Assembly: GCA_001179505.1 (NCBI GenBank)
Contig: CDMY01000337.1
Coordinates: forward strand, 50,158 to 114,157
Reading direction: 5' to 3'
From: Vitrella brassicaformis CCMP3155
Taxonomy: Eukaryota > Protista > Chromerida
DNA length: 64,000 nt
In this document: positions 1 through 64,000 of the stretch, one piece after another
Numbering within the stretch: the stretch's first letter is position 1
Layout: the number at the start of each line of letters is the position of its first letter
Made by a program: the position numbers and the translations under genes
Notes under the pieces: generated by a model
The model's database searches: none
What the model saw: only the letters and a program-made list of their open reading frames with translations
What the model was told of the DNA's origin: nothing

Positions 1-17
1 GTGCTCGACCATCTACC

Positions 18-2700
18 CTACACGGCCCACCGAGGTTGTGCGTAGGTCCCATGTGGACACAGCTCTCCTAACCGCACCTCACCAAAGACAGAAGGCTGCA
101 GTGCGCGCAGTAGGAACAGCGCGATGAAGGGCATCATCTGTGACGTGATCAGCACAGCCGCTGCCAGCAGTGTCGTCAGCCTGAATGTCAGGACTCCAGG
201 CTCATCCTCGCTTCGCAATATAGGCAGGTTGTGCAAGCGAACTGCCACCTAGACACATAAGATACACACACATACACACACGAATGGGAGATACAGCCTG
301 TGTGGACTGTCCCGTGTGTCTCCCTCCCTTCTCCCTCTCACTAGCCAGGACTCCCACCCACCATGAACAGAACGATTTCGCATGCCATCTCGATGGCGAC
401 CAGGAGACACAGCCCGCCCAGCCTCTCGAACAGCCGAGGCAGCGAGGGAGACAGCAGCTGCTCCATCAACATCAACGACAGATTGATGAAAATCAGAATC
501 AGGCTCTCGGCCTGGTTGTAGGCATGGGTTTGGTCCGCCAACGCACGAAGGTATCGTGGCTTGACGTCATAGTCCATGAAATTGCTCTGCAGATCGACCA
601 CGGACGCCATGGATGATAGCCCGCTTGTTGTCGACCGCATGCGGCCTGCCCGCATCACACTCTGATAGATCTCACTCGACGATCGCAGCGGCTCCCCACT
701 GCCGGCTCGGTTGATGAATAATGCTGCTCCCTTCGTGCTCGTTGCCCGTGTGCGGGTTGTCTCGCTGCCGCCTGAAGTCACGGAAAGGCCATGGAGGCCA
801 GCCGTGTCTCCCCCTTTGGGCCAGCGGCCGTCGCGGATACGTGTGCACATCCGGATGATCTTGGCGTGGAGCATGTCAGCATAGGGCACTGCCAGGTCAC
901 CCAGGAGATCGTAGAGGGCGAACAGCAGAGACGACTTGATCTTGTAGCTGAGGGCAGTCATTTCAGCCTGCACAGAGGGAATGCTACTCAACATCCATGT
1001 GTTGAGAAGTCATCATCCTCACTTGCAGGAAGCGCGGTACGATCAGCGAGCCAACAATGATGGGGAAGATAATCGCAAAGTTGAGGAGAGGAGGGCCGTC
1101 CCGCATCTTGCGACAAAGGCCATTCACGGTCGCCACCAAAAGAAAGCTGGCAAACAAAAATGCGACCGCCAGTTGTGTTCTCTCGCCGTCCGTTGTGGTT
1201 CTCTCGGCTTTTGGCAGAAAGAGCCTCCCCCACAAAAGCGTGTGAACCGATTGCGTGTACACAAGGAAGGTCATCTGAATGGTATACAGCCTTCGCCTCT
1301 TGACCACCCCTGGCATGTCTCGCGAGACATGCCAGAAGAACCGAGGGACCATCACGGCGTATACTGCCCTCTCGAATCTGTAGGGAACGCGTGAACATCG
1401 AGACATGGAGACAGAAGGCACGTGCCTCTCACACTCCATCTCTCACTTACGCAAGAGAAATCCAAAGGAATAGTTTAAGCTGAGGGTATCTAGCCAAGGT
1501 CTGCAAGGTAGTATAGGCCACTACGGCTACCACAAAAAGAACCAAAAACTGGCGGATGCGCCGGAGCATTCCACATGGGCGGCACCCCTCAACCAGCGCC
1601 ACGAACAATATAATGAGTGCCAAGCAGCCGATGACAATTCTTGCATAATCAACCGCGATGGCCATGTTGGACTCGCAAGTCTTCCACACCAGGGGCACCG
1701 CCAAGACCAGCGGCAGCGCGAGAAAAAAGGCATACAGCACTTGTAGAACGACCACTCGCACCACTCGCCGCAATGACCGCATGAATGGCTCCGGCGTAAA
1801 CCGAGTGCCAACCAGCACTTCCCGCAGCTGAATTGTCTCTCCGTCATCCTCTACGGTTTTCTGCTCATAGACCAGGTGCGATTCGAATTCCTCAAAGGCC
1901 GCCGGGTACCCTGCACATCGGTGCAGCCAAGCAGAGGACTCACCAGGTTTGTACTGTCACCAGACTAGTGCTGTGTGCCCTTCGGCCCGTTCATTTGGCT
2001 CACCGGCAGCCTTCTGGAACTCCATCTTCATTGCCTGGATGGCCATCTCCTCGGCCCTTTGCGGCCCCGGCCTCCCCTCCTCAGAGATGTCCGGAAGGGT
2101 GAAGGTCGACTGTGACATTGCATGATGGCTGGGCCTTCTGAAAGCATCCTCGTTGACATGGACGCTCGCCGCCTCTCCTTGTCGGAGGTCAAGGTCCAGG
2201 AGGCAGTCGCTGCTCTGAATCTCCTGGCTGAGAGCACGGACCTTCTCGGCGATGAGCTCTTGGGGCCTCTTTTGGTCACCGAGCTCCCGTGGTTGTGTTC
2301 CGGATGTGTTCTCGCAGCTGGGGCCGACGGAGGTGTGCATGTCCTGCCGGAGAAAACACTGACACCGCCCCTCGCTTCTGCCGATTGGCTCCGACCGCCC
2401 TTCCAAGTCATCATTGCCGGGGCTGACCGTGTCACCCTCCATCGAGGGCCCACAAATCGGCGGAGTGGGGGGTCCTTGTCGAAGGCGGGGAAGGGTCCCA
2501 AAAGTAGTGGAATTCATCCCAAGATCATCCCATCCGAAAGCATCGTCCCCGTGGATCTGTGGGCTACCTCTGTGGGCTGGGGGCAGGTTTCCGTCTCGGG
2601 CCGCCACTACAGAGCGCAGCAGTACGCCAGTCCACGGCACAGGCTTTCTGACGGACCGTGCGGAGAAGCGTAGACCACACTGCCTCGACACTTGTCTCAA
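18..2700 (-). CDS. Multi-exon polytopic membrane protein of unknown function (about 10-11 hydrophobic segments after a hydrophilic N-terminus); start uncertain
   Basis: ORFs 1957-2700, 1447-1911, 984-1439, 341-994 and 18-248 are collinear on the minus strand and separated by intron-like gaps. Repeated TM-like stretches, e.g. VVLQVLYAFFLALPLVLAV, IVIGCLALIILFVALV, LLNFAIIFPIIVGSLIV, LGGLCLLVAIEMACEIVLF. Confidence 0.55.
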
Positions 2701-2750
2701 GCCACGTCTCCACTCCGTAACGCCTCGGAGGCTCTGTCCGCCTCGATGTG

Positions 2751-5700
2751 GTGATGCGACGAGCGCCAGGAGGGCAAAGTGTGAGGGGCCCTAGCCTCCC
2801 GTGCTCCAGCACTCCGAGCCACGCAGCCAATGGCATGTGCTTCTTCGTCTCCCCTGACCATTCCGGGCCTTCCCCTCTCCGCCACCCTCCGCCCTTCTAC
2901 CCGCCACCTGCGAACCCGCACCGGGCAGTCGTCCTTGCACAGGGCCCTGCCGGGATGGTGCGCGGCATTCCACCGCCGTACCCGCAGCCTTTCCCTCCTG
3001 GCCTGCCTCCACCATTTGTGGCCTGCCTGCCTGGATTTGGGCGCTCAGTGAGCCGTGACGTCTTCACAAGGGCCCACAAGTTGTCGCATGGGTGAGGCAG
3101 GAAGAAGACTAGCATCGGGTGTGATGAAGCAATGGCAGGGTTGTAACTTCAGGGCTGCGCGTGAGGACCCTTCGTTGCCCAGCGTGCCTCGCGGCGGCAG
3201 CAAGGAGGACATATCAGCGTTCCACCCGGGGAAGGGCAAGAAGGAACGGAAGAACAAGGCAGTGGCAAAGAAGAAGACCACCAGGAAGAAAGGTCAGAGA
3301 GACCCAGTGTGCGAGACCACACGAAAAGAGATAATATCTATTCTTTGCCTGTCTCGTTTCGATTTCTGTCTATCTGGCAGTGCTCCCCGATGCAGAGCCA
3401 CATGCTCGTCGCGCAGGAGCACAGCATCGAGAACCAACGCCTCAAACAAGGGACAGACGTCCTCCTCAGCCCAAGAGACCCGCCGAGACACCTGCAGTGG
3501 CTCCTGCAGCGCCCCGACCCCGGCACAAGTCCCCGCCGCCCGTCGTGAGCAAGGCGCCACCAATTGTCACTCCTCTGAGGGACGTCAGGCCTCCCCGACC
3601 GGTGACAGTTGAGCCGGCAGGGCCAAATGTACCTCTTCCGCCCAGGCCGAGCATCCCTCCACCTGCCGTATGCCCGGCTCCCATGTTTCTGCCAACAGAC
3701 AGAGACGTTCGGCGGCCTGCTCGTGAAGCCAACCAAGTAGCGTCGTCGCTGATGGCCCACCTGTCGACCCGTGACACCTTCTCGGATGTGTTGTCTCCCC
3801 GTGACGCCATTGGAGTGCAGAACCACCCTATGCCCAAGCCACAGCTCTTCTTTCCCTCGCACACGTGTATTGGGGCACCGGCTGGCTATTCTGACTCTCC
3901 TGTGCGGCGGACGTGGGAGGACAGCCGAGGAGACGCGGGCAGACTGGTGCTATCGTCACCACACGGAGAGCTGGAAGGCGGGCCTTCCAGGTTTGCGGCT
4001 GTTGCTGATCAGGAGCTGCTGGATTCCCCCACGGCCCCGTCGGACATTTCCTTCAAGACATATGTGCTGCGGTTCCCTGACCCCAAGCCAGACTCAGACA
4101 AGAAGGATGATGCTGACACCAAAGAGGGCAAGATGCGTCAGTATGCCCAGGCGGCCATGACACCACAGTCCTTTTCAGCGCTGTCGCTCACCACACCGCC
4201 GTGTCTCACGCCCGGCACGCTCCAACGGGAAGAGCGAGTCGCACTGGGGGGGAGAGAAGGAGCTAGAGCGGGTGCGGGTGCCAAGGCGTCCATCAGTCGA
4301 GAAGACCCAGCACATTCCCAGGCCAAGCAGGCGGCGGCTCATCGGCAAAGCATGGACTCGCCACAGGGAGGCAAGAAGCCCGCAGTGATCCCTCCCACTG
4401 CTGCAGCGGGTAGAGACCGCACAGCGAGCCGCAGCCACAGCAGGGACGCCAGTAGGGGAAGGAGCCGTGAAGATCCCAGCGTCAAGGTTCGTGCCAAGTC
4501 ACAGGAGCCGCCCCAGCAGAGACGGCACACACTCGATGCCAACCAGGCCTGGCGAGCAATGCTGCGATCGGACGGGGCAAACGCCACTCCTGTCAAGACA
4601 GACACCATCAATCGTCGCAGCAGCACGTCGCCCGTTGGCCCTCGATCGGGCGCCAGGAGCCGTAGCAATTCGGCATCGAAACGACCTTCTCATGTGGCCC
4701 GCCCTGGTGTCTATACCGTCGTGCCACAGCTGAGGAGGAAGAAAGCTCCCAAGGGAGGAGGAAGGAGTGCAGCGAATCGCCGTGCGTCGGTCGATGAAGG
4801 CGAACAGCCGATCCCGCACGGCGCCGCCTATGAGAGCGACGCTGAGACATGTGGGCAGAAGAGTGAGGAGATCGCGCCGCCTCCTGGGGAAGAAGGATCC
4901 ATCAACCCCCTGCAGGTCGGTAGCAGCAAGACAAGGAGACACATCCACCTGCAAGTTATTGTCTGGCTCTCTTTCGTGTTGCAGCACTCACCGGGGCTTC
5001 GCAGCACGAGTCCCTCGCGCCCTTTGCCAGGCCCATCAGGCCCCTCAGCGCCGCCCCGGGACAGGCCTCCTCTCCCCCAGCCGTCCCCATACTCGCCTGA
5101 CAGCAGTATCAGCAGCTACAGCAGGGCCAGGCCAACCGACGCAATGACGGTGACACTCGCGGCATCGAAGCTGGATTCCCAGACAAATGCGCCACGGAGG
5201 GGCCGGGGACCAGTAGTGCCGCCCCTGCCACTGGAGACCCTCAACAGCAAGGGTGGCGATCCCGAGGCAAAGCCGACTCTGCAGCCCATCAAGAAACAAG
5301 AGGCCTCACAACAGGCGAAGCGACCGCCGCCTGCCCACAATCGCCCCTATCTGCTCAAGATGACCACAGAAGAGCTGCGGGAGCGCGTACGGCTGGCCAC
5401 TGAGCTCGGCGAGACCCTCGACTACAAGAGCAAACCTCTGGAAAGGCTGGCCAACAGCAGCCTCCGATCCAGCCCACAGCTCCCATCTTCTCCGGCCAAC
5501 CACCCTTCGAAGCGACCCCCCGTCATGGGCGTTATGCGTCAGGAGAGCCCGGCTCCGCTCAAGAAGACGGCATTTCTGTGCGGCAGGGCGCCCGCCTCGT
5601 CCCTCAATCGGACAGAGCGGAGCCTGACGCCCACACCGAAGAAAAGGGACGGCCGCTCGTCGCGCCGAAGCATGCGCGAGGAGGCGGGCAGCGCCCGGCA

Positions 5701-6706
5701 TCAGGAGGCTGGAGACAAAGGCGGTGTTCGAAGCAGCAGTGTCAAGGAGATGGCAGGAGAGCCGAAAGTCCTTGACCAGGGCACTCGGACAAGTCTTGTA
5801 AAGAAGCCGCCACCCCTGCCGCCATCGGCAAAGCGTGCTGCTGCGCAGCTTGCTACAGATGGTGCAAATCAGGGACCTTCTCGAGACACAGACCTACGAC
5901 AAGATCGTGGGGGAAATGAAGGCGTCTCTGGGCCACCGTCAGTTGGGGGAGGTGAGCAGCCGACCGTTCCTGTGCCTATCTATTGCCTCAACAAGGCCGC
6001 CCCCCGGTCTTACGCAGACAGCCAGTGTGAGGAGAATCTACGCGCCCGGGACTCCCGCAATCCCTATGGGCTGCCTGCTTCTCCCACGGCCTTCTCGCTG
6101 ACCAGCTCCCCACTGGCAGAGATGAGACAGATCCCGCAGGCGTCGCCGCTACTCATGGCACCCACAGACGACACGTCTGGCGACGGTCAAACGGAGGCCG
6201 GCCCTTCCGCAGAGTGTCTCCACCAGCAGCAGCAGCAGCACTATGCCGCGGCAGCCGAGCAGATGACGGACGATGGCCCATTGCAGGGCTGCTATGCTGG
6301 CAGCAACGTGGACACAAGCTTTGCTAGCATCCCCTCGCCGTATGATGGCTCTGCTATTTCCGCCCATGGGGGAGGGGCAGAAATGTTCCGCCCGTCAGGT
6401 CTGCTTGGCCAGCCTCTGGTGACCGTGCACGAGTCAGAAGAGGCAGAAGACGGAGCGCATGACATCCCCAGGGACAACACCGAGACGCCGGAGAGGAGTC
6501 TGCGTCAGGGGGAGCAACTTGAGGGCGAGCAGGCAGAGGAGATGCTGCCCCTTTCAGTGAGCCCTGACTTGTCCAGCTGCAGCAGTGGCAGCCCGGCGTT
6601 GCAGAGAGACAGCGGTGTAGTGTCTGTCAATCGCCTGAGGTACGAAAGACTGCGCAGCGCATTCTTGTCTCGACAGGCACAATGCTGCAGCACCGACGGG
6701 GAATGA
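2751..6706 (+). CDS. Large (>1100 aa) Pro/Ser/Arg-rich, probably intrinsically disordered protein; 5' exons uncertain
   Basis: Uninterrupted 1108-codon ORF 3380-6706, preceded by an acceptor-like ...tctggcag and by probable upstream exons (2751-3290). No recognisable folded domain. Confidence 0.55.
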
Positions 6707-8431
6707 ATGTTGAGACAGACAAGACGGGAAGGGAAGACGGATTCTCTGTGTGTGTGGGTGGGTGGGTGGATGTGCACCGAGACCCAGACACCGAGAATGC
6801 TTCCCATACTTACCGACACCTTCACAATGAGTCCTTCCTTCATCTCAGCAAAAATGGGTGCTCGTGCCGCCCCACTTGAATCATGTACTGCAGTCCTTCC
6901 TTGTCCCTCCTTCCAATCGTCCCCCCCCATGGCAGCTGCTGTGGACTCATTCATGCAGTGTACTGGACACGGACAGCAAAAACTCCTCTCTTTGGCGAAT
7001 GCACCCATCCATCTCCTCTCCATTCATTCCCCCCACACTGACACCATCCATCCACACCCCAAGACACATCCATCACACGCACGCACATCGGTCCGTAGTC
7101 CATGCAATCCCCCACAACACCGGCCCTACTTGCGCAATAGCGCGTTGTAGATAGCAGACAGGGTCCTAGGAGAAGAGATGGCAGGCAGGCAGGCAGGCGC
7201 GACACGTCCCACTGCACGGGTCGCTATCGACGGTTCAGCGTGCGATGTCCCCGAGCTATCCGGTGACTGTTGCTGTCGGCTGCTCAGCCGTCGGAGGGCC
7301 CACTAACACCGCAGGCGTCACCGTCGATTGCAACTGATGCAGCCAGCGGACACACACAACCCACACATCAATCAAGAAGAAATCAGCATATTGCATGTAT
7401 GCATGCAGGCACATATGTATGTATCCATGAATGCATGTTTGCGCTCCCCCAGTCAGTCAGTCAGTCAGTGGAGTTCCATAGAAACTTGTGGAGCAATCAG
7501 TCAGTCAGTCAGTCGATCGATCGATCGACCGGATCGCGGCAAAACAAACGCATTATGCGCCATGCAGATGGCGTTGTTGCGTGTGTCTGTCTGTCTGTCT
7601 CCCTGTCTTATACATACATGGCGGCATCTAGAGGCCTGCCCTGGTGGCGCCAATAGTGCCTACATGTCAGTCAGTCAGCTAGTAAGTAGTATGATCCCCC
7701 ATCCACCCCCCCACCGACTCACCCACAGATGCCATCCACCCCTCTCACACATGAACGAACGCACATACGCTCTGCTCTCCCCCCACACACACGTACGTCC
7801 ATGCAAACATCAGATAGATAGGTACATATACTCACACGAGCCCCCATCTATATATAGTCTTCCTCTCTCCGTCTGCCTCAGCTCACGTTCGCTAACTCAT
7901 CCTTCCTCCCCACCGAAGACACTCACACCGTGACACCACAACGCTGCAGACATCCGGGGCAGGGGATGGTGGGAACCCGATGCGCGCATAGGTGAGGCCG
8001 CCCGCCCGTGTCAAAAGAACGCGCATCTAGACACGCGCGTCGTATGCACATGGATGTGTGTGTCCGGTCGATGGATGAGTCAGAGGTGAGGGGCTGGACC
8101 GGGTGTGTGACGCGCTTCACAATCCAATCAATACTGTCCGTCACTTACATACATGTACAAGAATGTACCCTCTTATATAGACACCACACGCAATCTCTCG
8201 GCTCTATCGTGACCCGAAAAGCCCCCCCGCCCCCCCACCATAACATGCATGTCCCTCTCTCTCACGCACTGCAAAGTCGTCTCTCTTCACTGCATACTTG
8301 CATCTATCTATCTATCTATCTCGATCGCCCCACCCACCCATCCACATGCTCATCCGTGTACTTGTATACCAAACGAAAAAAGGTCGGTCACCAGAGCGGT
8401 CTGGTAGGTCTCGAGCGTCATGAGAAGTCAA

Positions 8432-9870
8432 TCATATACACAGCTCGCTGTGCACCTCGCCCATCTCGAAGATCTGGTGAGTCACCACACACACAGGCAG
8501 AGAGAGAGGAGGGGGTGATCTCCTTGTCTGTCTGCGGCTGGTTGTTGTTGTGTCCGTCCGTGGTGGGCGCAGCGCACCTTCTTGACAACCTGTCGGACTT
8601 TGTCTCTGTGGTCCTGGTTGTTCGGGTCCACATCCAGATGAGTCACGTCAGCCTACACACACACAGACAGACAGCACACATGCGTCTTGATGGAAGGCGT
8701 GTGCTACGCTGTCGTGTGTTGTGTTGTGCTGACCTGCACGCCTATGAGGTAGATGCGCTGTCCGATCATGAGCGGGCTGATGTGCAGCAGGTTCCAGAAC
8801 CGCCGCTTGTCCTTCCGCTGGTTGAGGATCTTCACCACCAAATCGTCACACAAGTGCACTGTCGGCTCCTGCAGAAACATACACAGACAGTGTCGTGCAG
8901 ATGAACGAGATGGATGGCGCGTGTGTCGTCTTGTCTGTCTGCCGCTCACGTTGACGATTCGGTTGATGTATTGCTTGATCTGCCCGATGACGTTCATGTC
9001 GGAGTCTTCGCACTGCAGGAAACGGCAGTTGACCCCGATCACCTCCCAGGGCGAGTACCCTGCCACACACACACAACACACCATCACACACACGCCATCA
9101 CACACGCGGATGGACGGCTCTCGTTGCCCACGTTCGACTGAGTGTGTGCTGGCATACCGGTGAGGTCGCAGAAGCCCGAGCTGACTAGAATGATGGGGCA
9201 GTCCTGCTGGTTGGGGTCGCACAGGATGCTCGAGAATGTGAGCTTGTCGAAGTCCTTCTGCTCCAGCTGGCGGTCCTTCTGGGCCAGCGCCATGCTGTAC
9301 TTCAGGCGCAAATCCTCAACTGAAAACACACACACACAGGAAGGACACACGCACCACAACAGGCACACATGAGTGGCGAACACACGCACACACACACACG
9401 TGTCTGGCGTGCTGTGGCTGTCGTGCGATCCCCACCTTGCGATTCGAGCTCCTTGAGGCGCTTCCGCAGCCCCATGTTCTCCTCGCGCAGCTCCTCCAGG
9501 TTGACCTGCAAAGAACACACAAAAGCGGTAAGAACACTTGGCCTTGGCGCCAAGGCCAGCTGACCTTTTGACTCTCCTTGAGCGACGACGATGCACCACC
9601 TCCCTCGCCCTCGCCTGCCGTCGCCATCATCTGCCCCTCCCCATCTCCTCGGCCGAGCCCGCCGCCAGTGTGCTCATCTAGGTCGGTGGACACGGATCCC
9701 ATCCTGTCGCGGCTCGTGCGGTTCTTCTTGAGCTCACTCATGTCGTTGGTGAGGGGGATGGTGTGCTTCTTGGCACGCGCAGGACGCTCCGGCAGGACGC
9801 TCTGATCAGGCTGACCAGATATCATGTCAGCACGAGGATCACAAGCCTCACACTGTGCACCATCGGCCAT
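8432..9870 (-). CDS. Leucine-zipper + LOV (PAS) blue-light photoreceptor-like protein, 7 exons
   Basis: GT-AG splicing yields ...VNLEELREENMGLRKRLKELESQVEDLRLKY...FSSILCDPNQQDCPIILVSSGFCDLTGYSPWEVIGVNCRFLQ...NQRKDKRRFWNLLHISPL...YLIGVQADVTHL. This carries the LOV signatures NCRFLQ (Cys 9025-9027), NxRKD, FWN and GVQxDVT. Confidence 0.9.
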
Positions 9871-10333
9871 CACTGATGCGCGACCCTCGTCTGCAAGCTA
9901 AGCTCGCAAAGTTGGGAGGGCGAAGGAAACCGCCCCGTTCTACCCATTCCTCGGCCGTAGTCTGAGCCATTCATTTCCTGTTTGCTGGAAATCCCTCATT
10001 GTCCCTTCGGGCCGTTCATCCCGTGAGAATCCATCCATCCCTTTGGTTCGAGTCCATTCCGCCCATCCCTCATCCTCCTGCTGAGGAGCGTAAACGAAGT
10101 GGGGCTTCCCCCGTACACAACAACACCATGTCGTCCTGTTGCCGCCGCGAACCCAAGAAAGTCCCCGAGCCCCAACCAATGAGCCAAGGTGGGCACACAC
10201 GAGAGGGAGAGAGAGGGAGGGAGGGAGGGAGCCCCTCTTTTCATGCAGTGGGGGGACACTGCAGGAGTTTCTCCCGCTCTGTGTTTCTGGTTGTGGTCGG
10301 TCAGACGCGCGGACGAGAGCCTTTGGCGGCCCC

Positions 10334-11668
10334 ATGGCTCCTCCCCCCATGCAGGCCTACCACTCGCTCCCTCCGCAGCAGTTTCCGGCGGGCAAGATGC
10401 CCCCTCCGCCCCAAATGATGCCTGGTCCTCCCTTCGGTGTGCCGCCGCCCGCTCTGAGCCAGAAGGTGCCCATCTATACCGCCCCTGGAGGGCCTCAGCC
10501 GCCCATGCCCATGCCGCCCACAACCAAGCTCCCGCCCACTGGTCCGTCGATGCCCAATCTGTTGGTGCCGCCCTACGCGCCGCCGCCCACCGCCATCCTG
10601 ATGGCCGGCAAGCCCCCCATGCCTGGTGCGGGCGCGCCTCCTGCCATGATGCCGCCTCCACACGCTCAATCGACGCCAATGCTGCCCCGCCCGCAGTCTG
10701 GTATGGTGCCTCCTCCTTCGATGGGTCCGCCTCCCCACCATCCCGCCACTATGGGGGCGATGCAGCCACCACCCGGCCCTCCCGGGCCTCCCGGCCCCCC
10801 TGGGCCTCCTGGCAGCCGTCCGATGCTGATGCCGTTTGTGCCAGCGCATCCGTTGATGATGCCGCCCCACTTGCGCCGCCGTGGGCCGGGTTCTGACATC
10901 CAGGAGTTGATATGGCAGTACGCGACGACCAAGAACGAGCTCAACAGCTGCATGGCGCTGCTGCACGCCATCAACAGCGAGATGGCGGCCCTCAAGCAGA
11001 GCCACTCGTCGCTCAAGGTCATGGTGGACCAGCACGAGGTGATTCTGGGCGGGGGTGCGGGGGCGGGCAAGAGGGAGGCCGGGCTCAAGTTTGTCGTCAA
11101 CGGTGATCCCGATGACCCCGTGGACGTGTACCTGAACAACTTCGTCAAGACCCACAAGGACCTCAACCTCACCGTGGTCAAGATGGACCCGCCCCTCTAC
11201 ACACTCAACGGACAGGAGGCATTCATCACCGAGAAGGACGGCATCGTCGCAATCCGGGACGGAACAGAGTGGAAACCATTCATGGTCACCCCACAGCTCA
11301 GCACGACCCACCAGAGAGCCAGCCAGCCAGCCAGCCAGACACAAACACACCTCTGTCCGTGTGTGTTGGGGTTGGGGTCGTTCAGGAGTTCATAGCTGAG
11401 GCCACGTCAGGTGATACGTTGGAGGCCAAGCCGAAGAAGGCGGCGGTCAAGAAGGCTGCCGCCAAGGGCAAGGCCAAAGCCAAGGGCAAAGCCGCTGCCG
11501 CCAAACCCAAGGCCAAGGCCAAGCCAAAGGTGGGCCCGAATGGGATGGATGGGGTAGGGAGGGAGACATGAATCGCCTCTCATGTGGGTATTGTTTGTCT
11601 GTGTCTGTCTGTTTCAGGCCAAGGCTAAGGCCAAAGCAAAGGGGAAGGCCAAGGCCAAGGCGCGATAG
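10334..11668 (+). CDS. Proline-rich protein with coiled coil, divergent GAS2/GAR-like domain and Lys/Ala-rich basic tail
   Basis: Poly-Pro/(GPP)n N-terminus and a heptad segment. DPVDVYLNNFV...LTVVKMDPPLYTLNG...IVAIRDGTEWKPFMEFI aligns by pattern with the GAR fold (VRVGGGW diverged). Spliced tail KPKKAAVKKAAAKGKAKAK...AR, stop TAG at 11666-11668. Confidence 0.7.
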
Positions 11669-12522
11669 CCAACTACAACACAACAGACACCAGACCACAC
11701 CAAGAGGGCGGGACATGGTTGAATGGGTGAATTCAGTGAGCTGATGCTGGTCATGATGATGCTGGGCTGACAGATCATCGTAAGCGTGCCTGCCTGCCTG
11801 CCCGAATGCCTGAATGCCCGAATGCCTGAATGCCCGGCTGCGTGAACGTGAATGAGAGTGCACTGGTGAGTGATCGAATTCAGTGGTGCCTGACTGATCG
11901 GCCGTCTCGTCCGTCTGACTGCCTGCCTGCCTGCCTGCCTGTGGGTCCGTTTGCCTGCCTGCCTGCCTGCCGTGATAATGAAGCTCAGAGTGCCGCCCGA
12001 AAAGGGGCGTGCTGTGTGTGGTAGGAGACATGGCTTTTGACCGCTATGAGCCACACACCGACGAACAGAGAACGGAAGCGCAGGGTTTGCGAAGTGCTCG
12101 GATCACACACACGTGGGCTGCGCGGTTTTGTTTGGGAGAGAGAGAGACATGCAGGTGGACAGACACACACCCACACACAAATACTAATTGAATGCATGGA
12201 CGCACAGCTGGCTACGGTGGTCTCAGTGTCGCATTGATATGGCACACACACACATACATCTACACATCTATCTGCAAAGGCAATCAATGAGTATGGAAAA
12301 AATGCATGCAATCACATCGGTAGCTTAAGGCACATCACATGCAGCCATGCACATACAGACGGTCACATCCGCCATCAACCTGCCATTTCGGAGGAATGGA
12401 TTACGTCCTACATCGGGACTCACACTGTAGGCACCTAGCTGTTCCCTACTGGCTGTCGTAGCTAGCCGCGTTGATCCATCCATCCACTCACTGCCCCAGC
12501 CAGAGAGCTGTCAGTCAGTCAG

Positions 12523-15500
12523 TCAGCAGCTCTTCTCTGGCTTGACGTCGGTGATATGCGGGCCGTCTAGGTCGTCTCGATCATTGTCCTCAAACATGAA
12601 GCTGACGACACACAATACACACCATATGGCATTCAAATGTATGTGTATGCTGCCCCCATGGCATGTCAGTCTGTGGGCATGTACGTGCGGTGACCGACTC
12701 CCTCCCTCCCTCCCTCCCTCACCCGTAGTATACGAGCTGTGATCCCTTGCCGCAGGTCGGGTCGTGTCTGTCGGACGGCACCTCGAACCCCATCAGACGC
12801 AGTGCCACCGTCTTGTTCTTGACACACGCAAACAGACGCTCCTGACCACCACACAATCACACACACACATACACACACGCGCACAGAGGGCATGGTACCA
12901 TGTTTGGCGGTGTCGTCTGCGCTAGTGTGGTCTGACTTTGTTTTCGGTGTATGGGTGAGCGGATGTCTCGATGACGCTGTCATTGTCGTCGACGTCCACC
13001 AGTTCCATGTCGATGTCAGCCGCCTGCAGGTCGGGCATCTCATGGTTCTCGTCAAACCTGGCATTACCACCACACACACACACACATTTGATGTGGCTGA
13101 TCGGGCCTCCATCTCTCTCTCTGTGGTGAAGTTCAGATGCATACCAGTAAGCGACGGCCTTGAAGATATCGACATCTTCGGAGATCTTCTTGCCCTCGTT
13201 GATCTCGAGCGTGAACTGCTCCCCGTGGTCGATGCAGGTCTTGCCCATCATGACCTGCCACGGCGAGTCCATCCCGTCGCTCGTCCACAGCCGCATGTTG
13301 AGCACACCCGCGCCCCACAACGGAGAGAACCCATTCTTCATCTGCAGCTCGCCTCTCTCGCCAGACCGCCCGTCGCCCATCAGCAAAAAGGCCGTGTAGA
13401 GCGTCCCGGGGTCCGTCCAGAAGTTCTTGACCCCAAACAGACCACCCGCATCGGTCGTCGTCCCGTTGGCCGGCGCCCTCTCCTCTGTCGAATTGTTGTC
13501 GCCGTTTTCGCCTTTGTAGTTCCAGGCCATGTCGAGGAAAGTCGTCATGGCGCCCGCAACCACAGGGGCGGCGAATGACGTCCCGCCAGCGGAGAAGTCA
13601 AAGCTGTCATAGAGGTCGGGCATCGACGAGAAGGCCCCCTGGGCACTGATGTCGACGACCGACCGGTTGGGGCCGTCTCCGCGTGACGAGTAGGCCCTCA
13701 TCTCCTTGGACTGACACCTCGGCCCGAATTTGTCCTTGTCGCTGTCAGGGCCCAGTGAGCCGACCGAGAAGATGGTGTGGCCTGCCGGGCGGGTGGTGGT
13801 GCACGCGCAGTCACGGGCGTCACATTCGTGCCCCCCGTTGCCCGCCGACTTGACGAACAGCACACCCATCTTGAAGAAGCGATTGTACAGCCGGTCCTCT
13901 GCGTGGGTACCTGAATGAACACCGACCCGACCGGCAAGTACACGCGTGCTCGTCTTCTCGGCACATCTGTAGCTGCCTTGCGTTCTCATCTGACTGACCG
14001 GAACAGTCCTTGGGTATCTCTGCAGGGTTGGTGCCGAATGAGCCGTTGATGACCATGGGGCACTTGCCCTTGGCCAACAACTCGGCCAGCACGTCGAGCA
14101 CCAAAGGTGTGGCAGACGGCAGACCAGCGGTCCGAAAGAAGTATATCTCAGAACCTGATTACATACACATACACACACCCACACCCACACACGTGCTTGT
14201 TGAGTCTGCCGATGCGCCATGATGGTAAGCACCGACCAGGGGCAGATCCAGAGTTGACGGCATCCGACGAGTAGAATCCCGCTGCGTTCCCGGCCACTCC
14301 CGTGGCGTGGGGGTCCTCGATAGCCTCTTCGAAGCCGGTGACCACCTCACAGCTGTCGGCCTCCGCACAGTCGAACAGATGGATTTTGCGGGCTTCCCCC
14401 TCCTCCGACCTGCTCGAGGCAAAGACGGGGTGCTCCTCCCTAATGCCACCGATCTCCATGATGGCGATGGGCACGTGTTGGGCGTTGCGGAAGCTCCCTG
14501 ACCCGTCGAAGCCAGCGTCAATGAAGTGCTGCAGCTGATGGTTGGCCCCCGAACGGACATCGCCCGGCGCGCACCTCTCGCGGCTGACCAGCTCCTCGGC
14601 CACCTCGCCGCTCTTGGCCCGAGGGACCTCTCGCGGCACGTTCTTCGCCTTACGCGTCAGCTTAATGTCCTCCTTGCCCACCTCCTGTTTGTCCTCGTCG
14701 GCGTCTGTTGACGCATCTTCACTGACGTCCTCGGCTGCCGGCTCGTCGTCGTCCTTTGCATCGATGGGGGTGTCGTCGTCGTCGTCCATGAGGATGTCTT
14801 TGAGCGGGGCGAGGATGCCGTCAACGTCCAGGAAGCCCTTGCTGCGTTGCGCCCTCTCTGCTCGAAGCAGGTCAGTCAGCTCGCTCAGCTGGGCGGTCGT
14901 GAGGGCGCCGACGATCTCTCTCGCCAGCCTCGCACCCCTCGACCGCCCGCCGGACGAGCGAGACTCCTCCCGCTCGCTGCGCAGCGACGAAACGATGTTG
15001 CCGAGGAGGTCGAAGCCCTCGGTCTGGCTCTCCTCAGTGTCCCTGCCGACGAATACCACACACATGTCTGCCTTCTCTTCGTTGGCACACGCCACGCATC
15101 GCATGGATACCTGAATATCTCTTCCACTGCAGGCTCGTTGGCGATGGCAGGGATGGCCACTGCAGGCACTCTGGCGCTGACGACGGGCGTCGAGCGATAC
15201 AGCCCCGTCACCTTGGCACCGTGCTTGGTCTTGAGCCGGTCAGCGAAGGGGCGCACCAGCTTGGCGACCCTCTCCTCCTCCTGCTTGAAGAGCCGCTCGT
15301 AGTGCTGGGGGATGTCGCCGTCCTTCTGGATGTGGCCCTTGCCGATGGCCCACTCGATCTCGCTGTGCCAGTAGCGGCCCTTGCTGCCGTTGCTGCTGCT
15401 CTCGGGGTCCTTGAGAGAGATGAGGACATTCATCACCTCACCACCCTTGCCTTCGCGCAGGTGGGTGCGCATGATCTTGCCCGTCTCCTGCTCGATCTTG

Positions 15501-16030
15501 CGGCTGGCCTCGGTCTCGGTCATCATTGCCGGCCCGTCAGACGTCGAGAGCACGGTCGCCATCATGGCCTGGTTCTCGTCAGACAGGCCGGCAGTCTTGA
15601 CAGCGGCCTCGCCTGACTTGGCGCCCTCCTTGGCGCGCTTCAGCTGCTCTTTTCTGGCCGATGACAGCTTCCCCCTCTTGAGTTTCATGACGCCAGCGTC
15701 CGTCCAGTCCATCTTGGACACAGCGGCACCGCCCTTTGCCTCCGCCTCCTTCTTGGTCACCTCGTTCCTCCCCCCCGCAGCCGCATAGATGGCGTAACGC
15801 ATCCCGCTCGGGTCGTCCTTGGTCTCATAAAGGGGCACCTTATCCCCCTCCCCCTCGCTCTCAGACCTCGCCCCTCCGCTGACAATCGTGCTGCGCCATG
15901 CCTGCAGAGGGTGCCTCACCGGCCGATCGCCGTAGTCTTGCGCAAAGGCCAGGGGGGAAGAAGAGAGCACGAAATAGGAGAGGGTGAGGACCAGCCATCT
16001 CCTCGGCTGGGGGAGAGCCGTTCCCGCCAT
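12523..16030 (-). CDS. Secreted subtilisin-like serine peptidase (S8) with I9-like prodomain and C-terminal extension
   Basis: Signal peptide MAGTALPQPRRWLVLTLSYFVLSSSPLAFA. Prodomain VTGLYRSTPVVSARVP...VEEI. Motifs IAIMEIGG, DPHATGVAG, KSAGN, YSSRG, GGTSFAAPVVAG. The last exons splice to ...FMFEDNDRDDLDGP...SC-stop. Confidence 0.9.
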
Positions 16031-16463
16031 TCCGCAGCTCTCGCGGCGGCGTCTTTTCACAGCCACCCTGTGAGGATGACCTCGAACACGATGGCGAGTA
16101 TCGTCTCCACACTCAGCGGCTCCATGCACACACCCCGCTGCTGATGCGCACAACACCTGCGCCAATCTGTGTACACTGTACGGTGGCCAGGATGCTCGCT
16201 CTGACGTTTTAAGCTCGCAGACGTCACAAATCCCATCCCATCTCCCCGTCAGCTGCTTCCATCGTTCCCAACGCTCCTCTTTTCCTCTTCGTTTTCTGCC
16301 AATCCACCTTCCCATCCCTCCCGACCTTCCCAACCAGCAGATCTCCTTCCCGACAGCGTCCGCAGCCCTCAGCGACGTGTGAGAAGAGATCTGCCATTCT
16401 CTCGTGTCGGTTAGCTTCCCGCTGGGCCAACCAACCATAGCATCCCTTCATTCGACCGCGAGA

Positions 16464-18091
16464 ATGCCTTCAGCCGCCATGCTCCTCGCCCATCTGTCGG
16501 CTCTCGCCCTGTTTCTCTTCGTCGGCGTGACGCACGCCCTGCGCCGCCATGTCGTCAGCCACAACATGCTGGTGGTGGGCTCTGATGCAGCCCCGAGCAG
16601 CATCAGCATCGCTGTGGCCGACCCCTGCAGCGAGAGCGACAACCACACCCTCTGTCTGCCGTCCGTCGCCCCTCCCCCACCTCCCCCTGAGGTCGGGACC
16701 AACGACCTCGACGACGAGAACGTCGACGTGTGCGCGTCCATGGAGGGGGAGCACAACATGACGGTGTGTGAGGCGGTGGGCACCGACGAGGACCAGATAG
16801 ATGAGCGCCTCTTCCCCTTCAACGGCACCAAGTCGGGGCTGCCCGCTGCCGGCCTGCGGCCCTTTAGCTTCCTGCAGTTTAGGTATGGGCCTCCCCGTAG
16901 ACCCCTCGTGAGGAGGGCGGGACGAAGCGGATCTACGGCTCCGGAAACCGGTGAGCCAACAAACACCACACGCACAAGCACACCGGGAGATGCATGGGTG
17001 TCTTTGTGTTGGTGATGGTGTGGTGTGCGATGTGTCAGAGTCTCCGGCCCCTGTGGAGTCCGAGGCCTCCGAGTCCCGCGAGCTGACCGGCACCGCCCCC
17101 GCCCATGGCGAGTGCCCCACGGACCTGCCCAGCGATGCGGCCAAGGGGACGTCAAACCACGGCGATGACCCATTCATTACACGTAACCACAACACTCCAC
17201 ACCACACCACACCGCTTAAGCGGGGAGAGAGCGGCTGCTCATGTTTTGTTCGTCTTGGTGCGCGTGTGTGCATCGTCCGTCAGAGTTGTTTTGCGAGCAG
17301 AACGAGTACCGTCGCGCCGCCGGTTTGTCGGTCCTGACATGGGACGATGCGCTGGCGGGTTTTTCCAAGACGTATCTGTTTCAGCTGGATAGAGAGGGAT
17401 GCGCATTCCACCACTCGTCACTCTCACAGAGAAAACAGGTACGTGCGTCATATGGACACAACACAACACATAACGACATACAGATACGGTGGATGTGCTG
17501 ATGTGGTTGTGGTTGTGTGTGTGTGTGTGTGCAGATCGGTGCGTTCCGCCACCCTGGCGAGAATTTGTATCGCGGCAAGGGCGTGGCGCCCACCGGCGGA
17601 CGAGTGGCCAAGCTGTGGTACGACGAGATACACTGCTACCGGTACAGACAACACACCACACACCACACAGCACACACACCCCCACACAGACTCGGACGGG
17701 CGCAAACACCCATCCGTGTGTGTTCTTTCCGTCTGTGTGTGTGCAGCCACGGTCCGGTGGGCAACGGGTGCACCAAGGTGTGCGATCGTCGGTGCAGCCA
17801 AGGATCCATCTCATGCCAAGTTGGACACTTCACACAACTCATGTGGCAGGTACGGTCGACCGACCACACACACAACCCTCCTCGACCAGAAATGTCCTCA
17901 CTTGCGCTGCGCTGTGTGTGTGTGTGGGTCAGAGTCACACTCACATGGGCTGTGCCCGTCACCAGTGCCGCGGGAGCACATACCTGGTGTCCTGCCACTA
18001 CGGCAACATCGACGGCATGGGCGGCAACGTATACGGACAGCTGCCCTTCGACGACGCCTGCCGGGCACGACTCAACATACAATCCTGCTAG
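16464..18091 (+). CDS. Secreted CAP/SCP/PR-1 family protein
   Basis: Signal peptide MPSAAMLLAHLSALALFLFVGVTHA. Spliced CAP motifs QNEYRRAAGLSVLTWDDALA, PGENLY, LWYDE, VGHFTQLMW, MGCA, VSCHY. Stop TAG at 18089-18091. Confidence 0.9.
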
Positions 18092-18696
18092 CCGGCCGCC
18101 CGGCCACATGGCCACACTGTGGCCACGTAGATGTAGCATTGCATAGCTATAGCTGCCTGCCCAGCTAGACAGAGGGAGTGAGGGCACGGGTTTTGTTTGT
18201 GTGTGAAGGTGCGGCGAAATGAAGTGACTGCTGTATGTGTGTGTGCGAGGAAATGAAGCTGGGCAGCCCTGGGCAGCCTTCCGGTGCGAAATGCAGCAGC
18301 TGGGTGTACAGGCCAGGCCAATAGAGAGAAGTCGCTGAGTGGGTAGGTGGGTGGCTGTTTTGGTGTTTTTGTCCATCTGTGTGTGTGTGTAGACGAGGGG
18401 GGATACGTAGGTGTATATACAGACAGCTTCGCTTGCTGGTGCGTTTCACTCCAACGGGTGGGTTGCGCCGTGGGTTCTCTTCTGCCGGTCGGATGGGTCG
18501 CTGCAGCTGTTGATATTGGTCGACGCCGGTGAAGCATGGACTGACGCTGTATTTGCAAGGGCGTCAGTCGTGTCACCAGCGTTGGGACAAACGTACACAG
18601 CCAGCCGCAGCCAACACCCCACTGTGCGTGTGTACGTTCGTTCGTCCCAACGGGGGGGGTGGGCTTCGTTCGTTTGAGCTGCGTTGAAGCTGCGGT

Positions 18697-18810
18697 GGTC
18701 TGAAGGAGGTGACCTGGATGAGTATCTAATTATTAATTGCATCAGCTGCTGATGCAATTAATTGATGCAATTGATGGTCAGACACTCATCCAGGTCACCT
18801 CCTTCAGACC
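18697..18810. repeat. Foldback inverted repeat / long hairpin (114 nt)
   Basis: Arms 18697-18727 and 18780-18810 match as reverse complements at 30/31 nt. An inner AT-rich stem (ATTAATTGCATCAGC / GCTGATGCAATTAAT) closes around a single T. Confidence 0.9.
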
Positions 18811-19086
18811 GCGCATTCATTCCGGTGTTCTGTTTGTCGTTTGTCCGCTTTGCCGGCCAGTGGATGAGGACGGTCTGCCTTCGCTATATATGCGCACATG
18901 GTTATCCTTCTGTGGAGCAGCGAGGTGTGTTGCGTCTTCGGACGGACAGGTCCGCTCGTTTGTCTGTGGGTGTGTATCAGACGCTCTACATACACCAGTG
19001 AATCATGCTCTTTATTGCAGCTTGCAACAAGTAAAACAATCATCTCGCGTTCTGGTCCAAACAATGATTTCTTCAATCAATAACTG

Positions 19087-20297
19087 TCACGCGATGTCTC
19101 TGTGTGTCTGTGCGTTGACTGATGCATCAGTGCGTTGCGTGTGCTCTGAATCGGTGTGCCGCGTGCGGCTTGATGCTCTCCAGCACTTCACACGGATCAC
19201 TCGACTCGGACACCTTATGACACACACACACATCTATCCATCCATTGACCACAGCTGAATGCACCAATCCGCCTGCTCACCTCCATGTCCTTGAGTGCCT
19301 TGAGTGCCTCCTGCTCTGCGGCCGTCCCGCCCTCCTTCTCTCCCTCTGCGGCCCGCTTGCTGCTCGGGTGGGGCGCCTTGTGTGTGCTGGTTGTGGCGGG
19401 GGTTGGCTGCTGTGCGGCCTGCGTGAGGTCCCTCTCCTTGTCCTTGGCCTCCTTCAAACGACTGTCAGCCACACGCAACTCGCCCTCCTGCACATACATG
19501 ACACACACATCCATCCATATGTGTGTCTCCCTCATCTCTCTATGTGTGTGCCATTGATGCCTCGTGTTTGAGTTGTGCGATTGCGGCCTTGACGTTCTTG
19601 TCGGTCTCCTGTTCGTTGCGCTCGAGTGTCTCCTGCGTCTGGTGCTCGCCCTCGATGGCGTCTCGAGCGGCGCTCTCCTCTTCCGCCACACGGGCTGCCG
19701 CAGACACCAAACGACGCTCAGCCCTGACATAAACAGACACAGAGAGAGATGGAGACATGGATGTGTCTGTGTGTCTCTGTGTCTGTGTGTCTTACCTGAG
19801 TGCGTCCTTCTCTGCGTCGATGGTGTCCTTTTTGTCGTCTATTGTGAGTTTGGCCTCGAGTGTGCGGGCCTGTCGCTTCTCGGCGTCGGCCTCGTCTTTG
19901 TCTTGAGATGCCAGCGCCTCGGCCATGTGCGCCACACTGTCAGGCGCCACAGCCGATGGTACAGCGGCGGGCGGGGCGGACACATGGACGTGGACGTGGA
20001 CGGGCACACCCTCACCCTCACCCTCCTCGCCCTCATTGCTGTCGGAAGCTGGCTCGGCACGCTGATAGAAGAGCCTGCTGCTGCTGCTTGTGCTGCTTGT
20101 GGTGGTGACGGGTGCCGAGCGGATGGTTAGCCAGAGGCACAAGACCGACACGGCGAGGGAACGACGGGAGGCAACCATCGCTGACCGATCAAATCAGTCA
20201 ATCAATCAATGAGCGTGATTGACTGAGTGAGTGAGTCAATCGGTCAGAGAGAGATCAGCTGCAGTGGACACAGCTGCAAGCAGTGATTTGTATGTAT
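19087..20297 (-). repeat. Inverted segmental duplicate, copy A (pairs with 38050-39246)
   Basis: Reverse-complement similarity across the 5' flank, exons, introns and 3' end, e.g. atacatacaaatcactgcttgca and gcaacgcactgatgcatca occur in both copies. Confidence 0.95.
19127..20178 (-). CDS. Secreted acidic coiled-coil protein, paralog A
   Basis: MVASRRSLAVSVLCLWLTIRSA signal-like N-terminus, followed by coiled-coil exons (EADAEKRQARTLEAKL, EGELRVADSRLKEAKDKERDL). Exon structure is conserved with paralog B. Confidence 0.7.
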
Positions 20298-20513
20298 TGA
20301 CACACATTCGATCATTCATGTATACACGCATATACCTGCGGTGTGCGCCCGGCCACTGCGCCGATGGGGTGTATTTACATTGCGAGCTTGGCATTCGCTT
20401 CTCCTTCCTCCCAAGTGTCAAACGAAGCGCAGATCTATCGACGCTTCACTCATCTCTCCGTTCCCAGCCCAAGCTGCCTTGTTTCGCACACTGGCTGGCG
20501 AGAGCGGGCATCG

Positions 20514-22255
20514 ATGTCTGTGTTTGGTGAGTGTCGGTCCGTCGATGACTTCGAGAAGCTCGTAAGCGCACAAGCCAACCGACTCAGGCGGATCCTGAAT
20601 TCATGCTCATCATTTCTTGCCTGCTGCCGCTCTGATGTGGTTCTCAGAATCGTGTTGGCGAGGGCACCTACGGCACTGTGTATCGCGCCAAGGACCGGCG
20701 GAGTGGCGAAATAGTGGCGCTCAAGAAGGTGCGGCTGCACAGCGAGAAGGAGGGCTTTCCGCGGACGGGCGTGCGCGAGATTCGTATATTGCGGTCACTT
20801 CAGCACCCCAATGTGGTGCAGCTCAGGGAGGTCACGGTCGGCGCACAAATGAACAGCATTTTCCTGGTGAGCGAGTAGGTGCGACGGGAGTGAAGGACGC
20901 ATGCTGGTGATGTGTGTATCGTCTGGCACTGCTGTTTTGATTGAGTGCGTGTGCGTGTGTGTGTGTGTGAGTGTGCAGGTCTTTGAGTACTGCGAGCATG
21001 ACCTGGCGACGTTGCTGGATAACATGTCTTCTCCATTCTCTCACGCAGAGATCAAGTGTCTGTTGCTGCAGCTGCTGCGGGCCATCCAGCACCTGCACGA
21101 CAACTTCATCATTCATCGGGACGTCAAGCTATCCAATCTCCTCCTCAACAACAAGGGCACCCTCAAACTCGCTGACTTCGGACTCGCCAGGTAGACAAAT
21201 CACACGCAGCCCAGCCGATTGGTCTCTTGATTGTTGTGCTTGTCCGTGCGTGAATGTAGGGAGTTCGGTTCGCCTTCCGAGCCAGCGACGCAGAATGTGG
21301 TGACGCTGTGGTATCGTGCGCCCGAACTGCTGTTTGGCGCGCCGTCGTACAGCATGGCCATCGACATGTGGGCGGTGGGCTGCATCTTCGGCGAGCTCCT
21401 CTACCACCAACCAATACTGCCCGGCAAGAACGAATCACAACAGGTGTGTATGTGTATGCACTACATATGGGAGATATGGAACTGACGTCATTCAATGTGC
21501 TGTCTGTTGTTTGGCTCATTCACTCATTCATTCATCAGGTGCAGTTGATATGCAATCTGCTGGGCACGCCCAATCCCAAGATCTGGCCGGAGATATCCAG
21601 CCTCCCCAACTACCGCAAGTTCACACTGCCGCAGAACCAAGTGAGCCACACTCACACGGCAGTGGACAGATGTGTGTGTGACGGCATCCTGTGCTTTTGT
21701 CTGGCTCAGTACAACAATCTGTCTGTGCGATTCCCCGACGAGAGCGCCAACTGTCTGGACCTGCTCAACAAAATGCTCACATTCAACCCCGACAAACGCA
21801 TTTCAGCCCGCGAAGGTCCACACACACGCACACACATTATTGTCGCGTTCACCGTCACCGCCCCCTTCTCGTCGTGTGTGTGTGTGTGGCTTTCTCTCTC
21901 TGTCAGCTCTGAAGCACCCGTATTTCACGGAGAAGCCCCTGCCTCGCGAGCCGTCGTGGATGCCCACCTTTAAGGAGCATCGCAACGAGCCACTACCATC
22001 CATGCATGCAGCTGCCGCCGGCCCCGCACTGCCCCTGAAGCGCAAAGGCAGATCGCCTTACAGGGAGGAGAGGGAGACTGTGGTGGCGCCATCAAACACA
22101 ACCACCAAGTGAGTGTGGGGCAGGCCACAGAGAGGCAGAGGGACCATGTTTGCATCAAGGACGGCTGTGTTGTGTTGGCATTTATTGTATGCAGGGCACA
22201 GTTGTTGGCGGCAGCGGCAGCGCGCAAAGCGAGCAAAGGCGGGTTCTTCGGATGA
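20514..22255 (+). CDS. CDK10: Cyclin-dependent kinase 10-like protein
   Basis: [32 protein letters not shown]...VALKKVR...VFEYCEHDL...[12 protein letters not shown]...KLADFGLAR...[14 protein letters not shown]...ALKHPYF...MPTF. The GxCRSVxxFEKLN start and C-terminal MPTF are CDK10 hallmarks. Confidence 0.9.
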
Positions 22256-23078
22256 TGAATCGTGTGCGGCTGGCCCGTGTCTGGATGCTGATGGTCCTTT
22301 TTGCGCCGATGGCCGCGTCAGTCTTTATCCGTCTCCTGTACAGCATCTGTGTCCTTGCTGACGATCAGCTGGTGCCACCAGGTGTAGTCTGTCTTGGCGC
22401 TGTGCGTGCAAGGGGCTGAGGAGCCGCACCTTATGTCGCGAGCAGCACCGTGGCAGAGTTGACCTGGCGGCTGCAGCGCATGACCGACTCCATGACCGAC
22501 TCGCGTGCTACTGACTGTCTGGTGATAGTTCTGTGTGAAAAGAACTATGTTGATGATGCGCCTTCTGTCCTCGTAAAAGGTGATTCAATCGTCGAGTTCT
22601 AGATGAGTCTTTTAGCCAGACTGCCCAATCCAGCGCCACAGATGCACACAGACAGTGAGTCCATCCATCCATTCCCCACCCATCAGACTCCAAACACTCG
22701 CAGCCACTCAAACATTCATCATGTGTCACACAAAACCGTGGCAAACGAACAGGGAAAAGTGAGTCCATCCATTCGTGCAGCCAAACAGTATCTATGTGCC
22801 TCAGCCATCCATCTATGTGTGCTGTGCCCGTGGCTTTCACGCTGACGGCTCGATGCCAACAGCGAGGTGTCAGTCAGACGCTAGCGAAAAAGTTAGCAGA
22901 GAGAGGCAGGGGCGGGCAATGCATCATATCTACGTGTGTGCATACGTGCATTCGTTGCATTGACTGATGGAAAAAGAAACCCCGACCCTCGCACACGAGC
23001 AGCAGCGCTTCACACCAACAACTCAGTGTCCCCCTCTTCACCTTCTCTCTACTCCGCCTGAGTGGTCTGGTTGGTTCA

Positions 23079-23354
23079 TCAGACGACGTTGACGGGTCCC
23101 TTGACAGTCCATTCGTCCCAGTTCATCAGCTTGCGGAAGGTGCGGTACCGGTCAGCCGCGAAGGCCCCCGCACCGACTCCATACAGGCCGCACCCCACCA
23201 GCAGCAGTCCCAGGAAGGTTCGGTCCTCGCTGGCCTCACCTGCCGATGACGCGAAGCTGCGAACGGCGCTCGTCGGTCCCCGCTGGAACAAGGGCGACAC
23301 GCGGGGCAGCGTTGCGGGTTTGCTGAGCGATGTCAGGGCTCGGAGGGCAGACAT
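23079..23354 (-). CDS. Small intronless single-TM protein with mitochondrial-type presequence
   Basis: MSALRALTSLSKPATLPRVSPLFQRGPTSAVRSFASS (Arg/Ser/Leu-rich, no acidic residues, RSF-AS cleavage-like motif), then TM FLGLLLVGCGLYGVGAGAFA. 91 aa. Confidence 0.65.
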   Translation of the reverse strand: MSALRALTSLSKPATLPRVSPLFQRGPTSAVRSFASSAGEASEDRTFLGLLLVGCGLYGVGAGAFAADRYRTFRKLMNWDEWTVKGPVNVV

Positions 23355-23459
23355 ATTCGCCAACTGGTGAACACTCTCTGCTGGGCGGCAAGTGGAGTTG
23401 CCCCTCGGGCAGGCGTATCCGTAAAACAGTAAACGCGAAACTCTGCTTTCTTCCAGCCG

Positions 23460-23533
23460 ATATGGAATGACATATGGAATGACAGACGCTCTGGTCGCTT
23501 TCCGTTACGTCAACGTCAAACATATGGAATGAC
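23460..23533 (+). promoter_or_regulatory. Three exact copies of the 12-mer ATATGGAATGAC in a divergent promoter
   Basis: Copies at 23460-23471, 23472-23483 and 23522-23533, inside the 187-bp gap between two head-to-head ATGs. Confidence 0.55.
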
Positions 23534-23541
23534 GCACCATC

Positions 23542-24125
23542 ATGGGCGGCTTTTCGTCGAAACACGCAGAGCGATACGAGGACAAAGATGGCAGGTGAGG
23601 AGGCTGAGCCGACTGTCTGTTCCTGGTGACTGAGTACAGCATTCGTCTGTGATGCCTTCGTTGATGCGGCAGATCCAGGGCGGAGAAGCTGTGCAGGAGG
23701 CAGGTACCCTGTTGCATTGCGTGAGAAGAGAAAAGCATCACTGCCCACTCACTTTGCTGAACCTCGTGTGTGTTTCGTATCAGGCTTGTGCAATTCAGAA
23801 CTGCCTTGCCAGCAGAGGCTACCAGCAGGTGCGCAACCCAGCCACACAGGTCGACAGCCATGTTCATTGGCCGCCACAGAGCGTGTGTGTGTGGTCATGC
23901 AGGAGAAGTGCCAGCAAGTTATCGACGAAGTAGGTATTTATTTATGGCCGCATCGCATACACACAGAGGCACAAAGACAGACACCACGCACGCTGCCTGC
24001 TTGCCTGCCTGCCTCTGGTGCAGTATTATGAGTGTGTGGCGCGAATGGAAGGGAAGGTAGAGGAGAGGAAAACTGATGGGCGTCGAAAGCCAGATCCACA
24101 ACCAACCGACGGCAAAAAGTCGTGA
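23542..24125 (+). CDS. CMC4: CMC4/MTCP1-like twin-Cx9C mitochondrial intermembrane-space protein, 5 exons
   Basis: Splicing gives MGGFSSKHAERYEDKDGRSRAEKLCRRQACAIQNCLASRGYQQEKCQQVIDEYYECVAR...KKS. The spacing C-x4-C-x4-C-x10-C-x9-C matches CMC4. Confidence 0.8.
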
Positions 24126-24195
24126 CTGTTGATGAGTGGTGTGAGTGGTGCGACAAAGATGAGTCGGCCAGTCTGTCTGTGTGGAGGTAGGACGA

Positions 24196-24306
24196 GTCCT
24201 GTCCAGTAGCTCGATGCGCACCTCGAACAGCACCACTGCCGGATGAGGACGGTCTGCCGGACCCGGCAGTGGTGCTGTTTGAGGTGCGTGTCGTGCCTCA
24301 CAGGAC
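24196..24306. repeat. Second foldback hairpin (about 111 nt)
   Basis: Core arms 24217-24242 and 24263-24288 match at 25/26 (the mismatch is a G-U pair on +), with a 20-nt loop. Wobble pairs and a distal GTCCTGT/ACAGGAC stem extend it. Confidence 0.85.
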
Positions 24307-24607
24307 CTCGCTGATGACGAGTAGGGGTACAATGACTGCCTGTGCCCCTACTCACTGTCAGCCAGGTCAGGGAAGGGCGATACACGCATTGCGGTTTGAC
24401 CCATACACGTATCTGGGGGGCTTTTTCTGCGTGGGGGTGTACTCTTCCTGTGCATATGTGTGAACAATTCTTATACCCCACCCTCACTCTCAGTCACACC
24501 GGTCAGTCAGGGGGCCTGGCACAAACGTAGATTGCGATACGACCAATCGACACACGCAGACAGACACAGGGAACAGAAGACCGCAGTAGCTAGCGTAGAG
24601 AAGCTTC

Positions 24608-26976
24608 TCACGAAGTCGGCAGGAGAGGTGCGTCGGCCGCCTCTTCGGCACTACCCTCACTTGACCGACACGCAGCCACCCACAGAGAGACAGACAGACA
24701 GACACATACTCTCACCCAAATGCTCCAGTGTCTGGCCCTCTCGTCCTCACTCTGACCTCCCGGTTGCTGTCCCTCTGCGGCAGCTGCAGCAGCTGCAGCA
24801 GCCTGTTGCTGTGCGGCGCTTCCCTTCCACTCGCCGCCGGTCCACTCGCTGTTCATCATGGCGGTGATCATGGTCTTCTCCTCCTCGTCGAGCTCCTCCT
24901 CCCATATGCTCTCCTGCGTCACCACATTGTAGAAGTAGTCCGCCCCACTCTCGGGGTCGTTGTACTTCTCCCATATCTCGTCAGCCCAGATCGACAGGCC
25001 CTTTTGTGCATTGTAGAGGTAGTCGTTGCCGCTCTCAGCGTCCGTGTACTTGACCCACCCCTCCGGCAGCCCCTTGCTGTCGCGGCCCATGAAGCCCAGA
25101 GAGCTCTGGTCGGCCGGCGGCGGCTCCTCCTGGGCCGGGTTCGGGCGGGCCACCTCCTCTTTGAGCTTCAGCTGCTTGACGGGTACTGGGGGCGGGGCTT
25201 TGCGGGTCCTGGCGTAGACAAGGTAGCCCACCAGGGCGGCAAGCATGAGGGCCGTGAAGCAGCAGATGAAGATGAACACCGACCGCCAGAAGTCGGCCCA
25301 CTCCTCGGTGAGGGCCATCGACTGGCCGGGGGCGTTAATACTGTCAGACACCGACACCACATTGGGCACCATCTCCACCTGAGACACAGAGAGAGAGAGA
25401 GAGAGAGAGAAGGGGCGATTCCAATGTTTGTTTCTGTGCAGTGCATGTGTCCTCCTCACCCACCCAATCGTCGACAAGAATAAAGTTGAGCCATCTCTTG
25501 AGGTTTGCGCGTCTGTAGTTGCAGTCCAGCATGGCGCGGGACCACACCTTGTCGCGCGAGAACCCGCAGAAGGATGTCGACGCGGCCTTCCCGGCGTTAC
25601 ATGGAGACAGGAATCCTTCGAAGCGGTGCCAGGCGGCGCGAGCCAGGGGGAAGAGTTTGTGGCATGTCGCGTTGAGGGCTGGCTCCAGATCGACCACTGT
25701 CGCCTTCTCTCGGTAGCTGTCGCCTGTGCGACTTGCTGCAACCAAAGAGGCAGCCAGAGAGCGGCCAAAACGGTTGCGTGTTGTTCTTCTCATGGTCTGA
25801 CTGACCGACTGAGCAGATAGGTCTGAAGGTCGGTTTGTCGTTCTGAAGTCGTCAAAAGAGCGAGGCGACGGTTGTCCTTGATGAGCTCCCCGACTGTCTT
25901 TGTCGGCTTGATCCACTCGGATGCAGGAACCAGCCTGTCCATCTTGTCACGAAAGTAGTCGACAATGAAGGTCATGAACTCGGTCTCCACGTCCACGTCT
26001 GCAACCAAGTGCGCGGCAATACAGATGCATGCCATCCACTGATGCATGCGACTGCACACCGACCGATGTGCGCGACGTCGCCTGCGCCCTTGGGGTCGAA
26101 TGCGGTGAATACGGTCTTCTTCTGGAAGGCGCGGAAGTCGACGACCACGACATCGTTCTTATATTCGTCCAGGAAGGACTCCACCTGCACGAGGATCTCC
26201 TCGATATCCTGCCCCCTTGCCCATGGCTTCCAGAGCGAGTTGCCACGTAGCTCACCAACACACCGTCTTTGTAACCGACCTTGGTTTATCAAGGCACAAG
26301 CACACATGGTGGGAGGCATACGGGCGGCCCCCTGACCATGACATGGCGGCTGCATTCATGGTTTTGCTGACCTTATGCCTCGTTTGAGCTGTGCCATGAC
26401 GTCGTGTGGCTGGAAGCGGAAGGTGCAGTCCTCGACGGCTTTGCCATTCCAGTCCTTCATGTCCACACCCGCCCCAGAGTTGTGCGTCCCGGGGAAGGTG
26501 ATGTAGCGGATCTTAAACTCACACAGGCTGGTGTAATGGTTGCAGCCCGCCAGCGGCCGGATCTCCTCCGGCTCTGGGGCACTGCAAATCTTCTTGTCTG
26601 CGAAGGCGAACGAGAGGGGGCTTTCATCAGACACCCACATGGAATCGCCGCTGTGCTTCTTGCAGTCGAGTTTGCCGATGTCGGTGCGGCACTTGCGGCC
26701 CGACTGATGGTGGTCGCTCTCCTCGCAGGGCTCAAGGAAGTTGACCCTCGGGCAGCGGCCGCCAACGAAATAACCGAACACGCTGTCGCACCAGTAAGAC
26801 CCGCCCCCTCCTGACGACTGCTGCAGTTGCTCGCCGGCCTCGAGTTGAACGAACGACAGTGCGGGGCGCTTGTCCGATGCATCTTTGCGGTGGCGGTGGG
26901 CGTCAGACACACAGGCGAGGGATAGAAAGAGGGCGAGAGGGAGGGGTGGGGCTCCTCGAAAGGAGAGAAGCCTCAT
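24608..26976 (-). CDS. Type-I membrane protein: signal peptide, Cys-rich segment, PI-PLC X-box-like phosphodiesterase ectodomain, TM helix, two cytoplasmic WW domains
   Basis: ITFPGTHNSG...QLKRGIR...VESFLDEYKNDVVVVDF...LNFILVDD (PLC-like). TM VFIFICCFTALMLAALVGYLVYA. LPEGWVKYTDAESGNDYLYNAQKGLSIW and IWEKYNDPESGADYFYNVVTQESIW (WW x2). Confidence 0.8.
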
Positions 26977-27098
26977 GGATGGATGGGGCTCAGGCAAAGA
27001 GATGAGCAACGGACGGCCTTCACATCAACGGGGGAACGGGGCAGAAGGGAGCGCTGCCCCCGTTGCAAGCTGTGGCCCCATTGCAGGACTTTTACGTG

Positions 27099-30000
27099 AT
27101 GGCTTTGTGCCGTGTTGCACTGTGGAGGGCTCTCCTGCTTTTCTGCTTCCTGTTCTCATCTGCGGCGCTGCCCACATTCAATGCGAGACAGATGCCACAG
27201 CAGCTCACAAGCGACGGTGCCTTTTATCGCAGTGCAGACGATGTAGCCTTCCTTCAAGACCCTGGCGGTAATGGGACAGCGGGCCGTGGCGGAAGCAAGC
27301 CCACTCTCCCTCCACCGCTCCGTATCGACTGTCAAGTCGACAGCCGGGAGGTGGTGAAGCTCGTTGTGCGCCCAGAGGATGGGTTGCTGCCAGATGGCTG
27401 GAAGGACCCGTCGCATGAGAGGCCCTTCTTCACCGGCCAGGGACACCCACCCACAAAGACAAACAGGTGACACAGAGCATGCACAGCACGGCACACAAAC
27501 GCGTTGGATGGCTGATTGTTTCGCTCCTGTCTCTCTGCCAGGGTGACTGCCACATCCGGGCGGGTCCTCTGGCTGGACTTCGGCGCCAACCACTACTTCG
27601 TCACTCCTTTCTTCAACGCCACCCACCACATATGCATCCCCCTCCTCCCCCCTGGCGGACCCGCCGAGGCGTCCTTTCTACTCGCCTTCCATTTCGCTGT
27701 CTCGACCCCACCCCTCGTCGGCACCAGACAGGTGCTGCTGGACAACTTCCAGGGCTTCCAGGTCGGCTTCCTCCCCGACGAAAGCGACCCGGAAGCCGTG
27801 CATTTCGGGGTGCTGCCTCTTGTTGCTGGGGATCGGTCATCGATGGTGCGCATATGCTGGCGGGCGGAGGAGGGGCTGCTGTACCATGCAAGAAGATTGC
27901 AAGAAGATACTGCTTGTGTGTGAGGATGGTTGGTGGGCCCATCTCTCTTCCCTTTGTCAGATTTTGTGTCTCGTTGTGGCGACGGCAAGGTGGAGCCGCC
28001 CGAGGAATGTGACACGGGGGGTGAGGCGCTGGGGTCAAGTGACTGCAGTTGCAACTGCAGAAGTAAGACCCCGTAGGTAACAGATGCCTTGTCTCACCAT
28101 CTGTTACCTATATACCTGCCCTCTTCCCTCAGAGAAGTGTCCGCCATACGCCAGCATTCTTGGCGACCGTGCCCTCCGCTTCGCTGCCCGATACGTGACC
28201 CCACACCAACAGCGCAATGCACAGGCCACGTCGCCCTACGGATTCACGTCCTCCATTCTTGTCAAGGCGATGGAGGCAGGGGGGGCGCTGGAACTGAAGT
28301 GCCGGGAGGATGTCCCATCTGTAGTCGGTGACAAGAGGCGGAATCGCACCTTCACTGCCGACGTGGCCAGCGGCAGGGACATCGTCATATGCGGTGCGAG
28401 TCGGTCGGGGGAATTCTCGCCGCGACTCATGGACTGCTACGGTCGGTGGGCTGGTGAGTGGTCGATCGACTCCTGCGCCTTTCTTGGTGTCCGTCCTCAG
28501 AGACATGTGATCCGGATTCTCTGCTGTGGTGGCAGCAAACAGACATCGTGCTGCCCGAGAGGCAAGCCACCCTCCAACTTGTGTCGCCAAGAAGGGCAGG
28601 CTTGGTGCGGCACGGCGAGGCGGTCCGCGTGAGATGCAACCCATCGGCAGGTGTGGGTGGGGTTGAGGGGGCCCCCAGCGAACAGACACTGGAATGTGAC
28701 GACGGGCACCTAGAGCCACTCAGGCTGCCTTGCTTTGGTAAGTCATTCATGACAGACAGACAGAAGCCATCGATCCGTCACGGAAGGGGCTCTACGGCCT
28801 GTCTTCTTCTTCGTCTGTGTGTGCCACAGCCATTTGTCCAGCCGAGATCCGCGGCCCTCCCACCTACACCCTGCCCATCTCACCTTCGCGTTATTCCATC
28901 AGCGGCGAGGGCTTTCAGGAGGGCGCCACGCGGACCCTGTCGTGCCGGCAGGGCTTCACCACCCCCACAGACAGCACGACAACCACAGAGGAGATCGAGT
29001 GCATCAAGGGCCAGTGGACACCCGTCACTCTCGTCTGCGAGGGGCAGTGCCCGCCATTCGCTCTCCCCAGGGGCAAGGAGCATCTGTATGTGACCGACCC
29101 GCCCCTCACACGTGAGAGTGCGCCGTTTGGTAGCAGGATCCATGTGTATTGCGCGAGGGGTCTGTCTCCGCCGAGTGACGGGCCGCAGAGTCTTGAGGTG
29201 GAGTGCACCTGCTACGGCACCGCTGAGGAGTGCCAGAGCAACAAGGGCACCTACGAATGGACCGACTTCGAGCTGCCCTGCGGCGGTAGGAACCACCGAC
29301 ACACTGATGGATTCACTGCAGGGGTGTGTCTCTTTGTTGGCTACAGCCTCCTGCCCTTCCTACCAGACAGAGGAGGGCTATATCACAGAGCTGCCATTCG
29401 CCCTCGGAGCCGCCTCAGCCAACAACCGCTCGACTGAGACATCGCCGATGGGCCACGTCAGGCAGACCGGTGCCAACGACACGACTGCAGAGGAGGCCTC
29501 CAGCGCCATGTCTGCACTCACCGTGGTAGCAGTATCAGGGGGGAAGGTGGTGGGCGGTGGAGGAGAGGACAGCACGGCAGCTGCTGGTGGGAGAGCAGAG
29601 GCCAGCGATGTGACTGTGCCAGAGGGGACGGCAATCGTGGTGGCCTGTGATGCTGAGAAGGGCTATGGTGTGCGACTTGGGGCTCTGCACACGCGCGACA
29701 CCGTGACGTGCACTAGCCGTGGATACTCTGCCAAGACGCTTCTCTGTTACCGAGCGTATACACATGACATCTCCAGACGCCCTTGCCTTTTCTCAGGTCT
29801 GTGTGCCGCTGTCTGGCTTGCAGACATGTGCTTGTCGTCTCCGCCTCTTCCCGACCATCTGCACTACCTCGTGGACCCCCCTGCGGGCGACACACGCACA
29901 GGTCCCCCCTACCCCCATGGATACGCAGTCACCGTTAGCTGCCGCGCCGGCAGCAGCAGAGGCGAGACTGACGCCGTCCCGCTGCGGGAGACACTCACGT

Positions 30001-33000
30001 GTGTGCAGGGCAGATGGACCGAACCAAACCTTGTCTGCCGAGGTGGGGCGGTGAGAGACATTAGCTATCGCCAGCTGGCCATAAGAGACATCTATATACG
30101 TGAGACATGGCTGGTGTGTGTATATGCAGCCAAGTGCATGGAGTGGTCGATGCTCGATGACGCCGTGTACGAGACGCTTCCTGAGCCGCAAGAGGCCCTC
30201 AAGAGGCGTGCGGATGCCGCGCTCAACAAGACGGCGGGCGAGGGTGGGTGGTACGACGGTGCCATGGTCAAGGTCAAGTGCCGACACTCATTCGAGGAAC
30301 AGGACCTCTACTGCCGAAATGCACACTGGACACCACTCACACTCGTCTGCACACGTAACCCGCAAGACAGCAGCACTTTGACACTAGCCAGCCACTATTG
30401 CTTCTTTCGTTCAGGTCCGTGCCCGAAGCTCTCTGTGGAGGCCCGCAAGGGCATGGAAAGCGAGAAATCTTTCCTTTATGTGGTCTCGCCTGAAGAGGTC
30501 ACTCGGGGGGAGTCGCAGCACGGCACTGTGGTGACGGTGAGGTGCAACCAAGACAAGGGCTTCTCGCCCGCAAGGGGGCCCGTTGAGGACCGCATCACCT
30601 GCAACAAGGGACACTGGACGCCACAAAGGCTCTTCTGCGGACGTGAGAACGAGAGAACGGCTGAACTGACATCTCTGTGTCCATCAATTGATCAATGTGT
30701 GCAGGAGACTGTCCCTTCATCCCGTGGCTGCATCCACCTGAGGCCTACCTCATCCCCCAGATCCGCACTCGGCCCCGCGACACACCGTCGCTGCGCCGCC
30801 CACATATGGCCGAGGGGACGGTGCTTAACGGCCCTGACGTGCTGGCACCCAGTGCATCTCCCTCTCCCCCACCCTCTCCTTCACCGTCGCCAAGCCCCTC
30901 CCCCACGCCGATCGTCACAACGACCCAGCAGCCGGTAAGACAGTATTTCTCTCTCTGTAAGCAGCAGATATCAGGATGCGTGTGTCTCTATCTTAGACAT
31001 CGACGGAAGAGCCCAGCGACTTTGCTGAAAACGAAGGTGTCCCGGCCTTCCTGGAGGAGGGGAAAGATGACACTACGGACTGGTCGCCCGCCACCTATAC
31101 CGCCGCCCACCAGCTGGAGATCCTGATCGGGCTGGAGCATCATCCCTCGGGCACTCAGGTGTTCATCAAATGCAACGGGGACCTGGGGTACTCGCCCAGC
31201 ACTGGGGCGAGGAACAGAGTGGACGCCATCGTATGTGAGGCCGGGAAATGGACACAGCTCCCATTGACATGCATGCGTAAGCTCATGCAGTAAGTAGAGG
31301 GCAACACGTGGGTGAGACAACACACATGCACAGCTGTGGTTGTGTGTGCGTCTGTGTGTCCAGCTTCGTGTGGGCCTTTCCCGTCCCCTGAGCACAGTCA
31401 CTTTTACTCCATTGAGCACATTGGGGGCATGGCCAACACGGATAGGCACGGCGCCAAGGTGCGCATCACTTGCTCGGACAAGTACGCCGCTCTGCCCGAG
31501 CCCCGGTCGCCCGGCTTCGCTGAGAGCGTTTGCTTCAACGGCACATGGCGGCCATTCCCGCCACCAATGCTCTGCTCTGGTACTCACACAGGCCAGAGAA
31601 ACGTACGGATGCACAATACCATTTCTTGTGTGCCCGTCCATCCATCCATCCATCCATCCAATTGATCAGGCAGTTGCGCACCGTATGCCCTCCCGGCCTC
31701 TCAAGTGCTGGCCAGCCCCCCCAAGGCCTTCTACTCGACGTTCGACACGATCGACATTGCCTGCAACACGCAGGCGGGGTACCTCAATGCGAGTGACCGG
31801 TTCACCAAGGTCAGGAACGTGGGAGGGGAGGAGGAGGAGCCGACCAACAAGGGTGAGGGCGCCGTGCTGTCTGTATCAACACTCACGTGTCTCCATGGGC
31901 TCTTCAGTGAGCCGGAGCCGCCGCTCGATTGCCGGCGTAAGCGCATCCACGCACCCACACATGGTCCGGCCCACATTGACGTATCCGCCGCTGCCCTTTT
32001 CCAGAGTCCTGCTCGGATTTCATAACCCTCGTCGACACCACCGAGTACTCATTCCGTGTTATGTCTTCCTCGGCGGAGTTCACCAACACCACTGCATGCG
32101 CCCTACCCCCATCCGCTCCTTCGGCAGTGGCCAACACATCTGCCCACCCTCCCTCGCCCCTCCCCTTGCACCCGAGACATGGCAGCTGCGTCAAGTTGGG
32201 GTGTCAGATGGGCTACACGCCTGATGTTGACCCGCACCAGTGGAGCGACGAGCCGTGTGCGAGTCCGGGTGATGTGCACTACGAGCCGGTCTTCGGCAGT
32301 CGGGACTGCGAGACGCTGCGCTGCATGGATGGGCAATGGAGAAGGCGGTCTTTCAGATGCAGAAGTAGGCAGGCAACAGAGGAGGATGGGCTCCGTTTTC
32401 CCATGTGTGTGTCTCTTGCAGAGGACTGTCCCAACCCTTTCTTGCATTATCTCCCGGAGGGCCTAGATATCCTTAACACGACAAAGATAAAGGACGTCTA
32501 CCATCATGGGGAGACACTCACCATCACGTGCCACGGTGAAGGAAGCGCATACCTCAAGTGTGCTCGCGACGTGAATCCGTACGTCGCACATGTTGATCAG
32601 AGCCGGCGGGGCGTCCGTTGACTGGCTACGCTGCGGTGCCCCCCGAGCTGCCGGACAGCAACCAGACCCTCACGTGCAACGACGGACATTTCGACTTTGT
32701 AAAACTCGACTGCAAAAGTGCGGAATGACATCAGACACGAGAGAGAGAGACAGCATCAACCAGTCTTTTCGCTGCAGAATTGTGTGGTCCATACTTTCCT
32801 CCTGGCCCCAAGGATCACTACAAGCACTACCACTGGTCGACCGATTCAGAAGGGCTCCAGTCATCCGTCGACAGACAAGCGGAAGAACTCATCAAGAAAC
32901 GGGTGAGACAGACAGACAGGTATCGAGGACAAACATATGGAGACACCGCCCGCCCTGTTGCTCTCTCTGTATCTGTAGGGCAACACGACGGTGAGCGCTG

Positions 33001-36000
33001 AGGCTCTGAAGCCTTATCTCGTTCATCGGTCGGTGCGATATATGCGGTGCGCCGACCTCTACTCGGACCCCGACTGGCCGTCGCCGTCGCCATACGAGAC
33101 TGTCGAGTGCGTCAGCGGGCTCTGGACCATCCAGCAACTCAAATGCACAAGTGAGTCCGATCAGTGTCTCAACACCATCGATACACACTCTTGTTTGTCC
33201 GATGTGTCTTCCTTTCAGAGCAGTGTCCCGGCAAGAAGTTCTACTACCTCCCCTCCGACGTGTACCCGACCACATACACAGGCAGAAAGGGCGGCCTCCC
33301 CTCCCCGCGCACACCGCACACCGTGGGCTCCCTCTTCGACCGCTCGTCCCTTTATGACGATGGCGATATTTTGTCGATCGACTGCATCGGTCCGACGAGC
33401 CCGTCTGCGCTGCCGCCTGCGGGGGAGGAGACGACCGTGGGTATGGGGTATGAGGGCGACAAGTGCGACGTACGCTGTACGAGAGGCAAGTGGACCATGC
33501 TGCCCATCATATGCAAAAGTAAGGTGGCGAGGGGGAGAGAAATGACGGGAGGTCACAGTATGTGGTCGTGTCTGCAGGGAGGTGTCATCCTTATGTGAAC
33601 CCTCTGCCGGCTCGGGCAGTCTGTGAGCCGCCGCTGTTTTGCAAAACCGACCCTCGGGATCTGACGTCCGACGAGCAGCTGCACACGATGCACCTGCCCT
33701 ATGGCAACGACACCATGTTCCGCCACGGCTCGGCACTCAACATCTCGTGCATCGCGACCTACCTGCCCTCACTGCTGCCAGTGCAGGAGACCATCACCTG
33801 CTCAGATGGCAGATGGGCCGCCACGCAACTCACTTGTTGGAGTAAGTGCACACAGCTAAGGAGAGCCAGCAACACCCGCACAGAATCTCTCTGTGTCTCC
33901 AGAGCCGTGTGGAGCGTTCGATGCCCTCGCTCGGAGTGGCGAGGACCCCTCACGGTACCTCTCAGAGCCAGACCAGAACAACCTCAACATCACACCGGCA
34001 CACTGGCGAAACGACGTGCCGCAGCCCTCACCCGGCAGCAAGGAGGCGGTGGGGCCGTACTTCCTGCATGGGTCTCGCTACGTGGTGTCTTGCGACACGG
34101 CCAAGGGTTTCGAGTCCATCATGCCGCGGCCAGTGGACTTCAGCGAGTGCTTCGACGGACACTGGACCGGCGTCGCACTGCAGTGCAGACGTACGTGTGT
34201 TACTGGGGTTGGTGGTGTGGGTATACACCTTCCCGCGTGTGTTCATGTGTGTCTTCAGGAAGGTGTGGATCGGTGGAGTCAGTGATGGAGAGCCTTCACG
34301 AGGACCCGTCTCGGTACACAATCGCCCACAAGGGAGTCACCCACGGGACTGTGGCACACCTCACGTGCGCCGAGGGATACACACCCGTGGAGGGCCGGCC
34401 CGACGAGCTGGAGCTCATCGAATGCAATGACGGCCAGTGGGGCCGACCCAACCTCAGATGCGAAAGTAATCCAGTGAGCGAACAGTGATTGGCGACACAC
34501 ATGGCCACATCTCTTTGTGTGTGCAGAGAAGTGTCCGGATTACATGGAGTATGCTGGAGTGTATGACTCGGAGGTGCTCAACTCATCAAGATATGTGCTC
34601 ACGGGCTTCTCGGGCCAGAAATGGGCTGGCGCCGCATTCACCATCGAGTGCGCTGTCGGCGCATCCCCAGTAAGCAAGCGACAAGAGAGAGAGAGAGAGA
34701 GAGAGAGGTCCCTCATTCGTGTCTCGTCTCGGTATGGTTGTGACAATGGACGGCTGCAGGATCAGCCTGTGCAGGAGCTGACATCCGCTGGCGAGGGTCC
34801 CCAGCTGTCGGTCGCCTCTTCTCAAGTCATCCGCTGCCTCAATGGCGGCTGGCAGGCACGACTGCTGTCATGCCTCGGTAAGAAGCAGCGATCGAATCAC
34901 ATCACAACCCTCTAAAAACACTTGGTGCCATGTCTATGTGTCTCACCTGCGGCCAGCCAACTGCCCCGACTATCTGCCGGAGCCCAACTACGAGATCGAT
35001 GAGGAGTGCGGGCAGGGATACATCGTCACCGGACACTCTTTTGGATACGACAACGGTACACAAGGGACAGCACGCAGGCAGGCGGGCAGGCAGGCAAGCA
35101 GCTCAAGTGCCTGTGTGTCTCTCTGTGTCTGTCTGCGTGTCTCTCAGATACCAAGACGGTGCGCAACGGCTTCTCCCGTGAGCTGATGTGTTGCCTGCAG
35201 GGCATGCCCATCTTCGAGGACAGCGACGAGCCGAAATGCTCGTAGGCCACGCCACATCGCCACCTTGACCCCTTGATTGATTATGTGGCTGTGGGGGGTG
35301 TGTCAGGTGGGATTGGTCTGTGAAGGATGCTGGTCCGAATCCCGCCATGACAGCCGACGACCCCACATGGGGGTGGGACAGAGTCGTCTGCCACGACGGA
35401 CAGTGGACACAGCCGCAACTAGAGTGCCACCGTAAGGATGGGTGGATGGTGGGTGGGTGGACAAACAAGATGTGTCTCCACCATCTCTTCCCCTCTGTGT
35501 GTTCATTCATTCATTTGTCTATCAGCCAACTGTGTGGCCCTCGAGGCCGAGAAGTTCAACTTAGATCTTGGCGAGTACAAGCAGTACGGGCGGGCCACCG
35601 GTGGCCGCGAGACCAGCACAAGCTACGACATATTCGAAGAAGCGGTCAGCCTCTTGCAAAAGGGCAGCCAGCCGGCCACCACAGCCAGGAGGCCAACACG
35701 CGTCCCCACCCCCCGGATCCGCCACTCTCTGATCCAGCTGCCGCCCCCACCACGTGAGGGCGGGAGGGGTGACGAAGGCGACATGGCCGATGAGGACGCG
35801 ACAGGGGAGGCGTTCGAGACTTATCCATACGGGACAACGGTGGACGTGCGGTGCGACAAGGGCAGTCTTCCAGACCCGGTGCAGGGTGAGTGGCCGAAAG
35901 AGTGGGACAAGCGCGTGACGGTGGAGGCGACGTGCAAGCGGGGGCGATTCCAGAACATACCTTTCGACTGCATACGTACGTAGACACGCGAGACGGAAGG

Positions 36001-37932
36001 GAGAATCCTATCTTTTGCTTTCACATCATCATACACCCTCTCTCTACCCATGCATGTCTCCCTGTCTTCATCAGCCGTGTGTCCCTTCATCCCCAAGGAG
36101 ACGGACCAGTACGCGCGCTACACGCTCGTCGGCACGCGAAGGACACAGGGCGACGAACGGTACAGAAAGACACACATCTGGATGTCATGTCTCTTTAGCG
36201 GCAAATCTTGGCGCTGCAGCTTTCCGTATGAGTACTTCAGCAAGACTTTCCCGTGGCTGGCTCGGCATGGCAGCATATTCTACACCATGTGCACCACTCC
36301 GAAGTATGAAACGTTTAAGAACGAGACTTTCCGTGAGCATGCGGCCGACAATTGCGAGTGGAACGCGGGCAAGTGCCTCAACCGGATGCTAACCGAAGGC
36401 GAGGACACACGCAATACGCACAGGCATACGCCAGGAAAGCGCGTGGGTGCCCATGTGTCTCTCCCTTCTTGTTTCGTCCCCTGCAGGCAGACATAAATCC
36501 GACATCGGCAAGGATGTTGCCAAGCTCATCAACCCAGTCAGCAGCCCCAACATCAAGTTCTACAAGAAGTTCTGGCCCAACGCATGGGGCGACAAGCTCA
36601 TACCCAACGGACTCGCCAAGGCGCTCGGCGACTACCCACCCTACAAAAAGTACCAGTGCTTCTATGGCACGTGGCTCACCGACTCGCCCCCACTCACATG
36701 TGCCCAGTCCATCAAGGTCATCAGATGTATCGACCAACACGCGACAGTGTGGCGACTCAAGAAAGGAGCAAGGACTCCGCCGTCTGTGAGTGGTCAAGGC
36801 TTCTTATCTCTGTTGCCTCTGCTATGGTGGCTTTTGAAGAAGACGCGCATTCTCGACGTGCACTTGCGGCGCGGTCTCCCTTCAGCACTTATACGTTTTG
36901 CCTCGGCTTGCATGGAACGATGGCCACCATCTCAGGCCAATTCAACTGAATTTGCCGAAGCTGGAAAGAATGCGGACGGTGCTGACTGCGACGGTTTGTT
37001 CTGTGAGGCGGAGGTCATTTTCCTGCGTGACATATCAATCGGTGACACTGTTCTGTCTTGGGACGCGACAAGAAGGCGGCACACATGGAAAGACGTCTAC
37101 TTCAAAGAGACATTTGGTAGGGAAAGGGGTGCACCGGTCGACCATTGTGGGACACCATCGTGTGTGCCATAAGTGTCTATGCCGTATCGATTATCGTTGC
37201 GCAGACCCCCCTGGCCCGTCCGATCTGACCCCCACGGTGACGATCACCGTCCACCGCCCCCGCACATCCCTCACCCTCTCCCCGTCACACCTGCTGCCGG
37301 TGGTCGTGCCATCGACAAGGCACAGGACGAGACTGGTGGCTGCGAGTGAGGTGCGGGTGGGAGACATGGTCTATGTAGGCGGGAAAGGGGGCGACGCGAT
37401 GGGACGCGTTGCCGGCGTCAAGTGGAGGCAAGAAGTGAGCAAGAGATGGACAGACAGACAGACAGACAGACAGACAGAACGAATGAGAGCGTGTGTCTTC
37501 TGATCTGGCTGTCAGCGACGTGTCTTGTCGTTGATGTATGTGATGGGCGGCTACCTCGTGGCCAACGGGATTGTGATATCTGACGCCGACGAGCCCCTCG
37601 ACCTGCCCACGCAGGGCAGATGGACGGCTGTCACTAACCTGGACACAAGGCAAGCCGAGCCGAGCTCCTGCACGCACAGGGAAGACATGGAGGGACACGT
37701 ATTGATGATATCAGGCTTCTGTACCTTGTTGGTGGTGCTGCTGCGGTCGATTCGTGGTGGTACCGTGCATATTGGAGGTGAGCGAGACGACCGCCTCAGG
37801 TTGCACATCTTGTCCACGTCTCCCTGCATTGCATCTGTCAGATGGAGCGTAAGGCTCAACGATGGGCTTCAGGCTTTGTGTGCGAGAGCACAAGAGGCTC
37901 TCTCTGACCTGTGGACGACATTTGTGATGTAG
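27099..37932 (+). CDS. Giant secreted multi-Sushi/CCP-repeat protein with C-terminal Hint (Hedgehog-type Hog) domain
   Basis: Signal peptide MALCRVALWRALLLFCFLFSSAA. Roughly twenty C...C...GxWxxxxLxC modules (e.g. CIKGQWTPVTLVC, CNDGQWGRPNLRC). Hint: CIDQHATVW...ISIGDTVLSW...SLTLSPSHLL...ASEVRVGDMV...GYLVANGIVIS, followed by a Trp-rich tail. Confidence 0.85.
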
Positions 37933-38049
37933 TGTAGGTGATGCGTTTATGGGATTGCAATTGAGGCATCGGATTTTGTGTCAGTCAGTAGGTGGCTGTC
38001 TGTGTTGAGTGCTCTATCGACACGTATACATACAAAGCACTATTTGTGT

Positions 38050-39246
38050 ATACATACAAATCACTGCTTGCAATTGTGTCCACTGCAGCCGATCGCTCTC
38101 TTCCGATTGACTCACTCACTCACACTCATTGATTGATTGATTGATTTGATCGGTCAGCGATGTTTGCCTCTCGTCGTTCCCTCGCCGTGTCGGTCTTGTG
38201 CTTCTGGCTGGCCATCCGCTCGGCACCCGCCACCAACACAAGCAGCAGCAGCCTCTTCTATCAGCGTGCCGAGCCAGCTGCCGACGGCAATGAGGGCGAG
38301 GAGGGTGAGGGTGAGGGCGTGCCTGTCCACGTCCACGTTCATGTGTCCGCCCCGCCCGCCGCCGTGCCGTCGGCTGTGGCGCCTGACAGTGTGGCGCACA
38401 TGGCCGAGGCGCTGGCCGCTCAAGACAAGGACGAGGCCGACGCCGAGAAGCGACAGGCCCGCACACTCGAGGCCAAACTGACAATCGACGACAAAAAGGA
38501 CACCATCGACGCCGAAAAGGACGCACTCAGGTCACTCACAAACACACACAGACACATCCATGTCTCCATCTCTCTCTCTCTGTGTCTGTGTGTGTGTTGC
38601 TGTCAGGGCTGAGCGTCGTTTGGTGTCTGCGGCAGCCCGTGTGGCGGACGAGGAGAGCGCCGCTCGAGACGCCATCGAGGGCGAGCACCAGACGCAGGAG
38701 ACGCTCGAGCGCAACGAACAAGAGACAGACAAGAACGTCAAGGCCGCAATCGCACAACTCAAACACGAGGCATCAATGGCACACACATAGGGAGAGGAGG
38801 GAGACACACATATGGATGGATGTGTGTGTCATGTATGTGCAGGAGGGCGAGTTGCGTGTGGCTGACAGTCGTTTGAAGGAGGCCAAGGACAAGGAGAGGG
38901 ACCTCATGCAGGCCGCCCAGCAGCCGACTCCCACCACCACCAGCACACACAAGGCGCCCCACCCAAGCAGCAAGCGGGCCGCAGACGGAGAGAAGGAGGG
39001 CGGGACGGCCGCAGAGCAGGAGGCACTCAAGGCACTCAAGGACACGGAGGTGAGCAGGCGGATTGGTGCATTCAGCTGTGGTCAATGGATGGATAGATGT
39101 GTGTGTGTGTGTCATAAGGTGTCCGAGTCGAGTGATCCGTGTGAAGTGCTGGAGAGCATCAAGCCGCACGCGGCACACCGATTCAGAGCACACGCAACGC
39201 ACTGATGCATCAATCATCACACAGACGCACAGAGACGCACACAGTG
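38050..39246 (+). repeat. Inverted segmental duplicate, copy B (pairs with 19087-20297)
   Basis: Same sequence as copy A in opposite orientation, with scattered substitutions and small indels. Confidence 0.95.
38160..39205 (+). CDS. Secreted acidic coiled-coil protein, paralog B
   Basis: MFASRRSLAVSVLCFWLAIRSA...; near-identical to 19127-20178. The final exon VSESSDPCEVLESIKPHAAHRFRAHATH-stop is the same in both. Confidence 0.7.
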
Positions 39247-39348
39247 ACGGTCGATGTGTATTGACTCAGCGGATGGATGTTTATTGATTGAATCGACATC
39301 CAAACGGGTTGACAAGGAAATCCATGCAGAAGTCCGCCAGCGCGCCGC

Positions 39349-39878
39349 TCACTCAGTCTGCTCATTCTGGACGTGTACATTCAGTCCATCACCAAACTAC
39401 CACTCGCGCACCGCACCGCACCTCCCGTTTGTTAGTCAGCGAGCTCCGAGGCCTGTTGGGTGCATGCAACACACGCACAGAGAGAGTCATCTGTGTAAGT
39501 GTGTGCTGTGGTTTTGTGTGCTGATCCACCCACCTGCGTTCTGTGGATTGGTGCTGATGTTGTTCGGTGTGGTGCCCATGTCGCGGCCAATTCCCAATAC
39601 TCCCCCGGCCCCAGCAGCAATGCCCATGGATGCAGAAATGCCGGCAGCAGCAGCAGCAGGGGGCAGCTGCACGCCACCGCGATCCTGTGGCTGCTTGGAC
39701 TTGGCTGTGGGCTGTGTCGGAGGGGATGGCGATCGACCGTTGCTGCTGCCGTTGTTGTTGCTGGTGTAGTATGCCTGCTGTTTGAGCTGCATCTTGCTGG
39801 GTGGGGCAAGGGGAGGTGACAGGATGGTCGGCCCTGCCGTGGGTGCAGGTGTGGGCTGAGCGTGGACGGGAGGTGCAC

Positions 39879-39915
<37 letters not shown>

Positions 39916-42900
39916 CACGTCGCCGAGAGGACGCGAGAAGGTCGCGCCCGGCACACGGGGAGGGTGACGTGACAGAGGAGCCTGAACACACACATTCGGC
40001 CACAGATATGAGGACGGTTGTTCCCTCTGTCTGTCTATCTATCTATCTATCTATATCTATCTCTGTATCTATCTGTGTCATCATGTACCTGGTTGTATCG
40101 GTTGTAGTAGTTGTCCGCCCTATCGCCCCCGCCCCGCCCGTTGTTGGCATTCCCATACCCATCCATCACGATCTCGTCCTGCACATCCCTCTCCCTCTCT
40201 ACATACCCCTGGCGGCTGCCCACACCGACCCCAGCCAAGCGCCCGTTCCCCTCCGCCACCCTCTCACGCACCACACGCCCGCCGCCACTGCCGTCGCCGG
40301 TCCGCCCGTGGCTGGGCAGATCGACATCGCGACGACGTGACGTGCGCTGCTCACGGTCGTCACGCTCGTCACGGTCGTCATGTTGGTCGTGTCGGTTGTT
40401 GTAGTGGTGGCGACTGGCACTACCTTGGCGGCCGGGGCGGAGACGGGCGTCATCGTTGTTGGCGTGGTGCTGGTCTTGGGGCTGAGGGTGATGGTGACGG
40501 AGGTGACCGTTGTCATCTGATGGGGAGAACGGCCAAAGGGCATGTTTGTGCATGTGTGTCTGTGTGTGCGCATGTCTGTGTTGCCCACCTGCTGTGGGTG
40601 AGATGCGGTGGTGGGGGCCGATATGATACTGCAGGTCCTCCAACAACACCCCTGACACCACACAGCAACCACACCACAGCACATCAGACAGATACACGGT
40701 ACTCCCTCCCCCCCCCACACTTACCGAACCAGCCTTGCCACTTGCCTAGGCACTCGATCTGCCTCCGTGACGCCGTCGAGCTGGGGTTGTCGAAGCCGGC
40801 CACCATGTCGCACAGCACGTCCAGCACCACCGACGAGATGCCGATCAGCATGTGCCGCTCGTAGTGATCGAAGTCGCGGATGTTCGGGCACTCCGCCACC
40901 CACTGCCTCAGGTGGTCCATCAGGAGGGTGCACTCCTTGCAGTCCTGCCGGTTCAGCTTCACCGCATCCGTCAGCCGGTTGTCGTCGTGTAGGATGGGCG
41001 GCGGGCCGGGGTCGCTGCGTATGGGTGCCTCGGGAATGGCACCGCGATCGAGCTGAGAGTCACCTGACATCCAGACGCATACACAAGGAGAAAGAAGGAC
41101 ACAGAGTGTGTGCATTTTGTGTCGGTGCTGCTCGTTGAGCTCACGATAGGCCGAGGCGGCTCTCTGCAGGTCAGCCTGGAGCCGTCCCACGGTCTGCTCG
41201 GCCGCCAGCTGAGCCTCATGAAACCTACACGCCAACAGAACAAAGACGAGGACAGCAGGCCACCTCGACGGACGCATTGATGTGGCCATCCATGTGTTGG
41301 TGAATTTACCATTCGCTCTCCCGACAGGCGGCGTCACGCTGCTGCTGCAATGCAATCGACTGATGCCTGCAGACAACACACCACAAACACAGCAAGAGCA
41401 AGGAATGAGTCCTCCTTGGTTGTCTCTCTCACGGCAGCGCCCCGCTCTGCCGCTCTCTGCGCGTCAAGTCGGCCAGCAGGTCAGCAAGCCTGACATACAC
41501 ACACGACACCCCAACAGCACCATCGCCACATGGCATGACCGATCCATCCATCCATTGCCCCCCCGCCCCCCTCCCCTCTCACCTCTGCCGCAAGGGCAGC
41601 CAGCCATCCGGCGGACTGCTACCTCCACCGTCGAACGATTGAACGATTGGAATCACCCCCTCTGCACCACACACATGCCCATCGTCACGCCCCGGCGCAT
41701 TTCCCTCGGCTACCCCGCCCTCCTGGCCAGCCGGTGTGATGATCTCACCGGGAGTGGATGGGGGCTGCGCTGGCTCCATTGTTCCTTCGGATATCCACCT
41801 GTCGGCGATGGCATGCAGCTCCGACAGCTTCGTCTCGATCTCCTTCACAACTATGTCCAGCCCTGCACGGCTCACCACAACACACACACACACGCACACC
41901 CGCACACCCGCACACACACCATAGCAGACACAAACGGACCCATTGCACGATCGTATTGGTGTCGTTCGTCTGTGAGCATCCTCCCGCACCCACCCACCCA
42001 CCCACCCACCTGTGCGATGCTGCAGCTGGTCGATCCGTAACTCAGCTTCCGGTCTGAGTCTGCTCTTGAGGTACTGGTGCAGGAAATCCTCCTGGAGCAG
42101 CCCCACGAAGGGAGTCTTCGTCTGGCACTTGGTCAGGATATTGCGCGTCGCCACCCTGTTGACCTCCACGAACTTGAGCAGCTCAGCCAGGTAACCGGCC
42201 AAATCCTTGTAACCCTTGTCTGCCACAGACGGACAGACAGACAGACAAACAGGGGATGCCATGCATGGGTGTCATGTGGGTCACCCCCCCCCCCCCCCCC
42301 NNNNNNNNNNNNNNNNNNNNNNNNNNNNNNNNNNNNNNNNNNNNNNNNNNNNNNNNNNNNNNNNNNNNNNNNNNNNNNNNNNNNNNNNNNNNNNNNNNNN
42401 NNNNNNNNNNNNNNNNNNNNNNNNNNNNNNNNNNNNNNNNNNNNNNNNNNNNNNNNNNNNNNNNNNNNNNNNNNNNNNNNNNNNNNNNNNNNNNNNNNNN
42501 NNNNNNNNNNNNNNNNNNNNNNNNNNNNNNNNNNNNNNNNNNNNNNNNNNNNNNNNNNNNNNNNNNNNNNNNNNNNNNNNNNNNNNNNNNNNNNNNNNNN
42601 CCCCCTTCTCTCTCTCTGTGTGTGTGTGTGTGTGTGTGCGTGTGTGTTTTTGTTTACATTGGCTGGCGTAGGTTTTGGGGCTAAGGAAGTTCTGGTACTC
42701 ACGCAGGCTGTTCAGGCGACTCGTCGTCCACGTGAGCTCCATCTCTGACACACACACACACACACGTAAACACCCATCCATCCATCCATGTGTGCACCCA
42801 TTCACCGTAGAAACAGACGCATTTGTCGATCTCTCGGGCTGGTTGGACAGACAAACATGACAAACATGGCCCAGCTATTCCATTCGTGTGTACGTGTGCG

Positions 42901-43263
42901 TCTGTGAATGAGTCTGCCTGCCTGCCCACCCAGGTTTTGGCAGAACTCCTCAAGGTTCTTCTTGCCGGCCGCCTCGCTCGTCACCAGCTCGTGCATCGTC
43001 GCACGCAACTGCTTCTGCAACCTGCACACACACGCATCCATCCATCCGATCCACAGAGGACGCACAGCCCCGGGTGCCCCGCCCCGCCCCGACACACATG
43101 AGGCATGAATGGATCTCTCTGTGCGTGGCGTGCCTCAGTGGCGGCCCACTCACCCCTGGTAGTCGATGTAGTATCCTTCCCACTCGCCGTTGACGTCCTG
43201 GGGGTCGAATGCGTAGATGTGGTCGACGCCCACGTCGGCGCACGGGCCCTCCTCGCCGCTCAT
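39349..43263 (-). CDS. Protein with degenerate N-terminal SPX domain and long low-complexity (Gln/His/Arg-Asp) C-terminus; 3' end approximate
   Basis: Spliced GEWEGYYIDYQGLQKQL (SPX helix 1 pattern EWxxxYIDYKxLKK) and LAELLKFVEVNRVATRNILTKCQTK (SPX helix 6 pattern LNxxGFxKILKKxDK). One intron spans an N gap. Confidence 0.7.
42301..42600. other. Assembly gap (300 N) flanked by poly-C
   Basis: N run with C homopolymers on both sides, inside an intron. Confidence 1.
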
Positions 43264-43386
43264 GGCGGTCGGGTGGACAGATGGACAGATGACGGACGTC
43301 GGCCGCCGCGCTGCCTGTGCCTGGCCTGTAGCTGCCCTTCTTGCACAGGAGCCCCGTCAGCTATTCTCACCCCGTGAAGGAGAGGG

Positions 43387-43413
43387 TGAAACCCTTAACC
43401 CTGAAACCCTAAC
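43387..43413. repeat. Short degenerate interstitial telomere-like repeat
   Basis: TGAAACCCTTAACCCTGAAACCCTAAC, i.e. about three TT(T/C/A)AGGG-like units on the minus strand. Confidence 0.55.
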
Positions 43414-43827
43414 GCGGCCGCCAGGCCGGGCGGTTCCAGGCCAGGCAAGGACTGCATGCAGACTCAGGGCGGGTCAGTCGAGTGCTTTGCGGGTCATCGC
43501 TATTCATCACATCCTCTCTGTGTGTGTTCCCCCTGACTCCCCCTCCCTCCCTCCCTCCCTCCCCCTCTGAGTCAGTCAGTCTTTCGGCAACGTCCTGTAC
43601 GATCACCCACCCACCGACACGTGTCGCACGCTCTCCGAGAAATGATGTGTGCGTGCGTTGAGTGACCCCTCCCCTATCCAAGCAGCATGCACTGACAAAT
43701 AGCCACCCTCATGGATGCCATCATGGCAGTCATCCCGCCATTGGCGCACACGCACACGCGCACAAACGCACAGCCAAGGAGGCTCTTCGAGCCATTATCC
43801 TGGCGTCGTCTTCATTCGTTCGTTGAT

Positions 43828-44989
43828 TCATTCGTCAGTGCCGTCTGGCAGTGGTGGTCTCAGCAGCAGATAGAGCGATGGCGAAATGAGGGGAACTGCC
43901 CAGAAGGCACCCACTCGCAAGACATCGGAGGGCTTCCACACCTCTTTGCCGGACTGCTCGTCGACCGACGGGCCCCATCCACGCCGCTTCATGTCCTCGA
44001 TGAGCGGGTCCAGGAACACCAGCCACAGGATCACAAAGTCGATCGATGAAGCTGCAGCACACATCCGATCGATGAAGTACATACAGGTGTTATTGTGAGG
44101 CGTCATCACTGACCATTTACAAGTCGCTGCGTGAAGAATGCCTCCTTGTAATCCTGCCAGAGTGCCGGGAGGGTCTGCAGCCCCTCGCCTGACAGCAGCC
44201 CGCCGAGTCCCCCACCGACGCCGCTCACCACCAGCCACACCGACGCCGCCAAGATGGCGGCGCTGGTGCCCTTGAACTCAAGCAGCCTCCCGAACCAGCC
44301 GAGAGACGAACGACCCACCGAGGACCTGATTGGAAACGCCATACACCCCAGTTTTTTCTTTCTTTTTCATCGATGTTTTCATGTGTCGCCTCGCCTGCAT
44401 ACACACCTCACCTGTACTCTCTTATTGCCACATATGGCCCGATGCCGCCATAGCCCAGGAACTCGCTGAGAAGGAAGTAGGGGACCAGGCTCGTGCCGGC
44501 CCGCTCGAGGAATGCCGGAAGGCGCACCGGCAGCCACGATGGGACAGGTTGGTCTCGGGAGCCGGGCACCAGCACCGACGCGTAGATCAAGGGAACCACG
44601 CCCAAAGAGTTGAAGTACGCCGCGATGAGTCGGTTGACGGGGGGGTCGAGTGGCGAGGCGATGAGGCCCTTGATGAGCTCTGCATTCTTGTCTGGCGCCT
44701 CATTAGGGCCAAGGAACAGGCCGACAGCGAGGAATGCGGCCCACACGGCGAAACAGATGCCGGTGCGGATGAGAGTCTTGGTGTCTGTTGTTGCCGGTGG
44801 CGCAGCTGCTGCAGAGGGCTGTGGGCGAGCGCTGACCCTTGTGGGAGATGATGCACCCGCGCGATGAAGAGTGGGAGATGATGCAGGGCCAGATCTGGCA
44901 GGCAAACTGGGACGTTTTAGTGCAGGCTGCGGCAGGAATGCGTCCGCTGAGTTGTAGAGCAGCAGGCTAGTCAGGAAAAGGGCTCTCAT
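43828..44989 (-). CDS. Plastid-targeted polytopic membrane protein of a conserved cyanobacterial/algal uncharacterised type (DUF2834-like)
   Basis: Bipartite presequence MRALFLTSLLLYNSADA-FLP plus a basic Ser/Pro-rich transit peptide. Motifs AYFNSLGVVPLIYASVLVP, GIGPYVAIRE, DPLIEDMKRRG, VPLISPSLYLLLRPPLP. Family assignment is from memory of the pattern. Confidence 0.7.
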
Positions 44990-45268
44990 CTCTTTCTCCT
45001 CGCGCCTGTCTGCAAGCTTCTGATGAGGCTGTAGTTGGTTTTCTTGTGCTCTGCTCAGACCGAAGGAGAATGCGAGCTTAGCTGCGCACTTCCCCCAAAA
45101 AAGGATAAGGAAAGCAGGCGGTTTGAGCTTCTTTCAACGCCCTGCTGTGCGCTATTGACGACGTGGAAGCACTCGTGAGGAAAGCAAGCAAGATCTGCCA
45201 TCCATCGACAACTCCGTTCTGCTGGTGCCGCATTCCATTCCCCCTTCCCTTCCCCTCAACGCACAGCC

Positions 45269-45880
45269 ATGCGCCGTCTGCCGTTGAGCAGCCTGCTGCC
45301 CCTCTTCCTGCTACTGAGAATGATCATGGCGCTGCACACCGCAGCCGAGTCGACGGATGCCCTCGAGCCCTCCGGCACTGACACCGACGCTGAAGCGTGG
45401 AGCTTGCGCGAGGAGGAGGAGTCAAGGATGTCGCCTGAGGACGTGCTGATCATGCGGACGAGCCTCTGCATGGACTACGACAGCCAGTCCAACAAGTGCG
45501 AGGCGGTGCCCAAGTGCACGTACCTGAGGGAGGAGGACGTCAAGGGCGGGATGAACGGGACGGCATCTGCGGCGCAGACGGGCGGGGAGCCATCTCATGC
45601 CCGGTGTGTGGTGGAGCCTGACTACATGAAGTACCTGGCTGACAGCCACTGCCGGATGGAGTCCAAGGCGTCGATACTCAACACGGGGAGGGACCTGCAC
45701 AGGGAAGGCATCATGCCGCTGCCCCTCCTGTCGCATCTCCGCTCGCGGATGGACCATGCCCTCATCTGCCGTGGCGTGGTCTTCTCGTACTTTTCCAAGG
45801 TGGCGCCGGACGACCGGATACTGCAGACCTCCTGGCTGGACCTCAAGACCTGGGAGAAACTGGTCAGGGTCATGAGGTGA
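45269..45880 (+). CDS. Secreted Cys-containing hypothetical protein (203 aa, single ORF; could continue past the gap)
   Basis: Signal peptide MRRLPLSSLLPLFLLLRMIMA, strong GC3 codon bias, six Cys. Confidence 0.7.
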   Translation: MRRLPLSSLLPLFLLLRMIMALHTAAESTDALEPSGTDTDAEAWSLREEEESRMSPEDVLIMRTSLCMDYDSQSNKCEAVPKCTYLREEDVKGGMNGTASAAQTGGEPSHARCVVEPDYMKYLADSHCRMESKASILNTGRDLHREGIMPLPLLSHLRSRMDHALICRGVVFSYFSKVAPDDRILQTSWLDLKTWEKLVRVMR

Positions 45881-45903
45881 CGACGGTGGGATAGGTGGGG
45901 GGG

Positions 45904-46203
45904 NNNNNNNNNNNNNNNNNNNNNNNNNNNNNNNNNNNNNNNNNNNNNNNNNNNNNNNNNNNNNNNNNNNNNNNNNNNNNNNNNNNNNNNNNNNNNNNNN
46001 NNNNNNNNNNNNNNNNNNNNNNNNNNNNNNNNNNNNNNNNNNNNNNNNNNNNNNNNNNNNNNNNNNNNNNNNNNNNNNNNNNNNNNNNNNNNNNNNNNNN
46101 NNNNNNNNNNNNNNNNNNNNNNNNNNNNNNNNNNNNNNNNNNNNNNNNNNNNNNNNNNNNNNNNNNNNNNNNNNNNNNNNNNNNNNNNNNNNNNNNNNNN
46201 NNN
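45904..46203. other. Assembly gap (300 N) flanked by poly-G
   Basis: N run bordered by G tracts. Confidence 1.
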
Positions 46204-46642
46204 GGGGAGGGGGTGGGCATGCAGCGGTGTTTATCGTGGGCATTTTTTCGCAGACAGACAGACAGACAGTCGGTGACAGTTGATGCGACGTGATACGTTG
46301 GGTCGCTTCTTGATCATGGTGCGGTGTTGAGTCACTCGTTGCATGGGAATTCGTTCACGGTGCGTGCCTTGTATAGAGGGGAGGGACTCATGACATGAAG
46401 CTATGAGGCTGTTTTAAAACGACCAAACATTCAACGTCGAGAATCGTTCACTGGCTCCAGCTCGCAGACTGCGGTCCTGTCGTCAAAGATCTGGTTCTCG
46501 TCGCAGTCCTACTCCGCCCTCTCACTCTCAGACACGTAAGGGACGGCATGGCACATTTGACCAACCATGCAGGACGCCACATGGATCTATCTGCCGTCAT
46601 GCACCGACGGTCGCTGTATCTGCCTGTCTGCCTGTGTGCAGG

Positions 46643-47221
46643 ATGCCTCGTGAGCGCACCTACATCATGGTCAAGCCCGACGGCGTCCAGCGGGGCCTGG
46701 TTGGCGAGATCATCAAGCGCTTCGAGCAGCGGGGCTTCAAGCTGGTGGCCATGAAGATGAAGGCCGCCTCGCCGGAGCTCCTGCAGCAGCACTACGCAGA
46801 TCTCTCCAGCAAGCCCTTCTTCCCGGGCCTCATCGCCTACGTGGGCTCAGGGCCCGTCGTCTGCATGGTCTGGGAGGGCACTGACGTAAGCACCAACACA
46901 ACACGAAGCAGTCGTCACCACACCGCTTAGCACCTATACATCGACCGCACTTCACCCCTCTCGCATGTGCGTGCGTGTGTGTGTATGTGTGTGCAGGTGG
47001 TCAAGACGGGTCGCAAGATGCTGGGTGAGACCAAGCCGCTGGAGAGCAACCCCGGGACCATCCGCGGCGATTACTGCATCGACGTGGGCCGCAACATCAT
47101 CCACGGCAGCGACTCGGTGGACTCGGCCAACAAGGAGATCAACCTGTGGTTCACGCCAGAGGAAATCTGCGAGTGGCGCAGCATGGAGGAGCCCTGGGTC
47201 TACGAGAAGGCAGCCGACTAG
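46643..47221 (+). CDS. NDK: Nucleoside diphosphate kinase (group I), 2 coding exons plus a probable 5'-UTR intron
   Basis: [28 protein letters not shown]...[22 protein letters not shown] (catalytic His motif NxxHGSD)...WVYE. Confidence 0.97.
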
Positions 47222-48189
47222 GCCGACACACAGCTTTTAACGCACTTGGGGATGAATGAGGGGCGGGGCGTTTTTTGATCTTGATTGATGAAGGAAGACC
47301 GAATTAGGCGTGAGGTGCGGTGCTTCTGTGACGAGGTTCAACGCTTTCTGGGATGCATGTCAGTCAGTCAGTCATGTGTGCGCGGTGCGTGGCCCGTCTT
47401 CCATGCTGCACTGCAATGAGTGAGCATGTGAGGGGCGGCGAGGCGAAGTGCTGACAAATCAGTTTTCCTGACCGCTTTGGGTGTGTTCCGTGTGCAACGG
47501 TGCCGTGAATTTCCGTGTGAGATGCTCGACTGCGACGCGGACAGAGCCCCTGTAGCAGTTAGTTCTCGGGTGGAGCGATGACTCCCCTTGCCATTCGAGA
47601 GGTGAGGGCGGGTGGTCGTTGCCCCAGGGGATGGATGGCTGACGCAGGGCTCTGCGTGCGTCTCTGGTGTCGCTTCATTCATGTGCTTTATGGGGACCTG
47701 TGTGGTCGCGTGTCGACCGAGCAAGAGCGCCACACTGTGCCACTGACCAGTTGAGTTGCTGACACCACACCCGAGGCTGTCCAGCCGCGGTCAGCTGGGC
47801 TTCCTTCGGTGGGGTGGCGGTAGTGGAACTGGCCGGTGGCTGCATGTGGTTCTTGTGAGGGTGAAGGGACGATGTGTTGTTGTGCTGAGAGAACTCGAGC
47901 ACACGTGAGATGAACGGGAATGGTGTCTTTCGCGTCCATTCCGACAAATACCCACACGCACACGCACACGCACGATCGAACAAATATCGTCTCCTGATGG
48001 CATGAACCATACCATCACACGGGGACAAGACATCAGTCTGATCCCCAGTCGTCCCCTAAAACAGAGAGCGGCTCGCAACACCACAACGCCATCACACGCC
48101 ACACGCATAAACACAACAAGCAGCATTGTCCCTCCCTCTCTCTGTGCACCACCAAGCCCGCACCCCTCCCTGCCCTGCTGTCTCTCTGT

Positions 48190-51100
48190 CTAAGTCTCCG
48201 ACATGTGTGTGTTGCCCGAGTGCTCGGTCACCGACCGCGGCGCGGGTGGTTTGCGCTCCAGGTCGGTGGGTGAGCTCCGGGCCGATGTGGCGTGCGAGAG
48301 GTGTGGGTTGAGGTTGCGGAAGAAGCTGGTGGGCGTCTCGCGTGGGTAGGGGACCGACCCGATGTTGCAGTAGGCGCTAAAGAGCCCCTCGTCGGGGGTC
48401 TGCCACTCCAACACTGCCGCGTCCAGCTCCTCCCAACGGTCCACGAAGCGGAGGTCCTGCGCGTGCACCTGACGATGACGCCTGCACGGACAGACGACCA
48501 CGCAGGGAGAGGGATATAGATGGATGGGGTGACGTATCCCTCCCATGTCCACTGCCGACCGACCGTCTTGGTATGGCCTCTTTGAAGTTGACGGACGAGT
48601 GTGGCTGCGACATGATCTCGTCGAAGGACGTCAGGCCCTCCGGTGGGTGCAGGTACGCCAAGGGCAGACGCACATTCGGCGGCACACCTGCACACAGACA
48701 GACAGACAGACAGAGACATAATAGCAACGGTTGAGACCAACGCATGCTCACGCCCGGCGTGTGTGCCAGCCAAGCCAGTATGCTCACATGTGACGGCTGG
48801 CACATCCACGTGCACATCTGGGTTGGGGATGTGCGGCGGAGCACACAGGGCGCACGCGTCGATGAAGGACCAGCGACTCCTCGACGTCATGGGAGCAGAC
48901 ACGTCCTCGATGACGTCATAGCCCTCATGGGGGTGGCCGCCATCTCTGGGGTGTGGAGGCGAGACGCGAGACCCTTCCTGCACACGGAGGGGCGAGCATG
49001 GACAGATAGTGGGGTCTGGGTGTGTCTGTGTGTAGGTTTCCTTCCACCCACTTACCTGCAGGAGTGCGTCTTTGGTCGGGTAGAGGTCCAGCTCCCAGAT
49101 GTGGCGGCCCTGCGCAACGCACACCAACGGGAGAGCATACACACGTCCATCACGAGTTCCATCCATGAATAGAATAGCGACAGGCAGGCAGGCAGCACAA
49201 CAAAAACGATAGATCTGATGGATCATTCCGACCGACCGACCTTTGGCCTGGGGATGAACTTGCCGCAGAAGAGATCCACGGCCCTCTGCTTCTCAAGGTC
49301 ACTAAACACATTCGATATGTACCTGAATACACACACACACACACACACACGCCCTCTCTCTCCAGTCCACGCACACACATCCATCCATCCATCCATCAAG
49401 CCCTCGTCTCACCTCCTGACAGCAATCAGGGCGTTGGATCTCGTCTGCGACTTCCACTGCCCAGGCTCGCTCTCCTCCAGCTGCGGCCGATGCAACGCCG
49501 CACTGCCGCCATACTGATGGGCCAAGGGGTCGCCGATGGAGCCCCACAAGTCCATCAACAGAGATAGCAGGGGGGCGGGGAGGGGGGAGAACTCTGACCC
49601 CAGAACTGCAGAAGATTGTGAGAGAGAGGAGAGAGAGATGGATGGATGGATGGATCGATGTGTGTGCAGCACCTACCGTCCTCGTCTTGGTCGTGTTCCT
49701 CGGGGGATGGGAGGCACCCCATGGCCATCAGCTGACGATACAGAGCCTCTTGTGCAATCTGAAGGCAGGCAGGCAGGACACATTGCTCTGTACCCGATTT
49801 GGGCGTGTGTGTGTGTGTGTGTCTGACTTACAGCGAACATGCCGATGTTTGTGCGGTCAAGACAATCGATGCAGTTGACACGAGGGACACCCTCCTGCAG
49901 TGCAGAGCAGCCAGCCACACACACCCAATCCACACACATATACCCTCCCTCCCTCCATGCCATTCGTACAGACACACCTGCACACACAACACACCTGTGC
50001 ATATGTGACCCTGGCGCCGTACTCGACGTGGTCGAGGAAGAAGCCGTTCATATCCACAATGGCCGCAGCCCACTCAAACAGCAGCTTCAGCGCACCGTCC
50101 GTCCCGGAATCCTTCTGCTGACCAAGCCAGTCAAACGCCAAATACTTGACCTCTCGACACACATGAGCAGCCGCCCCCTCACACACGCCACCGCCACCGC
50201 CGTCACCCTCTGTCGCTCCCGGAGTAGCGGCAGCAGCAGTGGCGGCCGTTTGGAACTGCGAGTTGAGGTGCCTCGGCGACTGGAAAGACGATACGGGTGT
50301 CCTGGTGCTGAGAGTGAGGGGTGGGGAGGGGGGGAGGGGTGTGGGTGTGGGGGTGGGGCTGCTGCCGCCCGGTGATGGAGCGACAGCTGTGGCGGCGGCG
50401 TCCTCTTGGTGCCAGAGGGACTGCACGTGGGCGATGGCGCCCTCAAATGCACGCGCCAGGGGCACCTCCTTGTGCGTCTCGGGATTGTCCCGCACCAGAT
50501 TTAGCACCACGATGGGAGAGCCATACCTGACGGAACCGAGATAAAAGAGAGCGATGACGGTCCTTCCTTGTTTCGACAGGAGTGCATTTGCTTGCAGACC
50601 GCTTGGTGAGGTCGTCGAAGTGGAGTTTGGTGCTGTTGAGGGACGGATCGACCTCCGAATGGAGCACCAAATCAGGCTTGGGCGATACCTGTAGAGACGA
50701 AATCAGCACATGAAGCCTTCTTTCTTTCCTTCTTCCCTCTCGCTGCATTGGTTCGTCTGCCCACCGACCGACCGTACCGTGTTGATATGTCCCCAGAAGA
50801 GCGGAATGGACCCCCTCAGCTGCACAATGGACGCCACTCCCCGAATGCCCCTCCCCACCCTCGCCGTGCTGGCCGCATCCTCCACCACCAGCTGCTCGCA
50901 CTCTACCTCATTCGCCACCCTACCAGCCCCATTCACGCCGCGCTTGAAGTATCGCGGCCCCACGTGGAAGCGCGACCGCCGAGCAATCAGCGTGATGGAG
51001 AATAGCCGCTGGCCGATGGCGAGAAATCGCTGCTCGACGGCGCCTTGGATGGCAGGCAGCGCCCAGTGGGAAGCGGGGTGGGGTGAGGGGACGGGTGCCG

Positions 51101-52382
51101 AGGCAGCGGGTTTCAGCGCATCGATCAACGGCCTGATTGGAGAAGACACATGCACATTCCGACCGTCGTGGATGGATGCGTGTGCGTGTGCATGTGTGGG
51201 TGTTTTTCTCGCTCCACTGACCGCAGCAGGAAGGCGTTGGTCACGAACCGGCCGTTGCAAATGTGCCCCCCGTTCCCTGATGCATCTCTCGGAGGCACCG
51301 TCCTCGGTGTGGGCGCACTCTTCAGCACCCTTGGCCGCAGTATCGACCTTCTCGGACCAAGGCCAGACGCCGTGCTCACACCAGCGCTTTCGAGCAGCAC
51401 GTGAGACGGCGACGGCAGATGGCTCAGAAGAAATGAGTGACGTGCCGGGCCGGGAAAAGGGGAAGGGGAGGCGGACGGGAGCTCGCGCCCATGGAGGGGG
51501 GAGGGGCTGGGGAAAGGCAGTCGGCGTGCGCAACGGCTGTCTTTCCTGTCGGGTGAGAAAGACCGAGTGGAAGCAAACGTCGCCCCGAAGGAGAGATTGC
51601 CGTCCCTGGTGTGGCGCGCCGTCTCCCCATCTCTATCACGATCTCGATCACGGTCACCCTTGCAGGCGCTGCGTCGTTTCCTCTCCCCGCGTGCGGATGT
51701 GCGGGAGGCGACGGGCTGCGCCGTGGGGTCTAGGAGGGAGGTCTGGTCCTGCACGCACCTCGTGAGGTCCCATGTGTATGAGAAGAAGAAGGTGTCGAAG
51801 AGCACCTGCTGGAACAGCTGCTTGTACCGCACCTCGTCTGCACTTCGGGTGCCGCGCTCGCGACGCAGACGGGCAGCGACCTGGTGGACGAATTGGAAAG
51901 ATGATCAGACAGACAGGCAGACCTTCTGGTGCATCCACACATACCTCAGGCTTCAGGCAGCTGATGAGGCTGACTTTGTCGACGGCGAAGACCAGCCGGC
52001 CGCCTATGTTGGCGACGCGATGCTTCTCGGTCACCAGCACCAGATAATACCCCTCCAAGAACCTGACATCCAATCGCAGTCGCACACAGTCTTTTCTGTC
52101 ACGCCTGTCTTGCTTGTTTCTTTGCAATGAGTCGTGTGCCCACCTGATGAATCCCAAGATGCCATCGGCACGCTGCACAGTGGCGCCCGACTTGATGAGC
52201 CGCCCAGTGAGCTCTGCTGCCGCATCGGCATCAATGGCCGCTTCTTCAAGGGCCAAGCTGATGACGGCCTTGTCAATTGTCAGCTTCCTGAAGCCTCCGC
52301 CCTCGTTTTGGCGTCCCAATAGATAGAGCCGCTCAGGCGTTTCATAGAGGTGGATGCTCGTGCATAAGCTGCTTGCTTCCAT
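48190..52382 (-). CDS. FIG4: SAC-domain phosphoinositide phosphatase, FIG4-like; 3' end approximate
   Basis: LYETPERLYLLG; GILGFIRFLEGYYLVLVT; FFFSYTWDLT; IARRSRFHVGPRYFKRG...VANEVECEQ; VQLRGSIPLFW; catalytic RVNCIDCLDRTN; GDPLAHQYGGS; FSDLEKQRAVDLFCG. Confidence 0.9.
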
Positions 52383-52717
52383 CAATACAGTACCGATGTA
52401 ATGATGATGGTCACTCCTGCAGTCTCGAAACCGTCTCGCTAACTCGGTGGTTCTTCAAGCTCGCATTGAGCTCGCCACAATGCAGAGCCTTTCGAGCTCT
52501 TCTTGAGCGTGGCTGCGCCCTCCCCCTCTCCAGCACACCACGGGGCGAGGAGGGCCACCCAGTTAGTGTTTTCTGGCCGGCCGCGGCATGCGTTTCTGCC
52601 GCCATCCGCTCTCGTAAGGCCGGCTGCAAAACAGTGGACGCCATGGAGCTGTAGCGGCTGTTTCCGGCAGCCCCCTCTCGTTGCATTCTTTCCGTGAGTT
52701 TGGAGCGTGATAAGATA

Positions 52718-54631
52718 ATGTACCAGGGGCGGCAGGGTTACCCATCGGAGGAGGTGGAGGGCATGTTCACGTCTCGGGATTGCCGTGAGGTGGGGTTCCA
52801 GTTCCTCACCCAGTTTTTCCACACTCTTCAGCGCCGCCCCCATCACCTGCATAAGTTCTTCAAAGGTGCGCACCTGCAGGAGGAGGATGGGTGTGTGGAC
52901 CCAGCTGCACGTGGCTGTGTTGTGTGCTGCGACTGTGCGTCAGATAATTCGGTGATGGTCTGGACGCGCGAGGCCAGCGACGACCCTCCGGCGACCCCTT
53001 CGCCGGCACGAGGCAAGGCGGCCATCAGCCAGTCCATCAAGAGCCACTCCATCCTGTCGCGCTGCTGCCGTGCCAAGATATCCACCGTCGACTTCCACAA
53101 ACACACCCACCACGCGTCGACGGCCAGTGGAGAGGAGGAGGGGGAGGAGGACCAGCACCCCCTCCCGGCCGGCATCGAGCACGTGGTGGTGTTCTGCATG
53201 GGTTGGCTGTGGTTGCCGCCCAAGAGCAGCACCACCACCACAACGCTGCAGTCCAACGGCTCCGACCGCACGTACCAGCGGTTCTGCCAGACCTTCTACC
53301 TCAGCCCCGAGCAGCTCCCTGACTACCTCAGCTACTACGTCAAACACTCCCACTTCTGCGAGTTCGCCGACGCCAGTGGCCCACAGGACGACCACATCAC
53401 GGGAGCCGATAGCAAGAAGCTCTTCCTCACCAAGGCCCTGCAGCAGGAGGCTGGCGAGCTGGACGAGCCGAAGAAGGGGGCCAAGGGCGAGGGGCAGCAG
53501 CAGGAGGGGCAGGGGGAGGGGCATGAGGGGCGGCGGAAGCTGCCGGATGACTATATCGAGGGCTGGATGGGCGGGCCGCTCCGGGACGGTTTCCACATAC
53601 CGTTCCACGAACCCCACTACGATAGTCAGGAGGAGGGGGGCAACCATAACGAGACGCAGGAGCGGGGCGAGGACGTCAAGGTGGGGACCAGCGCCATCAC
53701 ACCCGCACCCAAATCTGTCGTCAACCACCCCCGTAAGCTAAGCTGCCACACACGCCCGCAACACACACACACGTATCACACACATGCGCTCCTTCATCTG
53801 TCACATTCATTTATGGGGGTCTTGTTTGTGCGTCTCCCTCTTTCCTCAGCAGCAGCAGCGGCTGCTCAGCGCAGCTCGTATCGCGCCGCGTTGGAGGCTC
53901 CCCACCGCCACCAGAGCCCCAATCCCATCCGCCCCAACACCAGCAACCAGCAGCAGCAGCAGCGTAACCGTACCAGGGACGATATCAACGTCCGCCAGGG
54001 CGGTCAGTACCGCGGCGGCCCTGATGCCAGTGGAGGATATGGGCGCACCGGCGGCGGCGGCATGGGTGCGGGGGCGGGGGCGGGGGCGGGGGCGGGTGCT
54101 GGTGGTGGGCGGGGTGAGCAGACGCTGTGGGTGTCGGGGCTGGATAATCTGGACGACAAGCAGCTGCAGAAGGAGTATGCCGTTCTCCAGGAGCAGCACG
54201 GGGGCGGTGGCGGTGGGGGTGGCGGGGAGATGCTCATCCTGCGGCATAAGGGCAGCGCGGGCTTCCTCTGGTTCGCGCGCAAGGCGGATGCACGGCTGGT
54301 GATGCATCGCGGCCTCCCATCCCTCGCCGCCAAAAGCTGCAGGATCGACTGGAAGATCGGCGGAGACTACGATTTCGACTTCAATCCCAAGCGCAAACCC
54401 AAGAACCAGCACCAGCACCAGCACCACAACACACACCAGCACCCCAGTACACAGCAGCAGCAGCAGGAGGGCCTCGCCAGCGATCCCCCGACCACCCAGA
54501 TCCATCAGCAGCACCAGCACCAGCAGCAGCAGCAGCAGGCGCCGTCGCCCGGCACACAGCAGAAGGGGCGGCGCGCGAACGTGACTAAGGGAGAGCCACG
54601 CAACAAGCGACAGGCCCGTGACGCGGAATAA
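52718..54631 (+). CDS. NTF2-like + RGG + RRM protein (G3BP-like architecture)
   Basis: EVGFQFLTQFFHTL...LHKFF and RFCQTFYL (NTF2-like), RGG-like RQGGQYRGG, TLWVSGLD...AGFLWF (degenerate RNP2/RNP1), Gln/His-rich tail. Confidence 0.75.
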   Translation: MYQGRQGYPSEEVEGMFTSRDCREVGFQFLTQFFHTLQRRPHHLHKFFKGAHLQEEDGCVDPAARGCVVCCDCASDNSVMVWTREASDDPPATPSPARGKAAISQSIKSHSILSRCCRAKISTVDFHKHTHHASTASGEEEGEEDQHPLPAGIEHVVVFCMGWLWLPPKSSTTTTTLQSNGSDRTYQRFCQTFYLSPEQLPDYLSYYVKHSHFCEFADASGPQDDHITGADSKKLFLTKALQQEAGELDEPKKGAKGEGQQQEGQGEGHEGRRKLPDDYIEGWMGGPLRDGFHIPFHEPHYDSQEEGGNHNETQERGEDVKVGTSAITPAPKSVVNHPRKLSCHTRPQHTHTYHTHALLHLSHSFMGVLFVRLPLSSAAAAAAQRSSYRAALEAPHRHQSPNPIRPNTSNQQQQQRNRTRDDINVRQGGQYRGGPDASGGYGRTGGGGMGAGAGAGAGAGAGGGRGEQTLWVSGLDNLDDKQLQKEYAVLQEQHGGGGGGGGGEMLILRHKGSAGFLWFARKADARLVMHRGLPSLAAKSCRIDWKIGGDYDFDFNPKRKPKNQHQHQHHNTHQHPSTQQQQQEGLASDPPTTQIHQQHQHQQQQQQAPSPGTQQKGRRANVTKGEPRNKRQARDAE

Positions 54632-54699
54632 AGAAATAGATATGACGGGTGAGAAGAATGAACCACGGCACCAACACCCACACATGGAAGGACTAGATC

Positions 54700-55230
54700 A
54701 CCTTCGTGTGTGTGTGTGTGTGTGTCTTTGTGTGTGTTCAGGAATGTCCATCGATTGCGTCGGAGGGGGGGGAGGGAGGGAGGGAGAGTGAGAGGGTTCC
54801 TTTCAATCAATCGACACACACACTTCATACCATAGACCCACCCGTTCATTTCACCCAAACATATATGGGGTGGTGCGGTGCGGTGCGGTGTCTGGCTGGC
54901 TGAGTGGCTGATGTGGCCGGTATGTATGGTTGACACGACATGATGCGCCTGTGTGGTTGATCGATGGATTGATTGATTGATGGGCGGGTTGGTGCGTGGA
55001 TTTTGTATGTATGTGGGTTGGCTGGCTGCCCGTGTATTTGGTGTTGTGTGTGTGAATAGCTGTTGGCTGGCCTGCCTGCCTGCCTGCCTGGATGGATGCG
55101 CTGATGGATGGATGGATTGATGCACTGATGGATGGATGGATGGGACGGGACGGGATGGCGGACTGCATGCCTGGGGGAGGGGGAGGGGGGACTTGTAGAG
55201 CTAGGATTGATTGACCGACCGACTGCCCGA
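54700..55230. repeat. Microsatellite-dense tail-to-tail intergenic region ((GT)n, GGAG, GATT, GCCT, GATG, GGGAC, CGGTG)
   Basis: Direct reading; ORFs here are only translations of simple repeats. Confidence 0.85.
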
Positions 55231-55792
55231 CCGGCAATGAGTGACGCTTTACCATTTTGACCACACACCCACCCTATATATGATGATGTAGCGATTGGCA
55301 GACAGACCAGATGCAATGAAAGACACTCCGTTTTCGATGCTTTCACCACGCAAAGCAGAGTTGATCAGCGCATGTCGTGAGCTCACCACGCCCCAATCCA
55401 CCCCACCCACCCCACCCCAACAGCCACACGAGGCAGTGTTGGAGTGTCACATGCACATGCATCCCCCTGCACGTTGATTGACATGTGCACGTAGTCTCTC
55501 CAACGCGGCTAGGTGAGCTATCTGGCAGGCAGCAGGACACACATGTGAAAAATCATAATAATCAACACACATGCATGTTAGTTATGTTGTGAAGACGGAA
55601 AAAGCGGCTGCCTGTCTGTCATCTGATCAGATCATGCACAGCAGGGTATGGGCGAAAAACCACTCACTCATTCAGACACACTCGAGGCATCAGCGAGGGA
55701 ACACGCCCACACACCCACTCCCCTTAAAACACCCACACACATCCTCTCTGCACCCCCCGGGAGTGTGGCATGCGTGTGTGTGTCTGGCATAG

Positions 55793-56332
55793 CTATGACT
55801 GTCCGTACTCGAACCTGCCGTACTGCATGCCATAGACCTCCTCGTTCTTGTTAAGCTCCACCTTGAGGCCAGGGCCGCACACGTACGTCTGACAGGTCAG
55901 AACGTACCCCTTGTCCTTGGTGACCTCCTCCAAGCTGTCGCGATTGATGACATAGGCCTCCCCCAACTTGCCGCCCACGATGCGCCCGGCACAGCTGGTG
56001 CACACGCCGTTCCTGCAGTCGCACGGCGGGTCCTCCCACACCGTCTCGGCCGCCTCCAGCACACTCGTCCCCTCCGGCACCTCAACCGTCTCGATGTCGC
56101 CGTCATAGTTGAGCTCGATGGTCCAGGACCGAGAGGGGTCCAGCCTGCCCTCGAGATCTACAGGCACCTCCGGCACCTGCATCAGCACACTGTGCGGCCT
56201 CCTGGGGACGGCTGAGCGGCTCCTCAGCCTCTGGATGGGCGAAAGTGATGGAGAGAAGGTCTGGGGGACGAAGGCACCGACAAGTGGCAGAAGGAAGCCA
56301 AGGAGGGCAGATGCGATGATGGATGGCAGCAT
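55793..56332 (-). CDS. Plastid-targeted plant-type [2Fe-2S] ferredoxin with C-terminal extension (FdC-like), intronless
   Basis: Signal peptide ending LVGA-FVP plus transit peptide. Cluster motif CRNGVCTSC...YVLTC. Tail EEVYGMQYGRF. Confidence 0.9.
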   Translation of the reverse strand: MLPSIIASALLGFLLPLVGAFVPQTFSPSLSPIQRLRSRSAVPRRPHSVLMQVPEVPVDLEGRLDPSRSWTIELNYDGDIETVEVPEGTSVLEAAETVWEDPPCDCRNGVCTSCAGRIVGGKLGEAYVINRDSLEEVTKDKGYVLTCQTYVCGPGLKVELNKNEEVYGMQYGRFEYGQS

Positions 56333-56636
56333 TGCGGCAGATGGCTTCGTTGTACTTTCGTTGGCAGACCTAAGCTTCCTGACAGGGACACGCACAGCGC
56401 ACCACATCGTCGGATGAGTGGATCTTTTCGAACTTGCTTCAACCCATTCACCTCGAGCAAGAGTTGAGGTTCAAGATGAAGGTGTTTGAGGAGGAGAGAG
56501 GGAGGATCTGCGTCTCTGCAAGAAGTTAGAGCTCGCAGTGGAGGGAGAGGGGGAGAAAAACAGAAGAGTGAACTGTCCTGATGCGCGTGGTTGGAAGGCA
56601 GGGTTGAAGCGGCAATAGCGCGGACCAGACGGCATC

Positions 56637-58003
56637 ATGTCCGCGGACGAAGGCGACAGCCACTTCTTCGCTGAGGCGAAATGCGAAGGCGAAAAGTGGG
56701 CTCAGGCATCAATCACATGAAGAACGACTGCAGCACACCATGCTGATCGTCATGATCTGTTGTTTCAGGATGCTGCCCGTGGCGAATGTGGGTCGGATCA
56801 TGAAGCGGATTCTGCCGACCAACGCCAAGATAGCCAAGGACGCCAAGGAGACCATGCAGGAATGCGTCACCGAATTCATCGCATTCATCACCAGCGAGGT
56901 GCGTGCAGACAGACGTACACATGACGCTCAGAGCGGGATGCGCTCGATGGATGGATGGATGCCTGCTTGCCTGCCTGCCGTCCCTTTGTCGGTGCTGTGA
57001 GTGCAGGCGAGCGAGAAGTGTCTGCTTGAGAAGCGCAAGACGCTGGGGGGAGACGACATCATCAACGCGCTGGGCAACCTCGGCTTTGAGAAGTATCAGG
57101 AGCCGCTGCGGAAGTACCTCGACAGATACAGAGAGGTGGGTATGGTAGGCACACGACTGACGAAATATATGTAGCTTCTGTATGTCCCTGTGCTTGCCAT
57201 TGTGTATATTGCTTGCCGTTCGGCACTCATTCAGCATGCTCCCGCGGAGGCTGCGGGCAAGTACATGCCAGCAGCCAGCGCAGACAGGGGTCTGGCGGGC
57301 ATGGGAGGGTCGAGCTCGACCATGGGCGGCATGTTTGGGATGCACCCTTCACAAACCCAGCAACGGGCAGGGATGCCGCCCCAAGTAGGGCAGAGGGAAC
57401 ATCAACACACTTTCATACGTGGCTGACTTCGGGGTGTACGGTTGTGTGTGCAGTTCGCTGGCCCTCCAGGAATGCCGGGCATGCCATTCGGCGGAGCCCC
57501 TCATGGCCTGCAGGGCTTCCCAGCGGTAAGGACAAATACTTGCGAGCGAGCACATACAGGTGGACTGCATCCCATTCTCCCCTTCTCCCCTGGATGCCTC
57601 TCAGTTGCCCCAGGCGGCTCGCATCAACCCGGCAGCCTTCATGCAACACGCGGCCGTGGCTTCTCAGATGGCATCCATCCACGGCCAAGCTGGCGCACAT
57701 CCCTTTGGCCCAGCCGGGGCTGCCGGTCCCCCCACTGCCAGCCCCCAGATGCACGCCCGCGGCTTTCCTTCCCTCATGAGCAGCGGCAGCGCCTCGGCGG
57801 CTGGTCTGCCGGCCGGGGGTCATCAGGATGATGGACTGCATCACGAGGACGTGGCCATCGGTGGCGCGTCTCTGATCAAGCAAGAGGACGTGCCCATCGG
57901 TGGCGCGTCTCTGATTAAGATGGACCACGAGGGAGAGGGCATACACGGCGGCCCAGGGCCAGTCATCAAGCACGACGACGACGACGACGACGACGATGAT
58001 TGA
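56637..58003 (+). CDS. NFYB: Nuclear transcription factor Y subunit B (HAP3/CBF-A) with Met/Gly/Pro-rich and acidic tail
   Basis: [86 protein letters not shown] histone-fold. Confidence 0.93.
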
Positions 58004-58266
58004 GTAGCGTGATTTGTTCTTGACGAGTGCATTGCATGCGTCGTGTGCGTGCGTGCGTGCGTGGTTGTATAGAAGACGGCACGAAAGCAGCTCTGTGTGA
58101 GCTGGCTGTTATTGCTCTTGAAGACTCCTTTTTGCTCGGAGCCATGGTGACGTATTGACTTATTCATAATATATATCTGGAAAGTGAAGGCACCCACCGT
58201 GAATGCACAAACAAAGGCCATCCAACCGCTCATTGTCCACGGGCAACAGTAGCTCTTACTTACGGC

Positions 58267-58929
58267 CTAGAATTGCCCAAAAGCGGCCACGGCAACAAGG
58301 GGCAGTGCGCATGCTAGCGCCGGTGGGGCAGAATACCTGATGCCCCAGTTGGTATCATTCAAATCCCCCTCCGGCCCAGCAGCCGCAGCAGGATCACGCG
58401 GCGGCTCGTCAGGCGCACCGGGCCCACCCTGCCCACAACCAAAAGTATACACATACAGAAAGACAGAGTGGCGGCCTGAATGCACACCTACCGTCGGTGG
58501 CGCTTCAGGAGGATCAATGTGACCCTGTGAGTGGCCCTCGCTCTTGACCAGCCGGCCGGTTGAAGAAGCTGCGGAAGGCTGTGCTGTTTGTTGCGTCTTT
58601 GGGGCCCTCAGGAAAGACGTCTGCAGACAGGTTGGAAGAGAGCAGAGTAGTCAGCAGGGGGAATGCATATATAGACCGCTTCGTACTTTAGCCGTCTGGT
58701 TGGTCTTCTGTTGCGCCTTCTCAGCATGGATTCCTGCGTGAGCTGTAGCGTTCAGCGCCAGGCCCTCCGCCTGGGGATGTTTCGCCTCCGTTTTCACTTC
58801 GGCGTGTGGACCCTTGTCGGCGTGGTGAGCTGCAGTGGCGTGCCCTGCCGGTGTGATGGACAGATTTGCCGCCTTTGCCAGCCGTGTGATGGTGAGGGCC
58901 AGGATCACGATGAGGGGACGAAGCTGCAT
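58267..58929 (-). CDS. Small secreted, possibly GPI-anchored His/Ala/Pro-rich protein, 3 exons
   Basis: Signal MQLRPLIVILALTITRLAKA. Two phase-0 GT-AG introns join to a hydrophobic terminus SAPPALACALPLVAVAAFGQF-stop. Confidence 0.55.
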
Positions 58930-59121
58930 TGCAAAGGGCAGCGAAAGCAGCTCAGACAACGATATCGGTAGCGCTCGGTGCGTGAACTTGAGGAGGGCAA
59001 GAAAGGGGAGGGGAGGGAAGGGAGGCGGCCCCCACTAAGCTCGCACAGGCGATCCTTGGCGGATTTCGGGAATGGCGTGCGTTCAGTGGTCACCCGAGGT
59101 GAACAAAAGGGCGCCGCGGCG

Positions 59122-59330
59122 AGTTTGCGCGCGATTTCTCGCCCAGAGACAGTCAGACTGTCTCTTTTTCCCTTTGTCAAACGACGTCCGTGTCTTGCCA
59201 TTCAATTCATCGTCATCCCTCTCTCTGCCTGCTGTTGTGCTATGCCTTTAATGTTTTCCCTCTCTTTCTATCAGCCGGCCTGCTGGTGCTACATGTACCT
59301 GACAGTTGCCTGACAGTGACGCCGCCGAGC
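59122..59330 (+). repeat. Direct repeat copy 1 (about 210 bp; first 47 bp identical to copy 2)
   Basis: agtttgcgcgcgatttctcgcccagagacagtcagactgtctctttt at 59122-59168 and 59999-60045, with decaying similarity downstream. Confidence 0.9.
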
Positions 59331-59998
59331 AGCCAAACAGGAAATGGACGTGCCCGCGCGGTGCCTCGCCGAGCTGCCGCGACGAATTCTTCTCGTGCGT
59401 GCCGACCTCCCGCCTAGCCTCTCCCGCGCACGCACGGCCTTATTTCCCACAAGCCACGCAGGAACGAACGCATTTCTTTTTTTTTCCTCTGTGGTTTGTT
59501 CCGGCAGAAAAAACGCTGGTGCGTCCGCGGCTGTGCATTCGCTGTCTCCCTGCATTCGCCGGCGTGTCTCTCTTCCTTTCAGCGACCTGTACGGTGAGGA
59601 AGACACAGCCGCACAGACGCCACGGGGTAAGGAAAGGACGCCGGATGTGTCTGTCGTGTTGTGTGCAGACAGTCATCACGGTGAGGTGTTTAGAGGTGTT
59701 GCGCCGGTGGGTGGAACGGCGTATGTTGTTGAAGTTGCTGTGTGCCGAACACACACCGTGGTCAGAAGGATCAATCTCTGCCGTACAAGCCTTTACGCAA
59801 GGCACGCAACGCACGAGTCCATCATGGGCATGGCCAGCCCGCCAAGCAAGACACGCACGAGAGCTGCCAACGCTCACCGAAGATGCACGAAATAGAAAGA
59901 CATGTCTGCAAGCTAAGCACAAACCCTGCTATCAAAACCCAACATATGTCATTCGCCACTTGGTATGTCGGTCGCAAGGAAACGAGCGGGTTGCGACA

Positions 59999-60210
59999 AG
60001 TTTGCGCGCGATTTCTCGCCCAGAGACAGTCAGACTGTCTCTTTTCTCCTTTTTGTTGTCAAGAATAATTTGTTTGTAGTTGGCCATATCACATTCATCG
60101 TCACCCCTTCTCTGCCTGCCGTTGTGCTATGCGTTAAATCTCTTCCCCCCTCTCCCTTTCAGTCGGCCTGCCCGTGTTACGTGACTGACAGCGTGACGCC
60201 GACTGAGCAA
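59999..60210 (+). repeat. Direct repeat copy 2
   Basis: See copy 1. Confidence 0.9.
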
Positions 60211-60799
60211 AGGTGCCGCCTGATACACACAAACACAAAGGAGAGGTCAGTTTGAATGGATGGATGGATGGATGGATGTGTGGCTGGTGTAACGAATGCT
60301 CTCACGCAGAAGTCGAGGATCGTCGCCGCCCGCCGTCGCCTCGGCCGGTCTCCAAGACTCAGGTGCGGATCAAGACACAAGTGCCATCAACCGACACGCC
60401 GACCGACTCGCCTCAATCGCAGGATGTCTGCCGTCGCCGCAGCCCAAGATGCCCGGCGGTGAGAAAGGTGCCATGACTTCCTGCAGACTCGGGAACACAG
60501 AACACGATTCGTCAGTTGTCTGGCTGCTTTCGGTGTGTATGCCCATCAGGTCTGACGTTACTGCCGTCCCATGGTGCCGTCCCATGGTGCTGTTTCGTCC
60601 AGTGCTGCCGGAGAGGGATGCGGAGGACGCAAAAGAGACGATGAATGGCTTCACACACGGCATCTCTCCGTGTACGTGAGCTCAGCTCTGGGCCAGTCCG
60701 GTCCATTCGTCGCGTCTACGGTACACAAAGACATAGACACAGCCTCGCACACACCCAGGAACCAATTCATGTGTGTGTGTGTGCCATTGGTTGTTTTGC

Positions 60800-61260
60800 A
60801 GGGCCGCGCTGGCGGCGATGCGTTTGCAGCCGTTCTGTCGGAGCTTGACCGTCAGCTTGTTTTCCCTTCAGCAAAGTGGACCGGCTGTGCAGAAACACTA
60901 CCTCACTCTCGCGTAGGCATTAGCAAAGAAGGAAGCAGGACAGCAGCACAGGTGCGGTGCGTCTGTGGTGTGTCTGTGCTGCATGTGTGTGTATAGGGCT
61001 CCTTCGATCCCACCAGCAGGAGCTGTTCGGGCCGGGGCCCGTGTCGCAGCAGCTGCAGCGACAGATCGTCGACCGCCTCATGCGCATCTGACGCATATGG
61101 AATCAGTTGCAGCAGGTAGGTAGGTATGTAGGCATAGACCACCTGCTGCAAGGCCTTGCCGATCGGGATGTGCAGGAGAACCTCTTGCGGCAGCGAGCCG
61201 ACGCCATCCTTCACCGAGGCGGCCGCAAGCACCGACACCTGAACCACATATACTACACAT
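60800..61260 (+). pseudogene. Possible decayed coding exons
   Basis: The GC3-biased frame LLRSHQQELFGPGPVSQQLQRQIVDRLMRI is interrupted by TGA and then continues RIWNQLQQ. Its phase does not fit the preceding exon-like segment. Confidence 0.3.
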
Positions 61261-61494
61261 ACGCGCACAGATTCACCCTTCTGATCAAAAAATGCCCGTC
61301 TGTCGTTGATAGGAATGAGTTACGCCACCATTTCCAAGGTGCTCGACAGCTGTCGCGGCCCGCCTTGACATCAGTGAGACGGAGCTGAGCGACTTATTCG
61401 CCGCCATTCCCGCCGAGGTGAGAAGGGAAGGCCTTTCTTTCTACTCACAAACATAGATTAGATGGAGTGGGGGCATGACGCGCAGTGCCGTGCC

Positions 61495-62344
61495 ATGCGC
61501 TGCATTTTGTCTGCCTGCACCGGGGTTAGGGGGCGATGGGTGTGGTCCACTGCACTACTGCATGGCGTCCTGATGCTCATGCCGATGATGTCTCTGTCTC
61601 TGTGTTTGTGTGCAGGTGCGGGTGGACGAGGAGGAGGCCCTGCATGCCGTCGACCGGGCGGCCGCGGACGCCTACATCGACCTCGAGGAACGCGCCGCCG
61701 AGGAGGACTGGCGCCGCTTCCAGGGGAGTACAGAACCACACACGCACAACACTCACTACATCTCTCCCCCTCTGTGTGTGTGCTGTGTGCAGTGAGGAGG
61801 AGGCCGCCCTGTTGGAGGAGGAGGCCGCCAAGTTCGGCGCCACCAACCTCACTACGGGCCCCGCCCAGGACCACTATGCCTTCCCCGGGCCGCAGGCCAT
61901 CGGTAGGCACACACAGACCGACCGACAGAGAGGCAGACAGAGAGAGGGAGCTGGGAGGGGGGACAATACACACACCCACACCCACACACCCACACACACA
62001 TGCATCCCCTCCTCTCTCTCCCTGTCTGTGTGTCTGTCTGTGTGGTTGGCTCCTGTGGTCCGCTCCCTTCCTCAGCCCTGCCCCACAACAACTACCATCC
62101 TCCACCTGCCGTGTGTGGTGTGCCCAACTTGGCCCTGCCTGTGCTGCCGGCGTTTTATGTGCCGCCCCTGGGCCCCGTGGAGATGTTCAAGTTCACCTCG
62201 ACGCCCATGTGTGACGTGCCCTGGGCGGTGCGGCCGACGCTGCTGGCGGCACGGGCTGTGCAGCGGCTGCGGGAGGGCCACCCCAAAGCGATGGTCGACA
62301 GGTGGTTCTGGCAGGAGATGAGCCAGGCCATCGGGCTGCCCTGA
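61495..62344 (+). CDS. Hypothetical protein, tandem paralog 1 (start uncertain)
   Basis: Exons VRVDEEEALHAVDRAAADAYIDLEE..., LLEEEAAKFGATNLTTGPAQDHYAFPGPQAI, ALPHNNYHPPPAVCGVPNLALPVLPAFYVPPLGPVEMFKFTST...; stop at 62342-62344. Confidence 0.6.
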
Positions 62345-63136
62345 CCCGTAAGTGGTGAGTGTTTGAGGGGGATGAGGTGGTCACAGAGAGAGAGAGGGAG
62401 AGGGAGGGAGAGGGAGAGCGGGTCAGCTGTGCTCATGGTCTCCTCTCTGTCTGTCTGTCTGTCTGTCTGATGTGCTGTGCTGTGCTGTGCTGTGTGCAGG
62501 TGGGGCTGTAAATCCCTGTAGCTCGGTGGCCGGTGTTTTGTTGCATTGCTGCTGCTGCTGGTGGTGTTGGACTGCCTGCGGTGCCGCGCCCCTCAGCCGA
62601 GCCCATTGCCTCCTTAATGTGTCGGCTGCCGCTCTCGTCGGGGTGGCTGTGGGGATAGGAGGCGATGGGTGGGTGAATGAGCAGAAAGCAGTGCATCCAT
62701 CCATGCATCCAATATGTCAACCAACAGGTTTCTTTCTGTTTGGCCTCAGAAATCGCTGGCTACATTTTATATCCGATTGGCCCATGACAATCCCTCCAAC
62801 CGCATTGCCGTCCCCCGCCATCCATGTGGGCATCGAAGGTGAGCTGTCAAACAGACTGATCAACTCCCGTCTACGTGTCTCGTGTCCGCCTTTGTGGTAC
62901 TGTACAGATCGACCGCCGTCTCCACCTTGCATCCCCGATGGACCTACTCAATCCATATCGATCTGCGCCCGGCGGCCTGCCAGGTACGTACGTACGTGAG
63001 GGAGAAAGGAAGACGCTAAAGGCACTTCATCGTGTCTCTTCTCTTTTCTCTGTGTGTTTCCGCATATTTGGCCGCTTCGGCGGCCATGGAGAGACGTCCT
63101 GGGCAGTTGGCCAAGCTGCAGGACGACGATGGACCC

Positions 63137-63860
63137 CCACGACCAACCGGCGCGTCTAATGGACACGTCCATCTGTCCACCACAACGCACTTGTGGATGT
63201 GAGGGACGAACACAAAGTTTTGGGGATTCCCGCGCTCACTACATCTCTCCCCCCCTGTGTGTGTGCAGTGCTGGAGCGGAAACTGTTGGAGGAGGAGGCC
63301 GCCAAGTTCGGCGCCGCCATCACCTTCACTACGGGTGCCGCCCAGGACCACTATTCTTTCCCCGGGCCGCAGGCCATCGGTAGGCACACACACACAGACA
63401 GAGAGGCAGACAGAGAGAGAGGGAGCTGGGAGGGGGGACAATACACACACACACACACACACGCACATGCATCCCCTTCTCTCTGTCTCTGTCTGTCTGT
63501 GTCTGTGTGGTTGGCTACTTTGCTCATGCAGCCCTGCCCCAGAACAACTACAGCACCATCCGCCACCTGCCGTGTGTGGCGTGCCTAAGATGGCCCTGCC
63601 TGTGCTGCCGGCGTGTTACGTGCCGCCCCTGGGCACTGTGGAGATGTTCAAGTTCACCTCGACGCAGTTTCCAGAGGCAGCGAAAAGTGAGGTCCGCGGT
63701 GTTTGCTGCAGCCCTCTTGTTATTGTCGATATCGCTGCCCCCCACACACCATGAGCGCACCCCATTTGCGCCGCTTTATCGCCGCCGCCAAGTCCGACCC
63801 GTCGATGAGCGACGAGGACCTTACGGCGTTGTACGAGGCCATCCCGTACGCGGTGAGGTG
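63137..63860 (+). CDS. Hypothetical protein, tandem paralog 2 (probably runs beyond the window)
   Basis: Shares two exons and the intervening intron with paralog 1 (about 61752-62203 vs 63235-63666), then diverges (LRRFIAAAKSDPSMSDEDLTALYEAIPYAV). Confidence 0.55.
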
Positions 63861-64000
63861 AGTCAGCCCGCCCACCCACACGCAGCCAGGAATGCATGAC
63901 ACGCTGTCTGCGTCGGGTGTGTGTGGGGGGTGACATTGCACAACTAACTGCATGGCGACGATGCCCTCATGGCGATGCATTGCTTGCATGTCTCTCTCTA

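What the first reader, a model, noticed from the sequence alone, without database searches (positions are those of the whole stretch)
8432..9870. LOV photoreceptor with a leucine zipper but no bZIP basic region: candidate light-gated dimerisation or dominant-negative module
Seen: all key LOV residues (NCRFLQ Cys, both Asn, the GVQ Gln) are intact, directly preceded by a clean zipper L-REENMG-L-RKRLKE-L-ESQVED-L. The segment just upstream is Gly/acidic (GEGEGGGASSSLKESQK) and lacks the N-x7-R/K-x9-L basic motif. Known: stramenopile aureochromes are bZIP-LOV DNA-binding photoreceptors, and zipper-only proteins can act as inhibitors of bZIP partners. Inference: an aureochrome-like sensor unable to bind DNA, in a probable alveolate, that could sequester partners in a light-dependent way.
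Basis: partly seen in the sequence, partly recalled or inferred. Interest (0 to 1): 0.8.

Follow-up and report, generated by a model that had tools for sequence, protein, structure and literature searches.

The report
Leucine-zipper LOV photoreceptor of Vitrella
This is a real, expressed gene of the coral-associated alga Vitrella brassicaformis for a small blue-light sensor (LOV domain) preceded by a pairing helix and no DNA-binding part. It belongs to a seven-gene family seen only in this alga, whose closest LOV relatives found are in dinoflagellates, with no sign of descent from the aureochromes it resembles in layout.

Summary
A 7-exon minus-strand gene (8432-9870, all GT-AG) encodes 299 aa: a disordered N-terminus, a four-leucine zipper and a complete LOV domain. 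Spliced contigs from three public runs carry all six junctions and end 12 nt upstream of the ATG. An in-frame stop lies 30 nt upstream, and no bZIP basic motif occurs in any frame of 7600-10900. A missed basic-region exon is therefore very unlikely.

The organism is Vitrella brassicaformis, a chromerid alveolate. The protein is one of seven Vitrella paralogs. They share Cys after NCRFLQ, a 9-aa insert after helix F-alpha and a J-alpha-like helix. Five end in L[C/F]I, five keep the heptad leucines, and two have lost the photoactive Cys.

In LOV-domain trees the family is sister to dinoflagellate LOV proteins (UFBoot 99, SH-aLRT 92). Solved aureochrome LOVs score below YtvA and phototropin LOVs.

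So "zipper-LOV without a basic region" is right. "Aureochrome-like" describes domain order only, not shown ancestry. The dominant-negative bZIP idea has no specific support. My best reading is an effector-less LOV sensor, dimerised by its zipper, that signals through light-dependent protein contacts.

First readers of this scan noted the same layout on other DNA of this genome, probably paralogs.

Novelty: new variant of a known kind. Interest is moderate.

The parts
8432..9870 (-). Coding region of the zipper-LOV gene: 7 exons, 299 aa plus stop. The NCBI model P0001 starts at M16, position 9825.
   Evidence: Spliced model, all GT-AG; identical to P0001 from M16; six joints in contigs of three runs.
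9565..9870 (-). Exon 1, aa 1-102: disordered N-terminus.
   Evidence: AF2 pLDDT 44-59 over 10-residue blocks; not conserved among paralogs.
9871..9882 (-). 5' UTR as far as the transcript contigs reach. An in-frame stop lies further upstream at 9898-9900.
   Evidence: Contigs of X1 and X2 both end at 9882; sequence read.
9703..9786 (-). Basic cluster, aa 29-56 (RPARAKK-x12-KKNRTSRDR). It fits the classical bipartite nuclear-localisation pattern. This is an inference only.
   Evidence: Sequence; similar K/R-x-R-L patches lie upstream of the zipper in the paralogs.
9583..9669 (-). Gly/acidic low-complexity segment, aa 68-96, sitting where a bZIP basic region would be.
   Evidence: The bZIP_1 profile aligns only from its position 35 onward.
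9436..9505 (-). Exon 2, aa 103-125: first three heptads of the zipper.
9285..9499 (-). Leucine zipper, aa 105-137 (intron 2, 9320-9435, lies inside). Position d holds L108, L115, L122, L129, A136. Position a holds L105, N112, L119, V126, Y133. The g-e' pairs E111-R116 and R118-E123 are attractive.
   Evidence: Heptad analysis; conserved in 5 of 7 paralogs.
9246..9588 (-). One continuous predicted helix, aa 95-150, running from the zipper into the first LOV strand. Introns 1 and 2 lie inside this span.
   Evidence: AF2 helix 80-135 in P0001 numbering, pLDDT 86-97 in 10-residue blocks.
9158..9319 (-). Exon 3, aa 126-179: end of the zipper and the first LOV strands.
8647..9236 (-). LOV core, aa 154-263, spread over exons 3-6.
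   Evidence: PAS_9 E 2.7e-12; PDB LOV hits; AF2 plus Foldseek, TM 0.88-0.92 to solved LOV domains.
9025..9027 (-). Codon TGC of Cys191, the flavin-adduct cysteine of GVNCRFLQ. The next-but-four residue, C196, replaces the usual Gly and is invariant in the family.
8950..9059 (-). Exon 4, aa 180-216: NCRFLQC motif and helix F-alpha.
8845..8958 (-). Family-specific 9-aa insert in the loop between helix F-alpha and strand G-beta (about aa 214-224, IVNEPTVHLCD). Intron 4 lies inside this span.
   Evidence: Gaps in the phmmer alignments to YtvA and phototropin. Spacing from NCRFLQ to FWN is 50 residues against 41 in canonical LOVs.
8734..8868 (-). Exon 5, aa 217-261: strands G-beta to I-beta with N232, N242 and Q261.
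8578..8652 (-). Exon 6, aa 262-286.
8465..8616 (-). C-terminal J-alpha-like helix, aa 274-289. Intron 6 lies inside this span.
   Evidence: AF2 helix 259-274 in P0001 numbering. The motif DVT-x-DVDP-x3-DHRD-x-V-x2-VV is shared with the paralogs and in part with dinoflagellate LOVs.
8435..8446 (-). Conserved C-terminal tail ELCI-COOH. Five of seven paralogs end in L[C/F]I.
8432..8473 (-). Exon 7, coding part (aa 287-299 plus stop).
8348..8431 (-). 3' UTR as far as the contigs reach.
   Evidence: X2 contig covers 8348-8473 and X8 contig covers 8354-8473.

Best explanation
The gene encodes an effector-less ('short') LOV blue-light receptor of Vitrella brassicaformis. It belongs to a lineage-specific family of seven paralogs, and its LOV domain comes from a LOV clade shared by chromerids and dinoflagellates.

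**Shown**
- The gene is intact and spliced as modelled.
- The protein has a disordered N-terminus.
- It has a roughly 56-residue helix carrying a 4-5 heptad leucine zipper with Asn at one a position.
- It has a LOV core with the adduct Cys and the flavin-contacting Asn, Asn and Gln.
- It has a J-alpha-like helix and a conserved C-terminal tail.
- It has no DNA-binding or enzymatic domain.

**Inferred**
- The zipper forms a parallel dimer. The Asn at an a position and the attractive g-e' pairs favour an in-register homodimer. Heterodimers with the four other zipper-bearing paralogs are also possible, including the two Cys-less 'pseudo-LOV' members.
- Blue light forms the Cys191-FMN adduct, and the Gln261 switch changes how the flanking helices pack. 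These are the zipper/A'-alpha helix entering strand A-beta, and the J-alpha helix plus tail.
- That change alters the geometry or affinity of the dimer and of its contacts with unknown partners. It would work as in VVD, in aureochrome LOV dimerisation, and in the coiled-coil LOV proteins YtvA and YF1.
- A bipartite-NLS-like basic cluster suggests a nuclear site of action.
- The output is protein-protein interaction, not direct DNA binding.
For: - **Gene model and expression:**
- **LOV identity and key residues:**
- **Zipper:** the heptad pattern is conserved in five paralogs and lies in a high-confidence continuous helix.
- **No other domain:** Pfam finds only PAS_9 above threshold in this protein and in every paralog scanned (six of the seven; P0181 was not scanned). 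No basic motif occurs in any frame.
- **Family:** seven Vitrella paralogs share the QC motif, the insert, the J-alpha helix and the LCI tail.
- **Clade:** the family plus dinoflagellate LOVs form one clade, SH-aLRT 99 in the quick tree and UFBoot 99 / SH-aLRT 92 in the careful tree. Vitrella is sister to the dinoflagellate sequences.
- **Dinoflagellate origin of relatives:** P0021 is from Pelagodinium beii. Contigs of P0140 and P0108 begin with the 3' end of the dinoflagellate spliced leader (the leader sequence is from my own knowledge of Zhang et al. 2007).
- **Mechanistic precedents:** light-induced LOV dimerisation in aureochrome 1a (PMC4721966). YtvA and YF1 are the best sequence and structure matches.
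Against: - There are no biochemical data: flavin binding, photocycle, oligomeric state, localisation and partners are all untested.
- The Arg of helix F-alpha that contacts the FMN phosphate is Lys208 here, and it varies among paralogs (K/A/H/R).
- The Gly after NCRFLQ is Cys, and a 9-aa insert sits near the pocket. Chromophore binding or kinetics could therefore be atypical.
- AF2 was run as a monomer and cannot show a dimer.
- The run of four heptad leucines alone arises in about 2 % of shuffles.
- One paralog (P0023) has no zipper at all and another (P0164) has a weak one, so the zipper is not essential to every family member.
- No ortholog outside Vitrella was found. Function therefore cannot be argued from wide conservation.
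Confidence: 0.6

Rival explanations
1. One reading: a degenerate aureochrome that kept the zipper and LOV but lost the basic region. It would act as a light-gated dominant negative, heterodimerising with bZIP transcription factors and blocking their DNA binding.
For: - The domain order, zipper then LOV, is that of aureochromes.
- The zipper has Asn at an a position, as bZIP zippers do.
- There is a sub-threshold bZIP_1 match to the zipper half of the profile, E 0.056 for the whole protein and 0.003 for the fragment.
- Earlier notes of this scan report bZIP genes in Vitrella, so partners could exist (not tested here).
Against: - The bZIP_1 score of 14-18 bits is far below the cut-off of 27.6 and no better than scores for unrelated coiled-coil families. 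It is absent in all paralogs.
- Aureochrome LOVs are not the nearest LOVs.
- The family is sister to bZIP-less dinoflagellate LOVs.
- No bZIP-LOV protein was seen among the best 150 hits.
- Aureochromes are reported only from stramenopiles (PMC13737086, 10.1101/2022.05.19.492614). Aureochrome queries found nothing in the sister chromerid Chromera (PMC10739334).
- Heptad 4 has Leu at d here, whereas aureochromes have a polar residue there (10.1101/2022.05.19.492614).
Confidence: 0.07
2. The long helix is not a stable dimeric zipper. It would be an extended A'-alpha 'signalling helix' that couples the LOV core to the disordered N-terminus. Light would then gate exposure of short motifs there, such as the NLS-like cluster, or drive self-association or condensation of the low-complexity region.
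For: - AF2 gives a single uninterrupted helix from aa 95 into the LOV core.
- The N-terminus is disordered, Gly/acidic and carries a bipartite basic cluster.
- N-termini of the paralogs are long, low-complexity and poly-Q or poly-A rich.
- Only four to five heptads are present, and there is a Gly at a c position.
Against: - The a and d positions are conserved as hydrophobic across five paralogs, while b, c and f positions vary. This is the signature of a packed coiled coil rather than a solvent-exposed linker.
- N-terminal sequences are not conserved among paralogs.
Confidence: 0.2
3. The protein no longer works as a photoreceptor. It would be a PAS-type scaffold or redox sensor that merely retains LOV-like residues, as the two Cys-less paralogs suggest for part of the family.
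For: - Two paralogs (P0160, P0181) lost the adduct Cys and the GVQ Gln, yet keep the zipper, C196 and the LCI tail.
- Lys replaces the phosphate-binding Arg.
- The Cys after NCRFLQ is invariant and is better conserved than the adduct Cys.
Against: - This paralog keeps every residue needed for adduct chemistry, and so do four others.
- Such joint retention at about 45 % identity argues for selection on photochemistry.
Confidence: 0.08
4. Gene-model artefact: the true protein carries a further domain from an unannotated exon or from the neighbouring gene.
For: The assembled contigs stop only 12 nt upstream of the ATG, so the true 5' end is not mapped.
Against: - Contigs from two runs (X1, X2) end at the same base, 9882; the third spliced contig (X8) stops earlier, at 9806, inside exon 1.
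- An in-frame stop lies at 9898-9900.
- The divergent neighbour's transcript starts at about 9924-9962 and is never joined to this one.
- No basic motif occurs in any frame of 7600-10900.
- The paralogs have the same architecture.
Confidence: 0.03

Closest known systems
Aureochromes (bZIP-LOV transcription factors of stramenopiles)
   Same: - A leucine zipper lies N-terminal to a C-terminal LOV domain flanked by A'-alpha and J-alpha helices.
- Light-driven LOV and zipper dimerisation is the likely common working principle.
   Different: - There is no N-x7-R/K basic region, and so none of the aureochrome-specific His in it. No bZIP Pfam match reaches threshold.
- The host is an alveolate.
- The LOV has NCRFLQC instead of NCRFLQG and a 9-aa insert.
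- Solved aureochrome LOVs score below YtvA and phototropin LOVs.
- The LOV groups with dinoflagellate LOVs.
Dinoflagellate LOV proteins: multi-LOV 'NCRFLQP' proteins such as Pelagodinium beii P0021, and single or double 'NCRFLN' LOV proteins such as P0130, P0140 and P0108
   Same: - Same LOV clade (UFBoot 99 / SH-aLRT 92).
- The Gly after NCRFLQ is lost.
- The NCRFLQP group has a similar roughly 10-aa lengthening of the NCRFLQ-to-FWN interval.
- The NCRFLN group shares the post-LOV motif DVTH-x-D-x-D...DH...L/V..VV.
- Pfam finds no known effector domain.
   Different: - They have no N-terminal zipper and no LCI tail.
- Many carry three or four LOV domains in proteins of 1100-1800 aa.
Short LOV proteins that signal by oligomerisation (fungal VVD; bacterial PpSB1-LOV, RsLOV, DsLOV) and coiled-coil LOV proteins (YtvA, YF1)
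   Same: - A LOV core plus flanking helices, with no enzymatic or DNA-binding effector.
- YtvA and YF1 are the best sequence and Foldseek matches.
   Different: - Here the coiled coil is a true four-leucine zipper on the N-terminal side, preceded by about 95 disordered residues.
- It is a eukaryotic, multi-paralog family with Cys-less members.
Zipper-only or HLH-only regulators without a basic region (Id proteins, plant LITTLE ZIPPER, TSC-22)
   Same: A dimerisation helix without a DNA-contacting basic region.
   Different: - None of these carries a photosensor.
- No homology is shown. The only link is a sub-threshold TSC22 hit (E 0.004) for paralog P0017.

Membership tests
LOV domain (flavin-binding PAS, photoactive) | PAS/LOV fold | tested here: met
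   PAS_9 E 2.7e-12, 47 bits against a cut-off of 27. AF2 core pLDDT is above 90 for most of the domain. Foldseek gives TM 0.88-0.92 and rmsd 1.6-1.8 A to CrPhot LOV1 and CagFbFP.
LOV domain (flavin-binding PAS, photoactive) | GXNCRFLQ motif with the adduct-forming Cys | tested here: met
   GVNCRFLQ with C191, codon at 9025-9027.
LOV domain (flavin-binding PAS, photoactive) | Flavin-contacting Asn, Asn and Gln on strands G-beta, H-beta and I-beta, and Arg on helices E-alpha and F-alpha | tested here: inconclusive
   N232, N242, Q261 and R192 are present. The F-alpha Arg (AsLOV2 R467, by my own alignment) is Lys208, a conservative change. It varies among the paralogs.
LOV domain (flavin-binding PAS, photoactive) | Binds FMN and forms the 390-nm Cys adduct in blue light | not testable with these tools
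   Needs recombinant protein and spectroscopy.
Aureochrome | bZIP basic region N-x7-R/K, with His at position 4 in aureochromes (10.1101/2022.05.19.492614) | tested here: not met
   No such motif occurs in the protein or in any frame of 7600-10900. Gly/acidic residues occupy the place. The bZIP_1 profile matches only its positions 35-62 at 14 bits against a cut-off of 27.6.
Aureochrome | Leucine zipper directly N-terminal of a C-terminal LOV domain | tested here: met
Aureochrome | LOV domain groups with aureochrome LOV domains | tested here: inconclusive
   - Aureochrome LOV chains (5dkk, 5a8b, 6i20, 3ue6) score 58 bits against 71 for YtvA with the single protein. With the family profile they score 73-78 bits against 98.
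- No bZIP-LOV protein was seen in the best 150 hits.
- The family is nested with dinoflagellate LOVs.
- No aureochrome sequence could be put into the tree, so a direct test is missing.
Aureochrome | Occurs in stramenopiles | tested here: not met
   The host is Vitrella brassicaformis, an alveolate. Aureochromes are reported as unique to stramenopiles (PMC13737086).
bZIP transcription factor | Basic DNA-contact region contiguous with the zipper | tested here: not met
Chromerid/dinoflagellate LOV clade (defined here) | Monophyly with dinoflagellate LOV domains, and loss of the Gly after NCRFLQ | tested here: met
   Quick tree of 305 rows: SH-aLRT 99. Careful tree of 95 rows: UFBoot 99 / SH-aLRT 92.
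Vitrella zipper-LOV family (defined here) | NCR[FL][LM]QC, a 9-aa insert between F-alpha and G-beta, a J-alpha-like helix, an L[C/F]I C-terminus and an N-terminal heptad helix | tested here: met
   This protein has all five features. The family forms one clade with UFBoot 97 and SH-aLRT 62-87.

The most novel reading that the evidence does not exclude
Vitrella runs a private light-signalling network of seven LOV paralogs, five of them with the zipper. Photoactive members and Cys-less 'pseudo-LOV' members pair through their leucine zippers and through a conserved C-terminal LCI tail that docks near the flavin pocket. This would give a natural light-switchable zipper that regulates nuclear partners without touching DNA. 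It would have arisen independently of aureochromes from an ancestral LOV shared by chromerids and dinoflagellates, and it would be directly usable as a compact optogenetic dimeriser.
Probability: 0.2. Interest if true: 0.65.

Novelty: new variant of a known kind. Interest (0 to 1): 0.45.

Why it matters
**Light sensing near the apicomplexans**
- Chromerids are the photosynthetic relatives of apicomplexan parasites, and their light sensing is almost unstudied.
- The only paper in the searchable library that links LOV and Vitrella is a clock-gene survey that found no aureochrome or VIVID homolog in Chromera.

**What this adds**
- A seven-member zipper-LOV family gives Vitrella a candidate set of blue-light receptors.
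- It reaches the aureochrome layout (dimerisation helix, then LOV) without a DNA-binding region. Its LOV lineage is shared with dinoflagellates.
- It is therefore a case of convergent or parallel domain layout, not of gene transfer from the plastid donor.

**Possible uses**
- The Cys-less paralogs offer a natural experiment on how 'blind' LOV partners are used.
- A roughly 200-residue natural zipper-LOV-J-alpha module could be useful as an optogenetic dimeriser if light does change its pairing.

Tried and rejected
- **Missed basic-region exon: rejected.**
- **bZIP ancestry of the zipper: not supported.** Only this paralog gives a sub-threshold bZIP_1 hit. The others hit assorted coiled-coil families.
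- **Word-index protein searches: uninformative.**
  - Searches missed known paralogs (one search recovered only P0160; for example, none found P0018).
  - Their blanks therefore say nothing about orthologs.
- **Exhaustive representative search: incomplete for Chromera.**
  - Full-length matches were Vitrella paralogs only.
  - Because that library is clustered at 50 % identity, a close Chromera ortholog could be hidden.
- **Scan of JGI metagenome and transcriptome contigs with family peptide patterns: nothing relevant.**
  - Only generic PAS genes turned up.
  - L008, which seemed to cover zipper plus LOV, is a bacterial PAS sensor without the LOV motif.
- **Aureochromes in the tree: not possible.**
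  - No tool returned an aureochrome sequence as a usable reference, and I did not type one from memory.
  - I relied instead on PDB score ranks and on the published statement that aureochrome LOVs cluster with chlorophyte LOVs (PMC13737086).
  - Chlorophyte phototropin LOVs are the weakly supported next neighbours of the alveolate clade (78/53). A more distant common origin of aureochrome and alveolate LOVs is therefore not excluded.
- **ESM Atlas look-up:** it gave only PAS_9 clusters.
- **Open + strand ORF 8008-8904 over the gene's 3' part:** this is a chance ORF. All transcript joints are CT..AC on the + strand, that is GT..AG on the minus strand.
Full report
**1. The gene is real and modelled correctly**

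Reading the minus strand of 8100-10400 and joining seven exons gives a 900-nt ORF. The exons are 9565-9870, 9436-9505, 9158-9319, 8950-9059, 8734-8868, 8578-8652 and 8432-8473. The six introns are GT-AG and 59-116 nt long, and the protein has 299 aa.

Public runs X1, X2 and X8 hold contigs that skip exactly these six intervals. On the + strand the joints read CT..AC. Run X6 holds the unspliced DNA.

The spliced contigs of X1 and X2 both end at 9882, 12 nt upstream of the ATG at 9870. An in-frame TAG lies at 9898-9900. The divergent neighbour's contigs begin at about 9924-9962 and are never joined to this transcript. No bZIP basic-region pattern occurs in any of the six frames of 7600-10900.

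**2. Identity**

The product equals, from Met16 on, the protein P0001. NCBI lists it as 'unnamed protein product [Vitrella brassicaformis CCMP3155]' and UniRef as 'PAS domain-containing protein'.

**3. Anatomy**

- Pfam sees only PAS_9 above threshold, at E 2.7e-12.
- An AF2 model built on a 63-row alignment has mean pLDDT 80.9. In P0001 numbering, residues 1-79 are disordered, 80-135 form one continuous helix (pLDDT 86-97 in 10-residue blocks), 139-248 form the LOV core, and 259-274 form a C-terminal helix. Add 15 for the 299-aa numbering used below.
- Foldseek superposes the core on solved LOV domains at TM 0.88-0.92 and rmsd 1.6-1.8 A.
- The LOV residues are complete: C191 in GVNCRFLQ, R192, Q195, N232, N242 and Q261.
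- Three things are unusual. Cys196 replaces the Gly of NCRFLQG. Lys208 replaces the phosphate-binding Arg of helix F-alpha. There is a 9-residue insert between F-alpha and G-beta, so that NCRFLQ to FWN spans 50 residues against 41 in canonical LOVs.
- The helix carries L108, L115, L122, L129 and A136 at d positions, and L105, N112, L119, V126 and Y133 at a positions. The g-e' pairs E111-R116 and R118-E123 are attractive.
- Upstream lie a Gly/acidic stretch (aa 68-96) and a basic cluster RAKK-x12-KKNR. The cluster fits the classical bipartite NLS pattern, which is an inference.

**4. A Vitrella family**

The exhaustive representative search returned 9026 LOV hits. Only Vitrella proteins match across the zipper, the LOV and the tail.

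| Protein | Accession | Length | Note |
|---|---|---|---|
| P0017 | CEM35433 | 563 aa | zipper, intact LOV |
| P0018 | CEM11163 | 327 aa | zipper, intact LOV |
| P0164 | CEM37188 | 307 aa | weak zipper |
| P0023 | CEM00112 | 176 aa | no zipper |
| P0160 | CEM02517 | 326 aa | lost adduct Cys and GVQ Gln |
| P0181 | CEM40024 | 415 aa | lost adduct Cys and GVQ Gln |

P0160 and P0181 still keep the zipper, C196 and the tail.

Shared family marks are NCR[FL][LM]QC, the insert (…VQMCDDLVV…), the post-LOV motif DVT-x-DVDP…DHRD-x-V…VV-x2-FFE, and a C-terminus L[C/F]I in five of seven. The heptad leucines at 115/122/129 and hydrophobic a positions are kept in five of seven paralogs. Asn at a-position 112 is kept in three.

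None of the paralogs has a basic region or a bZIP hit. Their helices hit assorted coiled-coil families only. First-stage notes of this scan had flagged zipper-LOV genes on other pieces of this genome. That lead is confirmed by the search above.

**5. Relatives outside Vitrella**

Pfam scans, a motif scan and look-ups show two groups of nearest relatives:
- long proteins with three or four LOV domains and the motif NCRFLQP (P0021 from Pelagodinium beii, and others);
- proteins with one or two LOV domains and the motif NCRFLN (P0108, P0129, P0130, P0140, and others).

Transcript contigs of P0140 and P0108 begin with CTCAAG and GCTCAAG. That is the 3' end of the dinoflagellate spliced leader, a sequence I know from Zhang et al. 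2007.

A 305-row LOV-domain tree puts the seven paralogs in one clade (SH-aLRT 87). That clade sits inside a 74-row clade with these sequences (SH-aLRT 99). A careful 95-row tree gives UFBoot/SH-aLRT of 97/62 for the family and 99/92 for family plus dinoflagellates. Vitrella is sister to all the dinoflagellate rows. That is the pattern expected for vertical descent from a common ancestor of chromerids and dinoflagellates.

WRKY-LOV proteins have the highest percentage identity outside the family, at 49-50 %. They fall outside the clade and are already described (PMC8017926).

**6. Aureochrome question**

Aureochromes are defined by a bZIP with the N-x7-R/K signature next to a C-terminal LOV. 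In aureochromes the signature has a His at position 4. They are reported only from stramenopiles (10.1101/2022.05.19.492614; PMC13737086). Aureochrome queries found nothing in Chromera (PMC10739334).

- The basic region is absent here.
- The bZIP_1 match covers only profile positions 35-62, at 14 bits against a cut-off of 27.6.
- Solved aureochrome LOVs rank below YtvA and phototropin LOVs, both with the single protein (58 against 71 bits) and with the family profile (73-78 against 98 bits).
- No bZIP-LOV protein turned up among the best 150 hits, by a basic-region regex over all and Pfam scans of about 30.

I could not place aureochrome sequences in the tree, so the kinship test is indirect. 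What can be said is this: the zipper-LOV order is shared, membership fails on the defining basic region, and nothing points to aureochrome ancestry. Whether the zipper was gained in Vitrella or lost in dinoflagellates cannot be polarised.

**7. Mechanism**

*Shown:*
- an intact LOV core;
- a conserved heptad helix that runs straight into the first LOV strand;
- a J-alpha-like helix and a conserved tail;
- no effector domain.

*Inferred from established LOV biology:*
- The precedents are adduct formation, the Gln switch, and repacking of A'-alpha and J-alpha. Examples are VVD, YtvA/YF1 and the aureochrome 1a LOV (PMC4721966).
- The protein is a zipper-held dimer whose geometry or partner binding changes in blue light. 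It possibly acts in the nucleus and possibly in mixed dimers with paralogs, including the blind ones.

Confidence in this general reading is about 0.6. The dominant-negative bZIP reading is about 0.07. A non-dimeric signalling helix with a gated disordered N-terminus is about 0.2.

**8. Verdict**

This is a new variant of a known kind: a short LOV receptor with an N-terminal leucine zipper, in a lineage-specific chromerid family. It is of moderate interest to photobiology and optogenetics, and all functional statements still await biochemistry.

Noticed in passing
window 9882-10325: The LOV gene sits head-to-head with a + strand gene. That gene's transcript contigs start at about 9924-9962, it has a 5'UTR intron at 10187-10302, and it starts a Pro-rich protein at about 10325. 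The two transcript ends are only about 40 nt apart, so a very compact bidirectional promoter is likely.
   Followed up: partly
P0021, P0032, P0086, P0052, P0147 (related proteins, not in the window): These are dinoflagellate proteins of about 390-1800 aa (clusters of P0021, P0032, P0086, P0052 and P0147). They carry two to four LOV domains (motif NCRFLQP, roughly 10-aa insert) and no Pfam effector domain apart from one UVR motif. They are sister to the Vitrella family. I found no description of them in the papers I read.
   Followed up: partly
P0160 and P0181 (Vitrella paralogs on other contigs): Two paralogs have lost the adduct Cys (GSPYSLM and INTRCLF) and the GVQ Gln. They keep the zipper, the Cys after the motif and the LCI C-terminus. 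They are candidate 'blind' partners of the photoactive members.
   Followed up: partly
window 9010-9012 (C196) and 8435-8446 (ELCI tail): The Cys that replaces the Gly of NCRFLQG is invariant in all seven paralogs, so it is better conserved than the adduct Cys. The AF2 model shows isolated beta-bridges at N190 and Q195 and at L297-C298 of the tail. The tail may therefore dock beside the flavin pocket. Confidence there is low (pLDDT 65-69) and the contact could not be inspected.
   Followed up: no
P0118, P0143, P0006, P0008 (metatranscriptome proteins): WRKY-LOV proteins are the most similar LOV domains outside the family by percentage identity (45-50 %). They lie outside its clade. This domain combination was already reported by Coesel et al. 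2021 (PMC8017926).
   Followed up: yes
P0130 (Logan contig, probably dinoflagellate): This is an N-terminal NCRFLN LOV followed, about 170 residues after it, by a Cys/His cluster (…CTPCSFHCYSFMGCNKGESCNFCHMDH…) that looks like a CCCH-type zinc finger. Pfam reported only PAS_9.
   Followed up: no
window 7600-8220: A separate transcribed stretch lies downstream of the LOV gene. Contigs of all four runs laid (X1, X2, X6, X8) cover parts of about 7600-8220 and are not joined to the LOV transcript, which ends near 8348. It was not analysed.
   Followed up: no
window 8655-8675, 9066-9081, 9380-9399: CA/GT-rich microsatellite-like stretches inside the introns attract many unrelated contig ends and one false 708-nt joint in run X6. 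They are repeats, not alternative splicing.
   Followed up: partly

What the first reader, a model, noticed from the sequence alone, without database searches (positions are those of the whole stretch)
27099..37932. Giant Sushi-array protein ending in a Hedgehog-type self-cleaving Hint + sterol-recognition-like module
Seen: directly after the last Sushi repeat (GTWLTDSPPLTCAQSIKVIR) comes C-IDQHATVW (Cys at 36726-36728), then LxxIxxGDxV, the block-B His (SLTLSPSH, 37288-37290), ASEVRVGDMV and GYLVANGIVIS. Re-splicing the last exons gives a Trp-rich tail (TRLLYLVGGAAAVDSWWYRAYWRW). Known: Hog domains (Hint+SRR) autocleave before Cys1 and attach a sterol or other nucleophile to the N-terminal product; the Hedgehog SRR has a similar RLLY...HWY pattern. 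Inference: an adhesin of about twenty Sushi repeats may be released and lipid-anchored by autoprocessing at an atypical Arg|Cys bond (Hedgehog uses Gly|Cys). Protist Hog fusions exist, but I do not know this architecture to be characterised.
Basis: partly seen in the sequence, partly recalled or inferred. Interest (0 to 1): 0.85.

Follow-up and report, generated by a model that had tools for sequence, protein, structure and literature searches.

The report
Giant Sushi-repeat protein with Hedgehog-type self-cleaving end
This coral-associated alga (Vitrella) has an intact gene for a huge secreted protein of about 20-22 Sushi repeats ending in a Hedgehog-type self-cleaving domain; this kind of protein is known in protists, but whether it attaches a lipid, as animal Hedgehog does, is untested.

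Summary
Window 27099-37932 (+) is a 37-exon gene of Vitrella brassicaformis CCMP3155. Its annotated product is CEM03304.1 / A0A0G4EXI5, 2734 aa. It has a signal peptide, an unassigned N-terminal domain, 20 clear plus 2 marginal Sushi-like modules, an 8-residue linker and a Hint domain starting at Cys2433 (36726-36728).

Pfam Hint (PF01079) scores 32.5 bits against a cut-off of 29.7. A low-confidence AlphaFold model matches only Hint folds, and Foldseek ranks Hedgehog HhC (1AT0) first. Cys2433 aligns with the catalytic Cys.

The domain is atypical:
- Glu replaces D46 and Ser replaces T69.
- Asp replaces C143, and C143D abolishes Sonic Hedgehog processing.
- Arg, not Gly, precedes the Cys.
- About 70-80 extra, poorly conserved residues separate strand 1 from the IGD motif.

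The tail is conserved, aromatic and amphipathic, and is predicted at low confidence as two helices. It does not match the sterol-recognition part of the Pfam model. The 'HWY'-like motif is absent in both paralogues.

I read this as probable self-cleavage, with the acceptor (water, sterol or other) unknown. The scan met this family before at other loci of this genome, where the copies are frameshifted; this copy and CEM24571.1 are intact. It is a new member of the known protist Hog proteins.

The parts
27099..37932 (+). Whole gene: 37 exons, 36 introns of 45-99 nt, product 2734 aa (CEM03304.1 / A0A0G4EXI5); stop at 37930-37932
   Evidence: The public protein P0001 maps exactly onto the window. 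Splice sites are, identity, and the annotated locus.
27099..27179 (+). Signal peptide (residues 1-27); the only strongly hydrophobic segment of the protein
   Evidence: Hydropathy scan.
27180..27915 (+). N-terminal domain (about residues 28-247), conserved with paralogue P0003; fold not assigned
   Evidence: 31% identity to P0003. No Pfam hit. The AlphaFold model failed, with mean pLDDT 29.
27961..28062 (+). Cys-rich acidic repeat exon (residues 248-281, starting CGDGKVEPPEECD)
   Evidence: Weak matches only: DUF4215 at E 0.31 and TIGR02232 at E 0.085.
28133..35975 (+). Array of about 21 Sushi/CCP-like modules (residues 282-2264), mostly one module per exon or exon group
   Evidence: Pfam Sushi E 6e-19. 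The self-profile gives 21-22 stretches against 0-3 in shuffles. Exon and phase table.
36075..36701 (+). Last, atypical Sushi-like module (residues 2265-2424). It starts 'VCPFIP', ends 'YQCFYGTWLTDSPPLTC', and has a long unassigned middle part
   Evidence: marginal E 0.04-0.4. No Pfam or NCBIfam hit.
36702..36725 (+). Linker AQSIKVIR; Arg2432 is the predicted -1 residue
36726..36785 (+). Hint strand 1 with the predicted nucleophile Cys2433 (36726-36728)
   Evidence: The structural alignment places this Cys on residue 1 of inteins and on C258 of Hedgehog 1AT0. It is invariant in the three paralogues.
36786..36989 (+). Insert of 68 codons between strand 1 and the conserved 'F..E.V....GD' strand. 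It is annotated as coding, is poorly conserved, and was modelled as low-confidence helices
   Evidence: Only the annotated frame is open, here and at the same place in both paralogues. Codon statistics fall between those of exons and introns. No strong hidden splice sites were found. pLDDT is below 50.
36990..37590 (+). Hint core (exon 33 end, exon 34, exon 35 start; introns 37117-37204 and 37435-37515). Key residues: IGD (Asp at 37044-37046), Glu2560 (37107-37109, D46 position), Ser2588/His2591 (37279-37290, TxxH block), Asp2662 (37582-37584, C143 position)
   Evidence: Pfam PF01079 at 32.5 bits against a cut-off of 29.7. Foldseek top hits are 1AT0 and 6TYY. Residue positions. Register taken against the fly HhC sequence printed in PMC12054796.
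37591..37929 (+). C-terminal tail (residues 2665-2734; introns 37650-37714 and 37778-37841) with the family motif NLDTR..Y...GAA.V.....R.YWRW. Predicted as two helices at low confidence, the second strongly amphipathic
   Evidence: Conservation. Same exon structure in the paralogues. Helices. Hydrophobic moment 0.51-0.59, in the top 1% of windows, and aromatic content 16-22%.

Best explanation
The gene encodes a secreted precursor of about 300 kDa. It has a signal peptide, an unassigned N-terminal domain and about 20-22 Sushi/CCP modules that probably act as an adhesive or binding surface array. A Hog-type Hint domain and a short conserved aromatic tail follow at the C-terminus. Shown here: the architecture, the intact reading frame across the Sushi-Hint junction, the Hint fold, and conservation of Cys1, the SxxH block, an acidic residue at the D46 position and the tail in all three paralogues. 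Inferred: in the secretory pathway Cys2433 attacks the Arg2432 carbonyl (an N-to-S acyl shift). The resulting thioester is resolved by a nucleophile. This releases the 2432-residue Sushi array from the roughly 33 kDa Hint-tail fragment. The amphipathic Trp/Arg-rich tail probably holds the domain at a membrane surface or recruits the acceptor. The hydrophobic stretch of the insert, which is clearly hydrophobic only in the two paralogues, might help. Which acceptor is used (water, a sterol or another hydroxyl compound) is not decided by the data. Because the C143 position is Asp, the reaction cannot use the second-cysteine branched intermediate described for animal Hedgehog. If it runs, it must resolve the Cys1 thioester directly.
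For: The gene model maps exactly onto the window, and the last Sushi module, the linker and Cys1 lie in one exon. The protein is co-linear with paralogue P0003 across the GC-AG intron just upstream. Pfam Hint PF01079 scores 32.5 bits, above its 29.7 cut-off, and no other Hint-type or intein family matches. In Foldseek all 32 hits with E<1e-3 are Hint folds, and Hedgehog HhC 1AT0/6TYY rank first (E 3e-6, 21-22% identity). In the second-look alignment model residue 9, which is Cys2433, pairs with intein residue 1 and with C258 of 1AT0 (Z 8.0, 133 residues aligned). Cys1, Glu2560, Ser2588, His2591 and Asp2662 are invariant in the three paralogues. The tail core is the best-conserved long segment (51% identity, against 36% for both the Hint core and the Sushi array). 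It is amphipathic and aromatic. There is no transmembrane segment apart from the signal peptide, so the released array has no other anchor. Non-metazoan Hog domains commonly carry Ser, Thr or Asp instead of the motif-J Cys (PMC2362128).
Against: C143A and C143D abolish Sonic Hedgehog autoprocessing (PMC12054796), and this family has Asp at that position. The Pfam score is marginal: 28.6 bits on the full protein, and no hit at all for the two paralogues. PDB sequence searches find nothing. The AlphaFold model has low confidence (mean pLDDT 55, Hint core about 59-79). About 70-80 extra residues of uncertain status sit inside the domain. A bulky Arg precedes the scissile bond. I found no transcript, proteomic or biochemical evidence. 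The N-terminal query of the representative search and the three word-index searches found no relatives outside Vitrella.
Confidence: 0.6

Rival explanations
1. Full Hedgehog-like lipidation. The thioester is resolved by the 3-OH of a sterol (or a similar lipid alcohol) bound by the tail, leaving the Sushi array ester-linked to a membrane lipid at Arg2432.
For: An invariant acidic residue (Glu2560) sits in ungapped register with the general base D46, which activates cholesterol in Hedgehog. A conserved tail follows the Hint domain, predicted as helix-turn-helix in the position of the SRR, with an R-L-L and an aromatic cluster. The released array has no other anchor. Sterol biosynthesis was lost at the transition to the apicomplexan ancestor, which implies that chromerids keep it (PMC4501334).
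Against: The tail does not match the SRR part of PF01079. Of the H-P-R motif needed for human SHH cholesterolysis in cells, only Arg is kept, and the HWY-like triplet is not conserved in the paralogues. C143 is missing. Cholesterol ligation is described as unique to metazoan Hedgehog (PMC7242414 abstract). In my searches of the held library, no paper turned up showing that a non-metazoan Hog transfers a sterol.
Confidence: 0.2
2. Degenerate, catalytically dead Hint domain kept as a structural or binding module, or a family on its way to loss.
For: Asp sits at the C143 position, and C143D kills SHH processing. There is a large insert, a non-Gly -1 residue and a marginal Pfam score. At least one paralogous locus has a frameshift that uncouples the Hog part from the Sushi array (earlier notes s1-239427 and s1-221635).
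Against: Cys1, SxxH-His, the acidic D46-position residue and the tail are invariant across paralogues that are only 36-38% identical overall. That pattern is what purifying selection on an active site would produce. Asp, Ser or Thr at the motif-J Cys position is common in non-metazoan Hog domains.
Confidence: 0.15
3. Transfer to a non-lipid acceptor. The thioester is attacked by a hydroxyl or amine of a cell-wall polymer or another protein, covalently fixing the Sushi array to the thick Vitrella wall. This would be analogous to protein conjugation by BIL/BUBL Hint domains.
For: The Hint fold also matches the Tetrahymena BUBL BIL2 domains (6TMM, 6Y75). The tail is unlike the SRR, so the acceptor may differ.
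Against: There is no specific evidence. Pfam assigns the domain to the Hedgehog-type family, not to BIL families. There is no ubiquitin-like cargo.
Confidence: 0.05

Closest known systems
Non-metazoan Hog proteins (Buerglin 2008, PMC2362128), reported from Cryptosporidium, dinoflagellates, Tetrahymena, red algae, mosses, haptophytes and Glomus GIN1
   Same: They have a signal peptide, a lineage-specific secreted N-terminal region and a C-terminal Hedgehog-type Hint domain. The motif-J Cys is often replaced by Ser, Thr or Asp, as it is here (Asp2662). The SRR motifs K and L are often not conserved.
   Different: The cargo here is a 2432-residue array of about 20-22 Sushi modules. The Hint domain carries about 70-80 extra residues after strand 1. 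The -1 residue is Arg or Thr. The tail has its own family motif (NLDTR...YWRW). I could not retrieve protist Hog sequences for a direct comparison.
Animal Hedgehog C-terminal autoprocessing domain (HhC; PDB 1AT0, 6TYY)
   Same: It is the best Foldseek match. Cys1, an SxxH/TxxH block and an acidic residue at position 46 are shared. Local motifs are close, for example ISIGDTVLS against LSIGDRVLS. A C-terminal helical extension follows the Hint fold in both.
   Different: There is no Hedge domain. The cleavage site is Arg|Cys, not Gly|Cys. Glu stands for D46, Ser for T69 and Asp for C143. The loop between the two tail helices is much shorter. The SRR motifs are not kept. There is an insert after strand 1.
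HINT-domain extracellular proteins of chromerids, Cryptosporidium and Gregarina (Woo et al. [quoted passage not shown]
   Same: Same organism group, and the same idea of a HINT domain in secreted, adhesin-like proteins. That paper also notes an expansion of Sushi proteins in chromerids.
   Different: The HINT row of that supplementary file, as far as I saw it, lists only Chromera genes as examples. I found no description of the Sushi-array plus Hog architecture or of this Vitrella family.
Vitrella paralogues CEM24571.1 (2679 aa) and CEM10019.1 (400 aa, Hog only)
   Same: Same architecture, the same exon structure in the Hog part, the same catalytic residues and the same tail motif.
   Different: They are 36-38% identical. 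The -1 residue is Thr. The inserts differ in length, so Cys1 to the IGD-type motif spans 77 and 120 residues. At the CEM10019.1 locus a frameshift separates the Hog part from the upstream 2435-aa gene. This window's copy is intact.

Membership tests
Hint (Hedgehog/intein) fold superfamily | Hint beta-fold | tested here: met
   In Foldseek all 32 hits with E<1e-3 are Hint folds. VIA-align gives Z 8-10.5 over 114-145 aligned residues. The model has low to moderate confidence.
Hint (Hedgehog/intein) fold superfamily | Nucleophile (Cys/Ser) as first residue of the domain | tested here: met
   Cys2433 aligns to intein residue 1 and to 1AT0 C258. It is invariant in the paralogues.
Hint (Hedgehog/intein) fold superfamily | Block B TxxH | tested here: met
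   The block reads S-P-S-H (Ser2588, His2591) in 'LTLSPSHLL', against 'LTVTPAHLV' in fly HhC. It is invariant in the paralogues. Ser replaces Thr.
Hog domain (Hedgehog-type Hint plus SRR/ARR) | Match to Pfam PF01079 above the gathering score | tested here: met
   32.5 bits against 29.7 on residues 2330-2734, but 28.6 bits on the whole protein. The paralogues do not match. This is a marginal pass.
Hog domain (Hedgehog-type Hint plus SRR/ARR) | Motif J (..G.I.VN.V.AS-C) at the end of the Hint fold | tested here: met
   'GGYLVANGIVISD' is in ungapped register with 'EGTIVVNSVAASC'. The Cys is replaced by Asp, as reported for red-algal and moss Hogs.
Hog domain (Hedgehog-type Hint plus SRR/ARR) | SRR motifs K and L (H-P-R helix; HWY helix) | tested here: not met
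   The Pfam alignment stops at model position 145 of 213, and tail-only scans are empty. Only R-L is kept from H-P-R. 'WWY' is present here only, and the paralogues read 'VFR'. Buerglin reports the same lack of motif K for several protist Hogs.
Hog domain (Hedgehog-type Hint plus SRR/ARR) | C-terminal position behind a secreted cargo with a signal peptide | tested here: met
Hedgehog autoprocessing active site (C1, D46, T69, H72, C143) | General base Asp46 | tested here: inconclusive
   Glu2560 lies 21 residues after the IGD Asp, exactly as D46 does in fly HhC. It is invariant in the family. In the review I read, D303E is mentioned only for DTT-mediated cleavage.
Hedgehog autoprocessing active site (C1, D46, T69, H72, C143) | Cys143 (branched-intermediate thioester) | tested here: not met
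   Asp2662 is invariant in the family. C143D abolishes SHH processing.
Hedgehog autoprocessing active site (C1, D46, T69, H72, C143) | Gly at position -1 | tested here: not met
   Arg2432 here and Thr in both paralogues. Hedgehog uses Gly.
Hedgehog proteins proper | N-terminal Hedge signalling domain | tested here: not met
   Pfam finds only Sushi and Hint.
Inteins / bacterial intein-like domains | C-terminal His-Asn followed by a Cys/Ser/Thr of a C-extein; match to intein models | tested here: not met
   The domain ends '...IVISDADEP', with no HN. No intein, BIL or Vint family appears in Pfam, and no intein model in NCBIfam.
Sushi / CCP / SCR repeats | Module of about 60-100 aa with four Cys and a Trp before the last Cys; match to PF00084 | tested here: met
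   PF00084 at E 6e-19, with about five stretches individually recognisable. The self-profile gives 20 clear and 2 marginal modules, against 0-3 in shuffles. The C..G.W......C signature is seen throughout.
Functional self-cleavage or lipid transfer | Demonstrated cleavage at Arg2432|Cys2433 and the nature of the adduct | not testable with these tools
   This needs biochemistry or proteomics.

The most novel reading that the evidence does not exclude
A non-animal Hog domain that lacks the second catalytic cysteine nevertheless esterifies a sterol or other membrane lipid onto Arg2432. This would anchor a giant 20-22-module Sushi adhesin to the algal surface, with the family-specific aromatic tail (and perhaps the hydrophobic insert) acting as the lipid-recruiting element. 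Protein sterylation would then predate animals and would not need the C143 branched intermediate.
Probability: 0.15. Interest if true: 0.8.

Novelty: new member of a known kind. Interest (0 to 1): 0.45.

Why it matters
Hog domains are widespread in protists. In my searches of the held library I found no paper showing what a non-animal Hog domain attaches to its cargo, and one paper calls cholesterol ligation unique to animal Hedgehog (PMC7242414). The gene in this window is an intact copy of a small Vitrella family in which a very large adhesin-like Sushi array is the cargo. At least one other locus is broken by a frameshift. That makes this copy a concrete construct for testing three things. 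First, whether a Hog domain with Asp in place of C143 and a non-Gly -1 residue still cleaves. Second, what it transfers. Third, whether self-processing is how a chromerid, a free-living relative of apicomplexan parasites, releases or anchors surface proteins. If the domain only hydrolyses or is inactive, this is simply one more domain-shuffled protist Hog protein.

Tried and rejected
1. Hidden intron. I first took 36786-37007 for an unannotated intron (GTGAGT donor, in frame). I dropped this for four reasons. Its GAG acceptor and 222-nt length are unlike all 36 real introns, which are 45-99 nt with C/TAG acceptors. It would remove 'F..E.V' residues that are conserved in the paralogues. The annotated frame is the only open frame there in all three paralogues. 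No candidate splice pair reaches typical scores. A partial intron cannot be excluded, because 36786-36935 has intron-like codon statistics.
2. Word-index protein searches. The Hog region, alignment A1 and alignment A3 found nothing beyond CEM10019.1. This method misses distant relatives and proteins of other lengths.
3. The one exhaustive representative search used the last-Sushi plus Hint N-terminal part. It found only three Vitrella proteins. The Hint core and tail were therefore never searched without a length limit.
4. PDB sequence and profile searches gave no Hint hit.
5. Pfam scans of the tail alone, of the Cys1 segment alone and of the paralogues' Hog regions gave nothing relevant. NCBIfam gave nothing.
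7. A search for cDNA-like contigs with the exon 33/34 junction in metagenome contigs gave no match, so I have no transcript evidence.
8. I did not run a computed pairwise alignment with fly HhC, because that would have meant pasting a long sequence. The registers were read by eye from the sequence printed in PMC12054796, using short ungapped motifs.


Full report
WHAT THE REGION IS

The window is intron-rich eukaryotic DNA of about 59% G+C. A search of 1.84 billion representative proteins, using the exon that holds the last Sushi module and the start of the Hint domain, returned three proteins. All three are from Vitrella brassicaformis CCMP3155.
- P0001 = CEM03304.1 / A0A0G4EXI5, 2734 aa, named 'Sushi domain-containing protein'.
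- P0003 = CEM24571.1, 2679 aa.
- P0002 = CEM10019.1, 400 aa, named 'Hint domain-containing protein'.

P0001 maps exactly onto window 27099-37929 as 37 exons. All 36 introns are 45-99 nt long with CAG or TAG acceptors. Thirty-four have GT donors and two have AAG|GC donors. The public record carries the same gene, with precomputed Pfam marks for Sushi and Hint.

ARCHITECTURE

Residues 1-27 are a signal peptide. It is the only strongly hydrophobic segment of the protein.

Residues 28-247 form a domain conserved with P0003 at 31% identity. I could not assign it a fold. Pfam finds nothing and the AlphaFold model was useless at pLDDT 29.

Residues 248-281 are a Cys-rich acidic repeat with only weak family matches.

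The Sushi-like modules span residues 282-2424.
- Pfam Sushi scores E 6e-19 on the whole protein, but only about five stretches are individually recognisable.
- A profile built from nine of the protein's own modules finds 21 stretches, and 22 after one iteration.
- Twenty are clear and two are marginal: the first (282-384) and the last (the end of 2265-2424).
- Shuffled sequences give 0-3.
- The modules sit one per exon or exon group, and 26 of the 36 introns are phase 1.

The last module ends '...GTWLTDSPPLTC' at residue 2424. An 8-residue linker (AQSIKVIR) follows, and then Cys2433. All of these lie in exon 33 (36487-37116).

THE HINT DOMAIN

Pfam PF01079, the Hedgehog-type Hint module, matches residues 2530-2647. 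It scores 32.5 bits (E 8e-8) on the C-terminal 405 residues, above the 29.7 gathering score, and 28.6 bits on the whole protein. No intein, BIL or Vint family matches in Pfam, and no intein model in NCBIfam.

I made an AlphaFold model of residues 2425-2734 from an alignment of three sequences. Its mean pLDDT is 55. The Hint core reaches about 59-79, and the insert and most of the tail are low.

With Foldseek, every PDB match with E<1e-3 is a Hint fold. The Hedgehog autoprocessing domain 1AT0 and its mutant 6TYY rank first (E 3e-6 and 8.5e-6, 21-22% identity).

In the second-look structural alignment, model residue 9 is Cys2433. It pairs with residue 1 of many inteins and with C258 of 1AT0 (Z 8.0, 133 residues aligned, rmsd 7.3). 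Several inteins score Z 8-10.5, so the fold alone does not separate Hog from intein.

The Hog assignment rests on four points:
- Pfam assigns the domain to the Hedgehog-type family.
- The domain is C-terminal, behind a secreted cargo.
- There is no His-Asn and no C-extein nucleophile.
- Motif J is present.

ACTIVE-SITE REGISTER

I compared short ungapped motifs by eye with the fly HhC sequence printed in PMC12054796.
- 'ISIGDTVLS' lines up with 'LSIGDRVLS'.
- Glu2560 lies 21 residues after the IGD Asp, exactly as D46 does.
- 'LTLSPSHLL' lines up with 'LTVTPAHLV', so Ser2588 stands for T69 and His2591 for H72.
- 'GGYLVANGIVISD' lines up with 'EGTIVVNSVAASC', so Asp2662 stands for C143.

All of these residues, and Cys1, are invariant in the three paralogues, which are otherwise 36-38% identical.

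Two departures matter for the mechanism. First, C143 was recently shown to carry a branched thioester intermediate, and C143A and C143D abolish Sonic Hedgehog processing in cells (PMC12054796). Buerglin (PMC2362128), however, reports that non-metazoan Hog domains often have Ser, Thr or Asp at this position. Second, the -1 residue is Arg here and Thr in the paralogues, not the Gly of Hedgehog.

THE INSERT

Cys1 and the IGD motif are 105 residues apart here. The distance is 77 and 120 residues in the paralogues and 23 in fly HhC.

I first suspected an unannotated intron at 36786-37007. The evidence is mostly against it:
- The segment is unlike the gene's real introns in length and acceptor.
- It would delete residues conserved in the paralogues.
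- At this place the annotated frame is the only open frame in all three loci.
- No candidate splice pair scores like a real one.

Against that, the first 150 nt have intron-like codon statistics (LLR -0.15 per codon; exon windows average +0.22 and introns -0.28). The segment is the least conserved part of the protein, at 25% identity with many gaps. AlphaFold models it as low-confidence helices.

In P0002 and P0003 the insert holds a clearly hydrophobic stretch of 16-22 residues. In P0001 the matching stretch (GFLSLLPLLWWLL) is weaker. RNA data are needed. I found none.

THE TAIL AND THE 'STEROL-RECOGNITION-LIKE' CLAIM

Residues 2665-2734 follow the Hint fold.
- The family keeps the motif NLDTR..Y...GAA.V.....R.YWRW.V...D..Q, with the same three small exons at all three loci.
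- The tail core is 51% identical between P0001 and P0003, against 36% for both the Hint core and the Sushi array.
- The model shows two helices at low confidence.
- The second helix has a hydrophobic moment of 0.51-0.59, in the top 1% of windows of the protein.
- The first 45 residues from the NLDTR motif are 16-22% aromatic, against 7-9% overall.

The tail therefore resembles the SRR in position, in predicted helix-turn-helix form and in a likely affinity for a membrane surface (PMC7906309).

Homology is not shown:
- The PF01079 alignment stops at model position 145 of 213.
- Scans of the tail alone return no Hint hit.
- Of the H-P-R motif of SRR helix 1, only Arg (followed by Leu or Ile) remains.
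- No SRR structure exists to compare folds with.

FAMILY CONTEXT

The scan met this family before, at other loci of the same genome (notes s1-239427 and s1-221635). There the Hog part is uncoupled by a frameshift.

I fetched the locus of P0002. The frame does shift between the '...CLQRRRTIETGIGKK' part and the '...VVKIWRIFRIGPPSSV' part. In P0003 these two parts lie in one exon.

In this window the junction is intact. The protein is also co-linear with P0003 across the GC-AG intron at 36399-36486. P0001 and P0003 are therefore the intact fusions that I saw.

I found no relatives outside Vitrella. These searches were limited in query choice, length window and sensitivity, so this is not evidence of absence.

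WHAT THE LITERATURE SAYS

Hog domains behind diverse secreted N-terminal regions are known from many protists. They include the alveolates Cryptosporidium, dinoflagellates and Tetrahymena (PMC2362128).

The chromerid genome paper notes HINT domains shared with Cryptosporidium and Gregarina, and an expansion of Sushi proteins. The HINT row of its supplementary table, as far as I saw it, lists only Chromera genes (PMC4501334).

I found no paper describing a Sushi-array-Hog protein, or showing what any non-animal Hog transfers.

MECHANISM AND VERDICT

I think the most likely reading (about 0.6) is self-cleavage at Arg2432|Cys2433. It would run through a Cys1 thioester that is resolved directly, without a second-cysteine intermediate, and would free the Sushi array from the Hint-tail fragment.

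Sterol or other lipid esterification is possible (about 0.15-0.2) but unsupported beyond analogy. A dead domain (about 0.15) and transfer to wall or protein acceptors (about 0.05) remain open.

This is a new member of the known class of protist Hog proteins. It has an unusually large cargo and an atypical Hint domain. Its main value is as an intact test case.

Noticed in passing
window 28133-36486 (module-boundary introns): 26 of the 36 introns are phase 1. Every intron that precedes a module-opening 'xCP...' exon is phase 1, so most Sushi modules are symmetrical 1-1 exons or exon groups. From memory, this is also the arrangement of CCP modules in animal genes; I did not check that here. It suggests the array grew by exon duplication.
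   Followed up: partly
window 36399-36486 and 37650-37714: There are two GC-AG introns, both with AAG|GC(A/G)AG donors. The first lies directly upstream of the exon that joins the last Sushi module to the Hint domain. The fusion therefore depends on this intron being real. Co-linearity with the paralogue supports it.
   Followed up: partly
L001:9600-10150 (CDMY01000399.1, locus of CEM10019.1): At this paralogous locus the reading frame shifts inside the segment that is a single exon in CEM24571.1. The annotation there shows a 2435-aa gene followed by a separate 400-aa Hog-only gene. This agrees with the earlier scan notes.
   Followed up: partly
window 30848-30934 (residues about 1021-1049): A Ser/Pro-rich low-complexity linker (PSASPSPPPSPSPSPSPSPTP...) is inserted inside one Sushi-like module, between its opening 'DCPFIP' exon and its closing exon. 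It may be a mucin-like O-glycosylation stalk.
   Followed up: no
window 27180-27915 (residues 28-247): The N-terminal domain is conserved with CEM24571.1 at 31% identity. It has no family match, and no usable structure prediction could be made from two sequences.
   Followed up: partly
window 36075-36701 (residues 2265-2424): The module just before the cleavage site opens and closes like a Sushi repeat but has about 100 extra residues in the middle with no family match. Pfam and NCBIfam show nothing here.
   Followed up: partly
window 37455-37480, 31600-31660, 34690-34720: Short microsatellites lie inside introns ((CAGA)n, (CATC)n-like, (GA)n). They translate to runs such as 'DRQTDRQTDRQTE', 'HPSIHPSIHPS' and 'ERERERER'. 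They are ordinary for this genome but can mislead frame reading.
   Followed up: no
window 24608-26976 (- strand) and 38160-39205 (+ strand): The neighbouring genes are a 596-aa protein with weak WW-domain hits upstream on the other strand and a 275-aa protein without family hits downstream. Neither shows an evident functional link to the Sushi-Hog gene.
   Followed up: no
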